Source of the DNA: Eremomyces bilateralis CBS 781.70
Taxonomy: Eukaryota
Direction: 5' to 3' (one strand)
Length of the DNA: 63,968 bases
Assembly (NCBI GenBank): GCA_010015585.1
Contig: ML975164.1
Of this stretch, positions 1 through 63,968 are shown one piece after another. The notes beneath the pieces are model-generated. The model did not search any database and was not told where the DNA came from. It saw nothing but the letters and a program-made list of their open reading frames with translations. Position numbers and translations under genes: made by a program. Within the stretch, counting starts at the first letter, position 1, and each line of letters begins with the position of its first letter.

Positions 1-1471
1 CATTGTTTATCTACCACTCTATCTCACTATCTTACGCTATTATCCCACGCCCACCACTGGTGGGGTGCTTTGTGTGTGTTGATCGATCTGCGAGGGTGCT
101 TGGGCCGTCCCTGAACTTGCTGCAAGGAGTGAACTTGTGGCTTTGCTATCACCTGCATCTCCCAAACCGCAGAGAATAGGTTCGGTTCTTATGGGTGGTT
201 GGAATCCATTGGCAGTCCAATGCGATGGTTAGTGGCCAGATCGACCTAGTATGTAATACTCATTCGTGAGCAACCCCCATCAAATGACACTCAATCGAGC
301 GACTCACCATCTCATATAGTATCCATCCCGACAAAGATCGTGTTCAAACTGAGTTTTCGGTCCCTGGAGTTGGGTTTTCATCTCCTAACAACCGACAATA
401 ATTGGGAACTCGACGCACTTTCTGGTCAATGTTTCTGGTACTGGCTTCAGCGAATTCGCAGCGGGAGGGATTGCTTCGGGCCGGGATCTCCGGGATCTTC
501 AAGCATGTCATCTCCGCAGCTTCGAGAATATAAACCATTTCGTATCGTAGGACTCATATATTTCTGGGGGCGCTGGTGCAGTCAGCGCATTTGAGTCTTC
601 CGAGACAATCGACTGCTTCATGCAGCCCGCTCTGAGGGCATGACCCCGTTCGTATTTGCTCACCCAGCAGTGAATTTGACGGTTATCACGCATTCTCTGA
701 CGGGGCAGCCAGTCATTGTCGTCCGCTATATCAAGCAGACCAACTACGATACCGCAACAGACATCCTTGCGTGTATGCTAGCTCTTTCTGCGCCGGGTGG
801 AACATGAGCGCAAGATGTTGGTAGGGGCCTTTAGACGTAGATGTCACTCACCAGCACAGCGCAAAGATAAAATCCTTCACTCCACCATGGAGAGAGAGAA
901 ATTAGAGGGATAGCTTGGACCTGGGTGGGCCCATTGGCATTGAAGATACATGGTTAAAGAAGACGCTTGTGAAGCTTGAAGAGGATAAACAGAGACAAAA
1001 CGCGCTTCGAGAGTACTTGGTCAAGCTATTACCATAAAGAAGGGATTAACTCATAGGACGTGCGCCAAAACGAAGATCTCGTGATGGCCGCACTGATTCC
1101 ACTGATCCATCACAGATTTTTAAACCTTGGAGTGCTACGACGTGCTATTCAAAGCTTGAGCGAGCATTCTCTTGGAACACACCTGTGTAGAACTAATGTT
1201 AAGGCCTAGCTCGTCTTCATTTGAGGCTTGAGTGAGGTCCACACCACTACGTAGTAGTGTCGGTCCGCGAGAGCCATAATAGTGGAGCCACTTCATGACT
1301 GATTTAGGTACGCTGTGATTTGAGAAAACAAACGAGACCGCGGTGTATAAATCTGGCTTCTGGAACCTTACTTCTATCATTCTCAAAAACCAACTATGTT
1401 GACCTGTACCGGCTTAGCGATAGAAGCAATGAAATCTCGTTTTTTGACTCGATATATACATGAAATGTCCG

Positions 1472-2128
1472 TTATAGCTTTTTAGGTGCTTCAGACTTGA
1501 CTTTGCCAAGACCAGTGATAACAGCAGGGCGGGATTTCAAAGTGTTCAGCCATGCATGGACATTGGGAAAGTCCTTCTTTAAATCAATCGCATCTCCTGC
1601 CAACCACGGAATGATATCAAACCAGGGGATAAATGCAGTATCCGCATAACTGTACGTGTCATTCACCAGGTACTGATGCCCTTCAAGAACTCCATTCAAC
1701 ACACCCGACACGCGGCGAATTTCGTTGATATACCGATCAAAGGCACTCTGAATATGCTCCTTATGGTGGATCTTGAACCACACAGCCTGACCAAAGTACG
1801 GCCCTTGGCCAGATGCTTGGAAATGGAGCCACTGTTTGGCATAGTAGTACTCTGGGGTACCAGGAGGGAAGCTGATTGTTCTGTTTTCGTCGTATTTCTC
1901 CACCAGGTATTCGATGATTGCCGCCGACTCCCATAGAGTTATCCCAGTGTTAGGGTCTTCAATCGCGGGAACTCGCCCATTGGGATTGATCTTTTCATAA
2001 GCGGGTTGCTTCATTTCGGGAAACTTGAGCAGTTTGACCTCATATGGGATGTTGAGTTCTTCAAGAACCATAACGACCTTTTTAGGGTTGGGGCCAGCGT
2101 GGTGGCCATAGAGAATGATGGGCTTCAT
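1472..2128 (-). CDS. Glutathione S-transferase (fungal Ure2-like/GST II type)
   Basis: Intronless ORF from ATG 2128 (MKPIILYGHHAGPNPKKV), with GST N-domain motif INPNGRVPAIED..TLWESAAIIEYL and C-domain WLHFQASGQGPYFGQ..YSYADTAFIPW. Confidence 0.93.
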   Translation of the reverse strand: MKPIILYGHHAGPNPKKVVMVLEELNIPYEVKLLKFPEMKQPAYEKINPNGRVPAIEDPNTGITLWESAAIIEYLVEKYDENRTISFPPGTPEYYYAKQWLHFQASGQGPYFGQAVWFKIHHKEHIQSAFDRYINEIRRVSGVLNGVLEGHQYLVNDTYSYADTAFIPWFDIIPWLAGDAIDLKKDFPNVHAWLNTLKSRPAVITGLGKVKSEAPKKL

Positions 2129-2933
2129 GGTGATTGAGGAGAGAGAACTGAGGGTTGGAAACAAGTAGGAGGTAGTTATGGATTGAGAAGTTTTACAATT
2201 TTTTGTTGAATTGAATGAGGTTAAATAAGTACTTTCTGTCACAGAACATCTGTGTACCTTGACCATTATGTATGGTTATCGCCTTCTCATCCTAACTCCG
2301 CCCCTAACTCCATACATTTGGGGGCCATATGTCCACTCATTCTGTATACGAAGACCTCAGGAATCCCCTATTTACGAAGTCCTCCTGCTCTTTAGGATCA
2401 AGGAAAATATATGCGCCTTCTTCTCTATATCTCATGGTGTTTTCCCCTCGTATCCCTGTACGAATCACCTGAATTGGCGAAATCTCCATTATCGCACACT
2501 TTCATCTCCAACTCGCTCGCAACGGAGGCTGTTCACGTACATACTTAGGAACCTTCGGTTGAGTGAAGGCCGCAGGTGATGGCGCCAGATGATTCTAGCT
2601 CAACAGGAACCTTGGCAAGTTGGCACTTGCCAGGGCTCTATGATAGTCTATACCCTATGGGCCAATTAATTAGCATCTATGGGATTATTGACGAATCGCC
2701 TCCTGTGGAGCCTTGAGGAGCATTATAGTTCGATTTGTCACCTCGCGCTCCGCGCTCCGCGCTTCGGTATTCGGTTTTTGTCAGAGTTCCTACATCATGA
2801 CAGTGACCAATTATAGTAAACTTCCGATATATAACCCTCTCTCCTCACACTCTGAAGTCACCTAAGCTCACATCCAAAGATCATCCATTGACTCTATATT
2901 TTTTAGACCTATACTTTCCTGGGCTCTATCACA

Positions 2934-3419
2934 ATGTCGACTACAAACAACATCGCTTTTACTGCTCCTCTGAATCCTGCCGGAGCCGGCCCGACCCTCA
3001 ATTCAGAACAAATTTGGGCTGGCCTGCTCCTCAAAATTCGTTCCGCCGAGACCTTTGTTCCAAGTGCCATCCAATCTACCATTGTGGTTTCCGAATCTAC
3101 GGACCCATCCACGGGGAACCTAGTCACTGTCCGCGAAGTCGTCTTCCGCGAGAACCAGCGCCAAGTTACGGAGACGGTCACAGCATACGAACCTTCCAGG
3201 GTGGTCTTCGTCCAGCCAGATGGAAGTACCATCAACAATGTAATTAGTGAGGGTGCAGACGGGGAGCTGTACATGACCTTTACCTTTGAATGGAGACACT
3301 CAGGGGCCTCTAAGGCAGAGCGTGCGGCCTTCTTGGAGCGGGAGAAGAAGATGAGCAAGCTCGCGGTGGAAGGGACTATTACGGTGTTGAAGGAGTTGGC
3401 CAAGGATAGGAAGATTTGA
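2934..3419 (+). CDS. DUF1857/AtaL-like SRPBCC (START-like) fold protein
   Basis: 161-aa ORF after a CACAATG context with TATATAA at about 2828. Motifs QIWAGLLLKIRSAETFVP, REVVF and NVISEGADGELYMTFTFEW resemble fungal DUF1857 proteins. Divergent from the GST. Confidence 0.75.
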   Translation: MSTTNNIAFTAPLNPAGAGPTLNSEQIWAGLLLKIRSAETFVPSAIQSTIVVSESTDPSTGNLVTVREVVFRENQRQVTETVTAYEPSRVVFVQPDGSTINNVISEGADGELYMTFTFEWRHSGASKAERAAFLEREKKMSKLAVEGTITVLKELAKDRKI

Positions 3420-5475
3420 GGGTTCGAAATATTTATGAATAGACTGCCAATTGATTGTCAATCCTATAAAGATTCACCACCAACTGGCTTTTTTGATCCA
3501 CACTCTTTCCCGACAATTCCATGAGCGGCAATTTTCTTCAACACAGCAACTTGCTCCGGATAACAACTCTTCCTCCCAAGAGACCTCGACCGCTGCCACA
3601 GAGGCACGAGGAGCTTATATGAATACCGTGGGAATGTAGGGAGTCTATAGGATAGGGAAGATATGAATAGATCAAAAACACGGAAACGATACGAAATCAA
3701 GCAGACGCCTCCGGGAAAGGACATTCAAGCGAGGGCAGCCTCAACCCGAAAGAACTAAGCAATGACAGACTGAGTCGGATCGACTTCAGTGGTCCGATGA
3801 TCTCTTCATCCTTCTCTTTAGCACCAGCGACAAGTTCTGCGCGCGCCTTCTCAAGCACTTAGTTAATAAAGTTCATGAAGCTGAGGAGGAAATCGCACAC
3901 CCCACAATGCGGATTTCGGCAGCGTACATGGGAATGAAAACGGGAGTCGCTGTATAATAGACGACAGCGCGCAAGATATACTCGACTTCGAAAAAGAATA
4001 TAAACGAACTCGACAAGTTTAAATTGAGTGACAAGCTGCGAAGAGCTTGGAATGGTATCCGAGATATAGGTAATAGACGACGGGGAAGTATATCGAGGAA
4101 ACGACTTGTGTATAACGAACTGCGTCCCTGGGACGATGGTGGAATGGTAACTGGAGTGATAGGTGCACAGAAAGACTCAGAGGAACTGAGTTCGAATCTG
4201 TGCAAAAGTCACTATAGGAAATCTTTTCTGTCACACCGCCCAGGGAAGCCCCCCGGAACACTTTTCCACAAGCCTCACGACGACTCCTCAATTGACCAGA
4301 AACAAATACAACGGACATTTTCGGCAACAGACATTTTCCAAAAACGAAAAAACCAAAGCGGAGTGAGGGATAATAACCCCAACGGACAAAAAGGGCTCAG
4401 CCAGCCCAAAAATCAACCAAGAGATAACTTGCGACGGGGAGCAATATTGCTGTATTGCTCCAAGAAGGAGAGCCACGAAGGCAAAAAACGAAAGGACAAT
4501 TACTACCACAAAGGAGGAGGCGGGGTTTTAATACGTACCCATAGCCCTGGCAATGGGAAACTTTTATCCGCGACATACTAAATAGTCAAATGACCGTGTT
4601 CATAGACCCTAACGGGAACCGGATAGCACGTTAAATTGAATTATTATTATTATATAACGAACTGCAAACCACAGTCACCCAACAAGCTCCGAAGAGCATT
4701 CCACGAACCTCTAAATTCTATCAACGACTATGTGGAGAAGGGTAAGGTAACTACTTCCGCCAGAAGCTCCGTTAAACTACCAATACATGTTGCGATGGTG
4801 GATATCAATGTAAACGAAGGTAGAAGAAGATCCGCAAATCCCAGCGGACCCGTCGACCTTGAAAGAAGCCCCAGACCTGGTCAGAGAGGCTGGTGACACC
4901 ACATCCAGTGACGATACGGATTAACAAAAGACTTGAATTCCCTCGCCAGAACAATCTGCTTCGGACTCATTCCCCAGATGACGCCATTCGCTGTGTTACA
5001 TGCCTGCCTGCCTGCCTGCCATCCTCTGTATGCTCCACAAACGCTCCGCTTCGGGCATCTGCGGGTAGTAGTGCCCTCACTCTCCCCATCCAGATAACAA
5101 CGTCGCTCACAGACCGTCTCCGTTTGTTGCGCGGTAAAGTGGATGGATGTCCAGTGGAGTCCAGCCGAGACGAGCTGAGAAAGGATGATCCACCCGACGG
5201 GGGGAGAAAAAAACAAAGGAGATTCGTAAAAGATACGTGATGTGATGTTGATAGGTCGCCCTTCCCACAAGGTATTCCCGCCGCCGCACTCGCCGGTGTG
5301 CTGTTGCTGTGTTTCTAAGAATCCCCACTGCTACGCACCTCCGTGCCGCGATGGCCAGGATGTATGGAGAACGCCGAATGATGAATGATAAAAACAGGGG
5401 TGGGCGCGCCCGAAATAAAGAAACAATCGCCAATCGCTGCTGAAGAAGATAAAAATATAGAAAGGAAAAGGAAAA

Positions 5476-8386
5476 TCAAGGAGTGACTCGGGCGCCGCCG
5501 TCGCCCTTCGCGCCCTTCACCGCCAGCATCCCCTCAACCTTCGCCCTCACCCTCGCCCCGCTCAATGGCAACTTATACTTCAACACCCCCCGCACAATCA
5601 GCTGAAACGGATGCTGAATGACCCGCTCCCACCGCTCCGTCCCCCCCGCCTCCGTCTTGTTCCCGGGCTTCATCAGCCGTAGCTCCCCCTGCGCGGCGTG
5701 GGGTTGGCGGGAGAACGGGGCGCCGTCGAAGGTGAGAGGAGAGTCGAAGTGGAAGATGCGTCCGAGGAGCATGGTTTGCGTGGTGTTGGAGGGGGGATCC
5801 GTGGGAAGGGGCGGGTCGAGGGGGGAGTCGTCGGTGGGGTGGAGGGGGGCGTTGGAGCGTTGGATGCGCCGCCGCCGCTCCGCCGTCGTGCCGATGCCGA
5901 TTTCCCCCTTGGGTGGAGACCCGCGTTCCGCACCCGACCGGCCGCCCGCGTCGTCCTCCCGTCCATCCCACCACCAGCGCTCGCTCCCCACATAACTACT
6001 CTTCGCGAAGATATTCACGTCCATCTCGCTGATGCTGATGCCTAAAAAGTTCGGATTCACCGCCTCCACCAGGAGATCCAGCATCAGCTCCTGCTCCGTC
6101 GCTAGCACGTTCTGGATCTCCACGACCGACACCCCGTAGAGCGCCTTCGTCGTCGCGAAGAGGAACCCCACGCCGCCGAACCCGACGAGTAGCAGCGCGA
6201 TCGTGACCACCACGCACACCGTCATTCCCGACGCGAACGACCGTCGCCGGTGCTGCGACCCGCGGAACTCCTGCCCGAACGGCTGCCGCGAATTACTCCC
6301 TGGGGTCCGCATCCCCCGTGAACTCCGCGGCGTTCGCACCGTCCCGACGAGCGGCGTGCGTTCATCGTCACCCTCGCCGTCCATATCGTACGAGTTCCCT
6401 AGGCCCTCGAGCTTCCGAAACCGGTTGCCGTTGCCGTTATGCGGATACTTCGGGGACGACGGCCGCGAGGAGTGGTGGGACGACAGGGTGGGGTTGATTC
6501 CCGTGGCGGTCCGCGACTTGGCGGTGCCGTGCGCGAGGAACGGTCCGTTGTCGTCGTCGAGGATCGATCCGTAGCCTTGGCCCCGCCCGCGGCTGATGTG
6601 GTGATGGTGGGCGCTACCGCCGGTGCGCGAGGCAGTGGTGCGGATGGTACCGCCGTCGGGGCGGTCCGCGCCGTCGTCTTCGGGCCCGGAGGAGGTGTAG
6701 GGGTTGTTGGTGAACTTCATGCTGCGCTTACTGGGGACGGCGCGCTGGCCGTCGAGGACGGTGCCCATGGAGCGGATGGCGCTGCGGGGGTCCGCGAGGC
6801 TGACCATAGAGGTGGCGCTGGGGGTGCGGGAATGGTGGCGACTACGGCGGGGTTGGGGTTCGGGGGGGTTGGATTCGTAGACGAAGGTCTCGTCGGAGTC
6901 AGAGGAGTCGGCTTCGTCGACTGCGTTGGCGACCTTGGCTTCGAAGACGTCTGCTTTGGATGATGCAGGTCCGGACGTCACGCTCGGTGGCTTGCGTACC
7001 ACCCGCTTCCTATCTTTCTTCGGCCGGATCGTCTCGAGGCTCGGCTTGACCCGGATCGTCCCGTTGTTGTCGTTCTTTCCGCTGGCGATCCAATCCTGGG
7101 TACTTCCGCCAAGGGGTGCCTGCGGGATTGACGCGACTGTTTCCGTTTCGACAGTCATATTCTTCGACGGACCTTCCTGCGCGCGTGTATTGGTCGCCGG
7201 GAGGTTGGTGAACGAGCTTTTTTGCCGGACAGCTTTCGGCCTGGGGGTCCTATCCGGATCATCGTCCTGCCTCGGCTTCCTATCTTTTCGTGTCTTGCTA
7301 CTACTATCGCTTCCGCTCTCAGTGGCTCTCGCGCTGCGGTCGTCGGTAAGTTCGGATTGCGATGGCGGAGATCGATAAAGAATCATCGAGTCCGTCGGGC
7401 TATAAAATCGAGTTAGCCACACGTCCTGCTATATTTACGTGCTGTAATCCCCATCTAGCGTCCTACCTTTGCAACGTAATCGACTCCACCATCGCCCCCT
7501 CATCTGGCGGACTCCCCTCCTGCACCGTCTCCAACGTCCGCGCACCACTCGCCGCCCGTCCCGCCCCGCCCTTCATCGCCGACGCCTCCGGATCCTGCGC
7601 CGACCCCTTCGCCTTCAGCGCGTCCAGATCCTCTTCCTCCACCTGCGGCGGCGTCGACGACGTGACGATCAGATTCGGCGCATCCAGCGAACCCTCGGGC
7701 TTCCGGCGCTGGGATCGCGGGCTCTGGTGGCGGGGGGTGGTCGCGCGCGAGGAGTCGGCGCTGGGGGCGGTGATGGGTTTTGCGGAGGAGCGGGGGATCT
7801 TGGAGGAGGGGTCGGGGGAGGGGGTGTTAGTCGTTGGTTGGGGGGNNNNNNNNNNNNNNNNNNNNNNNNNNNNNNNNNNNNNNNNNNNNNNNNNNNNNNN
7901 NNNNNNNNNNNNNNNNNNNNNNNNNNNNNNNNNNNNNNNNNNNNNNNNNNNNNNNNNNNNNNNNNNNNNNNNNNNGCTGTCGCGGGCGGAGCGGATGGGG
8001 CGGGAGGTGTTGGAGAGAGTGGGTTGGCGACGAGTTGGGCGGATGGGGGAGGAGTCGCGGGAGCTGAGGGTGCGGGGAGAGGTCCAGCCTGGGTTGTTGA
8101 GGGACGGGATTGTGGAGAGGGCGGTGTTGGTCGTGGTCGTGGTCGAGGATGGGTGAGAGGTGATGGACGAAGGGGGTACGGGGTTGGAAGTCGGAGGTTT
8201 CGAGGTCGCGATGGACGGAGGTACGGATGTGGAAGGAGCTGACTCTGATCGATCGGGTGAGCCATCTGGACGTGGCGATGGCCCAGTGGAAGGGTTGCTG
8301 GATGGCATAATGGAGTCGTCGTCCTTGTTCTTCTGCTTCGATGTTGCTGCTACTGCTGTCGGTTCGACTAGCGGATTGGGGGTCAT
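5476..8386 (-). CDS. VAC7: Vacuolar segregation protein Vac7 (Fab1 activator); intron 7400-7466; assembly gap 7846-7975
   Basis: SKADVFEAKVANAVDEADSSDSDETFVYESNP motif, a single TM helix (VVVTIALLLVGFGGVGFLF), then IQNVLATEQELMLDL..AVNPN and TMLLGRIFHFDSPLTF..HPFQLIVRGVLKY. Intron reads GTAGGA...GCTAAC...TAG. Confidence 0.88.
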
Positions 8387-8724
8387 GACGCCAGGAGACG
8401 GGGACGGAGGAGGACCAGGGCCAAGTGCGCTGACATGGCAGGAGATCTCTAGGCACGAAAGTAGCCGACAAACCGGAGATACAGAGGATTGGAGGAGCGG
8501 TCAAAGGTAGTTAGGACAGTAGCAAATGGGCGGATTCGGAAAAGTTGACGGAGCGAGGTATGGGTGGTGAAAGGAAAGACATAAGCAGCCAACAAGGTGA
8601 TGCCACAAGCCGAAGGTGATGCCAGCGAATAGGAACGGAACGCGGTATTGGTCTGTCTGGCGCGCCGGAGAACAAAGGTATATATCTGCGTCATGCCTCA
8701 GGCAACTAGGCATACATGCCCCTT

Positions 8725-8949
8725 CCTCCGGGGTGAAGAAATTGATGGCCCATACAGCGTTTTCTTCCCGCAAAATAATAACCATCAAAAAGGGTAATTT
8801 AATTCAGACTCTTACGGTAGGTAGATCTAACTTTAAAAATATAATTTGACCTTTAAATCTGCCTTTTAATGTAAGGGTGCGTCGTTGCAGCTCGATTCAG
8901 AACTTAGATTTTGTGTGGTATAGACCATCAATTTCTTCACCCCCGGAGG
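8725..8949. mobile_element. MITE-like element with about 31-bp terminal inverted repeats
   Basis: CCTCCGGGGTGAAGAAATTGATGGCCCATAC (8725-8755) versus the reverse complement of 8918-8949, CCTCCGGGGGTGAAGAAATTGATGGTCTATAC. AT-rich non-coding interior; TT on both flanks. Confidence 0.7.
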
Positions 8950-9607
8950 TTTCCTGTTTCTTTGTTTACTCAACTGGATAGGTAATCCATCCATCCATCC
9001 AGAGTTCCACACCAGTACAGCTGTGCAGGCCGCAGGGACACCATCCACTACAGTCTGCACATCAACATCAAAACAAATTTCCCTGCATAAGACAACATAG
9101 CCGTTGTTCCTTGACTTCAGATTCATTCAATCCCATGCCATTTCTACCTAATCATCCGTCATCAAGTGTCATAACAATCCTCTTCCATCCATTCCGTCCA
9201 TCCCATAAAGTAGTCCCGAAACCCATCCCACCCATCCATGATACAAAGTACTCCCCCCATTCCCAAACCCAGCCATCTTTGCCGTAAAAAACTCCTCGAG
9301 ACGATCGAGTCCCGTCATTGCTTTTGTTGTGGGTGAACAAACGTCTGAATGCGTGATGTTTGTCAAAGCGCAACCCGCTCCAATGCCACCATGTCCACAT
9401 CCCGTGCCATCTCCGACGCCACCGATACGTCGCTTGCCGGACCAAATGATGCCGGCGCCACAATGCGGAGGATGACCTGACGTGACCTGTTCCTTCGAAC
9501 AGCATCACGCAACGACTCGGGTACGCCTTCCACGCAGGCCACGTCGCCTGCCATTGGAGAATCCAACCTCATGACCGATGATCCGGAACCACATCCCTTT
9601 CCCTCGT

Positions 9608-12600
9608 CTAAACCAAATCCATCATATCCACATCCCCTCCACCCTTCCCCCCATCCCCATCCCCCGGCCCCCAATTCCCCTCATACACCGTCGCTCCCGC
9701 CCGCCTCCTTGCTCTCACCCACTGCACCCCTTCCCGACAATACAGCTCATCCACCGTCGGCCGCGTCTCCGGCTCCGGCGCGATCATCCACTGCACCAGC
9801 GCGTCCAGCGACTCCGCGTGCTGCGGGTCCGCCATGAACGGGGGTGGGTGGGGGAGATGCGAAGGGCGGAGTTGTGGTGCGGGGGGCGCCCGGGGCGATT
9901 CGCTGTGGGCGCGCGCGTGCGAGGATCGTGTGAGCCGCGTGCGTGGCGTCGCGTCGACGGGGGCATCGGCGTGGAAGCTCTGGGCGCGCGGACTGCTCGC
10001 CTCGATCGGGTCGCCGCTCGCGTCGCGCGGCAGCATGCTTTCCTCGCTCCAGGTGAGGCTCGGCAGGTCGCGGAGATCGCCGGCGCGCAGCCGCTGCCAG
10101 GACGCGCCGTTGTCCGGGAGGACGATGTTCCCGGCGATCTCGAGCATGATCATGCCGAGGGCGAAGAGGTCGGCAGGCTTGTCGAAGCGGCCGGCGAGAA
10201 CCTCGGGGGCGATGTATTCGCGGTCGCCTTCGCCGTCAATGTTGCGGGGGGCGGGCCAGGAGGAGGCGAGTCCGAAGTCGCCGATTTTGAGGACGCCTTC
10301 CCAGTCGATGAAGATGTTGGCGGGTTTGAGGTCGAGGTGGATGACGTTGCTGGTGTGGATGTAGCCGATGCCCTTGAAATCTGGTCAGCGAATGTCTTCG
10401 TAGAATAGATCAAATAGAAAACCGAGAATGCACATACCTCCGACAACTCCAACAAAATCTTCCAGATCCGAAAATCGTCCAACCGCGCTTTATACCCGGC
10501 CTGTGTCAAGAAATCCTTCAAGTTCCCATTCTCGCAATACTCCGTCTGGATATACAAATAACCCTTCGACTCCCACGAGTCCGCAAACCGCACAATATGA
10601 TCATGCCCGCGCAACGCCCGCAGAACCTCCACCTCCCGCAACTTGTTCTCCCGATCCTTCATCCCGGAGTACGGCCGCTTGCTTTTCTTCACCGCCCACA
10701 CTGCATTCTGCACGGGGGACAGCGACGTCGAAGGGCTGGAGAATTGGAGGAGCATCCCCGGGCGGCGCTCGACGCGGTAGACGAGGGAGAATTCGCCGCT
10801 GCCTTGGAGGGTGACGATGTCGAAGCGGGAGGTCAGGGCGGTGTCGACGTCGTTTTGCGTGACAGACGCAGCAGCGTGGCCTGGGCCAAAACTGAAGTTA
10901 AAGCCGTTCTCGCGTGGAGCGGTGGGTGTGGCGGGTGGGGGTCCGCGGCGGGAAAAGCTACTCTCCGCGTCATTGGGGATGCCTATCGAGGTGGACGGGC
11001 GGTTGAATTCGAAGCTGGAATCGGCCAGCGGGGTGTGCGGTGAACGTCTGCCGGACTCAGAGCCGTTGGGGGGAGTTGCTGAATCGCGCGTCATGTTAGA
11101 AGATTGTCGGAGTGGGTTGAGTGGAGTGTGCGGCTTACAGAATCGATCTTTCTCGGGTGACAGCTCGTCCGTCTGCGTGGGTGCGACAAACGTATCCGCT
11201 CCAAGTGAGGTGCGCCGTCCAAATAGGCTACTTCGCAAGCTGTTCTCCTTCGATCGGCGACTCCCTTCACCGCTGGGCTTGGTTGGGGTCGGAGGAAGTT
11301 CGTCGTTGCTGGACTGGCTATCCATATTCCCGGTTGGAGAATTGCCCATATCATCACCATCAATGCTCAAAAAGCTAGCACGTCTCTGTCCCGGTGCTTG
11401 CGATTCGCGACACCCGAAGATACTGACGCCCTTTCCAAACGAGACGGGGGAAGCGGCAGTCATATGAGGACTATACGGTGTACTCGGCGTCCCGAACTCA
11501 TGTCGCTGTTTCGCACGGTTGATCGGGTGAGGAGAACTCCGCAGCGGCGGGAACGAGACTCGCTTGGACGGCGTGTCGGGCATCTGGTAGCCTCCTATAC
11601 CCCCAGGAGGCGCCACATCCACGTTGCGATGTTTCTTTGAGATCAGCCCCGTCGACATGAACGCGCCTGGAAGGGGTTTGGCATTCTTGTAATCAGGAGT
11701 GGCCTGGCCCTGTGCCTCGAGATTCCTTCCGTTTCCTGCTAACAAACTCTGGACGCGGCCGGCGGCCGGACGGGATGCGCCAATGGGGAGAGATCGAGAG
11801 AAGCTCTCGGCTTGGCTTGCGTTGGAACCGGTGGTAGAAGCTGGAGGGGGCGGAGGGCGGAACATAGCCGGCTGGTGGGACATGTCTTCGCTGACCAGAC
11901 TCGAATTGGATGAAGAAGCGGTGATGGCTTTTGATAAGGGATGCGGGAGGTGTGAAGCCAAAGACGTCGACTTTGTTTTTGGTTGGGACATCTCGAATGG
12001 ATGAGAACTGGTGAATGGCGAACCAGGCTTGGGAGGGGGAGAAGCACCACCAAGCGATGACCCATCCAGTGACATGCGCTGTTTTGCCTTCAAGGCAGCC
12101 GTCGCAGAAAGAAGCGGTTCTCCAGAACTGTGATCGAGCATCTTCACTCGGGAGGGACCGTGGGACTGGGACTGCCGTTGTTGCATGGTCGATCGACGAA
12201 GTGATAAAGATCGCCGAGGTGATGAAACCTTGATAGGAGTGGCGGGTTGCGCCCAATCGATTGTGTCGAAATCTTTGCCGTGGCTGTTTGGTGATCTTGA
12301 AGTGGAGGTAGAGCCGAAATCTTGATTGAAAACATCAAAGTCAGATGCCAACGACGCCCCGTGCAGACTCCTCCGCTTCGCCACCGGACTTCCCGTGCTA
12401 GCTTGATCGAAATTGACATGTCCATCCCCGCGCTTCAACGGGCTACTTCGATGACTATGGTTTAGATGCGAAAAGTCCGGTTTCGGTCTCGGCGTCTCAC
12501 TTGACCTCAACCCCGGAATCTCGAACTTCATCGGCTGCGGCGGTCCACTCCCGTCCACCACCGTCTGCGTCCCCGTCATGTTATGATCGAGGTTCTCCTC

Positions 12601-13068
12601 CCCAAGTGTGGCGTGCTGCTGCGCGTGCGGCGCGACTTTCACATTCCCCAAGCTCGACGACTCGGTGAGCGCGGTGCGCAGCGGACTCTGCGGCGATGTA
12701 CGCGTTCGCGGCGACCGCAGCGCGGCCGGGCGACGGAGGTTGAATTTCGGTTTGCGGGCGGTCGGCTGGGCGTGCGTGTCGGGGATCGGGGTGGCGGTGA
12801 ATTCCAGATGGCGGAACTTGGGGGAGGCCGGGGTGGTGGAGTGTTGCTGATTGTGGAGGAAGAAGGAGGTGGGAGTGTTGGGGGTGCGGCTTGGGGAGTG
12901 GGTGGAGAGGTGGAGGCGGGAGATTTTGGAGGGGGATTTCGAGAGGGAGCGGCGGAGTTTGTCGATGGAGGAAATGCGGGTGAGGTTGGGGTCGTGGGGA
13001 TGGTGGGTTGGTGATGGGGCATGGAGAGTGGCTCCGTTTTCGCGGGAGGGGGAGAAGTTGAAGTCCAT
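9608..13068 (-). CDS. SWE1: Wee1/Swe1 CDK-inhibitory kinase; introns 10373-10437 and probably 11079-11138
   Basis: Long S/P-rich N-terminus with KPLPGAFMSTGLISK and MPDTPSKR. Kinase domain GSGEFSLVYRV, AVKKSK, YIQTEYCENG; after splicing IHLDLKPANIFI, LKIGDFGLA, EGDREYIAPE, MLEIAGNIVLPDNGASWQRLRAGDL. Confidence 0.93.
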
Positions 13069-14047
13069 GGTGTTGATTAGATCCGGAGAGGAGGAGACGT
13101 CAGTGTCCACCGAGGGAGTAGGAATGGCCAAATGGTTGGAAGGGTTGGAAGTGATAGAGTAGAAATGTCGATGTCAAAACAACAGGAACAGCGCGTCAAG
13201 TGACGGTCAAGTTGTGATGGCTGGAAACTTCCTCCATGTCATCTCCAAAGGGCTCGCGATTCCTTGTGACAGCGATGAAGCTGTTGGGAAGTCGGGTGAA
13301 CGTGAGCGTGAAGTGATAGGACGCGTCGTGAATGTAGGCAGGCGTCTTGGAGAGGTTATCGGCAGGATGACGGGCTGCTGATACAAATCGGGTGAATTGA
13401 GATGAACTTCCAAGCAACTGAATAAATAGGTGTGTGCGTGGATGTGTCAACGATGGAGGTGGACAGGTGATGATATAGTGGTGGTGGTAGTAGTAAAGTG
13501 AGATTCAGTTGGTGTAAATGGCGAGTGAAAGACGTTGATGTGCAGCCGTGGCGGCCAAAAGGGTCCAACGGTGAACGGTCAGCTCAAGTACACGCACACA
13601 CCCACAGACACGGATACAGCCGCCAAATCCAATTGTCGCTCGCTGGCCTTTGCTTCTGACGTGTCCGCGTGTTTACCAGACTCGATCTGTTTGAAGTTTG
13701 TGTGGGGAAATCAACATACAATTGAGTCTCCGGATCTTCCAGAGATATGGATTTCTGTTAATATGGATTTCTGATAATATTGATTTCGTTGTTGTGCACA
13801 TTATTGAACGTGACCAGAATGGAAGGTGTGGTGTCTCATTCGGTCACTATTTAGCTCTGCTGCGGACATTGCGAATGGTTTCACAGGCTGATCAATCGAC
13901 CTTCTGATTTAATTTTTATTATTAGTTACTAGTCTCGGAGATTGGGATTTCATGCATTCGTAATACTCTCTCGCGTTTCCGCAAGGAGACGGACAAATTG
14001 TGGTGTTGGCGCATGGGTGGGTGTTGGGGCCAGGGAAGGCGCGACGG

Positions 14048-14061
14048 ACGCGTTTGTTTAC
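14048..14061. promoter_or_regulatory. Adjacent MCB (ACGCGT) and forkhead-type (TGTTTAC) sites upstream of SWE1; second CGCGTGTTTAC at 13666-13676
   Basis: ACGCGTTTGTTTAC read directly from the sequence, with a similar composite about 380 bp nearer the gene. Function is inferred from yeast cell-cycle regulation. Confidence 0.4.
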
Positions 14062-14349
14062 ATTGGTGTCTGAGTCAGCGACCCCTCCGGTTCTGTGTCT
14101 GTGCTACAAATTATGATTCACTCATGTCTCACTGAACACCATGAGCCAACATGTCTAGGATATTACAATAGGTTATGCTACTATTGATTGGTATGATAAT
14201 GGAATAAGTATACATGGTCTCAGATAAGGAGCCTATCATTCCGTTAGCTTCGATATTCGCCTTTCCAGCTCCTTCGCAAAGAATAGTTCTCAAAGGATTC
14301 CCAGATACCACCCAATCCATCCAAGTACCAAGATCGATTCCAGCAACCC

Positions 14350-17300
14350 CTACTCCAACTTCAGCGACTCCTCCTGCAACACCCCATACAACTCCTCCAA
14401 ATCCCTCGCCACCTGCTCAATCTCCTTACTCACCTGCCCCGTCACTAATGCATACGCATAAAACAACTCGAAATCCTCCTCCCGCAACACCCCCTCCCCC
14501 CGCCGCTCGTTCCACACCCGATACAGCCGCGCCAGGAACCGATCCCGCGGATGCCCCAGATTCGGCATCGTGTCGTTCAGCGGGTACTCCAGTTTCATCG
14601 ACGACGCCAGCACGCTGAACAGGTGGCTGATGCGCTGCGAGAGGTGCGCGCGCTCCTCCGTCGTCGATTGGAGGACCGCCGCCTCGCCGCGCGACGCTTT
14701 GAGGTCTTTCGTGATCACCACTTTCATCGCGTAGAAGGCGTCGAGCATCCGCTCTGTGCTGTCGAGGAGGCGCGTGAAGGTTGCTTCGGGGAACGGACCG
14801 CGGAGCCCGAACTCGTGCGCCGCGGACGCCTTGAGCGCGTTGAGCCGGGCGAGATATCGTTTTAGATGTAGCACCTCGCGGATATCGAGATAGAACGACG
14901 CGGCTGCGGACGCGGCGGCAGAGGTAATAGTAATACCGTCCTCGCCCTCGACGAGCTGCAGGAGGGAGAGCGGGTCGCGTTTCCAGATGAGGCCCATGCG
15001 TAGCCAGAGGACGGCGACGCCGTCGACCATCTTGCGGCGGGCGGAGATGGCCCAGAAGAAGCGAGTGACGAGGATACCCCAGACGCAGCCGAGCATGACC
15101 GCCGTGGTACGGTGGAGGACAATCTCCCAGATCTCCGGGTTGATGCCGCCTTCGTCGTCGTCGTCTTCGTCTTCGTCTTGGATCGCGAGGCTGTAGGCGT
15201 AGAGCGCAGAGAGGTTGTAGGTGAGGAGGATGAAGCGGCCCATCGGACCTTTGCCGCGGCCGATGATGAGGTAGAAGCAGCCGCAGGATACTAGCCAACC
15301 TAAAATGGCGAGAACGAAGGGGTTCTCGTCGGCCACGATCCATGCGAGGGTGGCGAGAACCGCTCCCACGCAGGTGCCGATGAATCGATGGAGTCCCGTC
15401 GTGTTCGACGCTCCGATCGTCATCGAGCATACAAGCATGTATGACAGTAGCCCCCATTCTCCCCGGAAATGGGAGTAGAACGGCCGCGTGGTGGGGATGA
15501 ATGACCACATCGCGAAGAGAATGGCGCCAATGCCGACTTTCACGGCGAACTTGACGTCTTCCCGGGCGAGGAACGACAGTGTCTTCCAAACCGCGCCCGC
15601 AAACGACGATTTGATGTTATGCCACTCCAACCGACTTCGAAGCGTCCGCTTGGGTTTTCGTACTTGCTCGCTTGTCTGTGTAGGTCTCCGTTCCTGTTCG
15701 TTCCTCTCCTCCTCGGTAAGAAGCGGTTGCTGCTCCTCGTCCCCCAGCTCGTCTTTCGGACGGCGTCGGAACATCGACCAAAATCCCGGAATCAAAAGCC
15801 AGCTCCACGACCTTTGCGGCCCACCAACCATTTCCAGATGTTCCTGCAGCTCCTCGATCGCGTTTAGATACAACATCAGATCTTCCGCAAAGTCCTGCAG
15901 CGACGAGCTGAAGTACCCACAGCTCGCCGCAATCTCTTCCAGGTCCGCAGCCATCTCGGTCGACGACGCGATCGAGAGTCCCTTATTATCATAGATCCGA
16001 TCCAGCGCCTCCTTCCGCGCCTGCGCGAATAGGTCCATCGCATCCCGCAGACTGTCTTTGAAGTTATGGTCGATTTCGATCTCGTACGGCGGCGTGGTGC
16101 GGAAGGGAAGCTCGCGCAGGATCTCCTTCATGGTGAACGCGAGGGCCTTCATCGGCGGGCCGAGGTGGGCGATGAAGTAGGAGAAGATCTCAGGAGGGCC
16201 GGCGGGGACGGACAGCTCGGGGACGCGGCCATTACTGCCTTCGTGTGGCTCTTCGTCGATGACGGAGAGATCTCCGATAGATGAGAGGAGGGATGATGTC
16301 TCATTTCGGAAAGGAGATAGGAGTGGGGAGCCTATATCGGGCGATTTGTAGCCGGAATTATTGGTGAACTGATTGAGGAGAGCGAATTGGGTAGTGGTTG
16401 CTCCACGAAGACCACCTAGATCTTGGGCAAGTTGCTCGACACAGTTCATGAGTGTTACCATCAATTGATGCTCGGCCGCAGTTCCAAGGAGGTAGTGTTC
16501 GTAGGCTGAATCCTGGATGGTCGTGGTCATCTTGCTGAATGTCTTCTTGAACTGCGATGATGCAGCACCAAACGATGATTGCATCGTCGCCTCGTCTTCT
16601 CCGGACAGGAATGCCCTCGTGATCGTTCTCAACATATCTTCCAGCGAGTCGGTGGCCAAGACCAGTTGCTTACGCAATTCCGTCCGCGCGGAGCTCGGAG
16701 TGACCAACAAATTGATGGTGATTGACGCAGTGATGCCCATCAGCACCATTTTCAAAACCTGGAAAACCTTCTCGTAGGAGAACATCGCCGCTTGCACGGC
16801 GCCTTCTTTCGTCAGAACGGTGATAATCGCTAGCGACGTCAGCGAACAAGCGACGTTAACGAGCGGATTCCCCATCCTCTGTTTCAGCCAACCCACGAAC
16901 CCCAATCCACCACCGCAGAAGATGATAAGGACCAGGACATGTCCGAGGACCATCATATCCCTGTTCCCGAAGAACGCGGACACCGCCATGCTAGAGAACG
17001 AGATCATCGCCGCGTACAGGAACGCGATGAACGCCAGCATCGTGGCCTGGATCATGCTCCCCACCGATCGCGCCGGGTGGAAGTACACCGTGACCGTCGC
17101 CGCGATATGCTTCCCGTCGTTCTTCCCCAGGATCGCCGCGATGGGCGGGACGAAAGTGGCCATGCTGCCGAGCAGATATGCTAGGGAGCATTTCAGGATC
17201 CCTTGGCCGAGGGGGGATACGCATATCGACCATGTGTTCAGCAGGATATCATTAATACGAGACCAGGTGGACGGTGAACCACCGGAACTGGTCGGTGTCG

Positions 17301-17548
17301 ACCATGGATAACCGTTTTGTAACCCGGGTCCATCGTCAGGAGTCGGTTGAGGTGAAGGTGATTGAAGAGTAAAGACCCTTCTAACTCTTTCCCCCGTTCG
17401 AGGAAGGATCAAAGTAGCTTGACGGATCTGCAGGTCGTCAATAGGCTGTGGATGTAATTAAAGCAGTTCGCCGTCGGAATCCACGTACACTTGGTCGATG
17501 TATGCGTCGACGTTTGGGAGATCGACTCCCATTGGCAGAACGGTTCAT
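14350..17548 (-). CDS. FUSC-like / aromatic-acid-exporter (ArAE_2, Bre4-like) multi-pass membrane protein; probable intron 17446-17488
   Basis: ORF of more than 1020 aa with two TM clusters: KCSLAYLLGS..TVYFHPARSVGSM and FAVKVGIGA..RGEWGLLSYM..TIGAS..RFIGT. C-terminal FSVLASSMKLEYPL..YAYALVTGQ. A short first exon (MNRSANG..) joins in frame. Confidence 0.82.
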
Positions 17549-18000
17549 GACTCTTCGGCGCAGGACGGAGCGAAGTTTATGCCTTGCCGGGCAGCTGGCA
17601 GATTTAATACCACATATCACCTCGATCAAGTGCTTGAAAGACGGGTTTGGCAGATGTGATTCAACGCAGCGATGTAGGCAACCTGCTAGGCCCCTTCAAT
17701 CGCCAGCAGGAATCCGGGAATATCGGAAAAAAACAATTGGTACAGAATGATGAAGGAGTGGAAAGAAAACGTAAAATAGACAAATCAAATCTTCAAATCA
17801 TATGTAGGAGATTCATATTCAAACTCTGGAATCAAGTTCAATCCCGCAACCTCCGCATGCAGATGCTGGAATGCATTGCAAGTCCATGCATGGTGGTCAG
17901 CCTGGGCATGGGTGATGTGTGATGTCGTTGTTGACTGCGATTCAATTGCGTGTTGCATTGCAGTTGGATAGGCCAGGCACCAAGGCCGCAACGTCTAACA

Positions 18001-18053
18001 TCAAGGCGTCAAGGCGTCAAGGCGTCAAGGTATCAAGGCGTCAAGGCGTCAAG
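18001..18053. repeat. Tandem 8-bp repeat (TCAAGGCG) x about 6.5 upstream of RPL19
   Basis: tcaaggcg tcaaggcg tcaaggcg tcaaggta tcaaggcg tcaaggcg tcaag. Confidence 0.9.
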
Positions 18054-18182
18054 CCAAACGGCTTATTCGGCTAGCGCGCACCAGTCCACTCCGCCCACGA
18101 TGAAATCTACCTCAACATCTCGAAGACTTCATCCATCACTCAGCACCCTGCAAACCGTCACCGCGTCCGAAATACAGGCAAG

Positions 18183-19057
18183 ATGTAAGTTCCCCAACCA
18201 ATTCCATCAACTATGGCCTCTCCAGCGAGATACCCAAGTCTCCGATGCCCCAAAAACCGAAGCCCACTCCCCTCTCGAAACGCGAACACCCGAAAATCGA
18301 CTCTCCCCTCGCTTCAATGACCACACCGCTAACCCATCCTCCCCCACAGGACGAACCTTCGGACGCAGAAGCGCCTCGCCGCCACCGTCGTCGGCTGCGG
18401 CCAGCGCAAGATCTGGCTCGACCCCAACGAAGTCAGCGAGATCAGCAATGCCAACTCCCGCCAGACGATCCGCAAGCTGGTCGCCGACGGCCTCATCATC
18501 GAGAAGCCCGTCACCATGCACTCGCGGTCGCGCGCGAGGGCCCTGTCTGAGGCGAGGAGGATCGGTCGTCATCGAGGTTACGGAAAGAGGAAGGGTACTG
18601 CGGACGCGAGGATGCCCAGGTATGTCTTTCCCGATGAATATTGGGTTGTTGGAGGGGATGAAGTGGAGAAAGGATGGATGGCTAATGGTTGATCACAGTG
18701 CCGTTCTCTGGATGAGACGTCTCCGTGTCCTTCGTCGATTGCTCGTCAAGTACCGTGCCAGCGGGAAGATCGACAAGCACCTCTACCACGAGCTCTACCA
18801 CCTGAGCAAGGGTAACACCTTCAAGCACAAGCGTGCCCTCGTGGAGCACGTAAGTCATCATCGTATCAATACTTTTATTCAACTTGCTCACCCACGATTA
18901 GATCCACAAGGCCAAGGCCGAGGCCCACCGTGAGCGACTCCTCAAGGAGGAGATGGACGCCAAGAGGGCGAAGACCAAGGCGGCCCGGGAGCGAAGACAG
19001 GAGAGGATCGTGGAGAAGAGGAATGCGCTGATGGCTGATGAACCGGAGGAGAAGTAA
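18183..19057 (+). CDS. RPL19: 60S ribosomal protein L19 (eL19); introns 18185-18349, 18620-18698, 18850-18901
   Basis: Spliced product [104 protein letters not shown]. Confidence 0.97.
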
Positions 19058-20013
19058 GGAGAGCAAAATTCGTCACGGTACTTCTTACGTAGATGCGGTC
19101 ATTGAGCATAAGGCATGAGGCTTGCGTCTGGGACTCATAAATGGGTACATTCAATGGTGTTCACGTTGTCATTCTATCTGGAAAATTAAGGATTGCTCTT
19201 ATCAATTTCGAATGATCATCAAGTGAATCTGACGCCATCTACTCCGTACATTGCAACATCTTGCCATGTCTGACATCTGCTAACCTTGCCTTGATGTGCC
19301 TTCCGCCCGCAGCAGGATAAGACATAATGAAAGAACTGCTGTTGGATGAATTGGATACCGGAATAGGCTCACTTACCATCGTTGATAACCATAGAACGAT
19401 CTAACGAAAGTCGTCCGAAACCCGTCTTAGATACAGCAATGAAGCTCGAAATGGGCGTGGGTGAAAGGCGAGGCGAGGTCGCAGTTCGAGTCGTGGCAAG
19501 TATATATGTAGCAGGGCACCGGGCAGGGACGGATGTGAGCGAGGTGGGCGGCGCAGCGTGGGCGACGAATCGATGTTAACGTACGAAGTCACGAGGGAGG
19601 TCGATAGGGCGATAGGGCGAAGGGCGTGGAAAGAAGAAACTGAAAGCTTCACGATCGAATTCGGGCGAGGTAAGAATATCGGGGAACGGTGGATTGAAGT
19701 ACGTAGGGAGGATATTCGATACCGCGAACATGTAGTAACCGAAAGAGCTCGAGCCGACTCGTTCGCCGTCGAACTGTGGATTAATCAATTTGTTAAAACC
19801 CGAAGTTGCAACCTGACTTGAATCAGGGTCTGCTCAAATTAAGGAAATGAAAACCCGTCCCATCGATCCCGAACTTTTGATCCCGTGGAGTTCCTGTGAA
19901 CCCGTCCTTGAGCCATCGCTCCATCCATAAATAGGACTACGACAAGGCTAAAGGTGAGCAAGTCGGATTGGCAGAAACATTCCTGACTGAGACCACGCTG
20001 CGTCAACACACAT

Positions 20014-21030
20014 TTACTCGGCTGTGTCGAGGTCATCGTGCGCGGGGGGTGGGGACTCAACAGCTTCATCGACTGTTAGCATTAGAGAGTCCGCAAAAGG
20101 TTCCGTCCAATACTCACGCTTCCTATCATCTCCGTTGACGCCATTCTCGCGCTCGTCCTCACGGTCACGGACATCCTTCATGTCACGGTCGCCATCGATG
20201 GGGCTTCGGGATCGGTCACGGTCGCGGCGCTCGTAGTCACGCTCACGTCGATCGTCCTTGCGAGGGGAGAAGTCACCACCACGGGGACGGCGAGGAGAGA
20301 CGCTCCTGCCACCACGGCGGGGAGAGCGGTCACGGCGGGGAGGGCCACCGGAACGGTCTCCACGGTCTCCACCGGCGCCACGGTCTCCACCGGCGCCACG
20401 GTCTCCACGGTCGGCACCTTGACGGTCCCTTCCAGCTCCGGAATCGAATCGCCACGATGCGGAAGGAGGAGTGCGGGCCCACTGCCAACAATAAGCGCTT
20501 GCTAGTAAGACGGCATGGAGATGACTCACCTCGATCTTCAAGATATCGTCACGGCCGATGCGCTTGTTGTGCATCTCATGGTATGCGTCATCGGAATCGC
20601 GACGGTTCTCATACTCCACGAAAGCAAACCTAGCTGGGGATGAGTGGTTGAAGGCGGAAGGGACGACAGTGCCACTTACAGGCGGCTGGATGCAGATCGA
20701 GGAGCGGGGATGTCGCAGCGGACAAGACGTCCGTATCTTCGAGGGTTGTTAGAATCGAACCGGTCAATGTGCAATGGTGAGGTGCGTGGCGAGGGAACGA
20801 CCAAGGGGTATACGGTCGTCAGCCGTACATCGGCGCGTCGACCAGGTGTGATGAGCGCGATACATGATGGGGTATCTCGATCGACCGAAGAGGACGTGGT
20901 ATATGATATGATCGATCACCGCTGCGTGCTAAACGTACCGTTCGAATTCGTAGGCAAGATCGCGCGCGCGAGTCCCGTGGCCGAAGCCAGTGACATAGAG
21001 GGTGGTGCTGCCGCCGCCTGATCGAGACAT
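20014..21030 (-). CDS. srp1: SR-like splicing factor (single RRM + RS/RD domain, S. pombe Srp1-like); four introns
   Basis: MSRSGGGSTTLYVTGFGHGTRARDLAYEFER|YGRLVRCDIPAPR..|FAFVEYENRRDSDDAYHEMHNKRIG..IE|WARTPPSASWRFD, followed by RDRSPRR/RSRSP repeats. Confidence 0.88.
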
Positions 21031-21612
21031 GGCTGAGTGATGCGGGGTGTTTGAATCAAGTGAAATGGAAAGGTTAGTTTTAGATGGAGAAAAGGGTGAT
21101 GGTGCAGAAAGAGTTCTGTGGTGACAAACAGAAGGTTGAGTCTTGGGAAGCTGGAAGGAGATTCGACTTTGATGATGCAAAGTTTTGGCTGCGCATGGCA
21201 AGGGGAAGGTTGGAAAGTCCTGAGGCAGAAAGAGGTCACGTGGAATGAGGTGAATCATTTCATTAGTCATAACCGTCATCACTGTCACGTGCCTTGATGC
21301 CTTCCCTTCACTTCAGTTTTTGCCTGATCCGGCATCTGATTCCATTCATTATCACCGATAGATCCAACATCTGCTGAAAGATATTCAGAACTCTCTTCTT
21401 CTGGTTATCACCCTCCTTTGTGTCTTCCCCTCTAACTTCCTGGCCCTCTACCCTCCTCCCGAAATCATTTGTTCCCTGCAAATCCTTTGGATCAGTACAA
21501 TCGACCGTTGATTCATTCTCTGTGACGTCCCAACCAAGACGCGCCACTTCGAATCTGCAAGAACATTTGCCGGTGTACGGGCACTCGCAGGGTATCAAGC
21601 AACTCCGTCGAT

Positions 21613-23181
21613 ATGTCCATCGAAGTAGCGGTTGGATCTCCCCTTGCGGATGCGCTGCAGAATGCGGTTCAGCCAAAGCTGGTCGAAGTTGGATGGACGA
21701 CCGATGGACTCGATGATTCCGCCCTTTCCGAATACATCATTCTCATGCTCGCGAACGGCAAGTCTCAGGATCAAATCGCATCAGAGCTATCGAACGATTT
21801 GCTAGGGCTTGGACCGGAAGACCAAGGCGCGATCGATTTCTCCCGGTGGTTGTTCGAGCAAGTCCACCAACTCAGCTTGCAATTATCGCAACCCAACGCA
21901 CCGGAAGCGCAGGTCCCTCCGACGGCAGATGTTCAGCAATCAGAGGATCAGCAGCCGGCAGGCGAATCATCTGCTGATGCGATGATGATGGATGAAGGGA
22001 GTAGTATGCCAAACATGTATGTCCCCTCACCAAACCCATGCCACCTTTGCTAACCGTACAGACCTACCGGACCGAAAGCCATGCGCGAAGGGAACCAAAA
22101 ATCCCGCGACAAGCGAATGCTGGGCCATTTAAACAAGGCCATGGATCGAACATCAGATGCTGCGCTGCATCGGGTACGGGGTAATGGCTCCGGCAGCCGC
22201 GTCAACTCACATTCTCGCGAGCCACCGAAAGGTCCACGAAACAGCAATATCCGAAACCCTCTCAACGCAAACCCACGGATGGGCCAGAGCGGTGTTCAGC
22301 TTCCAATGGCCGGCGGTACGAACTTCGCGGAGCAACTCAACACTGGTATGGGCATGTCGCCACACCAGCAGATGGAATTGTACTCCATGTTCGAACAACA
22401 GGCACGGATGATGCAGCAGCTAGCGCAGCAGGTCGGCAATCCTCCAGGTGGCAACCAATTCTCCGGAAGAGGGCGAGGCCGAGGGAAGAATCTCTTCGAC
22501 CGAGTGGATCCAAAGCAACGACATGCGAACGGGAGACCCCAACATCGAGCTTCTCAGGATGTCTCGATGGGAGGCGACGCACAAGCCGATGGCACCACGC
22601 CCATGGACTCTGCACTGCCGCAGACGAGCCCCCGAGACCCGTCGCAGGTGATCTGCAAATTCAACCTGACATGCACGAAAGCCGACTGCATTTTCGCCCA
22701 TCAGTCTCCTGCCGCCCCCCCTGGGACGACCATCGACCTCGGCGACGAATGCCCTCACGGTGCTGCCTGCACCAACCACAAGTGCGTCGGCCGTCACCCC
22801 TCTCCCGCCCGCCGCTCCACCTACCAGTCCGACCAAGAGTGCATCTTCTGGCCCCACTGCACCAAGCCCAACTGCCCCTTCAAACACCCCGACATGCCCC
22901 TCTGCCGCAACGGCGCCGACTGCACCACTCCCAACTGCAAGTTCACCCACAAGTCCGTCATGTGCCGGTTCAACCCCTGCCTGAACCCGCAGTGCGTCTA
23001 CAAGCACGTCGACGGTCAGAAGAAGGCGACGTTCGGGGAGCATGTGTGGAAGGCCGGCGACGCGAAGAAGGAGCATGTCAGCGATCGAAAATTTGTGGCG
23101 GACGAGGGAGAGGAGGAGTTGATCATCCCGGCAGAGACGCAGCAGACGCCGGATACCGTCACGGAGGATACGATGACTTGA
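21613..23181 (+). CDS. NAB2: Nuclear poly(A)-binding protein Nab2 (N-terminal PWI-like domain + tandem CCCH zinc fingers); intron 22017-22061
   Basis: ALSEYIILMLANGKSQDQIASEL N-domain. Zinc fingers CKFNLTCTKADCIFAHQSP, CPHGAACTNHKCVGRHPSP, CIFWPHCTKPNCPFKH, CRNGADC..FTH, CRFNPCLNPQCVYKH. Confidence 0.9.
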
Positions 23182-23752
23182 TGAAGGATGGGCGGGATGC
23201 AAGGGGCCTGGTACCCTTCTGGCATAGAACCACAGGAGGATATGTCATGATATTGGGCTGGCAATGGATTGTGGGAATCGGGTTCTGCTTGTGCTCTTTC
23301 GGCATTCAAGCTAGGGGTCTCTCTGTACATTAGATATCGTGGGATTTTATGCCGGATGAATTGAAGGTAATGGCCTTGGTTAAGGCAGTTTCCCTTTGTT
23401 AATATCTGTCTCTCCGGATCATCGTGACCACCTGCCCTTCCATCGTGCTATTACCTATCTATCTGTGTCGCCATAATGCACTTGTTCAATAAATATATGT
23501 TTTAATGGTCTCCACAATCTCTTTCTATTTTCGAGCCTTAATTACTTCGGTTTCTCAACAGCTGGCGTGGTTCGGTTCACGGTTCCCTAACATCCGAAGA
23601 AACGCCGCTATGAATACCCATGTCCAAAATAGGCAGGAGGATAATTGAACGTCAACAAATGCTATGATCTAAAGAAATCAGCAGAGTCTGGCAAATAGGT
23701 ATAGACGGCCATACCATCTGGCCATTATTGATGTATTAATGGTTCCGTAAAG

Positions 23753-26460
23753 ATGTGGTCCCACAGCCGACATCTCTTCCACAAGAGATGTCTAGTACAA
23801 CGTCCCTTGGTGAGACGCTTAACCACCAACAATGCGTTCTTCCAAATATCGGATGAAGTCCGCAATGCAGTGAAATCAGATCAGCCCGTCGTGGCATTGG
23901 AATCGACTATCTACACCCATGGTCGGTCATAGGTCCTCAACGGAGGAGCAGCGAGCTGATAATATCTTCCAGGCTATCCTTTTCCCGAGAACGTTGCGCT
24001 GGCAGAAGAGTTGGAATCTGTTGTCCGAGACAATGGCTGTAAGAAACAATGGGATGCCGCTGTGTTCAAGCAAAGGTTTTCTAACAGCTTTCTCAAGGCG
24101 TCCCTGCTACCATTGGTATCGTAGACGGAGTTGCGAAGGTCGGAATGACCGCTGGAGATATCAATATCTTAGGTTCGTCAGTCGGTGACCCTCGTACGCT
24201 GAAGCTGTCGAGGAGAGACCTGTCGTATGCATGCGGAATGGTAACCAATTCCTACTTCTAATCCCCTATTAACATCTTATCTCCAAATGATCGTCTCTCA
24301 CACCGCCCTCTCCATTTAGCGTCTCGTGAACAAGTCATTCCACGGCGGCACCACCATCGCAAGCACCATGATCCTCGCGCACATGGCAGGCATCAAAGTC
24401 TTCGCCACCGGCGGTCTCGGCGGCGTCCATCGAGGCGCGGAAAATTCCATGGACATCTCCGCAGACCTCACCGAGCTGGGCCGCACACCCGTCGCGGTGG
24501 TCAGCAGCGGTAGCAAGAGCTTCTTGGATATCCCGAGGACCCTAGAATACCTCGAGACCGAGGGTGCTACGGTTGCTACTTTTGCGGACGGGAGGGCCGG
24601 GCCGGTGGAGTTCCCTGCGTTTTGGTCGAGGGATAGCGGCGTCAAGAGCCCGCTTACGATATATTCCGAGACGGAGGCTGCTGCTATAATTTGTGAGTGG
24701 CTACGAGTCAGTTTCAGTCCGAGTTCACCACTGATATTTGACAGATGCTCAATCATGCCTTGGGTTGAAGTCTGGCTTACTCTTCGCGAACCCGATTCCG
24801 GAGACGAGCGCGATACCAAAGTCGCAAATGGACCGAATTATCGAGAAGGCGATCGAGGAGGCGAATGCTGCTCATGCCTCAGGCAAGGACAACACCCCGT
24901 TTATCTTGTCAAAGATACGAGAGTTGTCCGGAGGGGCAAGTCTTCCTGCAAACCGCGCTTTGATTGTGTCCAATGTAAAACGTGGAAGCATCGTCGCAAG
25001 GGAATTGGCTCAACTCGAGCGGAGTGGTGGCATCAGCACCTCGAGGTGAGGAACTTTCATAGGATGAGATAATTTAAGATGAATTAAAGTTGACTGTACC
25101 CCTTCTTAGCGTTACTCTACCTTCGGCAGCCATTCCCAAGCTTCCCAGCTCAACTATTGAGCCTGTGACTCAAACGAGCCGCTCCGACCATCGAATATCC
25201 CCTGAACCAAAGCCAGCACCCCCTAGGGACATACTCGTCGCCGGTGCTCTAGCGATAGATTACTCTTGTGACTACGCCCCTTTTAACATTCCCAAGGACG
25301 GTGAAACAGACATCAGTCCTCACCTTCGAACTTCAAATCCCGCGCGGATCTCCCAGTCACTAGGTGGTGTCGCACACAACATCGCCTACGCTGCCCATCT
25401 CCTAGGATCCAGTGTTCGGCTCTGCTCTGCAGTAGGCGACGACTTACCTGGTCGAATGGCGGAAGACCATCTTAGACGAGAGAATATGGATTGTGCGCTG
25501 AATGTCCATCCCGGCGCGAGGAGCGCACAGTATATGGCGGTGAATGATGCTAATAAAGACTTATATGTCGCCATGGCTGATATGGCCATCCTTGAAACTG
25601 GGTCGCAGAGCTACAACGAAGCATCGAAGGAGTTTAAGGAGAAGTGGCTGCCCAAGTTGGACGCGACAAGACCAAAATGGTTGATCCTTGACGGGAACTG
25701 GCCGGCTCCAATGCTCCATCATTGGCTCTCAGCGGGCTCATCGAAAGGAGCGAAGATCGCCTTCGAACCGGTATCAGTTGCGAAGGCTGTTCGGCTCATA
25801 ACTGCCCTGACGAAACCCCCCGCCAAGTCTGCATCTCCGTCGAACTCAGAGAGCCCATTACTCCCGTTCCTCCCAAACCCTAGCCTCCATTTAATCACGC
25901 CCAACGCCTCCGAACTCCATGCTCTCCATTCCGCAGCCACATCTTCCGGACTGTTCGAGGATGCGCAATGGTTCTCAGTACTCGATTCCTTCAATCTCCC
26001 ATCAGTCGGATCCCAAGCTCGGCTAGGACGAGCTCTTGGACAAGCAGCAGAAGGCCTGATCTCGGAAGGAATCCCGCAGATGAGCATCCAAATGTTGCCG
26101 GTGTGTGAGACCATATTGACCACCCTTGGTCCCCGTGGAGTGTTACTGGCGACGACAATACCGGAAGGGGACCGACGACTGGATGACGAAGGGTTCGCGA
26201 AATATATCGTTGGACGGGTGCAGAATGGCCACGGTACCGGTGTAGGTGGGGTGTATATGAGACACTTTGCCCCATCTGAAGTCCTAGGACCTGAGGATCA
26301 GGTCAGTGTTAACGCTGCAGGAGATACTTTTACTGGCGCAGTTGTTGCAGGGCTGGTGGGTGGAAAGTCCATTGAAGATGCTATATACCTTGGATCACAA
26401 GCCGCGGCGCTGACTTTGAGGCATGTGGGAGGAGTTGGAGATTTAAAAACGCTTCGTTAG
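23753..26460 (+). CDS. Bifunctional pseudouridine-5'-phosphate glycosidase (IndA/PsuG) fused to a PfkB-family (pseudouridine) kinase; multiple introns
   Basis: PVVALESTIYTHG, GGTTIASTMILAH..FATGGLGGVHRG..DISADLTEL..KSFLDIPRTLEYLET and GKDNTPFIL mark PsuG. GGVAHNIA and the anion-hole motif SVNAAGDTFTG mark PfkB. Confidence 0.88.
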
Positions 26461-26528
26461 GCGATATATCCTTGAATGCAAACCGCGCTATATGCCGGAT
26501 ATCGTATGTTCGGCTTTCAAGCAATTGC

Positions 26529-28004
26529 TTAACATGTCATCTTCCTCAACGGCCCACTCCAACCTGGATTTTTCCATGTCATCTGCCTCCTCGATTGCCA
26601 GTCCATCCTTTTGAAGACAGCTAGATCCGGTGAAGAAAGAACATTTTCATCAAGCTGACCGCTTGCCTCCTTCTCATGAGCGACTCGTAGAGCGTGCAGT
26701 TCAAGCCCTCCCCGTATCCGTCCAATCCAGATGTCAACATCTGCACGGCTCTTCTTGAATGATTCTGTTGCCCAAATAGCACGAAGCGCTTCGCCTTTGT
26801 TCCCCAATTCAATTCCCCCCAGCTGTTCCTTAATATTAAAAAGTATATCGAGCGTCTCCTCGTTGGCGTCGATCCCTCCATGGGTCATCTCGTTCAGCAG
26901 ATTCTCAACCCGCGAGAAGTCGGAGGAAACTGCCCAGGTAATTCGGATCGTCTCGTTGTAGAGCGCGGCGGATACGCCAAGAATGTACGACGATCGTCCA
27001 ATCGATTTCATGTGCGGAAGAACAGTCATACTCAATAATGAAGTAGGAAACGTTTGTTTCAAAACCCGGACCGCGTGGAGGAGAAGATGAGGATAGGAAT
27101 AACTCAGGGAGGGTGGGATAGCTTTGAAGACTTCTTGATTCGGACGTTTCTCGTCCATTGCATCCTCTTGCGACGCTTCTACAATCTTAGCCCTTCCCTT
27201 CGCCTTTTTCTTTTCTTTGGTCTTCGAGGTCTTCGTCTTGGACTTGTTTTTGGAGCTAGCTTCACCATCAAGATCTAGCTTCGCTATCGGTCCGAAGACT
27301 TGGGTTTCGAGAACCTGCCATAATTTGGCATCCGTCGATGCGGTTTCAAGCAGCTTTTGCACCCGCTCCACGTGCTTGACTTTCTCTTTAGCTAGATTCC
27401 GAACTTCCGATTCGGGTTCTGGAGCAGTCTCGACCTTGGAGTCTGTTGATTCCGCCGGTTTGAACGGAGTATTTTGCTCGCGCGGTAATGGAAGTTTCCC
27501 GGCTGCCTGGCGCGCCATCGGACGAAGCGACTCGGGGAATTGCTGGACAAATGCCTGGGAGCCTAACGCATCGGTCTGGCATGTGCTGACTTTTCCTGTC
27601 CCGCCCACCTGCGGCATCTTAAGCGTATTAGATACCGCATTTTTCTCTACCATTTGCTGGAATAGCTTTGCGAATATCTTCTCTTCTTTAGGTGTGATCG
27701 TTGCGGTGGATGGTGGAGATCGTATGTCGTCTTGCTCTGCATCGGTCTTTGGCGGTGATCGGTTCAACTCGCCTTGATCGTTGAATTTCCTCGCAGTTGA
27801 GCTCCTACCACTCCGTATTGGTGACTGCTCATCTCTGCTGAAGTTCTTTGAGTGGCCGTATTTGGGTGTTTGGGAACTCGAGGCACGAAAACGATGTCTC
27901 TGAATTGTTGGTGTTTGATATAGGAAGGGTGTAAGTGTAGCACCCGAGAAGAACCCTCTCGACCGGTGAAGGGATTGAGATTCTATTAGACTCTTCAATG
28001 ACAT
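26529..28004 (-). CDS. MTF2: Mtf2-like mitochondrial RNA/translation factor
   Basis: Presequence-like N-terminus with TLTPFLYQT. C-terminal YPHLLLHAVRVL..SYILGVSAALYNE..LLNEMTHGGIDANEET resembles the fungal Mtf2 C-terminal domain. Confidence 0.6.
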   Translation of the reverse strand: MSLKSLIESQSLHRSRGFFSGATLTPFLYQTPTIQRHRFRASSSQTPKYGHSKNFSRDEQSPIRSGRSSTARKFNDQGELNRSPPKTDAEQDDIRSPPSTATITPKEEKIFAKLFQQMVEKNAVSNTLKMPQVGGTGKVSTCQTDALGSQAFVQQFPESLRPMARQAAGKLPLPREQNTPFKPAESTDSKVETAPEPESEVRNLAKEKVKHVERVQKLLETASTDAKLWQVLETQVFGPIAKLDLDGEASSKNKSKTKTSKTKEKKKAKGRAKIVEASQEDAMDEKRPNQEVFKAIPPSLSYSYPHLLLHAVRVLKQTFPTSLLSMTVLPHMKSIGRSSYILGVSAALYNETIRITWAVSSDFSRVENLLNEMTHGGIDANEETLDILFNIKEQLGGIELGNKGEALRAIWATESFKKSRADVDIWIGRIRGGLELHALRVAHEKEASGQLDENVLSSPDLAVFKRMDWQSRRQMTWKNPGWSGPLRKMTC

Positions 28005-28439
28005 CTCTTTTAATGATAACCACCAAGCCTGTGGGACATCTTTCGAAGTTGTTGAATCCAAATCTAAAAACTCAACTTCCAATGACGCGAAAATCAAGAC
28101 GCGACGTCGCGACGTTCGCTGGTTAATATTCGGTATCGTCACTGATTGGTCAACCGGTCACTACCCAGAAGTTAAAGATCACCACGACAAAGTCGTATTT
28201 CCAACCTGGTCGAAAACATTCGAACGTTACCACCACAGCTAACTAGTTTGCTTTAGGCGTTAGTTAGCATATTTTCCTACAACTTAGCAGAGATTGCGGC
28301 AATAGTGCTCACGGACGCAAAGGTGATGAATACATGGCTCCTCTAGACACAACCCGAGGCACAGTATTCCTCGAGCGCCTATAGTTTTAATGTTAGATTC
28401 ATTATTGAAAGACCAGAACGATCTCACTCAGTGACCCCA

Positions 28440-28794
28440 CGCAACCTATTAAGTGGAAGTTTATTGCCTATCTCTTTCTTCAAGCTCATAAGTCAAAAGC
28501 ATAGTTTGGGTCAATAAATAGCCAGGGAAAGGTTTCAAAAGCCTTGCGCTACTCTACGTGTAGGATGTTTGCGTTAGCCAGGTGGTATACTTTAGGACTA
28601 TCAATTTCTTCCTCTAGACGCGATTTTTCATCAAAGTCAAGTGCGGTTTGCGAAGCGGTAAGAAACATCCCAGTGTCCTTCAAGTCTTTCAATTTCTCCA
28701 TGCCCTTGAGATGGTCCCATTGGCGGGCTCGATTGAAACTTTCGTGGCATGTCTGGCTGAACTCCATCATCATCTCAAAGTCGTCGTACGACAT
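28440..28794 (-). pseudogene. Possible degraded coding relic of unknown family
   Basis: 81-aa ORF whose protein-like reading continues past a TAG (..HVE*RKAFETFPWLFIDPNYAFDL*). No family recognised. Confidence 0.25.
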
Positions 28795-29039
28795 CTACGA
28801 ACAGTCTTTGCTCTTCATAGAAACACCTGCCAACCATGATATCTCTTAATACCAGGGACTGAATACGAATGGGCTCTGGCTCGAATCGGCAAATTATCAA
28901 GACAGAGCACGCATGGACGAAAGTCATCGTGGAAAGTGTGGACTACTTCATTGAATTTCGGACCCAAAATGTAGGCCAACAGCTATCTTTGCTGCCCTCC
29001 CGTTATTGCTCGTCAACTTAGGATAATATGCGTCTCTCC

Positions 29040-29682
29040 TCAGATACATTTCTTCTTCTTATACGTCAGACTGTCGATCATCAGCCCCGTATAGTTGCAG
29101 GTGCCGTCAATCTCGACGCTGGTGAAATCCAGCGACGTCAAGTCTTTCCATCCCCCACCAAAGTCGACCTTCAGCATCTTAAAGGGGGTCGGGTTCTCCA
29201 ACTTCGGATAGATGATCTTTCGCTCAACATGCCCACCACGCTTCTTGATCCCACGCAGCTTGATATGACAGTCGTCCTGCGGAAATCCGCTGCTGCAAGC
29301 GACATATAGGGACTGGAGGTCAAAGCTTTCTCCAGGATTTTCCACTGATATGGTGCGAGGCTTAGTGCAGTCGAAGGAAATCGCATGGTTAGGCGGAGAT
29401 ACCTCAGCGATGAGATTCTCGTCGGTGTTCTGCAGCCGTGTCAGCAAAATGGAGCTGACGGCGACTCACGCATATAAAACTTGCCACATAGAACAAATCG
29501 TATGTCAGTCCTCGATAAGTCCCTACAGGTGTCGGTGGCAGCTCGGTGAAAGGCAAATCATCGTAATCCGCTGTCCACGGATTGGGCCAACCGATTGGAG
29601 CACATATCTCCCCCCCTTCGGCTTGCGGTGCAGCGAAGGCGAAAGAGACCAGAAGCAGCGTCAGGGCTGGTACGGAGAGCAT
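29040..29682 (-). CDS. Small secreted cysteine-containing protein (effector-like); one intron with acceptor at 29430
   Basis: Signal peptide MLSVPALTLLLVSFAFAAP. Exon 2 (NTDENLIAEVSPPNHAI..FDLQSLYVAC..MIDSLTY) joins in frame after GCTGAC..CAG. About 195 aa with several Cys. Confidence 0.75.
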
Positions 29683-31679
29683 AGTGACTTGTTGAGGATC
29701 CTCTTGAGGATATTCTGTCGTCCGATAATCTTGCTATAACAATGAAGGTGGAAAGACCTTGAGCTCCATTGTCTAGGTTTAGCTGATTTTATACCCTTGC
29801 ATCTCTGCGTAGGCGACATGACTTCACTCTCCTTACTTACCTTTTGGAGTGAAGACATGTCAATATTCCCCAAGTTATACGGCATTCCAGCTATATATAG
29901 AACGGTATTGGAACGTCGTATTCTAGGACCATTCCGTTCTGTTTACTGATTGGATGGAAATTGAAGATCCGCAATTTGAAACTCCTGATCTGGATAGCCT
30001 TTGTGAATACGAGCTGAGGGAGACTGCAACATCGAGATCTCCTGACACTTGTGTCCGATAATAAGAACTGGTTGGATAGATATTTGTATAACATATCCAC
30101 TTCCGTCATGCATTCCATTGCGGGAGCGAATGTCACGGATAACTTCCCAGGACCAGTCCTTGTCTCAACCCAAGACAATTAATTAACCAAGGCATCGAGG
30201 ATGGTCATTTCTAAAATGATGTAAACCAAGCAAGGGATTTTCTTGTCATCGACGGTGCCATTGCATGCCAAGCATGAAGGCGAATCTGCCCAAGAGCCAC
30301 ACGATACGCAATGCCTACATCCCGACTGATCCGAATCACGTTGCACAGACGTACTCCGTGACTAGGAACATCGAGATTTTGCTATACTGTCGAGTCGAAT
30401 ATGTAGTTGCCAGTATGCCTCTCGCGATCTTCAAACGGTATACTGATTGGAGAAGAGGATGAACTCTGCGTCCACCGTTCTGCCGATGACTAAAGATTCA
30501 GTGTTTCGAGCCAGGAACACAGTAACCCATATTCCCATGCGAAATCCTCTTGGAAGGGGTCTTGTCCAGAGAGCAATCCGTGCGGATGAACTTTATTGCA
30601 GACCCATACCTTGATAGACGATAAACTTAGCTATCTCCGAGTCGTGTCGAAATCAGGAGCGCAATAAATCGATGTAACGTGCTCCATCTGGTCCGAGCCG
30701 CCTAAGTCTCGCCCAGGTACTTGATTTTATCTGACGTGAGATACTACATAGTCGATGTCTTTAATTGGTGCATTTAGGGTATCAATCATTCGGTTGGTCG
30801 AAACGGCATTCTTTGGAAGTCTCAATGTACACGTGATTGATAAGGGGCAAGTTGTCATTTACCTCGATAGTAATAACTCCAAATGTTTCGTAGGCCCGGC
30901 CATCCTTTCGCTCGTATTCCTGTCGACTGATACTTATAGGAACAACACCAATCCATGGGTGCGCGTAGTATAGCAATGCTTAATTATATGGTGTAGCATC
31001 TGAACTGAACCGTTCCATCCAATCCACAACCATGAACGAATGGTGTGGTGGTCAATTAATGCCATCGGGCAGTGTAACAGACATTGTGAGAGACTGATTG
31101 AGAAGGCATAAAAACAAGATAAATACAACGTACATATATGTCACAAGCAATAAACTCAAACGGCTTGGAGAAGAGAAAGTAGTTAAGAGACGCAAGTGGC
31201 TTGGGGGGTGGAATATGATGCCCCAGCTAAAAAACAAGAGCGAAGATAAACCTCTGGACGATAATAGACCAAGGATCTTGAATTGCACGTACACCATGCC
31301 CATGTTGTAAACTCGTCTTCACAACTATAAATTATAAGTGTCAACAGGGATCCATTGGATAGGTTGAAACGACATTCTCTCCAAAAACGCAGTGGTTATG
31401 CAGTCGAGTTATGGGCAGTATCAAAGACATCGCGGTGTCTTGGTGATATGTTGGATTGCAATTGTTGTGAGGAGACCCACGATGCAAGCGGATGCCAGCG
31501 GATGGAATAGTCGAGGACCACTCACCAGACACAATGATGGCCATTGTTTCTATCATTAATACATATGTTGATCATAATGTGTTGATCATAATGCGAAGGG
31601 CGAGCAACAGAACCCGAAACGCAACAGAAGGAGCAGTCAATTCGATGTTGGGAAATGTGGGTTCCCAAGTCATGTGACA

Positions 31680-31717
31680 ACGCGTTTCTCATCGCCATCT
31701 TCAGTCCCTCGACGCGT
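31680..31717. promoter_or_regulatory. Two MCB boxes (ACGCGT) upstream of RAD54
   Basis: ACGCGT at 31680-31685 and 31712-31717, 140-180 bp before the start codon. MBF control of repair genes is known in yeasts. Confidence 0.45.
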
Positions 31718-31856
31718 CCCTCCAGACGCCCCAACTCCTCGTCCATCTCCATCCCGTCCCAGTTCATTCGCTCGCCACGCCGCCTGATCTGCCTCGACGC
31801 TGTCTTCCTGTCTTCCCGTAATCCCTTTTGGACAATTGCATGGTCTCTCCACAATC

Positions 31857-34507
31857 ATGTACGTTGACTCTTCAATAATGGGAAATTTACTGTTGCTGAT
31901 TATCGACACAGGCATCGGCCGAAGGCGGTTGTCATCCCTCGCCTCGATCAAGAGAACATCCCCCCGGGACAGCTAGCCAAACCTATCAAATCCCAACGTC
32001 TATATGGAGGCTCCTCGCAAAGCCTTGACCGTCTCGTCAAACCCTTCAAATGTCCTGGCTCTGCAACGGTAAGCCGAACTTCCGTAAAGCCGGCCAGGAA
32101 GCGGCGCAAGATCGACTACACGGAAGATGGCGGCGATGTACCGGATTCCGATTCGGCATATAGTGAGAATTTGGCCAAGCTTCAGGCACGGTTGGAAGGC
32201 AACAAGTTTCCCGTCTTCAAAGTGAAAGACAAGGACACCACGTTCCGAGCAAGATTCAGCGTCCCGCTTTTGAACAAAGACACTGGAGGATGGAATCCAC
32301 AGCGAGGAGCACCTCTTCTTGGGATGAGGCAAGGCAGAGTCTTCGTTGCTCGACCGCTACATGATCCGAGTGGTGAATTCTCGATCGTTCTCTTCGATCC
32401 GACAGTCGACGGGAAACCGGAACCCAAGAAGATCGAGGAGAAGGAAGAGGAAGAAAAGGACCAGATCAAGGTGGACGCTCCCCTCGTGCATAAGAGCTTA
32501 GCGGAAATATTGGGGTTGAAGAAGACGGTGGAAGAGCATCCTCAAGTTCCGGTTGTTATTGACCCACGTTTGGCAAAAGTTTTGAGACCACATCAAGTGG
32601 AAGGAGTAAAGGTAAATTTCTCTCAATGTTGGATGAAAGTCTACTAACGTGCCCTAGTTCCTTTACTCATGTGTCACTGGCATGGTCGATGAAAATGCAC
32701 ATGGCTGCATCATGGCTGACGAGATGGGGCTGGGGAAGACGGTAAGCATGTGCGCTTAAGAGAGTGGCAATCGTGTTAATTCGGACTAGTTGCAATGCAT
32801 CACCCTCTTATGGACCCTCCTCAAGCAGTCACCAGATGCAGGAAAGCCAACCATAGAGAAATGCGTGATTGCCTGTCCATCAAGCCTGGTCAAGAACTGG
32901 GCAAACGAGCTGGTGAAATGGCTCGGGAAAGATGCGATCCATCCGTTCGCCATTGATGGAAAACTTCCAAAAGAGGAATTAATCCAGCAGCTACGTCAGT
33001 GGTCCATTGCCACTGGACGAGCAGTCATCCGCCCCGTTATCATTGTCTCATATGAGACGCTACGACTATATGCCGAGGAACTCAAGAGCACACCCATTGG
33101 CCTTCTTCTCTGCGATGAAGGTCATCGACTCAAAAATGACGAGAGCCGGACGTTTACTGCCCTGACCGGTCTGAATGTCCAGCGCCGAGTCATTCTCTCC
33201 GGGACGCCGATTCAAAACGATTTATCCGAATATTTTGCACTCCTCAACTTCGCTAATCCTAACTATCTCGGAACGAGAATGGAGTTTCGCAAGAAGTTCG
33301 AGATCCCCATTCTCCGCGGTCGCGATGCTGATGGCACGGAAGTCGACCGAGAGAAAGGAGATCAGGCCACTTCAGAGCTTCTCGGGTTGGTAAACAAGTT
33401 CATCATCCGGCGAACCAACGACATTCTCAGCAAGTATCTACCGGTGAAGTATGAACATGTCGTCTTCTGTAACCTAGCGCCATTCCAAAAGGATCTCTAT
33501 AACCTCTTCATCCAATCGCCCGAGATCAAGAGTTTGCTCCGTGGAAAGGGGAGCCAGCCGCTCGTTGCTATTGGGCTTCTCAAGAAGCTGTGCAATCATC
33601 CGGATCTGCTAGCCTTACCGCACGATCTCCCCGGATCGGAAGACACCTTCCCAGAAGACTTTGTTCCAAAAGATTCCCGCGGTCGGGACAGGGATGTAAA
33701 GTCGTGGTATTCTGGGAAGATGGTGGTTCTCGACCGGTGAGTATGCAATCCCTTGAACTGCGGATATAGACTGACTGTTATAGAATGCTGGCAAGAATCC
33801 GACAGGATACGAACGATAAGATCGTGCTGATTTCCAATTACTCCAAGACCCTGGATATATTCGAGAGGCTTTGCCGATCTCGAGGCTACGGCTCCTTCCG
33901 TCTCGATGGTAGCATGAACGTCAGCAAGCGACAGAAGCTCGTAGACAGATTCAACGATCCCGAAGGCGAAGAATTCGTCTTCCTGCTCTCCAGCAAAGCC
34001 GGTGGATGCGGCCTCAATCTCATCGGAGCCAACCGCCTCATCCTCTTCGATCCCGACTGGAATCCCGCGGCCGATCAGCAGGCATTGGCTCGCGTGTGGC
34101 GCGACGGGCAGAAGAAAGACTGCTTCGTCTACCGCTTCATCGCGACGGGGACGATTGAAGAGAAGATTTTCCAGCGGCAATCGCACAAGCAAGCGCTCTC
34201 CACCTGCGTCGTGGACTCCGGGGAGGACGTGGAGCGACATTTCAGTTTAGGTTCGCTTCGTGAGCTGTTCCAGTATCAGCCGCACACGACGAGCGATACG
34301 CATGACACGTTCAAGTGTAAGCGATGCAACAAGGATGGTCAGCAGCATATCAAGTCGCAGGCGATGCTCTACGGTGACACCAGTACTTGGAATCACTTCG
34401 TGAATAGCGGGCAGAGCGGGCCGCTGGGAAAGATCCAGGACCTTCTGCTTCGTCAAGAGACGGAGCAAGGGGACGTCAGTGCGGTGTTCCAATATATCAG
34501 CCACTAA
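31857..34507 (+). CDS. RAD54: DNA repair and recombination SNF2 ATPase Rad54; introns about 31859-31911, 32612-32656, 32742-32789, 33737-33783
   Basis: Rad54_N motif [107 protein letters not shown]. Confidence 0.97.
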
Positions 34508-34597
34508 TGATTACTCGAGGGGAATGAGGGGATGACTTCAGATTGTTAGCATTTGGTTAGGCGCATTGGTTAGGCGCATTGTATAGACAGCGACACG

Positions 34598-36251
34598 CTA
34601 ATCCAATTCATCCTCGTCCAACGAACTCTCTGTCTCTGTTTCGGCCGCTTTCTTCCTCCCCCTCCCTGTCCCAGCTGACTTCTTCGCCGCCTTATCGTCC
34701 CTTCGTCGAACCTGGTCTTCCACCCTATCCCTCTCGGCCGCCCCCTCCGCAGCCAACCGCGTCTCCATCTCTTCAAACTCCCGACTCTCCACATCCATCC
34801 CCCGCAGCTGTTCCAGCAACTTGATCTCCCGTGCCCAGATCCCTTTATCCTCCACCGCCTTCGCCTTCTTCACCGGACCCTTCTTCTTCCCACTCTCCGC
34901 TTCCCCACCACCCACCAGCTCCGCCTTCACTGGCACGTCAATCGGCGTCTCCAACACCAACGGCAGCCCATGAAACCGCCCATCATTCACCAAGTTCCAA
35001 AACGCCCGCAGCCCCAGAAACCCTGTCCCGATATTCGCGTGCAAATCCCGCGCGCTCCCCAGCGGCGCCTTCGAGTCGTTGATATGCGCGGCCTTCAGGT
35101 ACTCCTTCCCAACAATCGTATCGAACCGCTTCATCGTCGATTGATACGCATCTGGCGTGCGGACATCGTAGCCTGCGGCGAAGATGTGGCAGGTATCCAA
35201 ACACACCCCCACTCTCTCCTTCTTCTCAATCAGCGCGATAATATCGCGTAGATCCTCGAACGTGCTCCCGAGGGTATTCTTCCCGCCCGCCATCGTCTCC
35301 AGTAGCGTAATGACGTCCCCTGTGGCCGGGTCCTGATGCGCCCTGTTCATCTGCGCCGCCAGATGGCGAATCGCGCTCGCCCGATCCGGTGCGCCGGCAC
35401 TGTTTCCCGGATGGAAGTTATACAGCCGAATCCCTAGCTTCTCGCACCGCGACAGATCATCTACGAAGCTCTCATACGCCTGCTTCGTCCGAGCGGGGTC
35501 CGGGTGCGCGAGATTAACGAGATACGAGCCGTGCGGGACGATGTGCACCCCCGCGTCGTATTTATGGTGTGAGCATGCGGAGGTGAAGAGGGGTGGGATG
35601 GTAGGATCGAGGGGCGGGTTCGCCCATTTGCGTTGGGATTTGAGGAAGAGGGCGAAGCTGTTGGCGCCGACGTGAAGGGCGTTGGGGATGGAGTTGTGGA
35701 CGCCTGGAGGATTAGCGAGAGAGGGGAGAGGAGGGATGGGACTTACCGCCGGCACCGCTCACATGGGCACCTATAAGAAGTTGACTGCCGATGGTTCGGG
35801 CGGCGAGGGGGGGCATTTCTTCTTCCTTTTGCTTCTTGGTCTTCCGCTTGGGCTTCGTGATGGGTTGTACTTCCTCGTCGACGATCGCTTCCTGATCTTG
35901 AACAACGGGTGTCTTCTTCGCCCTTGATGACCGCTTCTTCACATTCGCTTCCTTAGTTATATCGGCTTCCGCTACTACCGGAGTCTCTTGCTTGATGCTT
36001 GTTCTGGAGCGATGTAGAGTTCTAGTGGATTTTTCGGGAACAACACTCGTCTTCTTGACATCTATATCCACTACGGCCGCAGCTTTCGTGCGTTTGGAGC
36101 TTCGAGATGGAGGTTCTGCTCCAACCTTGCGCTTCCGGCTCTGCGACGAGTGTTTCGTCTCGATTTCTTCAGACGCGACGGAGGTTATGGACTCGGGCTC
36201 AGGGGCATCAGCGGACATGGAGGAGAGAGATGAAGATGAGGAACGAGGCAT
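34598..36251 (-). CDS. APN1: AP endonuclease Apn1 (endonuclease IV family); intron about 35704-35746
   Basis: IGAHVSGAG|GVHNS, FALFLKSQRKW, PHGSYLVNL, YNFHPG, LLETMAG, GVCLDTCHIFAAGYD, HINDSKAPLGSARDLHANIGTG, LVLETP. Confidence 0.96.
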
Positions 36252-36559
36252 GGTGGATGTTCAAGCCATTGGTATTGTGATGGGACTTGACAGAAATTAC
36301 GGACTGTCCTGAAAGGTTTTAATGTACGAATTGGTTCCTGAAGTTAGTATCACTAAGTTCGATGCAATGATGGACTCTGGTATCGCGAAGTCGCGTATAT
36401 AAACCAGACAGGGATTGTCATCTGTTATCGATAAGCGGCCCACCTTCGACATTTGAATTTTTGGAGACTCCCGCAACTCTGCCCCCGAAACCTTGATATA
36501 CCCCATTCTTGCGCATTCGACTACGATTAACCTACTCACGGTCATTCATATCATTCAGT

Positions 36560-37812
36560 ATGGCAAAAACAAAAAAGAAGTCCGGCTCGGGTTTGGGCCC
36601 AGCCTTCGGTGGCGTCTCCAAGTCCACCAAACCCCCCAAGGCATCCCACAGCATCTTCAAGATGAACACAGATATCGGCCAGCATATCCTCAAAAACCCC
36701 GGTATCGCGCAAGCGATTGTCGATAAATCAGACCTCAAACAAAGCGATGTATGTTCTCCTCTTGTTCATCTCCTATATACACCCCCTAACACCTCCAGGT
36801 CGTCCTCGAAATTGGTCCCGGCTCCGGAAACCTCTCCCTCCCCATCCTCGCCCGCTGCGCCCGCCTCACCGCCATCGAACTTGACCCCCGCATGGCCGCC
36901 GAACTCACCAAGCGCGTCCAAGGTACCCCCTACGCCGCCAAACTCACCCTCCTCCTCGGCGACGTCATCAAACGCCCCGCCCTCCCCTACTCCGACGTCA
37001 TCATTTCCAACACCCCTTACCAGATCTCTTCGCCGCTGGTCTTTAAGATCCTCGGCATGGACGCGCCGCCGCGGTGCGCGGTGCTCATGTTCCAGAGGGA
37101 GTTCGCGCAGCGCTTGTTTGCGAACCCGGGGGATAAGCTGTACAGTCGGCTGAGTGCAAACGTGCAGATGTGGGCGCATGTGCAGAATGTGATGAAAGTA
37201 GGGAAAAATAACTTCAGCCCGCCGCCGATGGTGGAAAGCAGCGTGGTGCGAATCGTGCCGAAGCGGCCGCGGCCGCAGATTAGCTACGAAGAGTGGGATG
37301 GGATGTTGAGGGTGTGCTTCTCGCGGAAGAACAAGACGCTGCGGGCGGCATTCGCGGTGGAAGGCGTGGTTGCGGGTCTAGTGGAGAATTGGAGGACGTG
37401 GTGCGCGGTGAATGGGATGCCGGTGGAAGACGATGAGGGAGATGTGGCGATGGGGGCGGATGCTGGGTTCGCACCTGGGATAAGCGAAGGGGGTGTTAGC
37501 ACGGCGCAGGAAGATGAATGGCATGGATTTGCGGAGGAGGCGAATGGGGACGATATGGATGTCGATGGCGTCGATAAGGAGGTGGATGATGAGTTGCCCG
37601 CGTTCATGGCCCGGCAATTGACGGGGAAGTCCGCGACGAGGGATCGGAAAAAGCAGAAAAAGACGAAGTTGTGGGCGAAGGTGAAGGAGAAGATAAGGAA
37701 GGTTTTGGAGGACGATACGGAGTTGGCAGAGAAGCGAGCGAGGACTTGCGATCAGGGGGAGTTTCTTAAGCTTCTGTATGCCTTCAATCAGGAGGGCATA
37801 CATTTCAATTAA
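36560..37812 (+). CDS. DIM1: 18S rRNA dimethyladenosine transferase Dim1; intron about 36748-36798
   Basis: [87 protein letters not shown]. Confidence 0.96.
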
Positions 37813-38006
37813 GCTCCTCCCAGAGCCCTGGTCGAAGATACCCTTTTCATGAAAGTTGACAATACAGCTGCCTTCGATTCGTGGGTATACCTGTCTGAAT
37901 GCACTCTCTACTATGATGTATCATTATGTCCAAATTCCGACACTATCCTGTCCATGCCGGTCGTTTCTCATAAATCCTGCCCCCTATCTCTCCGCCATGG
38001 AGAATG

Positions 38007-39500
38007 TTAAGAAAGCATGAACCAACCTGCCAGCGACCAGAGTACCATTATCAATACCATCAAAAACCATGCGCCACCCTTATCTGCACTCGTCATCGGC
38101 CTAGTAAGCAAATTCGAAGTGCTTCCACCTCCTCCCCCGCTTCCACCGGATCCGGCCCCTGGATCTCCGGTACTGTTACCCCCCGTGTTTGCCGTGAACG
38201 GCGCACGCGTGCTGTCTATCAACAGATTCTGAATCACACTCAGGGCGCTCATTTGCTCGCCCACACCATTGAGCCCGTCGAAGACTTTCTCGTACCATTT
38301 GCGACCACACCACTCGCCCTGTGGGCCGCCGGTACATTGGCCCGCGGCCCCCTGCGCGGACGTTTCCATCAACGGCCTGATGCGGTCTCGAGTGAAAGGG
38401 GCGAGTTGGCTCGCGATCGCGAGCCAGCGGGAGAAATACGCTTTGAAGGAGGGTTGGTCGACGTTGCATGTCTCGGCTGGTTCGCAAGCCATTTCGACGA
38501 GGATCTTGCCGCCGTATTCTTCGGGATACATGACTTCGACGGCGTCGAGGAGTTTGGTCAGGTGGTTTCCCCAGACGTCGGAGCCGTTGGTGAAATTATA
38601 CAACTGTCTCGCATGTTAGCTCGCCCGGGGATGTAGAAGGGAATATAGAACGCACATATGCACTCCCGGCAATCAGATTACCGTAATTATACGTCCATTC
38701 CAAAATGGTTGGATTGGTACAATTGTCCTCGACATCGCCGCCATCGTACACCCGATACTCATCATCGATCATTTTGATATCCAGTAGCCAATCGAATGCC
38801 TTCTCCGCCAATTCCGCATATGTCTGGTTCCCCGTGTAGCGCGCCAGCCGCGCACCCATCTGAAAGAAACAGCTGTTCGATATCGTGTTCTTGTAGTTGT
38901 ATCCGTTGTTCCATGTGAAGATCTGCCAGCGGAGACCGCCTCCGCAATGCTGGGTGTCCCATCTCGACGCCTGCTGGTTGAAGACTGATTGAGCGAGTGC
39001 GAGCCAGGATGGCTTGTCTGGTGGTGGGTTGGGGTAGTTATATTCGGCTGCATCGAGGACCGCGAAGGCCCAGAAGGCTTGGTCGTCGTTACCTTCGGTA
39101 CGGGATTGATTGGAGGGTAGGTAATCATTGTCGCCAATTTGATGCAGCAGTGCTTCGGTCGTGATATTGTTATAAGTGGTGTCCCCGGTTAGAGACCAGT
39201 ATTCGACCAGAGTCATAAACATTGCGCCCGCTTCCCACCAAAAGTATGGGTCGGGAAGAAGGCCGGGAATCATGCCTGTTGCATTGCCAGTGTAGAATCG
39301 TACGAGTCCGCGGGCAAGGCTGCTTGCGGCTTTCTTGATGCTAGCTGCTTGACGTGAGCAGCTGTCCAGTTTCCTGATCGTGGAGTCTACCGCAGGGAAG
39401 ACCACTTACCATCATTGCCAATCTCGATATCGATCGACAGTCCATATTGGCAGAAAAGCAGCAGTGATAACACCGTTCTCCAGACACCGTTTGACCACAT
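38007..39500 (-). CDS. GH76 mannan endo-1,6-alpha-mannosidase (Dcw1/Dfg5 family), predicted GPI-anchored; two introns
   Basis: Signal peptide MWSNGVWRTVLSLLLF; YFWWEAGAM; EGNDDQAFW; CGGGLRWQIF..YKNTISN; DQPSFKAYFSRW; GVGEQMSAL; C-terminal ADKGGAWFL hydrophobic tail. Confidence 0.93.
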
Positions 39501-41278
39501 CCCATCTATTAAACGAGTGAAGGTTTTGATTGAACGAAAGTAATCGATCTCCTCTTTCCACCACTTCTCATCTTCTCCTGCTGATCAATGACGTCCACAT
39601 GTGACTAAGGCAGCTGCGGCGGGGATGGGAAGCTTCGGTTTCCTAAACAGCTACTGGGCTTCGCGGAACATGGTGACAGCAGATGACGAAAAAGAAGGAA
39701 GACGTGGAAAACGAAGGACTCAACAAACCCAGCAATTAAGCACAGTAAGTAAGCATTGGTAGATAGGATAATTAATAATAATGAGCGAAAGCCATCCTTG
39801 AAGTGCTCGAGCGGTGCGATTCGAGGGAAGGCGACGTCACACTGGGGTCCTTTGGTGGGATCCAAGACCCGAGTGGATTAAGAATCCTAAGCTTCTCTTG
39901 CAAGTCGCACCGTCACCGCAGTACCCGTGTGCTAGAATTTCATCCGACAGGCACCAGGTGGAGGATGTGCACCACCACATCCATTATTGTTCCGTGCCGC
40001 CGTCAGTAGCATGGTGGTGTGTACCTGTACATAGCCCTGCTCGACCAATGTTCGATTAATCTAGTGTGATTTGACGGCCAATAGACCACTCTGTTTTCCC
40101 GCATGGAGATGGAAAGGGATCATTCAGCCCATGCTGACCTGTCCATGCTACGTCCTCGGTTGAACGGGCGATCCGCACGGAATAGTGCTCACCTTGCTTG
40201 ACATGGAAGAGCTATTCTATTCTAGAGCCTGCATGTGAATGATGATGGGATGGGTGCCCCCAACTTCGTCAAAATGGCGGGTCGGAAGCGTTGACAAGCA
40301 TCGGGTCAAGGTACGCTAAGCGATAAATAAACGGACGACTCTAGTTCCCGTCGAAGAGTATCCATGTGATAAAGAGGCTTAGAGAATCCAAAGAACAACG
40401 CAAAGTTGCAGAGCCTTTAGTGAGGGGAGCAAGGCCCGGCTAGATACACCAAGCATGTGCTGGCTGTCTGGTCTCGCGTCTCTACTCCTCCTGGAGAGTC
40501 ACTCGGGAGTCCAGACGCATTATGGATGCGACCTGAGCCACTGAGGGTCAGAGGGAAGCGTCTCAGGAACGCTCAATGATTTTTCCGAAGGTCAGAGGAA
40601 ATGTTCCGAGGCTGGAAACCTTGGAAGCAATAATTCCTTCGCGGTCGGATTTCGTTCCGCCGCGGAGTTGAATGGTTTGAATTACATAATCACCAGCATC
40701 TTTCATGAATCATGACCTAACCAAGTTTCCTCTCATACATTCCATTCCATAAGAATATTACAGTTTTTCTTGTCCCTCTTGCATTGGATTGATTCGATCA
40801 GATACTGAATATCGTGAGATGTTTCAAATCGCCCAATGACGACAATGTACCCGTCCTGACTGCGCATTAGGCAACGTCAGAGAGCGAAGCCACTTGCGAG
40901 AACGGCATCCAAAAACGATTTTATGCACGGGGTAACGTAGTGTCCATCTATAGATCTTCATTGCCTGTTTAAGGAATGGTGAGGCTTTAGATTCTGAGGT
41001 CTACGATCTTTCTGGCAATGGGTGTTAGCCGCTTCTCCTTGATGACATCGGGTAGAGTGGCGTCTTCATCCTGCCCGGGGTGAATATCAGCCCGATCTGG
41101 AGCCTACAGTTCATCCCTTGCGCTGATGCACAATGCTTTTTCTTTTGCGCGCATCCTCTTGTATTATTTATATCGGTCTCTATTATTTTTAGTCTATCAT
41201 CGCCTCTTGTCATTTCATTCACCCGTCTATGACAACTTCAATTCTTCGTCTCATATTTCTTAGGTCTGGAAGAGGACG

Positions 41279-42535
41279 ATGGCCCAAAACACCACCAAAA
41301 CTCCTTTGAAGCAGATAGTGATCCTCGGAGGATCCTATGGTGGCATTTCCACTGCGCACTACCTCCTCAAACATGTCGTCCCCCGCTTACCCGAGAATGA
41401 AGCGTGCCAGGTCACCCTTATCGGTGCATCGTCGCAGGCCATGTGTAGACCCGCCTGCCCTCGAGCACTCATATCAGACGATATGTTCCCGCAAAACAGA
41501 CTATTCGTTGGCATCGCGGAGTTATTCAAGCAGTACCCGAAAGGCAGTTTCCGCTTCGTTCAGGGAACAGCCATGCATCTAGACGATACAAACCGAACCG
41601 TGGCCGTCACACTTTCAGACGGCGGCCCCAAGATCTTCGTTTTCCACGCTCTCGTTATCGCTACCGGGGCATCTACGAATTCTCCGCTACTCGGACTCCA
41701 CGGTGATGCTGGCTCCCTACGAGCCAGCTGGGCAGAGTTCCGCGACGCTCTCCCAGCTGCAAAGAGCATCGTCGTAGTAGGCGGAGGCCCCACAGGTGTG
41801 GAAACCGCAGCTGAATTGGGCGAATATCTGAACGGTCGGGCGGGTCTATTCAGTTCGAAGTTAGCGAACCCCACGGTGCGCATCACTCTTGTCACTTCTG
41901 GTCCACGCATACTTTGGTACCTTCCGCCCTCCACCGCAGAAACTGCGGAGAAATACCTCGCCGCAGTCGGCGTGAATGTCATCAAGAACGCTTGGGTCAC
42001 GGCCATAGAGCCTTCAGACGCCGGGGCCGTCAAAGTCTCGGCGAAGGCGAAGCTAGCCCTTGACGATGGGACGACCCTTGACGCCGACCTTTATATTCCC
42101 GCGACTGGTACGACACCGAACACTAGCTTCGTCCAAAAATCCCTCCAAACCCAAGACGGCCGCGTCAACACCAACCCCTCCACCCTCCGCATCGACAAAT
42201 CCGGTCCCCGCATCTATGCCATCGGCGATGCATCCTCCGCTGCGCGCCCTGCCATCCATCTCATCTTCCCTGCCGTCCCTGTCCTCTGCGCCAACATCAA
42301 GCGAGACCTTCTCCTCGCCGCTGGCGTGGACGAGAGCTCCATCGGTGAAGATAGGATATTCAAGGAGGATACTCGCGAGACGCAGCTGGTGCCGGTTGGC
42401 AGGAGCAAGGGGGTAGGGGCGGCAATGGGGTATCGGTTGCTTAGCTTTTTGGTGTGGGCGATCAAAGGACGGGACTACTGGCTCTGGACGACTGGAGCAC
42501 TTTGGAGTGGAAGACAGTGGGCGAAAGAATCGTGA
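41279..42535 (+). CDS. AIF/AMID-like FAD-dependent pyridine nucleotide-disulfide oxidoreductase
   Basis: IVILGGSYGG (FAD binding), LVIATG, IVVVGGGPTGVETAAEL (NAD(P)H binding), IYAIGD. Intronless, 418 aa. Confidence 0.9.
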   Translation: MAQNTTKTPLKQIVILGGSYGGISTAHYLLKHVVPRLPENEACQVTLIGASSQAMCRPACPRALISDDMFPQNRLFVGIAELFKQYPKGSFRFVQGTAMHLDDTNRTVAVTLSDGGPKIFVFHALVIATGASTNSPLLGLHGDAGSLRASWAEFRDALPAAKSIVVVGGGPTGVETAAELGEYLNGRAGLFSSKLANPTVRITLVTSGPRILWYLPPSTAETAEKYLAAVGVNVIKNAWVTAIEPSDAGAVKVSAKAKLALDDGTTLDADLYIPATGTTPNTSFVQKSLQTQDGRVNTNPSTLRIDKSGPRIYAIGDASSAARPAIHLIFPAVPVLCANIKRDLLLAAGVDESSIGEDRIFKEDTRETQLVPVGRSKGVGAAMGYRLLSFLVWAIKGRDYWLWTTGALWSGRQWAKES

Positions 42536-43662
42536 TTCCGAAGTATCGAAGCCATCCGGGATGGGTGGTATTGAAGGTCCCCGATATAGATCTAGTTGTT
42601 TGAATAGCTTATCCCTTCGTTATGTTTAGTATTCCCTTACCTCAAGACAGAGAGGCGTCATGCACTCCGTATATAAATTCTATCAAATCACCTACTCAAC
42701 CCGTCAGCGGCTTTATTATCTGATGCAGGCGAAGGTTGCACTGTCGCAAGATCAGCCTTCAGTTTCGTATTCTTGCAGACACTCCTACTATGTACTCGAA
42801 AGAGGCACGACCAGGAGGGTGATCAAAGACATGACTCAGTTAATTTAGTGCAATGAAGCAGGATTCATCAATTTATATGGATTCAGCCTGTAGATCTTTT
42901 CTAGACACTTGCATACAATGCAGCACGAGCGGTTATGACTACCGCTCCGAACCACATTCCCCGAAGAATCAGGAAGTTTCAACTTCTGAACTGTGCCACC
43001 CAGGCGCAACAGATTCAGCCATTCGTGTACAAAGGAGCACCTGTCTGGTGTAAATGCGTTGATACGCATGAACAGATTCATGGAGGTCCAGGACCTCCGC
43101 AAGCTGGCCCGACGAGATAGTAGTTATCTCTAGTAAAGCGAGAAGGACCACGCATTGGTATTCAGTCAGATCCACGTCTTTTCCACCGTTAAATCCCGCC
43201 CATTTGATAAAAGGACTGTTCTTCTCGAGAGGGAGAGACTTTGTTTTGAGCTTCTCGTCGGTTGTGATGCGGGCGTTCCGGAAGTTTCGTGTGATGACTG
43301 CTTAAGCATATTTTTGTGTATATCAATTGATCCAGTGGTTGTATTATAAAGATTAATGGAAATTGCTTAAGAAGATAGTGTACTTTAAGAATGAGGAAGA
43401 AGAAAAGGAACCTGACTAACTGATCTGTGGGAATGACGATGTAATGATATATCAGGGGTTTCCGATATACTTCTACTTCTACTTTAGCGACTCTTCTTCT
43501 TTCTTTCTACATCTTGACCCACCTAGCCCACTAGCCCAGAACGCCTCGAACCTGGTCATAACCGGTATCTCCTATTCCAGAGAACTCTAACATGTTCCGA
43601 TGGACTGATGGAGACCACAGGCCGAACAAGCCTTGTGGCAGAATATATTCATAGCTGGAATA

Positions 43663-44246
43663 AGTTCAACCCCTGTCAAGTAGCCAACCACCCAAGTAGC
43701 CAACCGTTTAAGTAGCCAACATCAGCATCTCTTATCACCATCATTCCAACCGCGATATCTCCACCAAAACATTTTTTGGGAAATGTATACAACAGGATTC
43801 AAATAACCTTACTTGGAGAGTCTGACGTAAATTGGGCTTTTGAAATAGAATGTTTTCATTGGCAATAATCATCCTCTACCGCTCGTAGAGCTTCTTGCGC
43901 CCGTTTGGTCTCCCGAACTTGCACAAACCTCTGATTAAGATCTATTTGAACTTTCTTTTTGCGTTTTGGTGCTGCAGCAGCATCAAGGGGTGCCTATATC
44001 CATAAGCTCGCGATTTTCAGATTTGGTAATGCCTGACGCGCCTGTGTAGCACTCCATTACCAACGAAAACATCCTATTTCAGAAGCCCAATCTACGTCAG
44101 AGACTCTCCAAGGAAGGTTATTTGAATCCTGTTGTATACATTTCCAAAAAAAAGTTTTGGTGGAGATATCGCGGTTGGAATGATGGTGATAAGAGATGCT
44201 GATGTTGGCTACTTAAGTGGTTGGCTACTTGACAGGGAGTTGAACT
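43663..44246. mobile_element. Non-autonomous foldback element with about 200-bp inverted arms, Fot1/pogo-like
   Basis: 43663-~43866 is the near reverse complement of ~44055-44246. Termini AGTTCAAC(T)CCCTGTCAAG with repeated subterminal AAGTAGCCAAC (3 left, 2 right). The interior minus strand reads PKRKKKVQIDLNQRFVQVRETKRAQ, which resembles Fot1-type transposase C-termini. Confidence 0.8.
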
Positions 44247-44273
44247 ACATGTATACTAGTAGAGTTCTTACTA

Positions 44274-45838
44274 CGGAGGACCCCCTTGCTCAAAAGTACC
44301 TGCTCACTCCAAGACCCCAGAATCAAACTATTCCTAATTAGGATACACATACTGATTAATGGCTAAGTCCTTCACATTCACATTATCTCAGTCCTTTCTC
44401 GTATGGTCTCTCCCTTTCTTGTAACTACTCGTTCCCTTATTCTAACTCGATTATCTGTTGAATATGTCGTGGAATCCGCTGAATACAAGCCTGTATCTTC
44501 TCCTGCGGGAGTCCTCCCCAGCAAGCTTCCCAGGCTTTGACAGCTTGATGCCAATTCTTTGGAGCACCCTTTCATTGTCGTCACTCTCTTCATGTATGGC
44601 CGACATGGCTCGATATCGTTTAGATCCGGGGAATTGCCGCACCAAAGAAGTCGCTGTACTCCGTACAAACTGTATACTCGTTGCTGTGCATGATGGGCGT
44701 GCGATGGAGCTTTATCCTCTTGAAAAATCGTGCCTGGCCGATCCTTCCGACATTCCCTTACGAAAGGAAATAGCTTCGGATTTAGTATCTCTGTCTGATA
44801 TCGATACCAGTCGATTCCTTCTCCTTTCCGTCGAACTAGTTTCCATGTCTTCTCCGTCCATTTCCAGATTGGCTTTCTTCCAGAGGGATTCCGGAGTCCC
44901 ATCCTCCTCATACCGGTCTCAAGTTCCCACTGCTCTCGACGAATAGGTTCAAGCAAGTCATTTATCTCTTCTAATATCTTTCCGTGTCGATCTTCTCCTG
45001 TTTCGTTTCCGGCATCCAGCAATGGTAAGGGCCTTTCTTATCATACGTAAAGCAAGCCCAGAATATAAATTCTGTATATCCTTTCCAACGCTCCTGGATA
45101 CAGGTCTTTGCAAGCACCTCATCTTTCGTCCTCCATACTCGATAACTAACCTCTACGGTGGACTAATACGATAGCCGTCTCGTTACTCCAAATAACGTTT
45201 TTCCAATCTTCCAGTGTACGATACTCGTGCTCTTTCGCAAACTTCAACCGTTTAGCTTTCATCTTCTTCGTCAATCCAGGCTTCCTCGTCGGCTTCGTCT
45301 TGATGAAGCCGGCCTTCTTGAGCGCTCTCCAGATGGTAGACTCGAAGACAATCTAACTGTCTCTACAAAGCTCGCCCGCGATATCAGCGCAAGTCTTCTT
45401 CCTCCCATATTGATCCTGACGCACTTTGGCAAGAACAGTATTCGATAGCTCCTCCGTCTGTTTTTTGGGCCGGCCGGGACGGGGTGCATCTTCTAGCCAC
45501 TCATCTCTAATATGCAGAGGCAGATGATTAGGTTCAAATCCCCGCTCTATTGCACGGGCATAAATAGCATTAATTGTACGTTTTGGAAGACCCGTTTTTT
45601 CAGCGATTTCAGCGGTTGTTTTCCCCACAATAGGTGACTTAAGAGTAACAATAAGAGCTCGTGTTGCGATGTCAGTATTTGGAGCCATTTCTTAATGTGC
45701 AAAAGACTTCATAAGATTGAAAATCGGAGCGATGAATGACAGATTCGATGTATTTAGGATTCCTCGGCTGGTATTGTGGGACTGCCAATAGAGTGGCGTA
45801 TTTAGCGTGGGCAAGAACTTCTGAAGGGGACTTTCCGT
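44274..45838 (-). mobile_element. Degenerate Tc1/mariner (DD34E) DNA transposon
   Basis: Imperfect TIRs CGGAGGACCCCC..TCAAAAGTACCTGCTCAC (left) versus ACGGAAAGTCCCCTTCAGAAGTTCTTGCCCAC (right, reverse complement), with TA at both outer flanks. Encloses a broken transposase. Confidence 0.8.
44378..45688 (-). pseudogene. Tc1-family transposase pseudogene
   Basis: HTH N-terminus MAPNTDIATRALIV..DAPRPGRPKK; DWKNVIWSNET (first catalytic D changed to N); FQEDKAPSH and NSPDLNDIE with 34 residues between D and E. Frameshifts and stops throughout. Confidence 0.88.
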
Positions 45839-46963
45839 TATCACCTTTGTGGTATGTAGGCACTCTTCGTCAATCCATGCCATACGGACACTGGCACTTC
45901 TGGCAAAATCCACGGCTTTCAATAGTTTCATCGGGAGCTCTGTTTGGCCGTTCAGCAAAGGAACCGTTTTCCTCGACCACGCGGATTCGATAGGACCCAG
46001 TGTGGGAGAGAGAGTCGAAGTTCCCTGAGCGTTAACTCTGCCAGCAGTTGCTGATGGCGACCAAGGGTTGTAAACCTCAACCTAGTTCTGCTAGATTGCT
46101 TTGCCGGCATCTAAGGATCGTAGACTTCAGCGACAGCTGGCGCATGAGAGCTTCTGATGTTGGGGTATGTCTCTGCTTTGACTCTGCTGTTCTAACCCGA
46201 TCGACTGTCGAGACTCATTATTCACCATAAGTAGTCTGTGGGTCCGGACGAGCACGTTGCAAATTGCCGTGGTCGTCAGGGAACGCCGAGGCAACCAGAC
46301 GGCTGAGAATTGCGCGGGGACCACGCTCAACCAAAACAAAGCGCTAAACCCACCAGTACGCCAGCTCTGCCTGTGAATTGGACTTGGTGCACGCTGGGTT
46401 TCTAGCGGTTTAATGTTCTGGCTCGCTTTCACTCTCCAGGACAGACGCCGTTGTGTTCCTGGTTGTTGACATTTCCACGGCATGCAATTAAATGAGAGGT
46501 TAGAGGACAAAAGAGTAGCTGTGAGATTTTACTCTCCTGCTAAAATTGAATATGAAACTTGTCTGTAGCGTTTTCCGGATATTACAGCATCACGCTTGGA
46601 ATAATCCGACTGACATGGGAGATACTTGCGTACCTGAGGAATTAATTGCGTTAATTGAGCCTTGGATACTGAATAGTTGGAGCCATGAGAATGTAGTGCA
46701 CGGAAAATTAGCTATTCCCCCCTCTTCACGACCATTTTGCTCAATTTGCTTGAATTCCAATCATCTGTAGAAGCAGCGGCCATCTTTGCAAACTCCAGCG
46801 CTCATACATCTATCGCGTACATACAAGAAGGTAGGGTATCATCAAACTAAGTAACTAGCACTTTTCATCATCATCATCATCAGAATGAATGGTCGGTCCT
46901 CACACAAGTACTTCAGTGCACTCCGGACACACTAGCTCAGGTCGCCAGCGGAAAACCCCCTGC

Positions 46964-48963
46964 TCAACGAGAAAGCACGGCAAGAAACATCACCATCACC
47001 AAAAACACCAGCCCAAAAACCAGCACCGCCACTGGCGAGGGCGCCGTGCGTCTATGTCGAGAGCGCAGGGACACCAGATCCTCAAGATGTTCGAGAAACT
47101 GCACTTCTGATTTTTCAACAGCCGCCTCCTTGTCCATCCACGCTTTGTATGCCGACACGTCGGCTTCCTCGGCAGGCTGAAAGCGATCGCGGGTTTTGTT
47201 GTAGGATGCGAGGGCTTGGTCTGGATGGGGTGTTAGGAGGTGGAAGCGAGATGCTAGAAGAGGAGAGAAGAGGAGAATAATTGGGGGGACGGAAAATAGG
47301 GGGCATACTGTACTGATTTAACTTCTCAAACACCCTCCCCAACAGCAGTGTCCGTCGCCGATACAAATCGATGTGACTACTCCCCTCCATCCTCCGCGAC
47401 GACGGTAGCTTCACCCCTTCTTTCTCACTCCGGGCGCTCAGTTGCGCACAATGCTCGTCCAGGATTCGTAGCTCCTCTTCGAGCTCGCTCAGCTCATCCT
47501 GGATGTGCAGCAGGATGCGGTGATTGAGCGCCTCGAATTTGCGGTAGACAGGCGTGAGTCCCGCGTCCGCTGGTTGCTCGTCGTCTCCGGTGGGGTAGGC
47601 ACTCTCGACGCGTCGCGATGCGACAGTGAGCTTCGCCGCGAGCAGCTCATAGCCGGTAACGGTTGTCGTGGAGGGATCAAAGGGCGGTTCGGGGTTGGCG
47701 ATCGGGGGGTTGGGGAGCTGGAGTTGGTGGGCGATGGAGGGGTAGATGGGGGTCATGGGCGGATACGGCATGTGCGGGTAGTGGGCGTATGGATGGGCGT
47801 GCGGCGGAGCATAGGGCGGCTCGTGGGGGTACAGCGGCATTGGGGGGGGATACGGGGTGCCGGTGGTGGGAGGGCGAAAGGTGCGTTGGGGTTGCGGGCT
47901 TTGGAGGTGTTGGAGGGCATCGCGTTCGCGGGTTTCGAGGTTGCGGCGAAGGGAGTCTTCGGAGGGGTCGGCGGGCCGGCTGCTGGTGGTGGAGCGGATG
48001 CTGGAGCGGCGAGTGAGGGTTTGGGAGTGGGAGGCCGATCGGGGCTTCTTCTCGCTATTGTCTGGTTGGGATTGCGATTCATCGTTGGGCTCTGGGCTTG
48101 AACCGCGGATTGAGATGCCGGAGTCGGAGTGGGAGAGGTCAGGGGGACCGGGTTTATACATGTATCGCATGAGTTCCTGCGAAGGCATCTGGTCGGCGGA
48201 GAAGTAAGGAACGTGGTGCTGCTCTCCAATGCCTTGCTCTTTCTCCGCCGACTGGCTCCCATCGACCGATGTTGGTGAGCCCGGCTCTGGCGACACTTGC
48301 TGTAGGAACTCGAAGACGTGGAGCTCCTTTCCTTGTTGAATCGCCGCAAGCTGGCCCTCGTTCAGGGTTGAGGAGCTTCGTCCGGACTCCATGGCATGCT
48401 CTCCGTCTCGCCGCCTTCGAGAACTGACGGTCTTATTGTAGGACTTCTGCGTGACCGTCGAGTTGCTCCCGCTCGACGTGTTCGATGTGTTCGTAAGCGT
48501 CGATATAACCGACAGCAGCGATTGACTGGTCAACACGGGGACCTTTCGCTGTACGGCAACTCTCGACCGGACCGGCTTTCTATGCGTGCTCCTCCATTCA
48601 TCAGCCTGCCTCCGACGTGACGACGATCTTGACCCCTCCGGATCGCTTTCGTCGGCTTCAAGGATCCGGTTCAGCCTCGTAGACTGGTGCGAGCTACCAC
48701 TGGACTCAATGGGACTGGTATCCCTAGTAGTCCTGCGACTCCGACTCGGCCGGGAAGAATACCCTGGATGCGAAGCTCTACGCCTCGATGGTCGCTCTTC
48801 TTCCGCGTTTATCCATTGGGGGTTATCTCGCTGGTCGCCGTAGCCTGGATAGGAGGCACGCTTCCGGGAGTGCTGTGGGCGTGCCAGGTTGGAGGGATCC
48901 TTTAGGGAGGAGCCATTGGGCTCGAGAATCGAGGGAAACGAGGATGAGATCTGCTCCGCCTGC
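46964..48963 (-). CDS. DUF6594-like fungal protein with C-terminal TM helix; intron about 47221-47310; start exon unresolved
   Basis: The frame stays open upstream of the ORF-track start to about 48963. Motif GYELLAAKL..PVYRKFEALNHRILLHIQDELSELEEELRILD; last exon NQALASY..EVQFL..DLVSL plus hydrophobic tail. Confidence 0.7.
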
Positions 48964-49883
48964 TGCGATCAGTATGAAGAAGTAATTTCCAGTTCTACGG
49001 TCAAAAGGAGCCGGGTTGATTCAACACACAGACTCAGACGGGAGTTTGCGGGTCTGGAGAGCACAAGATCATACCATAGCAAACACATCCCACGCAGAAA
49101 CGGATGCGCGAACGGAGGATAAATATCACACATCGTCCGATCCACTGCAGCTAACCGAGTCATTGGGAAAGGAAGTCCGATGGTGCGAGAATGAGCATGT
49201 CGAACGGACTGTATAGCGGGGGGAGGTTGCGGACGTGGCACAAGTTGAATAGATGAGGCCAGGGATCCGGCGGTACAATGCAATGAGAGATGCAGATCGT
49301 GGCAACCCTGGAGCCGCTCGCGTTTCTCAGTTCTCGTCGCCTACGAGTGTCCTTGCTGCACCTGCTTCCGAGGACGGAATGCGGGATAACGTTTTCATAG
49401 CATGCTGGAGAGGTGGTGCACCAATCATTGATCCGAGACTAGTTCGACCGCCGTATGTGGTGGATATGATATGGTGCAGATAGTGTCTGCATAGGAAATT
49501 GATGAAGCTGATATAACCATTGATGACGAGTGCAACAGGGATGGATCTGATATCATCTTCTGGACTTCTTATTAAGCAACAAGTGACCCGTCGATTAATG
49601 GTATTTTTACAATTCGCTCTACGACTTGTGCAACCGAAAACGTTCGAGATAGTTGAATCCGCAAGATTTGGACTTCTGCATCAGCAAAGTGGATTTGCTC
49701 AACAATAATAATCTAGAACGACCGACGCTCTATTGTTCGAATCATGAGATGGAAATGGTCTACTCCAGATGTTTCAGAAGGGTAGTGGTCCACTTGTCTA
49801 TGCCCCATAACGCCAAAACACCCCCTTTGACAAGACCTCCTGACAGCTGGCAATGTGTACAACCCAAAAAGACTCGTGGGAGT

Positions 49884-51809
49884 CTAAAATCTAGTGATAT
49901 CCCGCCCGAACGCCCAATTGATAACCCTGCGAAAGTTAGCCCACACTTCTCCAACCGATACCCTCCCTCTACTCACCAATACATCGGAATTAGCAACTTA
50001 TTCCTCCAACTCACGCTCTTCGTCAAATACGCCCCCCTCCACACAATCCATGCCGCCCGCCCCGACACATGCCCTCCCGTCCCCGCCTGCATAATCGCCC
50101 TCCACGACCCAATATACGCCAGCGTCCCGGCATTCTTCCAATTAAACCCGCCCCGCTCGAACCCGCCGCGATTCAGCCGCTTCGCCAGCCAATACGCCTT
50201 CTGCGACGCTACCTGCGCGGTCGCCGGGTAGCTCGTCCCCTCGGTCGTGGCGCAGTCGCCGATCGCGTAGACGTCCTGGAGGACGGTGGATTTCGCGTCG
50301 TCGGTCTTGGATTGCACGAGCACGCGGAGGCGGTCGTCGGTGATGATGGAGCCGGACTTGGACTGCTTTTTGATCTTCCAGAGCCGCTCGTGGCCGGTGT
50401 CGGGACCCGGGCGAGCTTCGCCGTGGGTAGTCTCGGGGAGGTCGAAGGTGCGGTCGAGGGCTTTGCTAATGAAGGGATTCATCATGAGGCCGGTGCTCCA
50501 GACCACCATTCCTACGCCGAGTTCTCCTTCTTCCTCTACCTTGAGGGTGAGGCATTGGCGTTGGGCGGCGGTGTCGAGGGATTTGGGTTGGTTTGGTGGT
50601 CCGAGGCGGAGGTTTTCGACATGATGGGAGGTCTTGATTTTGATGCCTTCTCTCCGGAACGTCTTCATGGCGTAGCTGCTTAGTTCTTCGTCGAACATGG
50701 GAAGCACGCTTGGAGCGACGTCGTAGACGGTGATGTTGCAGTATTTGACCAGATCAGGATATACTTTGGCTAAGTCTTCTTTGACGACATCGTGCAATTC
50801 GGCGGCAAACTCAATGCCAGTGGCTGCGAATATTAGCCTATTGGCTTCATTTCGGGCTAAGAGACTTACGGCCACCGCCGACAATGGCGAAGTTTAGCAG
50901 GTGCCTGCGGACTTCCTCCGAAGTGGTCGGTAGGGATGCCGTCTCGAAACCTAATGATCGTTCTGTTAATGACATGACATACCTAGTTGGCTTGAAAGGA
51001 GCTGATCTCACAGGTTAACAACTTCTTGCGAATTCTCCTCGCATCGCCAACGTCCTTCAAGAACAGGGCGTGCTCCCTGACTCCCGGCGTACCGAACGTC
51101 TGGCTATAACAACCCACGGCGATGATGAGCTTGTCCCACTTCATTTGGAAAGTTTTTCCCTTGAACGTCGGGTTCGGGATGCGATGTGGGTATGCCTCCT
51201 GCTCGGCCTTAGCATCACCAGTCAGAGAAAGCCCTTGTCTCGGATCATCCACCGCCTCTTCGACCATGATCGTCTTGTTCGTGAAGTCGACATCATCGGC
51301 CCAGCCTTGAACGAACTCGACACTCGTCCTTCGGCTTCGGACGGGTTCTAAGGCGGTTCTGAATTCCAAAGTGCCCACGGATGTGGAGGCGAGGAGAGGG
51401 GTGAAGACGAAATACGATCGAGGGGATATCACGATTGGGCGATAGATCTTTGCGTCGAGTTGTCTTGCCAATGTGTATCCAGCCCAGCCTGTTGTATAGA
51501 GTTAAAAGGACTAGATTTCCGTTGACAGGTACGTTAATGGCTCACCGGAACCCAGGACTATCACCGTTTGACGACCTACACATCAGCCAAATTAGCCACG
51601 ACTTTCGGACATATTTGCACGAGAGGTTTCCTACCATCTTTTCCATTGCTCTTGCTCGACTTGCCGTCGTTCTCTCCCAGGAGACTGAATGTCGTGCTCA
51701 GACCTCGAGCTTGATGTATTCTTGCACAAAATATCTGTGACGGAATATCTGGTTTGTTGACAGCTGAACGGACTTGACGCAGGACTCCAATGCAAGGCCG
51801 GAGTGACAT
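49884..51809 (-). CDS. Type II (alternative) NADH dehydrogenase-like flavoprotein, mitochondrial; several introns
   Basis: Spliced VIVLGS|GWAGY, ISPRSYFVFTPLLASTSVGTLEFR, KLIIAVG..TFGTPGV..FLKDVGDARRIR, FAIVGG..TGIEFAAEL, YAIGDC..PATAQVASQ, WRGAYLT..SWRNK, WAFGRDITRF. Confidence 0.9.
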
Positions 51810-52692
51810 TCTACAACCTTAATCTAGCCTTGACAGCTTATCCTATTGATTTGATATGTCCACGGCTTAACCACAAGCTGTTATTCTCATGATAAAGCAC
51901 CCCTGAGACTTTTGAGGTGTTGATGTTTGGAGCTGGAGCTGCCACGTGCGAATGACGAAATACTGCGTGTGACAACCAATGGAAAGTAAACAGGGAGATA
52001 GAGAAATGTAACCAGCGATATAATAATCTTTGGTGCTGCAAGACACAAGCAAGGTATGAACTCAAATCAAACCTAACCGTTGGACTTATATACAGTACCT
52101 CAGACGAAAACCTTTCGGCTTCAGCTGTCCAAGTCATACTCTCCTGCTGCCCTGCTGGGAGGTGACACCCCCAAACCTTCGGAATGCAACGGGATCATGC
52201 CGTGCCCAGATTAGTGACTACTGGTACACCTCGATGCCATGGCTCCGTTGTGATCCGCATCAGCATCGATAGGTTGTAGGGATTTCTCTCGCATCCTAAG
52301 ACGATGACGTCGAGTTCGAGATGGTACAGGAAGACTTGCGCAAGGCACGGATCCTTTAAGCATGTGGACGGTCTTAGACTTGGTCGACGGACGGTAGATG
52401 CGCCGAAAGCTTGAGTCCTTCTGAGAGGATCGGAACAGAGCGAAAGATGTTAGTGAACCAACCGAAGGTGCAGGGGTGCTCGGGTGAAGACATGGATTCC
52501 TTGTTGACTCCGCATCTCGTGGGATGCATGACAATGGAAAAGAGCTTGTGACCGTCTGATAGTAACCTTTCACGCCGATGGTCGGGAGGGAAAGAGACAT
52601 CTTGTGGTTATATTCTTGTGGTTATATTCTTGTATATATTTCCTAGTATAGATGCTGCTGCTTCGGTACAGCAACCATTGGATACTCCAGTC

Positions 52693-54889
52693 ATGACCAA
52701 GAGAGAGCTTCCCGTTCAGCAGCTTCTCATCCTGTGTAAGGCTCCCCTCTTCGTCGCAGCTATAACCGCGCCAAACTCGAGCATCAATTCTTCATTATAG
52801 TACTGATAGGATATACCAGCGATATGTCGATTTGCCGAACCCATCTCCCTCACGAGCATCTTCCCTTACCTCCCCGAATACATCGAATCGTTTGGCATCC
52901 CCAAAGATGAAGTCGGTCGCTGGACAGGTACTATAACCCGTTTACCAGTCAAATGAAGAGGCGAGACTGTGATGCTGACGGAGACGTATAGGAATTACTT
53001 CGGCTATCTATTCCCTCTCACAATGCGTTACGGCAATACCATGGGGAAGGATATCCGACCGAATTGGCCGGAAACCCGTCATTCTTATGGGCCTTGTCAA
53101 TACGATGATCACCTCGTTGCTCTGGGGTTTCTCGGGGTCCCTTCCCATGGCTCTTGTTGCGCGCGCATTGGCGGGAGCAGGTAATGGTAATGTTGGAATA
53201 TTAAGGACCGTAGTAGCAGAGTTGGTTCCATACAAGGTAGGACGGCATGCACCCATTGCGCGACGTAGCTAACCCGATTTCGGCAGGAACTCCAACCACG
53301 TGCGTTCAGTATCATGCCTCTCGTCTACAACATCGGCACGGTCTTCGGCCCCATGATAGGAGGCGCGTTGGCAAACCCACTGCACCGCCAATACGGCGAC
53401 CCCCCCAGCGACGCCTTCCTCGCCCGGTACCCCTACTCCATCCCGAACATCGTCTCCGCCACCCTCTTCCTCATTGGAATCGCGACCGGCGTCCTCTTCC
53501 TCCACGAAACCCTCGCCAGTCGCCGCAACTCCTACGATTGGGGTCTCGCGCTCGGCGAGCGGGTCACCCAGTTCTTTAAAGATCTGTGGCATCGGTCGCG
53601 GGGCGGGGAGACGGAGCCGCTGTTGAAACACGGGACGGGGTTCTCGAGTCGGCAGAGTACGAATTTGGAGAATAGATATAATGCGCAGAATGGGGAGCAT
53701 GTGCAGGAGCCAAATCCGCCGTGGAAGGAGGTGTTAACGACGCAGTCAATCATAAATTTGATCGCATATACGTTGCTTGCGATGCACTCGATCGCGTACG
53801 ATCAGTTGCTTTCGGTGTTCATGCATCATCCCGTGCAGGATGTGAACGATCCCGAGTTTCAACCTCCGTTTAAATTTGCGGGAGGATTTGGTATCAGTAC
53901 GTTGAACCCGCTCATTATTTATTCGATACCTGGAAGACCCCACCAAATTCATTTTCTAATTACTCCCAGACTCCGACCGCATCGGCCCCTACTTCACCCT
54001 CTACGGCATCGCCTGCATGCTCTACCAATTCCTCATCTTTCCCCCCGTCGCCCGCCGCTACGGTGTCCTCCGCTGCTTCCGCATCTGCTCCCTCATCTTC
54101 CCCATCGTCTACTTCATCTCCCCTTTCGCCACACTCATGCCCACCCCTCTCGGGAAGCAGATCGTCCTCTTCATCTTCTGGCTCTTCAAAGGCCTCGCCA
54201 ATACCTTCGCCTTCCCCTGCTCCACCATCCTCCTCACCAACTCCGCCACTAGCGTCCTCATCCTCGGCACCCTCAACGGCATCGCCACCACCGTCTCCGC
54301 CGTCGGCCGCTCCCTCGGCCCCTCCTCCGCCGGCTCTCTGTTCACCTGGGGCGTCGAGAACGGCTACATCATCACCCCCTTCTGGTACCTCTCCGCCGTC
54401 ACCGTCGTCTCTGCCATCCCGACCTTCTTCCTCATCGAGGGCGCCGGGTTCGGCGACGACGCTAGCACTACCGAGGACGACGAAGTTGGATTCGACGCCG
54501 ACGCCGATGAAGAGGAGGAAGACCTAGAGCGCTGGCCAGGCTCCTCGTACGACTCCTCAGGATCCGACGACGAGGAAGCCACCGAGGCGCTTGGGCCGCT
54601 GCTGAGCCGCGAGTCGACAATGTCTGCCGGGGGGTTTTGGCGACAGACGGGGTCGCCGGTGCCGTCGTCGGTGGTGGCGAGCAGCGTGGTATCAGAGGAG
54701 GAGATTGATGAGATGGAGAGCGGGGTGGTGAGTCGACGGGGGTCGTCGTTGCCAGGGAGGAGAGGGGGGCGGACGTTGAGGCGGCGGTCGAGCGTGCCGA
54801 TTGGGATGGGGGTAGGGTTTAGGCGGATGAGTTCGAATTTGGGGCAGACGAGGAGTGGATATGGGACGGGGTCGAGTTTGGGGGGGTGA
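52693..54889 (+). CDS. Major facilitator superfamily transporter; multiple introns
   Basis: LPVQQLLIL|..CRFAEPISLTSIFPYL, WGRISDRIGRKPVI, ARALAGAGNGNVG, GPMIGGALANP..YPY, LGTLNGIATTVSAVGRSLGP. Acidic Ser-rich tail. Confidence 0.9.
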
Positions 54890-55589
54890 TGATGATGGGA
54901 GGTGGAGGGAGGCTGGAAGAGTATTGGGTTTACATTGGGTAGGGCGCATATATCATTTGTTGCACCTCAGGGATAGGGTCCTAGTTTTGGACCCCTTGTT
55001 TATCGATCTCAGGGGCATGTTCAATATGTAGCTCGTGAGGCATTTTGAGGAGTTTGTATATCTTTGGTCTATAGCATATGTAGTCTTGGGCATGTTTATC
55101 CATAATTCCTCAAGATATACTAATCCCCAATACAAGGAATTCGACCACTCTTCGATCGAGATTCATACAATGGACATCCTGCAAACCACGCTAGATGTGA
55201 GAATCGAAAGTTGATTGGCAAAGTCATTCCAGATGGCGATATAATACGACACTAACACATATAGTCTCGCAATCGGCCAATCAGCAACGCATCTCGGGTG
55301 CAACTGCGCTTAACGGTCAACAAAGTCCGAACATCCTCAACTTCTTCCCCTAAGTACAGGATCAGGCGAAACAAAGAGATCACAGGAGCTTCATTTACGT
55401 AACCCTGTCGCCTCCGTCCGTTATCGATGGCTAATTCTAACGCCGACGAAAGCCGCCGGAGGTATAAGATGGCGACAATTCCTCCCGGTCGGACTGTCAG
55501 GTGCAAGAATCTGGCTCATCCATTACGACCACCGTGTATCGCTCATTCCTGGCCTTGAATTAGGGAAAATAGTAAGCTGGTTAGGAACG

Positions 55590-55596
55590 TGAGTCA
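55590..55596. promoter_or_regulatory. TGAGTCA (Gcn4/CpcA/AP-1-type site) upstream of arginase
   Basis: Exact heptamer about 125 bp before the ATG. Function inferred only. Confidence 0.3.
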
Positions 55597-55718
55597 CGGA
55601 CTGCTATCGGTATTGCTCCCTGAGGTAGTGGGAATTTAGAAAAGTCTTCAGACGCAAGATTGCAATCGTTTCTCTGAGCACACTTTATTCAAGTAACCCC
55701 AAGTTATTCTCAGCAGCA

Positions 55719-56842
55719 ATGACGCTCCCTCCAACTGGCGAGAGTAAATTCCTCCCCTCCCGCAATGAGCTCGGCCTCGTGGCAGTTGGCTTCTCCGGCG
55801 GTCAGGTACGTACCACACCTCCTTCAGTCCCAGTTCCATTCGGCAGTTCGAAGAGCGTGCAAGAATCACTGTTAACACCCCCACAGACCAAAGCCGGCGT
55901 CGACGCTGCCCCCACGGCTCTCCTTGAAGCCGGCCTTATCCACCAACTCCAAAACGACCTCAACTACAACGTCACCTTCGACGGCCAAGTGCACACCTAC
56001 GCGGACCTTATCCCCGCCTCCGACCCACCCCACCGCAACATGCTGCGCCCGAAATCCGTCAGCGCCGTCACGCGCGCAGTGTCCTCGCAAGTGTATACGC
56101 ACGCGGCCGCGGGGCGCCTTGTGCTCACGCTCGGCGGCGACCACTCGATCGCGATCGGGACGATTTCCGGGACGGCGAGGGCGGTGCGGGAGAGATTAGG
56201 GCAGGAGATCGCAGTGGTGTGGGTGGATGCGCATGCGGATATCAATACGCCGGAGACGAGCGAGAGTGGCAATATCCATGGGATGCCGGTGAGTTTCCTG
56301 ACGGGGATGACGCGGAGTGAGGATGAGGAACGGTTTGGGTGGTTGGGGGAGGAGCATTTGATTAGTGCGAGGAAGTTGGTGTATATCGCGTTGAGGGATA
56401 TTGATCGGGGGGAGAAGGAGATTCTGAGGAGGGAGGGAATCAAGGCGTTTTCGATGCATGATATTGATCGGTGAGTGATTCTGGGAGTCATGTGGAGGAT
56501 TATGTTAGGGTGTAGAACTAACGTTGAACATGATATAGACACGGCATCGGCAAAATCATGGACATGGCACTGGGCTGGATCGGAAGTGACACCCCCATCC
56601 ACCTCTCCTTTGACGTCGACGCACTGGATCCGATGTGGGCTCCGAGCACGGGGACGCCCGTCCGCGGAGGACTAACCCTGAGAGAAGGCGACTTCATCGC
56701 CGAGTGCGTGGCGGAGACGGGGAATCTCATCGCACTGGATCTCGTTGAGGTCAATCCGAGCTTGGAAGTAACTGGGGCGCAAGAGACGGTTCGTGCCGGG
56801 TGCTCGATTATCCGATGCGCGCTGGGAGACACACTGCTGTGA
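55719..56842 (+). CDS. CAR1: Arginase; introns 55806-55886 and about 56471-56538
   Basis: GFSGGQ, LTLGGDHSIAIGT, WVDAHADINTP..SGNIHGMP, HLSFDVDALDP..PSTGTPVRGGLT.REG, LDLVEVNP. Confidence 0.97.
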
Positions 56843-57022
56843 GATGTATGATTGGGACTGGTGGAGCGGATGGGAGAGTATGAACGGAAATTCCACGGAA
56901 TGGTTGAATTAGTACACAACCGGCGACCAGCTCATCTGGGCGGCAAATGCTTATCCGTCTATCAGGTCAAGGTCGCGACGGTAACTCATCCAGCTGCTGC
57001 TGCTCCAACACCAAGGCCGACA

Positions 57023-57498
57023 TCAATTATTGGTATTGAATCTGCGAGATATTAGAGCCTTGCAGCTTCGGATATATTTCCAGTCTTTCCTACCTGTAAT
57101 TGCATTTGGGACAGCGATAAAAGATTGTAGACCCTTCGTCTGCGCCGCGCAGTTGCACGTCCTTGAACAACATAGTCGGATTCTCACAGGAGGGGCATGA
57201 TTGAGTGGTCGATGGCCACGTCTCTGCATCTTCTGACTTCATCGTCTGATTGACCGCACCACTACGCTTTTGCAGAAGAACTGACGGGAAAGCATCAGGT
57301 CTGGATCTAGTCGTAACGGACGTGAGCCACTTGTCTACGCCTAAGCTTAGCAGTGAAAACAGAGAGGCGGTATGATTCAAGCTCACTTTTATTGCAGCTT
57401 TTGCAAACATCACAAGTGATGGTCGGTTTCTCGGGAGGTATCCGATTCAGGAGACTTCCACAGCTAGTACAAAAGAGGACGGTACCGACCAGTGCCAT
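57023..57498 (-). CDS. RPA12: RNA polymerase I subunit A12.2; two introns
   Basis: N-terminal Zn ribbon LFCTSCGSLL..CDVC; TRSRPDAFPSVL; C-terminal TFIIS-like ribbon CPSC..QLRGADEGSTIFYRCPKC; last micro-exon RFNTNN*. Confidence 0.93.
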
Positions 57499-57649
57499 GG
57501 TTGATGGTTCAGATGGATATGTGGGATTTAAGCATCACGATGATCAAATTAGCGGCTACCGCTTTCGAAGTGAGGAGAGTTCGGGGGGAACTTTAAACTT
57601 AAAAATAGTAATGCGCTATACCAAATACGGGTACACTAAATCATAAGTA

Positions 57650-60600
57650 ACCTCCCTCCCTGTGTGCCGGGCGCCCCTGCGTGACGAGCTAAATCATGGG
57701 TACTTTGGCTTCAGAGCAAGCCAGACACTGCATACACATTGATATTTCTAAAGTTTTGTTTAATTTGTGTGCTGTAGCCATTCCTTAACTTCGAGACCAT
57801 TTCTACTTAAAGAATTACGGTTAGCATCGCCGCCTTCTCGCCTGATTCCCGGAGAGTCTTCTGTCATACCCTAACAGAATTCTTCCGCCAAAGCACCACC
57901 ATCGTGCCCTTACTACGTCTGAAACTCATTAAAGGCCCTTATCCGAGCCTTAGAGTCCTATAACGATGCTAGGCATCATCATCACCCTTGAGGCTGGTGT
58001 TGGGTGCAAATTTGCACAAGTTCACCACGCAGATCGGTACTTCTAATCCAAACGATGAACGATTCTGGCTAGCGCGGAACAATAATATCTACGTAATATA
58101 TACACAACCGCGATGTAATTTAACCTAGCGTATGTACGGAGTACGTAATCATATTTGCCAAGTCTGTGGCTGTTTTACCTGTAGCTGCCGCAGTCTAATC
58201 ATTCCTGGCGGACATAGCAATTCACTCTGTGCAGAAACACGAACGCCAGTTAGGCAGGGTTGGTCAACATGCAGAACTGGAAGTCCTCTGATTGACACCT
58301 GAGCAAAGTGCTGTCGCAAGCGGCCTGATTTCCCCTAGGGCAGCACCTATGCTTATGGATGCTTCATATGCTTCTAATCAGCTGCAAGAGATGTGAGCGA
58401 CTGGGAAAAACGCGTCGACACTTGCCATTGGACGCCACGCGACAGTATTAGCAGCCTTGTTCTTGTACGACCAGCCAGTCGAGGCGTGCATTCGCGTCCG
58501 ATCAAGGCACAAAATGCAAGGCTGAGGTCGCCGAGAACAAGCTGTGATGTGACGGCTACGAAGCGCAGCCTCGTGCTAAAGCTTATAATGGCCTTTCGCC
58601 GCCTCTTATGCTCGTCGTCCTCCGTCAAGTGAAGTAGAAAGCCTCGAACCGATTCCGGACGTTTCGCGACACTTTGGCTGTGTGGACGTCGTTCGAATCC
58701 CGCACTTTAACCATGGCGTCGTCTGGATGGCGGCGACTGATTCCATCCCGAAGCAAGCGTAAGGATGCTGTATGATGACTCCCATTCCATGCCTCTGTCA
58801 GGCTGACTTTGGTAGGTTAGCGAACCTTCGAAGCCGAAAAATCCTTTTGAGGCTCCTGCTCAAGGTCTCAAAGTAGTGGAGGAGGGAGAGCAGCCGGTGA
58901 TAGAGTAAGCCATCCGTAGCATAACAAACGCCCGCACTGACAGCTCCTAGCATCGTTGCTGTCCATGGATTGAACGGGCACCGCGACAAGACCTGGACGG
59001 CCGTGAACGGCGTGCACTGGCTCCACGATCTCCTGCCGACCGATATCCCGAACGCGCGCGTCTTCTGCTGGGGATACGATGCGAACACGCATGGCGACCG
59101 CGTCAGCTGCCAATACCTATACGACCATGCAAGACAATTGGTGTCGGATCTGTGCCTTCAGAGAAGGCTTACAAAGGTATGGACACAGGCAGTAGTTAAA
59201 GGTGAAACTGACCGTGGCAGACAACGCAACGGCCAATTATCTTTGTGGCACACAGTCTAGGTGGGATCATAGTCAAGAGCGTAAGCCTCGTATATATCTC
59301 TTATCTGCGTAGCTAACCAAGCGAGGCTCTCATCCACTCGGACGCGGCACGTAAAGGCGCGCTAGCAGAACATCGGTCGATTACGACGTCGACATACGGG
59401 ATCATGTTCATGGGCACGCCTCACCAAGGCGGCAGCGGAGTGCAGCTAGGGAAGCTGCTGATCAATGTGGCATCAGTGTTTATAGCTGCAGACGACCGGC
59501 TAATGAAGCATCTCGAGCAGAACTCGGAATGGCTTCAACAGCAGCTTGGGCAGTATAATCCGATCAGCAGCAAGTTTGTAACAAAGTTTGCGTACGAGGA
59601 GTACAAGACGCCGACGGTGCTGGGTCATTCAATTATGGTATGGTCTTGCTTCTGTTGTAGAATACAAAAGGCTGACAGCATAGGTGGTACCACTTGCATC
59701 AGCGGTTGTTCCTGGTGCCGCCGACGCAGAGCCGATCGCCATCCACGCAGACCACATCAACATGACCAAGTTCGCGTCGAAAGAAGATAATGGATATAGA
59801 ACTGTGTCGGGGCATCTGCGAATCATGGCTGAGAGTGCGGGCGAAGCCATCGTCTTACGGTGGGCAGAGGAGGGTAGGGTCGATGCTGGTATGTAGCGCC
59901 AGTGTATAACTATCAAGAATAGTAATAACAGTAGCTGTGTGTAGCGCGTACTAACTCTGAAGAGAGCTTTCGTGTCGTCTTTAGCTTGCCTGAGGCCTCT
60001 GAGACCGATCACTTTGTTGCAAGACAAGCGGAGCTCGCTGCAATGCATAAGGCGCTCAGCGAGGGTACCGGCCGACAAGCAGTCACTCTGCACGGTCTAG
60101 GCGGGATTGGCAAGACACAGCTGGCAATTGCATACGTCAAAGCGCACCGTGACGACTATTCGGCAATATTCTGGCTGAACATCAAAGACGAAGTGTCAGT
60201 AAAGCAGAGCTATTTGCGGTTAGTAAGACGGATCTTGCAGGAACATCCATCGGCCAGCCAGCTTAGTGGAATCACGGAGGACAGCAAACCCGACGAAGCA
60301 GTGGCAGCAGTCAAGCGATGGCTAGAGCATGGCAAGAACACGCATTGGTTGATAATGTTAGATAATTACGATAACCCCAAGGTTCCAGGTAACGCGGATC
60401 CTGGTGCGGTCGACATCCGGCAGTTTCTGCCTGAGGCATATCATGGCTCGGTAGTTGTGACAACGAGATCGTCGAAAGTCAGTATCGGCCATCGCATAAA
60501 GGTAGGGAAGCTGGAAGATATAAGGGACAGCCTTCAGATACTCTCTAATGCCTCACACCGTGAGGACGTTATCGACAGTTAGTTAGATTCGGTTGCTAGT

Positions 60601-63091
60601 TGAAGAAGCAGCGCTTACACCATTAGATCCTGACGCAGCCGAACTTGCTAGAGAGCTGGATGGCCTACCGCTGGCCTTGGCTACGGCGGGCGCCTACCTT
60701 GACCAGGTGGCGACAAGCTTTGCTGCCTACCTTCGCCTGTACAGAGCATCATGGCTGAAGCTGCAACAGACGAGTCCCCTCGTAAGCAGTTACGAGGACC
60801 GGCGACTGTACTCGACATGGCAGCTATCATTCGAACATATCAAGCAGCAGAACGAGCTATCGTCAAGACTGCTTCAGCTATGGGCATACTTTGATAATCA
60901 AGATCTGTGGTTCGAGCTTCTGCAAGAAGGAAGGTCTAGCGGTCCGGACTGGCTTCGTCAACTCACGCAGGACGAGCTGAGCTTCAACGAGGCGGTAAGG
61001 GCTCTGTGTGATTACGCGTTGGTGGAAGTGGACAGGTCCTCTAGAGGAAGCGTTGAGTCTCAAGGGTACGGGATGCATAGTTGTGTGCACTCATGGACGG
61101 TGTATGTAGTCAACCAAGAATGGGATTCTAAGATGGCCGAGGTAGCTCTGGAGTGTGTGGGCAGCCATGCGCCAGAGGTTAATGCACAGCACTCCTGGCT
61201 GACTCAGCGTCGGCTGTTGCGACACTTAACCAAGTGTTGGGGGTTTATTATCGACGGCAGACTAGATGACGATGGCAAGGACTGGATTCTGTACAACTTC
61301 GGATATATATATTCGAGTCAGGGAAGGTTTGAAGAGGGGGAGAAGATGTACTTGCGAGCGCTGCAAGGCAAAGAGAAGGCATGGGGACCAGAGCATACAT
61401 CAACACTCNNNNNNNNNNNNNNNNNNNNNNNNNNNNNNNNNNNNNNNNNNNNNNNNNNNNNNNNNNNNNNNNNNNNNNNNNNNNNNNNNNNNNNNNNNNN
61501 NNNNNNNNNNNNNNNNNNNNNNNNNNNNNNNNNNNNNNNNNNNNNNNNNNNNNNNNNNNNNNNNNNNNNNNNNNNNNNNNNNNNNNNNNNNNNNNNNNNN
61601 NNNNNNNNNNNNNNNNNNNNNNNNNNNNNNNNNNNNNNNNNNNNNNNNNNNNNNNNNNNNNNNNNNNNNNNNNNNNNNNNNNNNNNNNNNNNNNNNNNNN
61701 NNNNNNNNNNNNNNNNNNNNNNNNNNNNNNNNNNNNNNNNNNNNNNNNNNNNNNNNNNNNNNNNNNNNNNNNNNNNNNNNNNNNNNNNNNNNNNNNNNNN
61801 NNNNNNNNNNNNNNNNNNNNNNNNNNNNNNNNNNNNNNNNNNNNNNNNNNNNNNNNNNNNNNNNNNNNNNNNNNNNNNNNNNNNNNNNNNNNNNNNNNNN
61901 NNNNNNNNNNNNNNNNNNNNNNNNNNNNNNNNNNNNNNNNNNNNNNNNNNNNNNNNNNNNNNNNNNNNNNNNNNNNNNNNNNNNNNNNNNNNNNNNNNNN
62001 NNNNNNNNNNNNNNNNNNNNNNNNNNNNNNNNNNNNNNNNNNNNNNNNNNNNNNNNNNNNNNNNNNNNNNNNNNNNNNNNNNNNNNNNNNNNNNNNNNNN
62101 NNNNNNNNNNNNNNNNNNNNNNNNNNNNNNNNNNNNNNNNNNNNNNNNNNNNNNNNNNNNNNNNNNNNNNNNNNNNNNNNNNNNNNNNNNNNNNNNNNNN
62201 NNNNNNNNNNNNNNNNNNNNNNNNNNNNAGGCGGAGAAGATGTACTTGCGAGCGCTGCAAGGCTTTGAGAAGGCACTCGGCCAAGAAGCGGCGAAGACGT
62301 ATATACCGGCGCTCAACACAGCTCAGAATATGGCCAATATCTTTCAGCAGACAGGCAGAGTGCGGGAAGCGGAGGAACTATGTGGACAGGCTCTCCTTGG
62401 TGTTGAAGCGGTTTTCGGACGCTTGAGCGACAGATATCAAAGTCTTAGTTTAGCTTTGGACGCACTGCGCAGTAACAGTGAGCGCGATATCAATTGCTAG
62501 CTCTAATGCAATCATAACTTAATTAATTTGCATTTACGTATCTACTATAGTCACTACTCGCGGCCTCCCTACGCTCTATGGTGTTAAACAGGAGAAGGAG
62601 GCAATTTTGAAAGTAATTCCTACCCATCTAGAACGAGTTTTTCTTGATCAGCCTAGCGCTGGTCGCGTCCTGAAAACCGCGCAACATTGCAGTATCGTTC
62701 ATTTGGCATATCATGGACTCACTGTGTCGATCCATCCAGAGGTAGCACAGCCACATCGGTAGTGATTATGTCCAGCATCGTTGTAGGACTCTAGGGCTCG
62801 GATAAGGACTTTTAATGGGTTTTAAAAATAATAAGGGCACGATGGTGGTGCCTTCGTGGAGGAATTCTGTTGCGTAGTGAAGGAATAGTCTCCGGAAATC
62901 GGGTGAAAGGGCGGCCACGATAACGTAATTTTTTGAGTAGGAGGGGACTCGAAGTTAAGGAATGGCTATAGCGCACGATTTAAACAGAACTATAGAAATA
63001 TCAATGTGTGCATAGATTCTGGCTTGCTCTGAAGTCGAAGTACCTATGGTTTGGCCCGGCACGCAGGGGTGCCCGGCATAGGGAGGGAGGT
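57650..63091. mobile_element. Putative non-autonomous TIR transposon (about 345-bp TIRs, TA flanks) carrying an NLR gene
   Basis: TA|ACCTCCCTCCCTGTGTGCCGGGCGCCCCTGCGTG.. at 57648 and ..CACGCAGGGGTGCCCGGCATAGGGAGGGAGGT|TA at 63093. Arms 57650-~57995 and ~62748-63091 align as reverse complements, roughly 75-80% identical by eye. Confidence 0.75.
58713..62500 (+). CDS. Fungal NLR: SesB-like alpha/beta hydrolase + NB-ARC + TPR repeats; about 7 introns; assembly gap 61409-62228
   Basis: DIVAVHGLNG..TW..WLHDLLP..ARVFCWGYDA, nucleophile elbow IIFVAHSLGG, IMFMGTPHQG, MVPLASA..DHINMTKF. Walker A LHGLGGIGKTQLA, Walker B WLIMLDNYD, VVVTTR, LDGLPLALATAG, YGMH. TPR EKMYLRALQGKEKAWGPEHTSTL. Confidence 0.92.
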
Positions 63092-63558
63092 TAGAGATTC
63101 GGTATTATTACATGATATCCTAAAGCAGCCTCGCAACACGTTCGCAACGCATTTAAGCTTTGCACTCCTTGCTGACCTGGCCACGGCTTCCTAGTCAAAC
63201 AGAGCTACCCTCACAAAACTGATATTAAAACATGATATTACTACCACTGCGATCGATTCAAAAATATCAGTCAAAAGTAAGGACTCTAAGCACAAGTACT
63301 CTTGCAAGTTGCGACAGGATGTCCTTAACTTGTCATATTCAGGACGAATAACCACCAGTGGAGGCTGGAGGTTTGAAACAATTGTAAATTACCACTAACT
63401 ACCAAATCAGACTCTCTAAGTTAACTAATCTTGGCCCAGACTAACGAGCGATCAACTGACCGTACATTTGAGATTTATCCCTTCTGAATAATCAAAAGCG
63501 GGTGCCTTTCGACCACAGCAACCCTAGCCGACAGCGCCAGCGTCCTCCTGCCCTCTGC

Positions 63559-63968
63559 TTATTCTATTTTGCGAGCGTCTCGTTGCTCTGCCTCCCAATC
63601 CGCCAATATATTCGAGGAAGAAATGAAGTACGGATGGCTGGTACCTAGAACCTGTTCTTGAAGCCGTACACACTCCATCATTAGACCTATAGCCTCCGTA
63701 TCTCGGCCCTGCGCTTTCCACGTCGACGTCAGGTTGGCCATGCTGGTCAGCGTGGAAGGATGCTCTGCGCCGAGTACCCTTGAGCATATATTTAACTCAT
63801 CCGCTTGCAGCTCTTCGGCCTCCTTCCATCGGCCTTGACCCCTATACGTCGACGCCAGGTTGGCCATGCTGGTCAGCGTGTCTGGATGCTCTGCGCCAAG
63901 TACCCTCTTTCTCGTCTCCATAACTTGCATCTCTAGCTCTTCGGCCTCCTTCCATCGGCCTTGATTCC
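63559..63968 (-). CDS. 3' end of a TPR-repeat (kinesin-light-chain type) protein, probably a second NLR; runs off the window
   Basis: 42-aa units EAEELEMQVMETRKRVLGAEHPDTLTSMANLASTYRGQGRWK. A 126-bp DNA repeat is visible (CTCTTCGGCCTCCTTCCATCGGCCTTGA at 63811 and 63937). Terminal cap ECVRLQEQVLGTSHP. Confidence 0.85.
   Translation of the reverse strand, partial: NQGRWKEAEELEMQVMETRKRVLGAEHPDTLTSMANLASTYRGQGRWKEAEELQADELNICSRVLGAEHPSTLTSMANLTSTWKAQGRDTEAIGLMMECVRLQEQVLGTSHPYFISSSNILADWEAEQRDARKIE

Follow-up and report, generated by a model that had tools for sequence, protein, structure and literature searches.

Within a 63,968-nucleotide stretch of contig ML975164.1 from Eremomyces bilateralis CBS 781.70 (hereafter the window), positions 57650–63091 can be read as one old terminal inverted repeat (TIR) element that lacks a transposase and holds a whole NLR gene in a Pack-like arrangement, a reading to which we give about an even chance of being correct. 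What is new here is that the two arms bounding this unit belong to a real repeat family, and the NLR gene lying between the ends of that family may be transposon cargo. A host gene is enclosed by the TIRs of a transposon family without a transposase, which is a configuration characteristic of Pack-type elements.

Arms of a multicopy inverted repeat family

The left arm (57650–57996, plus strand) and the right arm (62748–63091, minus strand) are reverse complements with 81% identity. In a blastn comparison, positions 1–347 of the left arm align to 63091–62748 with 80.9% identity over 350 columns (E = 8.8e-74), and a repeat search of the window likewise pairs 57665–57819 with 62924–63078 (83%) and 57820–57996 with 62748–62924 (78%). 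Against the rest of the 64-kb window, the best unrelated blastn match of either arm is 14–21 nt long (E at least 0.045). The outer end of both arms is ACCTCCCTCCC, and TA stands directly outside each, at 57648–57649 on the left, where it is a possible target-site duplication, and at 63092–63093 on the right. The left arm has a single subterminal motif TGCCGGGC, at 57665–57672, since the other copy there has degenerated to TGACGAGC; the right arm has two, read as the reverse complement GCCCGGCA at 63054–63061 and 63071–63078. The terminus pattern in combination with TGCCGGGC has two occurrences in the window and none in 100 shuffles. The original prediction of reverse-complementary arms of about 345 bp that share a terminus, an outside TA, and a subterminal motif doubled on the right is thus borne out in each respect. 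We considered whether RIP lies behind the divergence of the arms; of the 347 arm columns, 278 match, 45 differ by a transition, 21 differ by a transversion, and 3 contain gaps, and with this transition:transversion ratio of 45:21 and unremarkable RIP indices there is no clear signal of it.

If the arms represented a pair of MITEs, each would need two termini of its own. The arms and their inner parts were aligned locally to neighboring sequence and scored against shuffles, and 10 of 10 alignments fell within the shuffle range, so that no second terminus was detected within or beside either arm. A MITE pair is therefore rejected, in agreement with the earlier view that the arms are not complete MITEs. 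Given that neither arm has a partner terminus nearby, both would have to be truncated if they were separate copies.

Contigs of the probable source sample (runs X1 and X2) show that the arms are the ends of a genuine multicopy TIR family whose conserved terminus adjoins TA. In X1, the summed contig depth is 1293 over the left arm and 152.5 over the flank; in X2, the two values are 2356 and 225. These are depths and not copy numbers. The left-arm bin lies at approximately 8–10 times baseline depth, with 12–13 times at position 57744, and the inner region next to it has a depth of 773–916 against the flank value of 152.5 (X1). Overall, arm and family sequence has a summed depth 5–12 times that of the flank, which indicates copy number only roughly. 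The source contigs break at 57763, 57876, 58285, and 58562. The right-arm bin (62716–63031), in contrast, is only 1.6 times baseline, and the right arm assembles in one unique contig spanning 62234–63616. The right flank (63100–63660) has two paralogous copies. In each run, four contigs match up to 63078 and then continue through the family terminus and TA into a different flank, and one of these four loose-end contigs is probably the window's own left arm. Whether the arm recurs in the genome, a check proposed with the original prediction, is answered by these several further copies, and the combination of a sharp, conserved terminus with several copies at different sites is that of a TIR DNA transposon.

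The family sequence runs further inward than the arm itself on the left side. A 545-bp contig (about 2.5 times baseline) matches 58284–58664 and then diverges from the window, and family homology ends at about 58664; the NLR start codon follows 49 bp further on, at 58713. The inner region common to the family (57997–58664, plus strand), delimited by contig depth and by homology to a relative in another organism, is non-coding and makes up the entire upstream region of the NLR gene; its nine ORF pieces contain no Pfam family at E 0.1. The arm had been taken as the family unit, and although the 345-bp ends stand, the unit has to be extended by approximately 670 bp on this side. On the other side of the gene, the spacer from the stop codon to the right arm (62501–62747) has a depth of 176.6, all of it from the contig of the locus itself, and no extra copy of it at 80% likeness or more is present in the source contigs.

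The relative was found in a metagenome scan with the terminus pattern, for which 13 loci were fetched. Twelve of them share nothing but the pattern, including one (L010) with a likeness of only 25 bp. The remaining locus, L009, is a 1340-bp metagenome contig from another organism with a homologous, TA-flanked end; at this length it reaches neither an interior nor a second end. Its terminal 73 bp are 85% identical to the right arm and 75% identical to the left arm, and it is collinear with the arms across the arm length at 61–64% identity (E = 1e-17 and 1e-22). Homology of L009 extends beyond the arm on the left side only, where 58021–58082 resembles L009 positions 901–959 with a score of 22, compared with 11.1 ± 1.3 for shuffles, none of 200 of which reaches 22. 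No transposase was found in this 1.3-kb contig, and 13 ORF pieces from the arms, the inner region, and L009 contain no Pfam family at E 0.1 that would represent a transposase remnant.

TA lies outside all three readable ends (two in the window and one in L009) and also in the consensus of the four loose-end contigs. Two other targets were considered: TTAA fits only one of the three ends, and TWA would give TAA and TTA, which are mirror images and form no direct repeat. Tc1/mariner-pogo (Fot1-like) elements have TA at their termini and repeated subterminal motifs, and the inverted repeats described here are alike in both features. However, Fot1-type repeats are far shorter than the 345 bp of these arms, and neither the element nor L009 contains a DDE or pogo transposase. 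Tc1/mariner-pogo is a candidate assignment, based on the TA adjoining the termini.

The NLR gene and its ancestry

The NLR gene (58713–62500, plus strand) is the only gene between the arms, and no transposase-like ORF is present among the open reading frames there, both as predicted. The 5.4-kb unit sits between an RPA12-like gene and a neighboring NLR, in a region that also includes an arginase gene. Based on reading frames, splice sites, Pfam matches, and homologue-guided exon joins, the gene has eight exons (58713–58769, 58816–58904, 58951–59176, 59221–59280, 59326 to about 59640, about 59684–59890, about 59935–60579, and about 60620–62497, followed by the stop codon), which splice in frame and are open wherever they can be read; part of the TPR array is unreadable because bases 61409–62228 are N. 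The NB-ARC domain (E = 6e-10) and TPR_10 (E = 4e-7) are recognized by Pfam. The N-terminal exon pieces alone give no Pfam match at E 0.01; the N-terminal part is 74–76% identical to the PF05057-carrying part of a homologue (P0007), including the AHSLGG motif, which identifies it as an alpha/beta-hydrolase (DUF676/SesB-like). With an N-terminal effector domain, NB-ARC, and TPR, the product is a fungal NLR of the STAND NB-ARC-TPR class, and the SesB-like hydrolase/NB-ARC/TPR gene that had been proposed is confirmed.

The NLR body has a depth of 161, close to the 152 of the flank, so that the source contigs show no second copy of it at 80% likeness or more, a negative that is weak since contigs can hide copies. 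These contigs thus offer no donor gene and no transposed duplicate. An NLR relative, 83% identical over 58884–59743, is present in run X3, which has no coverage of the flanks at 54500–57343.

In a phylogenetic tree of 29 rows (6 of 35 were dropped as shorter than 390 aa), the window gene is sister to orthologues from Pleosporales, and a Venturiales gene falls outside (supports 90/85 and 92/94, none starred). This tree fits an old, vertically inherited resident gene. The region from NB-ARC to TPR is 78–80% identical to NLRs of Pleosporales; the Vac7 of the window is at most 53% identical to that of any other fungus. Horizontal transfer of the NLR was considered on these grounds. The NB-ARC-TPR family is, however, slow-evolving, with 56–61% identity even to other classes, and the tree places the window gene outside the Pleosporales clade and not inside it. 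Thus, horizontal transfer is unsupported.

Origin of the 5.4-kb unit

We favor the hypothesis that 57650–63091 is an old, non-autonomous DNA transposon copy with terminal inverted repeats of approximately 345 bp, a member of a family that has several more copies elsewhere in this genome and is related to a sequence from another organism. Both arms would then belong to one element, in the interior of which approximately 670 bp of family sequence would adjoin the left repeat and precede a foreign segment (58665–62747) with one complete NLR gene, 48 bp of its 5′ flank, and 247 bp of its 3′ flank. Because the foreign segment follows directly on family sequence, the NLR would occupy the place of the interior that other members have of their own, and the left inner region of the element probably serves as a putative NLR promoter. 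The introns are retained, which suggests uptake of the gene as DNA, in the manner of plant Pack-type elements. The whole 5.4-kb unit could be moved by a transposase whose gene lies elsewhere and which would bind the repeated subterminal units that contain TGCCGGGC and cut at TA. Given that the arms have diverged by 19%, this copy is probably no longer mobile. Of the original proposal of a Pack-type element that moves whole NLRs, the location of the NLR inside a multicopy TIR family is upheld, whereas transposition of the unit is not, and the source contigs show no extra NLR copy at 80% likeness or more.

If approximately 10 arms are scattered over a genome of approximately 35 Mb, two independent, outward-facing arms within 5.4 kb would be expected well under once per hundred. 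The TA dinucleotides do not pair the arms, because independent insertions would also show a 2-bp TA at each end.

A resident NLR gene with two unrelated insertions beside it, nothing of which moves as a unit, is a possible history of the locus, if a rather doubtful one. A family copy (57650–58664) would have landed in the promoter and lost its far end, and an older copy of opposite orientation would have landed downstream and decayed to the solo arm at 62748–63091. This history is consistent with an NLR body that has no second copy and appears vertically inherited, and TA, which says nothing about arm pairing, is compatible with it. The left arm is much closer to the rest of the family than the right arm (8–10 against 1.6 times baseline), which argues against a single arrival and for two insertions. 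Furthermore, the available text of PMC13449251 describes more TE sequence in the 2-kb flanks of a subgroup of Podospora NLRs with high internal conservation than in those of other genes. Nevertheless, two truncations would be needed, one of them falling precisely where the inverted repeat ends on its inner side, and a low-copy family would have to insert twice within 5.4 kb, in outward orientation and with exactly one gene in between. In addition, the terminal 73 bp of the right arm are nearer to the outgroup L009 than those of the left arm (85% against 75%), and thus the right arm is not simply an older copy.

We consider it unlikely that the locus is recombinant or chimeric, such that ectopic recombination or gene conversion involving other family copies reshaped a once complete element or two local-hop copies, renewed the left 1 kb, and brought the NLR between the ends without any capture mechanism. 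The left part and other copies have exact 31-mers in common, as follows from the contig breaks there, and the right arm lies in the unique contig 62234–63616. Neighboring NLR genes have near-identical TPR units, which shows that DNA exchange is active in the region. No recombination joint was directly visible. The recombinant reading and the Pack-like element fit the data at hand alike. Finally, a local inverted segmental duplication around the gene, unrelated to transposition, would account for the arm pair within the window but is highly improbable, as it is contradicted by further genomic copies, where this sharp terminus adjoins other flanks, and by the homologous end in another organism.

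A broader proposal builds on the Pack-like element, and we put it forward tentatively, with more doubt than confidence: small, transposase-less TIR elements may recurrently serve filamentous fungi as carriers of whole NLR genes. The ends together with the inner, promoter-bearing segment would form a chassis that takes up single NLRs and then moves or duplicates them within, and perhaps between, genomes, by a route separate from that of Starships.

Comparison with known mobile elements

The NLR repertoires of fungi are patchy and show rapid turnover. If the Pack-like reading is correct, a 5-kb cut-and-paste cassette that combines a single complete receptor and a built-in promoter would provide a simple, testable mechanism for the gain, loss, and relocation of single NLRs. 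In the available text of PMC9156397 and PMC13449251, the sole mobile carrier named for NLRs is the giant Starship class; for transposable elements in general, that of PMC13449251 gives a statistical link only, between some NLRs and TE-rich flanks, and remarks that TEs might move them. In the literature covered, subscription journals apart, no account of an NLR within a small fungal TIR element was found. Starships, according to the accessible portion of PMC9156397, are fungal mobile elements that often have NLR cargo, in which the unit described here would resemble them, but they are giant (the four named measure 77–195 kb) and bear at one end a DUF3435 tyrosine-recombinase captain, whereas this unit is 5.4 kb in length, has long TIRs, and contains no captain. 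The NLR is also its sole gene, which sets the unit apart from Starships, as stated at the outset.

The plant Pack-TYPE elements (Pack-MULE and Pack-CACTA), as presented in the available part of PMC8903248, are similar in that they are non-autonomous TIR elements with host coding DNA inside, and in that their TIR family is present in other copies too. They differ in that the unit described here contains an entire gene with its introns where they contain gene fragments and has a fungal host, in that TA lies beside its ends in place of a 9-bp or 3-bp duplication, and in that no parental gene copy is seen in the source contigs. A second comparison is with ToxhAT, a 14-kb hAT-type element that carries ToxA in wheat pathogens (PMC6737239, PMC12506042, available portions). 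ToxhAT belongs to the hAT elements, carries several genes, and has a documented history of horizontal transfer, whereas the present unit has one gene and another type of end, and its transfer is unsupported. What the two have in common is that each is, on the Pack-like reading of our locus, a fungal class II element in which TIRs enclose a complete non-transposon gene.

Inverted arms and their family

The two arms, at 57650-57996 (+) and 62748-63091 (-), bear out the original prediction of a pair of reverse complements of about 345 bp. A repeat search of the window recovers them as the inverted pairs 57665-57819/62924-63078 (83%) and 57820-57996/62748-62924 (78%), and by blastn they form a single 347-bp match (80.9% identical, E 8.8e-74). 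Of its 347 columns, 278 match and 3 hold gaps, and the substitutions divide into 45 transitions and 21 transversions; no other blastn match to either arm in the 64-kb window is better than 14-21 nt. As predicted, both aligned arms start with ACCTCCCTCCC, with TA immediately beyond each, and the subterminal motif TGCCGGGC is present twice in the right arm, the second left-arm copy being decayed. Terminus and motif together occur at two sites in the window, the two arms, and in none of 100 shuffles. When the arms and the inner region (57997-58664, the family-shared stretch inward of the left arm) were aligned to adjoining sequence, all 10 alignments fell within the range of shuffled controls. 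Both arms lack a second terminus to pair with, which rules out the possibility, already doubted in the prediction, that they are two complete MITEs.

Contigs of two sequencing runs (X1 and X2), probably from the source sample, were aligned to 54500-63968 at 80% likeness. Against single-copy flank depths of 152.5 (X1) and 225 (X2), summed depth reaches 1293 and 2356 in the left-arm bin (57660-57975) and 1873 and 2975 at position 57744; summed contig depth does not equal copy number, and we take these figures to mean no more than that several further copies exist. Breaks in the source contigs fall at 57763, 57876, 58285, and 58562. In each run, four contigs diverge from the right arm at 63078: they go on into the family terminus and TA, and beyond TA they do not resemble this locus (agreement 0.79). 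The window's own left arm probably accounts for one of these four. The proposal that the arms are transposon-type ends is upheld by this contig evidence of termini and TA followed by differing flanks: they are the termini of a genuine TIR family, present in multiple copies and flanked by TA. TA lies outside all three readable ends and is also found in the loose-end consensus. TA is the target of the Tc1/mariner-pogo superfamily, and its position beside the ends makes that superfamily a candidate assignment. A TTAA or TWA target fits the ends less well.

A terminus-pattern scan of metagenome contigs returned 13 loci, of which 12 show no likeness beyond the pattern. The other, L009, is a 1340-bp contig in which TA is followed by a homologous terminus whose identity over 73 bp is 85% with the right arm and 75% with the left; it is collinear with the rest of the arm at 61-64% (E 1e-17 and 1e-22, relaxed scoring). 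Homology continues past the arm's inner edge, at window 58021-58082, with a local score of 22, compared with 11.1 +/- 1.3 in shuffles (0 of 200 reach 22). The element end, including the left-side inner block, is therefore conserved between organisms, which fits a functional transposon end and not a local duplication. Upstream of the transposon end, L009 (1-536) holds a dense array: a unit of only ~20-70 bp (TAAGGGCACAGC...GGTAAGTG) recurs there in direct and inverted orientation, with 19 inverted pairs detected.

Extent of the family sequence

On the left, the family repeat extends inward past the arm. Summed depth in bins 57976-58607 is 773-916, or five- to sixfold that of the flank, and 58057-58664 is spanned, with small indels, by several contigs whose depth is two to three times baseline. 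A 545-bp contig (~2.5 times baseline) matches 58284-58664, its next 165 bp being unlike the aligned stretch, and depth over 58924-60819 is 161-176, indicating no extra copies. This drop in depth and the divergence of the 545-bp contig therefore place the breakpoint between family and NLR segment at ~58664, 49 bp ahead of the start codon; the whole upstream region of the NLR is family sequence. On the right, contig depth shows no extra copy of the 247 bp that separate the stop codon from the arm. The right-arm bin (62716-63031) is only 1.6 times the flank, and thus the right arm is less like other family copies than the left.

The enclosed NLR gene

Enclosure of a single NLR gene with no transposase, as first proposed, is supported by Pfam and an ORF scan, which found no transposase-like ORF between the arms. 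The gene (58713-62500, + strand) has its start codon at 58713 and its stop after 62497, and with homologues as guide its eight exons join in frame, as predicted, across canonical GT..AG introns. Pfam identifies NB-ARC (E 6e-10) and TPR_10/TPR_12 domains. The N-terminal exons alone have no match in Pfam; they retain the AHSLGG motif and are 74-76% identical to the N-terminus of a protein homologue, P0007, which has PF05057 (DUF676-type serine esterase) among its precomputed domains. Within the TPR array, 820 bases (61409-62228) are N. Source contigs end at 61368 and restart at 62234, and direct repeats 61335-61392/62229-62286 (84%) border the run. Near-identical TPR units have probably left an assembly gap here. 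This gap may explain the absence of the NLR from the protein database, where there is no 100% match. A second N run of 130 bases lies at 7846-7975.

From NB-ARC to TPR the protein shares 78-80% identity with Pleosporales NLRs, against only 57-59% with the two paralogues that the protein database lists for its own genome. A tree of 29 rows, built after 6 of 35 had been excluded for insufficient length, makes it sister to a clade that unites one further protein with six from Pleosporales, and a Venturiales protein falls outside (supports 90/85 and 92/94, none starred). This topology is as expected from vertical descent in Dothideomycetes, so the high similarity is no evidence of transfer, and we set aside horizontal transfer. 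The NLR looks old and vertically inherited, which may count against the cargo reading. The host lineage is isolated; the Vac7 ORF in the window matches a protein listed by NCBI for Eremomyces bilateralis CBS 781.70 at 100% identity, and in all other fungi identity reaches no more than 53%. The NB-ARC-TPR lineage (59935-61408) is unusually conserved, with 56-61% identity to NLRs in other classes of fungi and as much as 80% in Pleosporales.

Origin of the locus and its surroundings

We put at about even chances the reading that the locus (57650-63091) is a non-autonomous element of Pack-like build, its interior occupied by a whole NLR gene. In its favour, both arms point outward, homology between them stops equally far from each terminus, each is without an alternative partner, and exactly one gene with very short flanks is enclosed. 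With ~10 arms in a ~35-Mb genome, we infer that a chance pair of independent arms so close and so oriented is very unlikely. The predicted cassette is sustained in part: multi-copy TIR ends surround a whole gene without a transposase, but the source contigs (at 80% likeness) show no second copy of the NLR body, so that neither donor nor daughter copy is seen. The unequal closeness of the arms to the rest of the family also counts against one element, and TA cannot tie the two arms together. A resident NLR gene caught between two truncated family copies is a possible though less likely account. That the locus is recombinant seems improbable. A plain inverted duplication is very improbable indeed given an end conserved between organisms.

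The literature describes NLRs carried by Starships (PMC9156397), more TE sequence around a high-internal-conservation NLR subgroup, for which TEs are proposed as possible movers (PMC13449251), Pack-TYPE elements in plants (PMC8903248), and fungal class II elements carrying genes, such as ToxhAT (PMC6737239), or amplifying a housekeeping gene (PMC6710886). Our literature search found no fungal small TIR element with an NLR.

Upstream of the left arm lies an RPA12-like gene region (56999-57484; Zn-ribbon TFIIS, Pfam E 1.5e-13); a 1521-bp source contig contains another copy of it, differing at 87 of 486 bp (~82% identity). The right flank (63100-63660), the 3' region of a neighbouring NLR, is also present in ~2 other contigs (depth 301 from 2 contigs at 63156), the right-arm bin being almost without extra depth; these other copies may be paralogous element-free sites. 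The tail of this second NLR (63559-63966, - strand; TPR_10, E 4e-35) lies tail-to-tail with the first and contains direct repeats of 126-bp period. Its summed depth of 15923, compared with 152.5 in the flank, is about 100 times higher, a sign that near-identical TPR units form a very large family in the genome.
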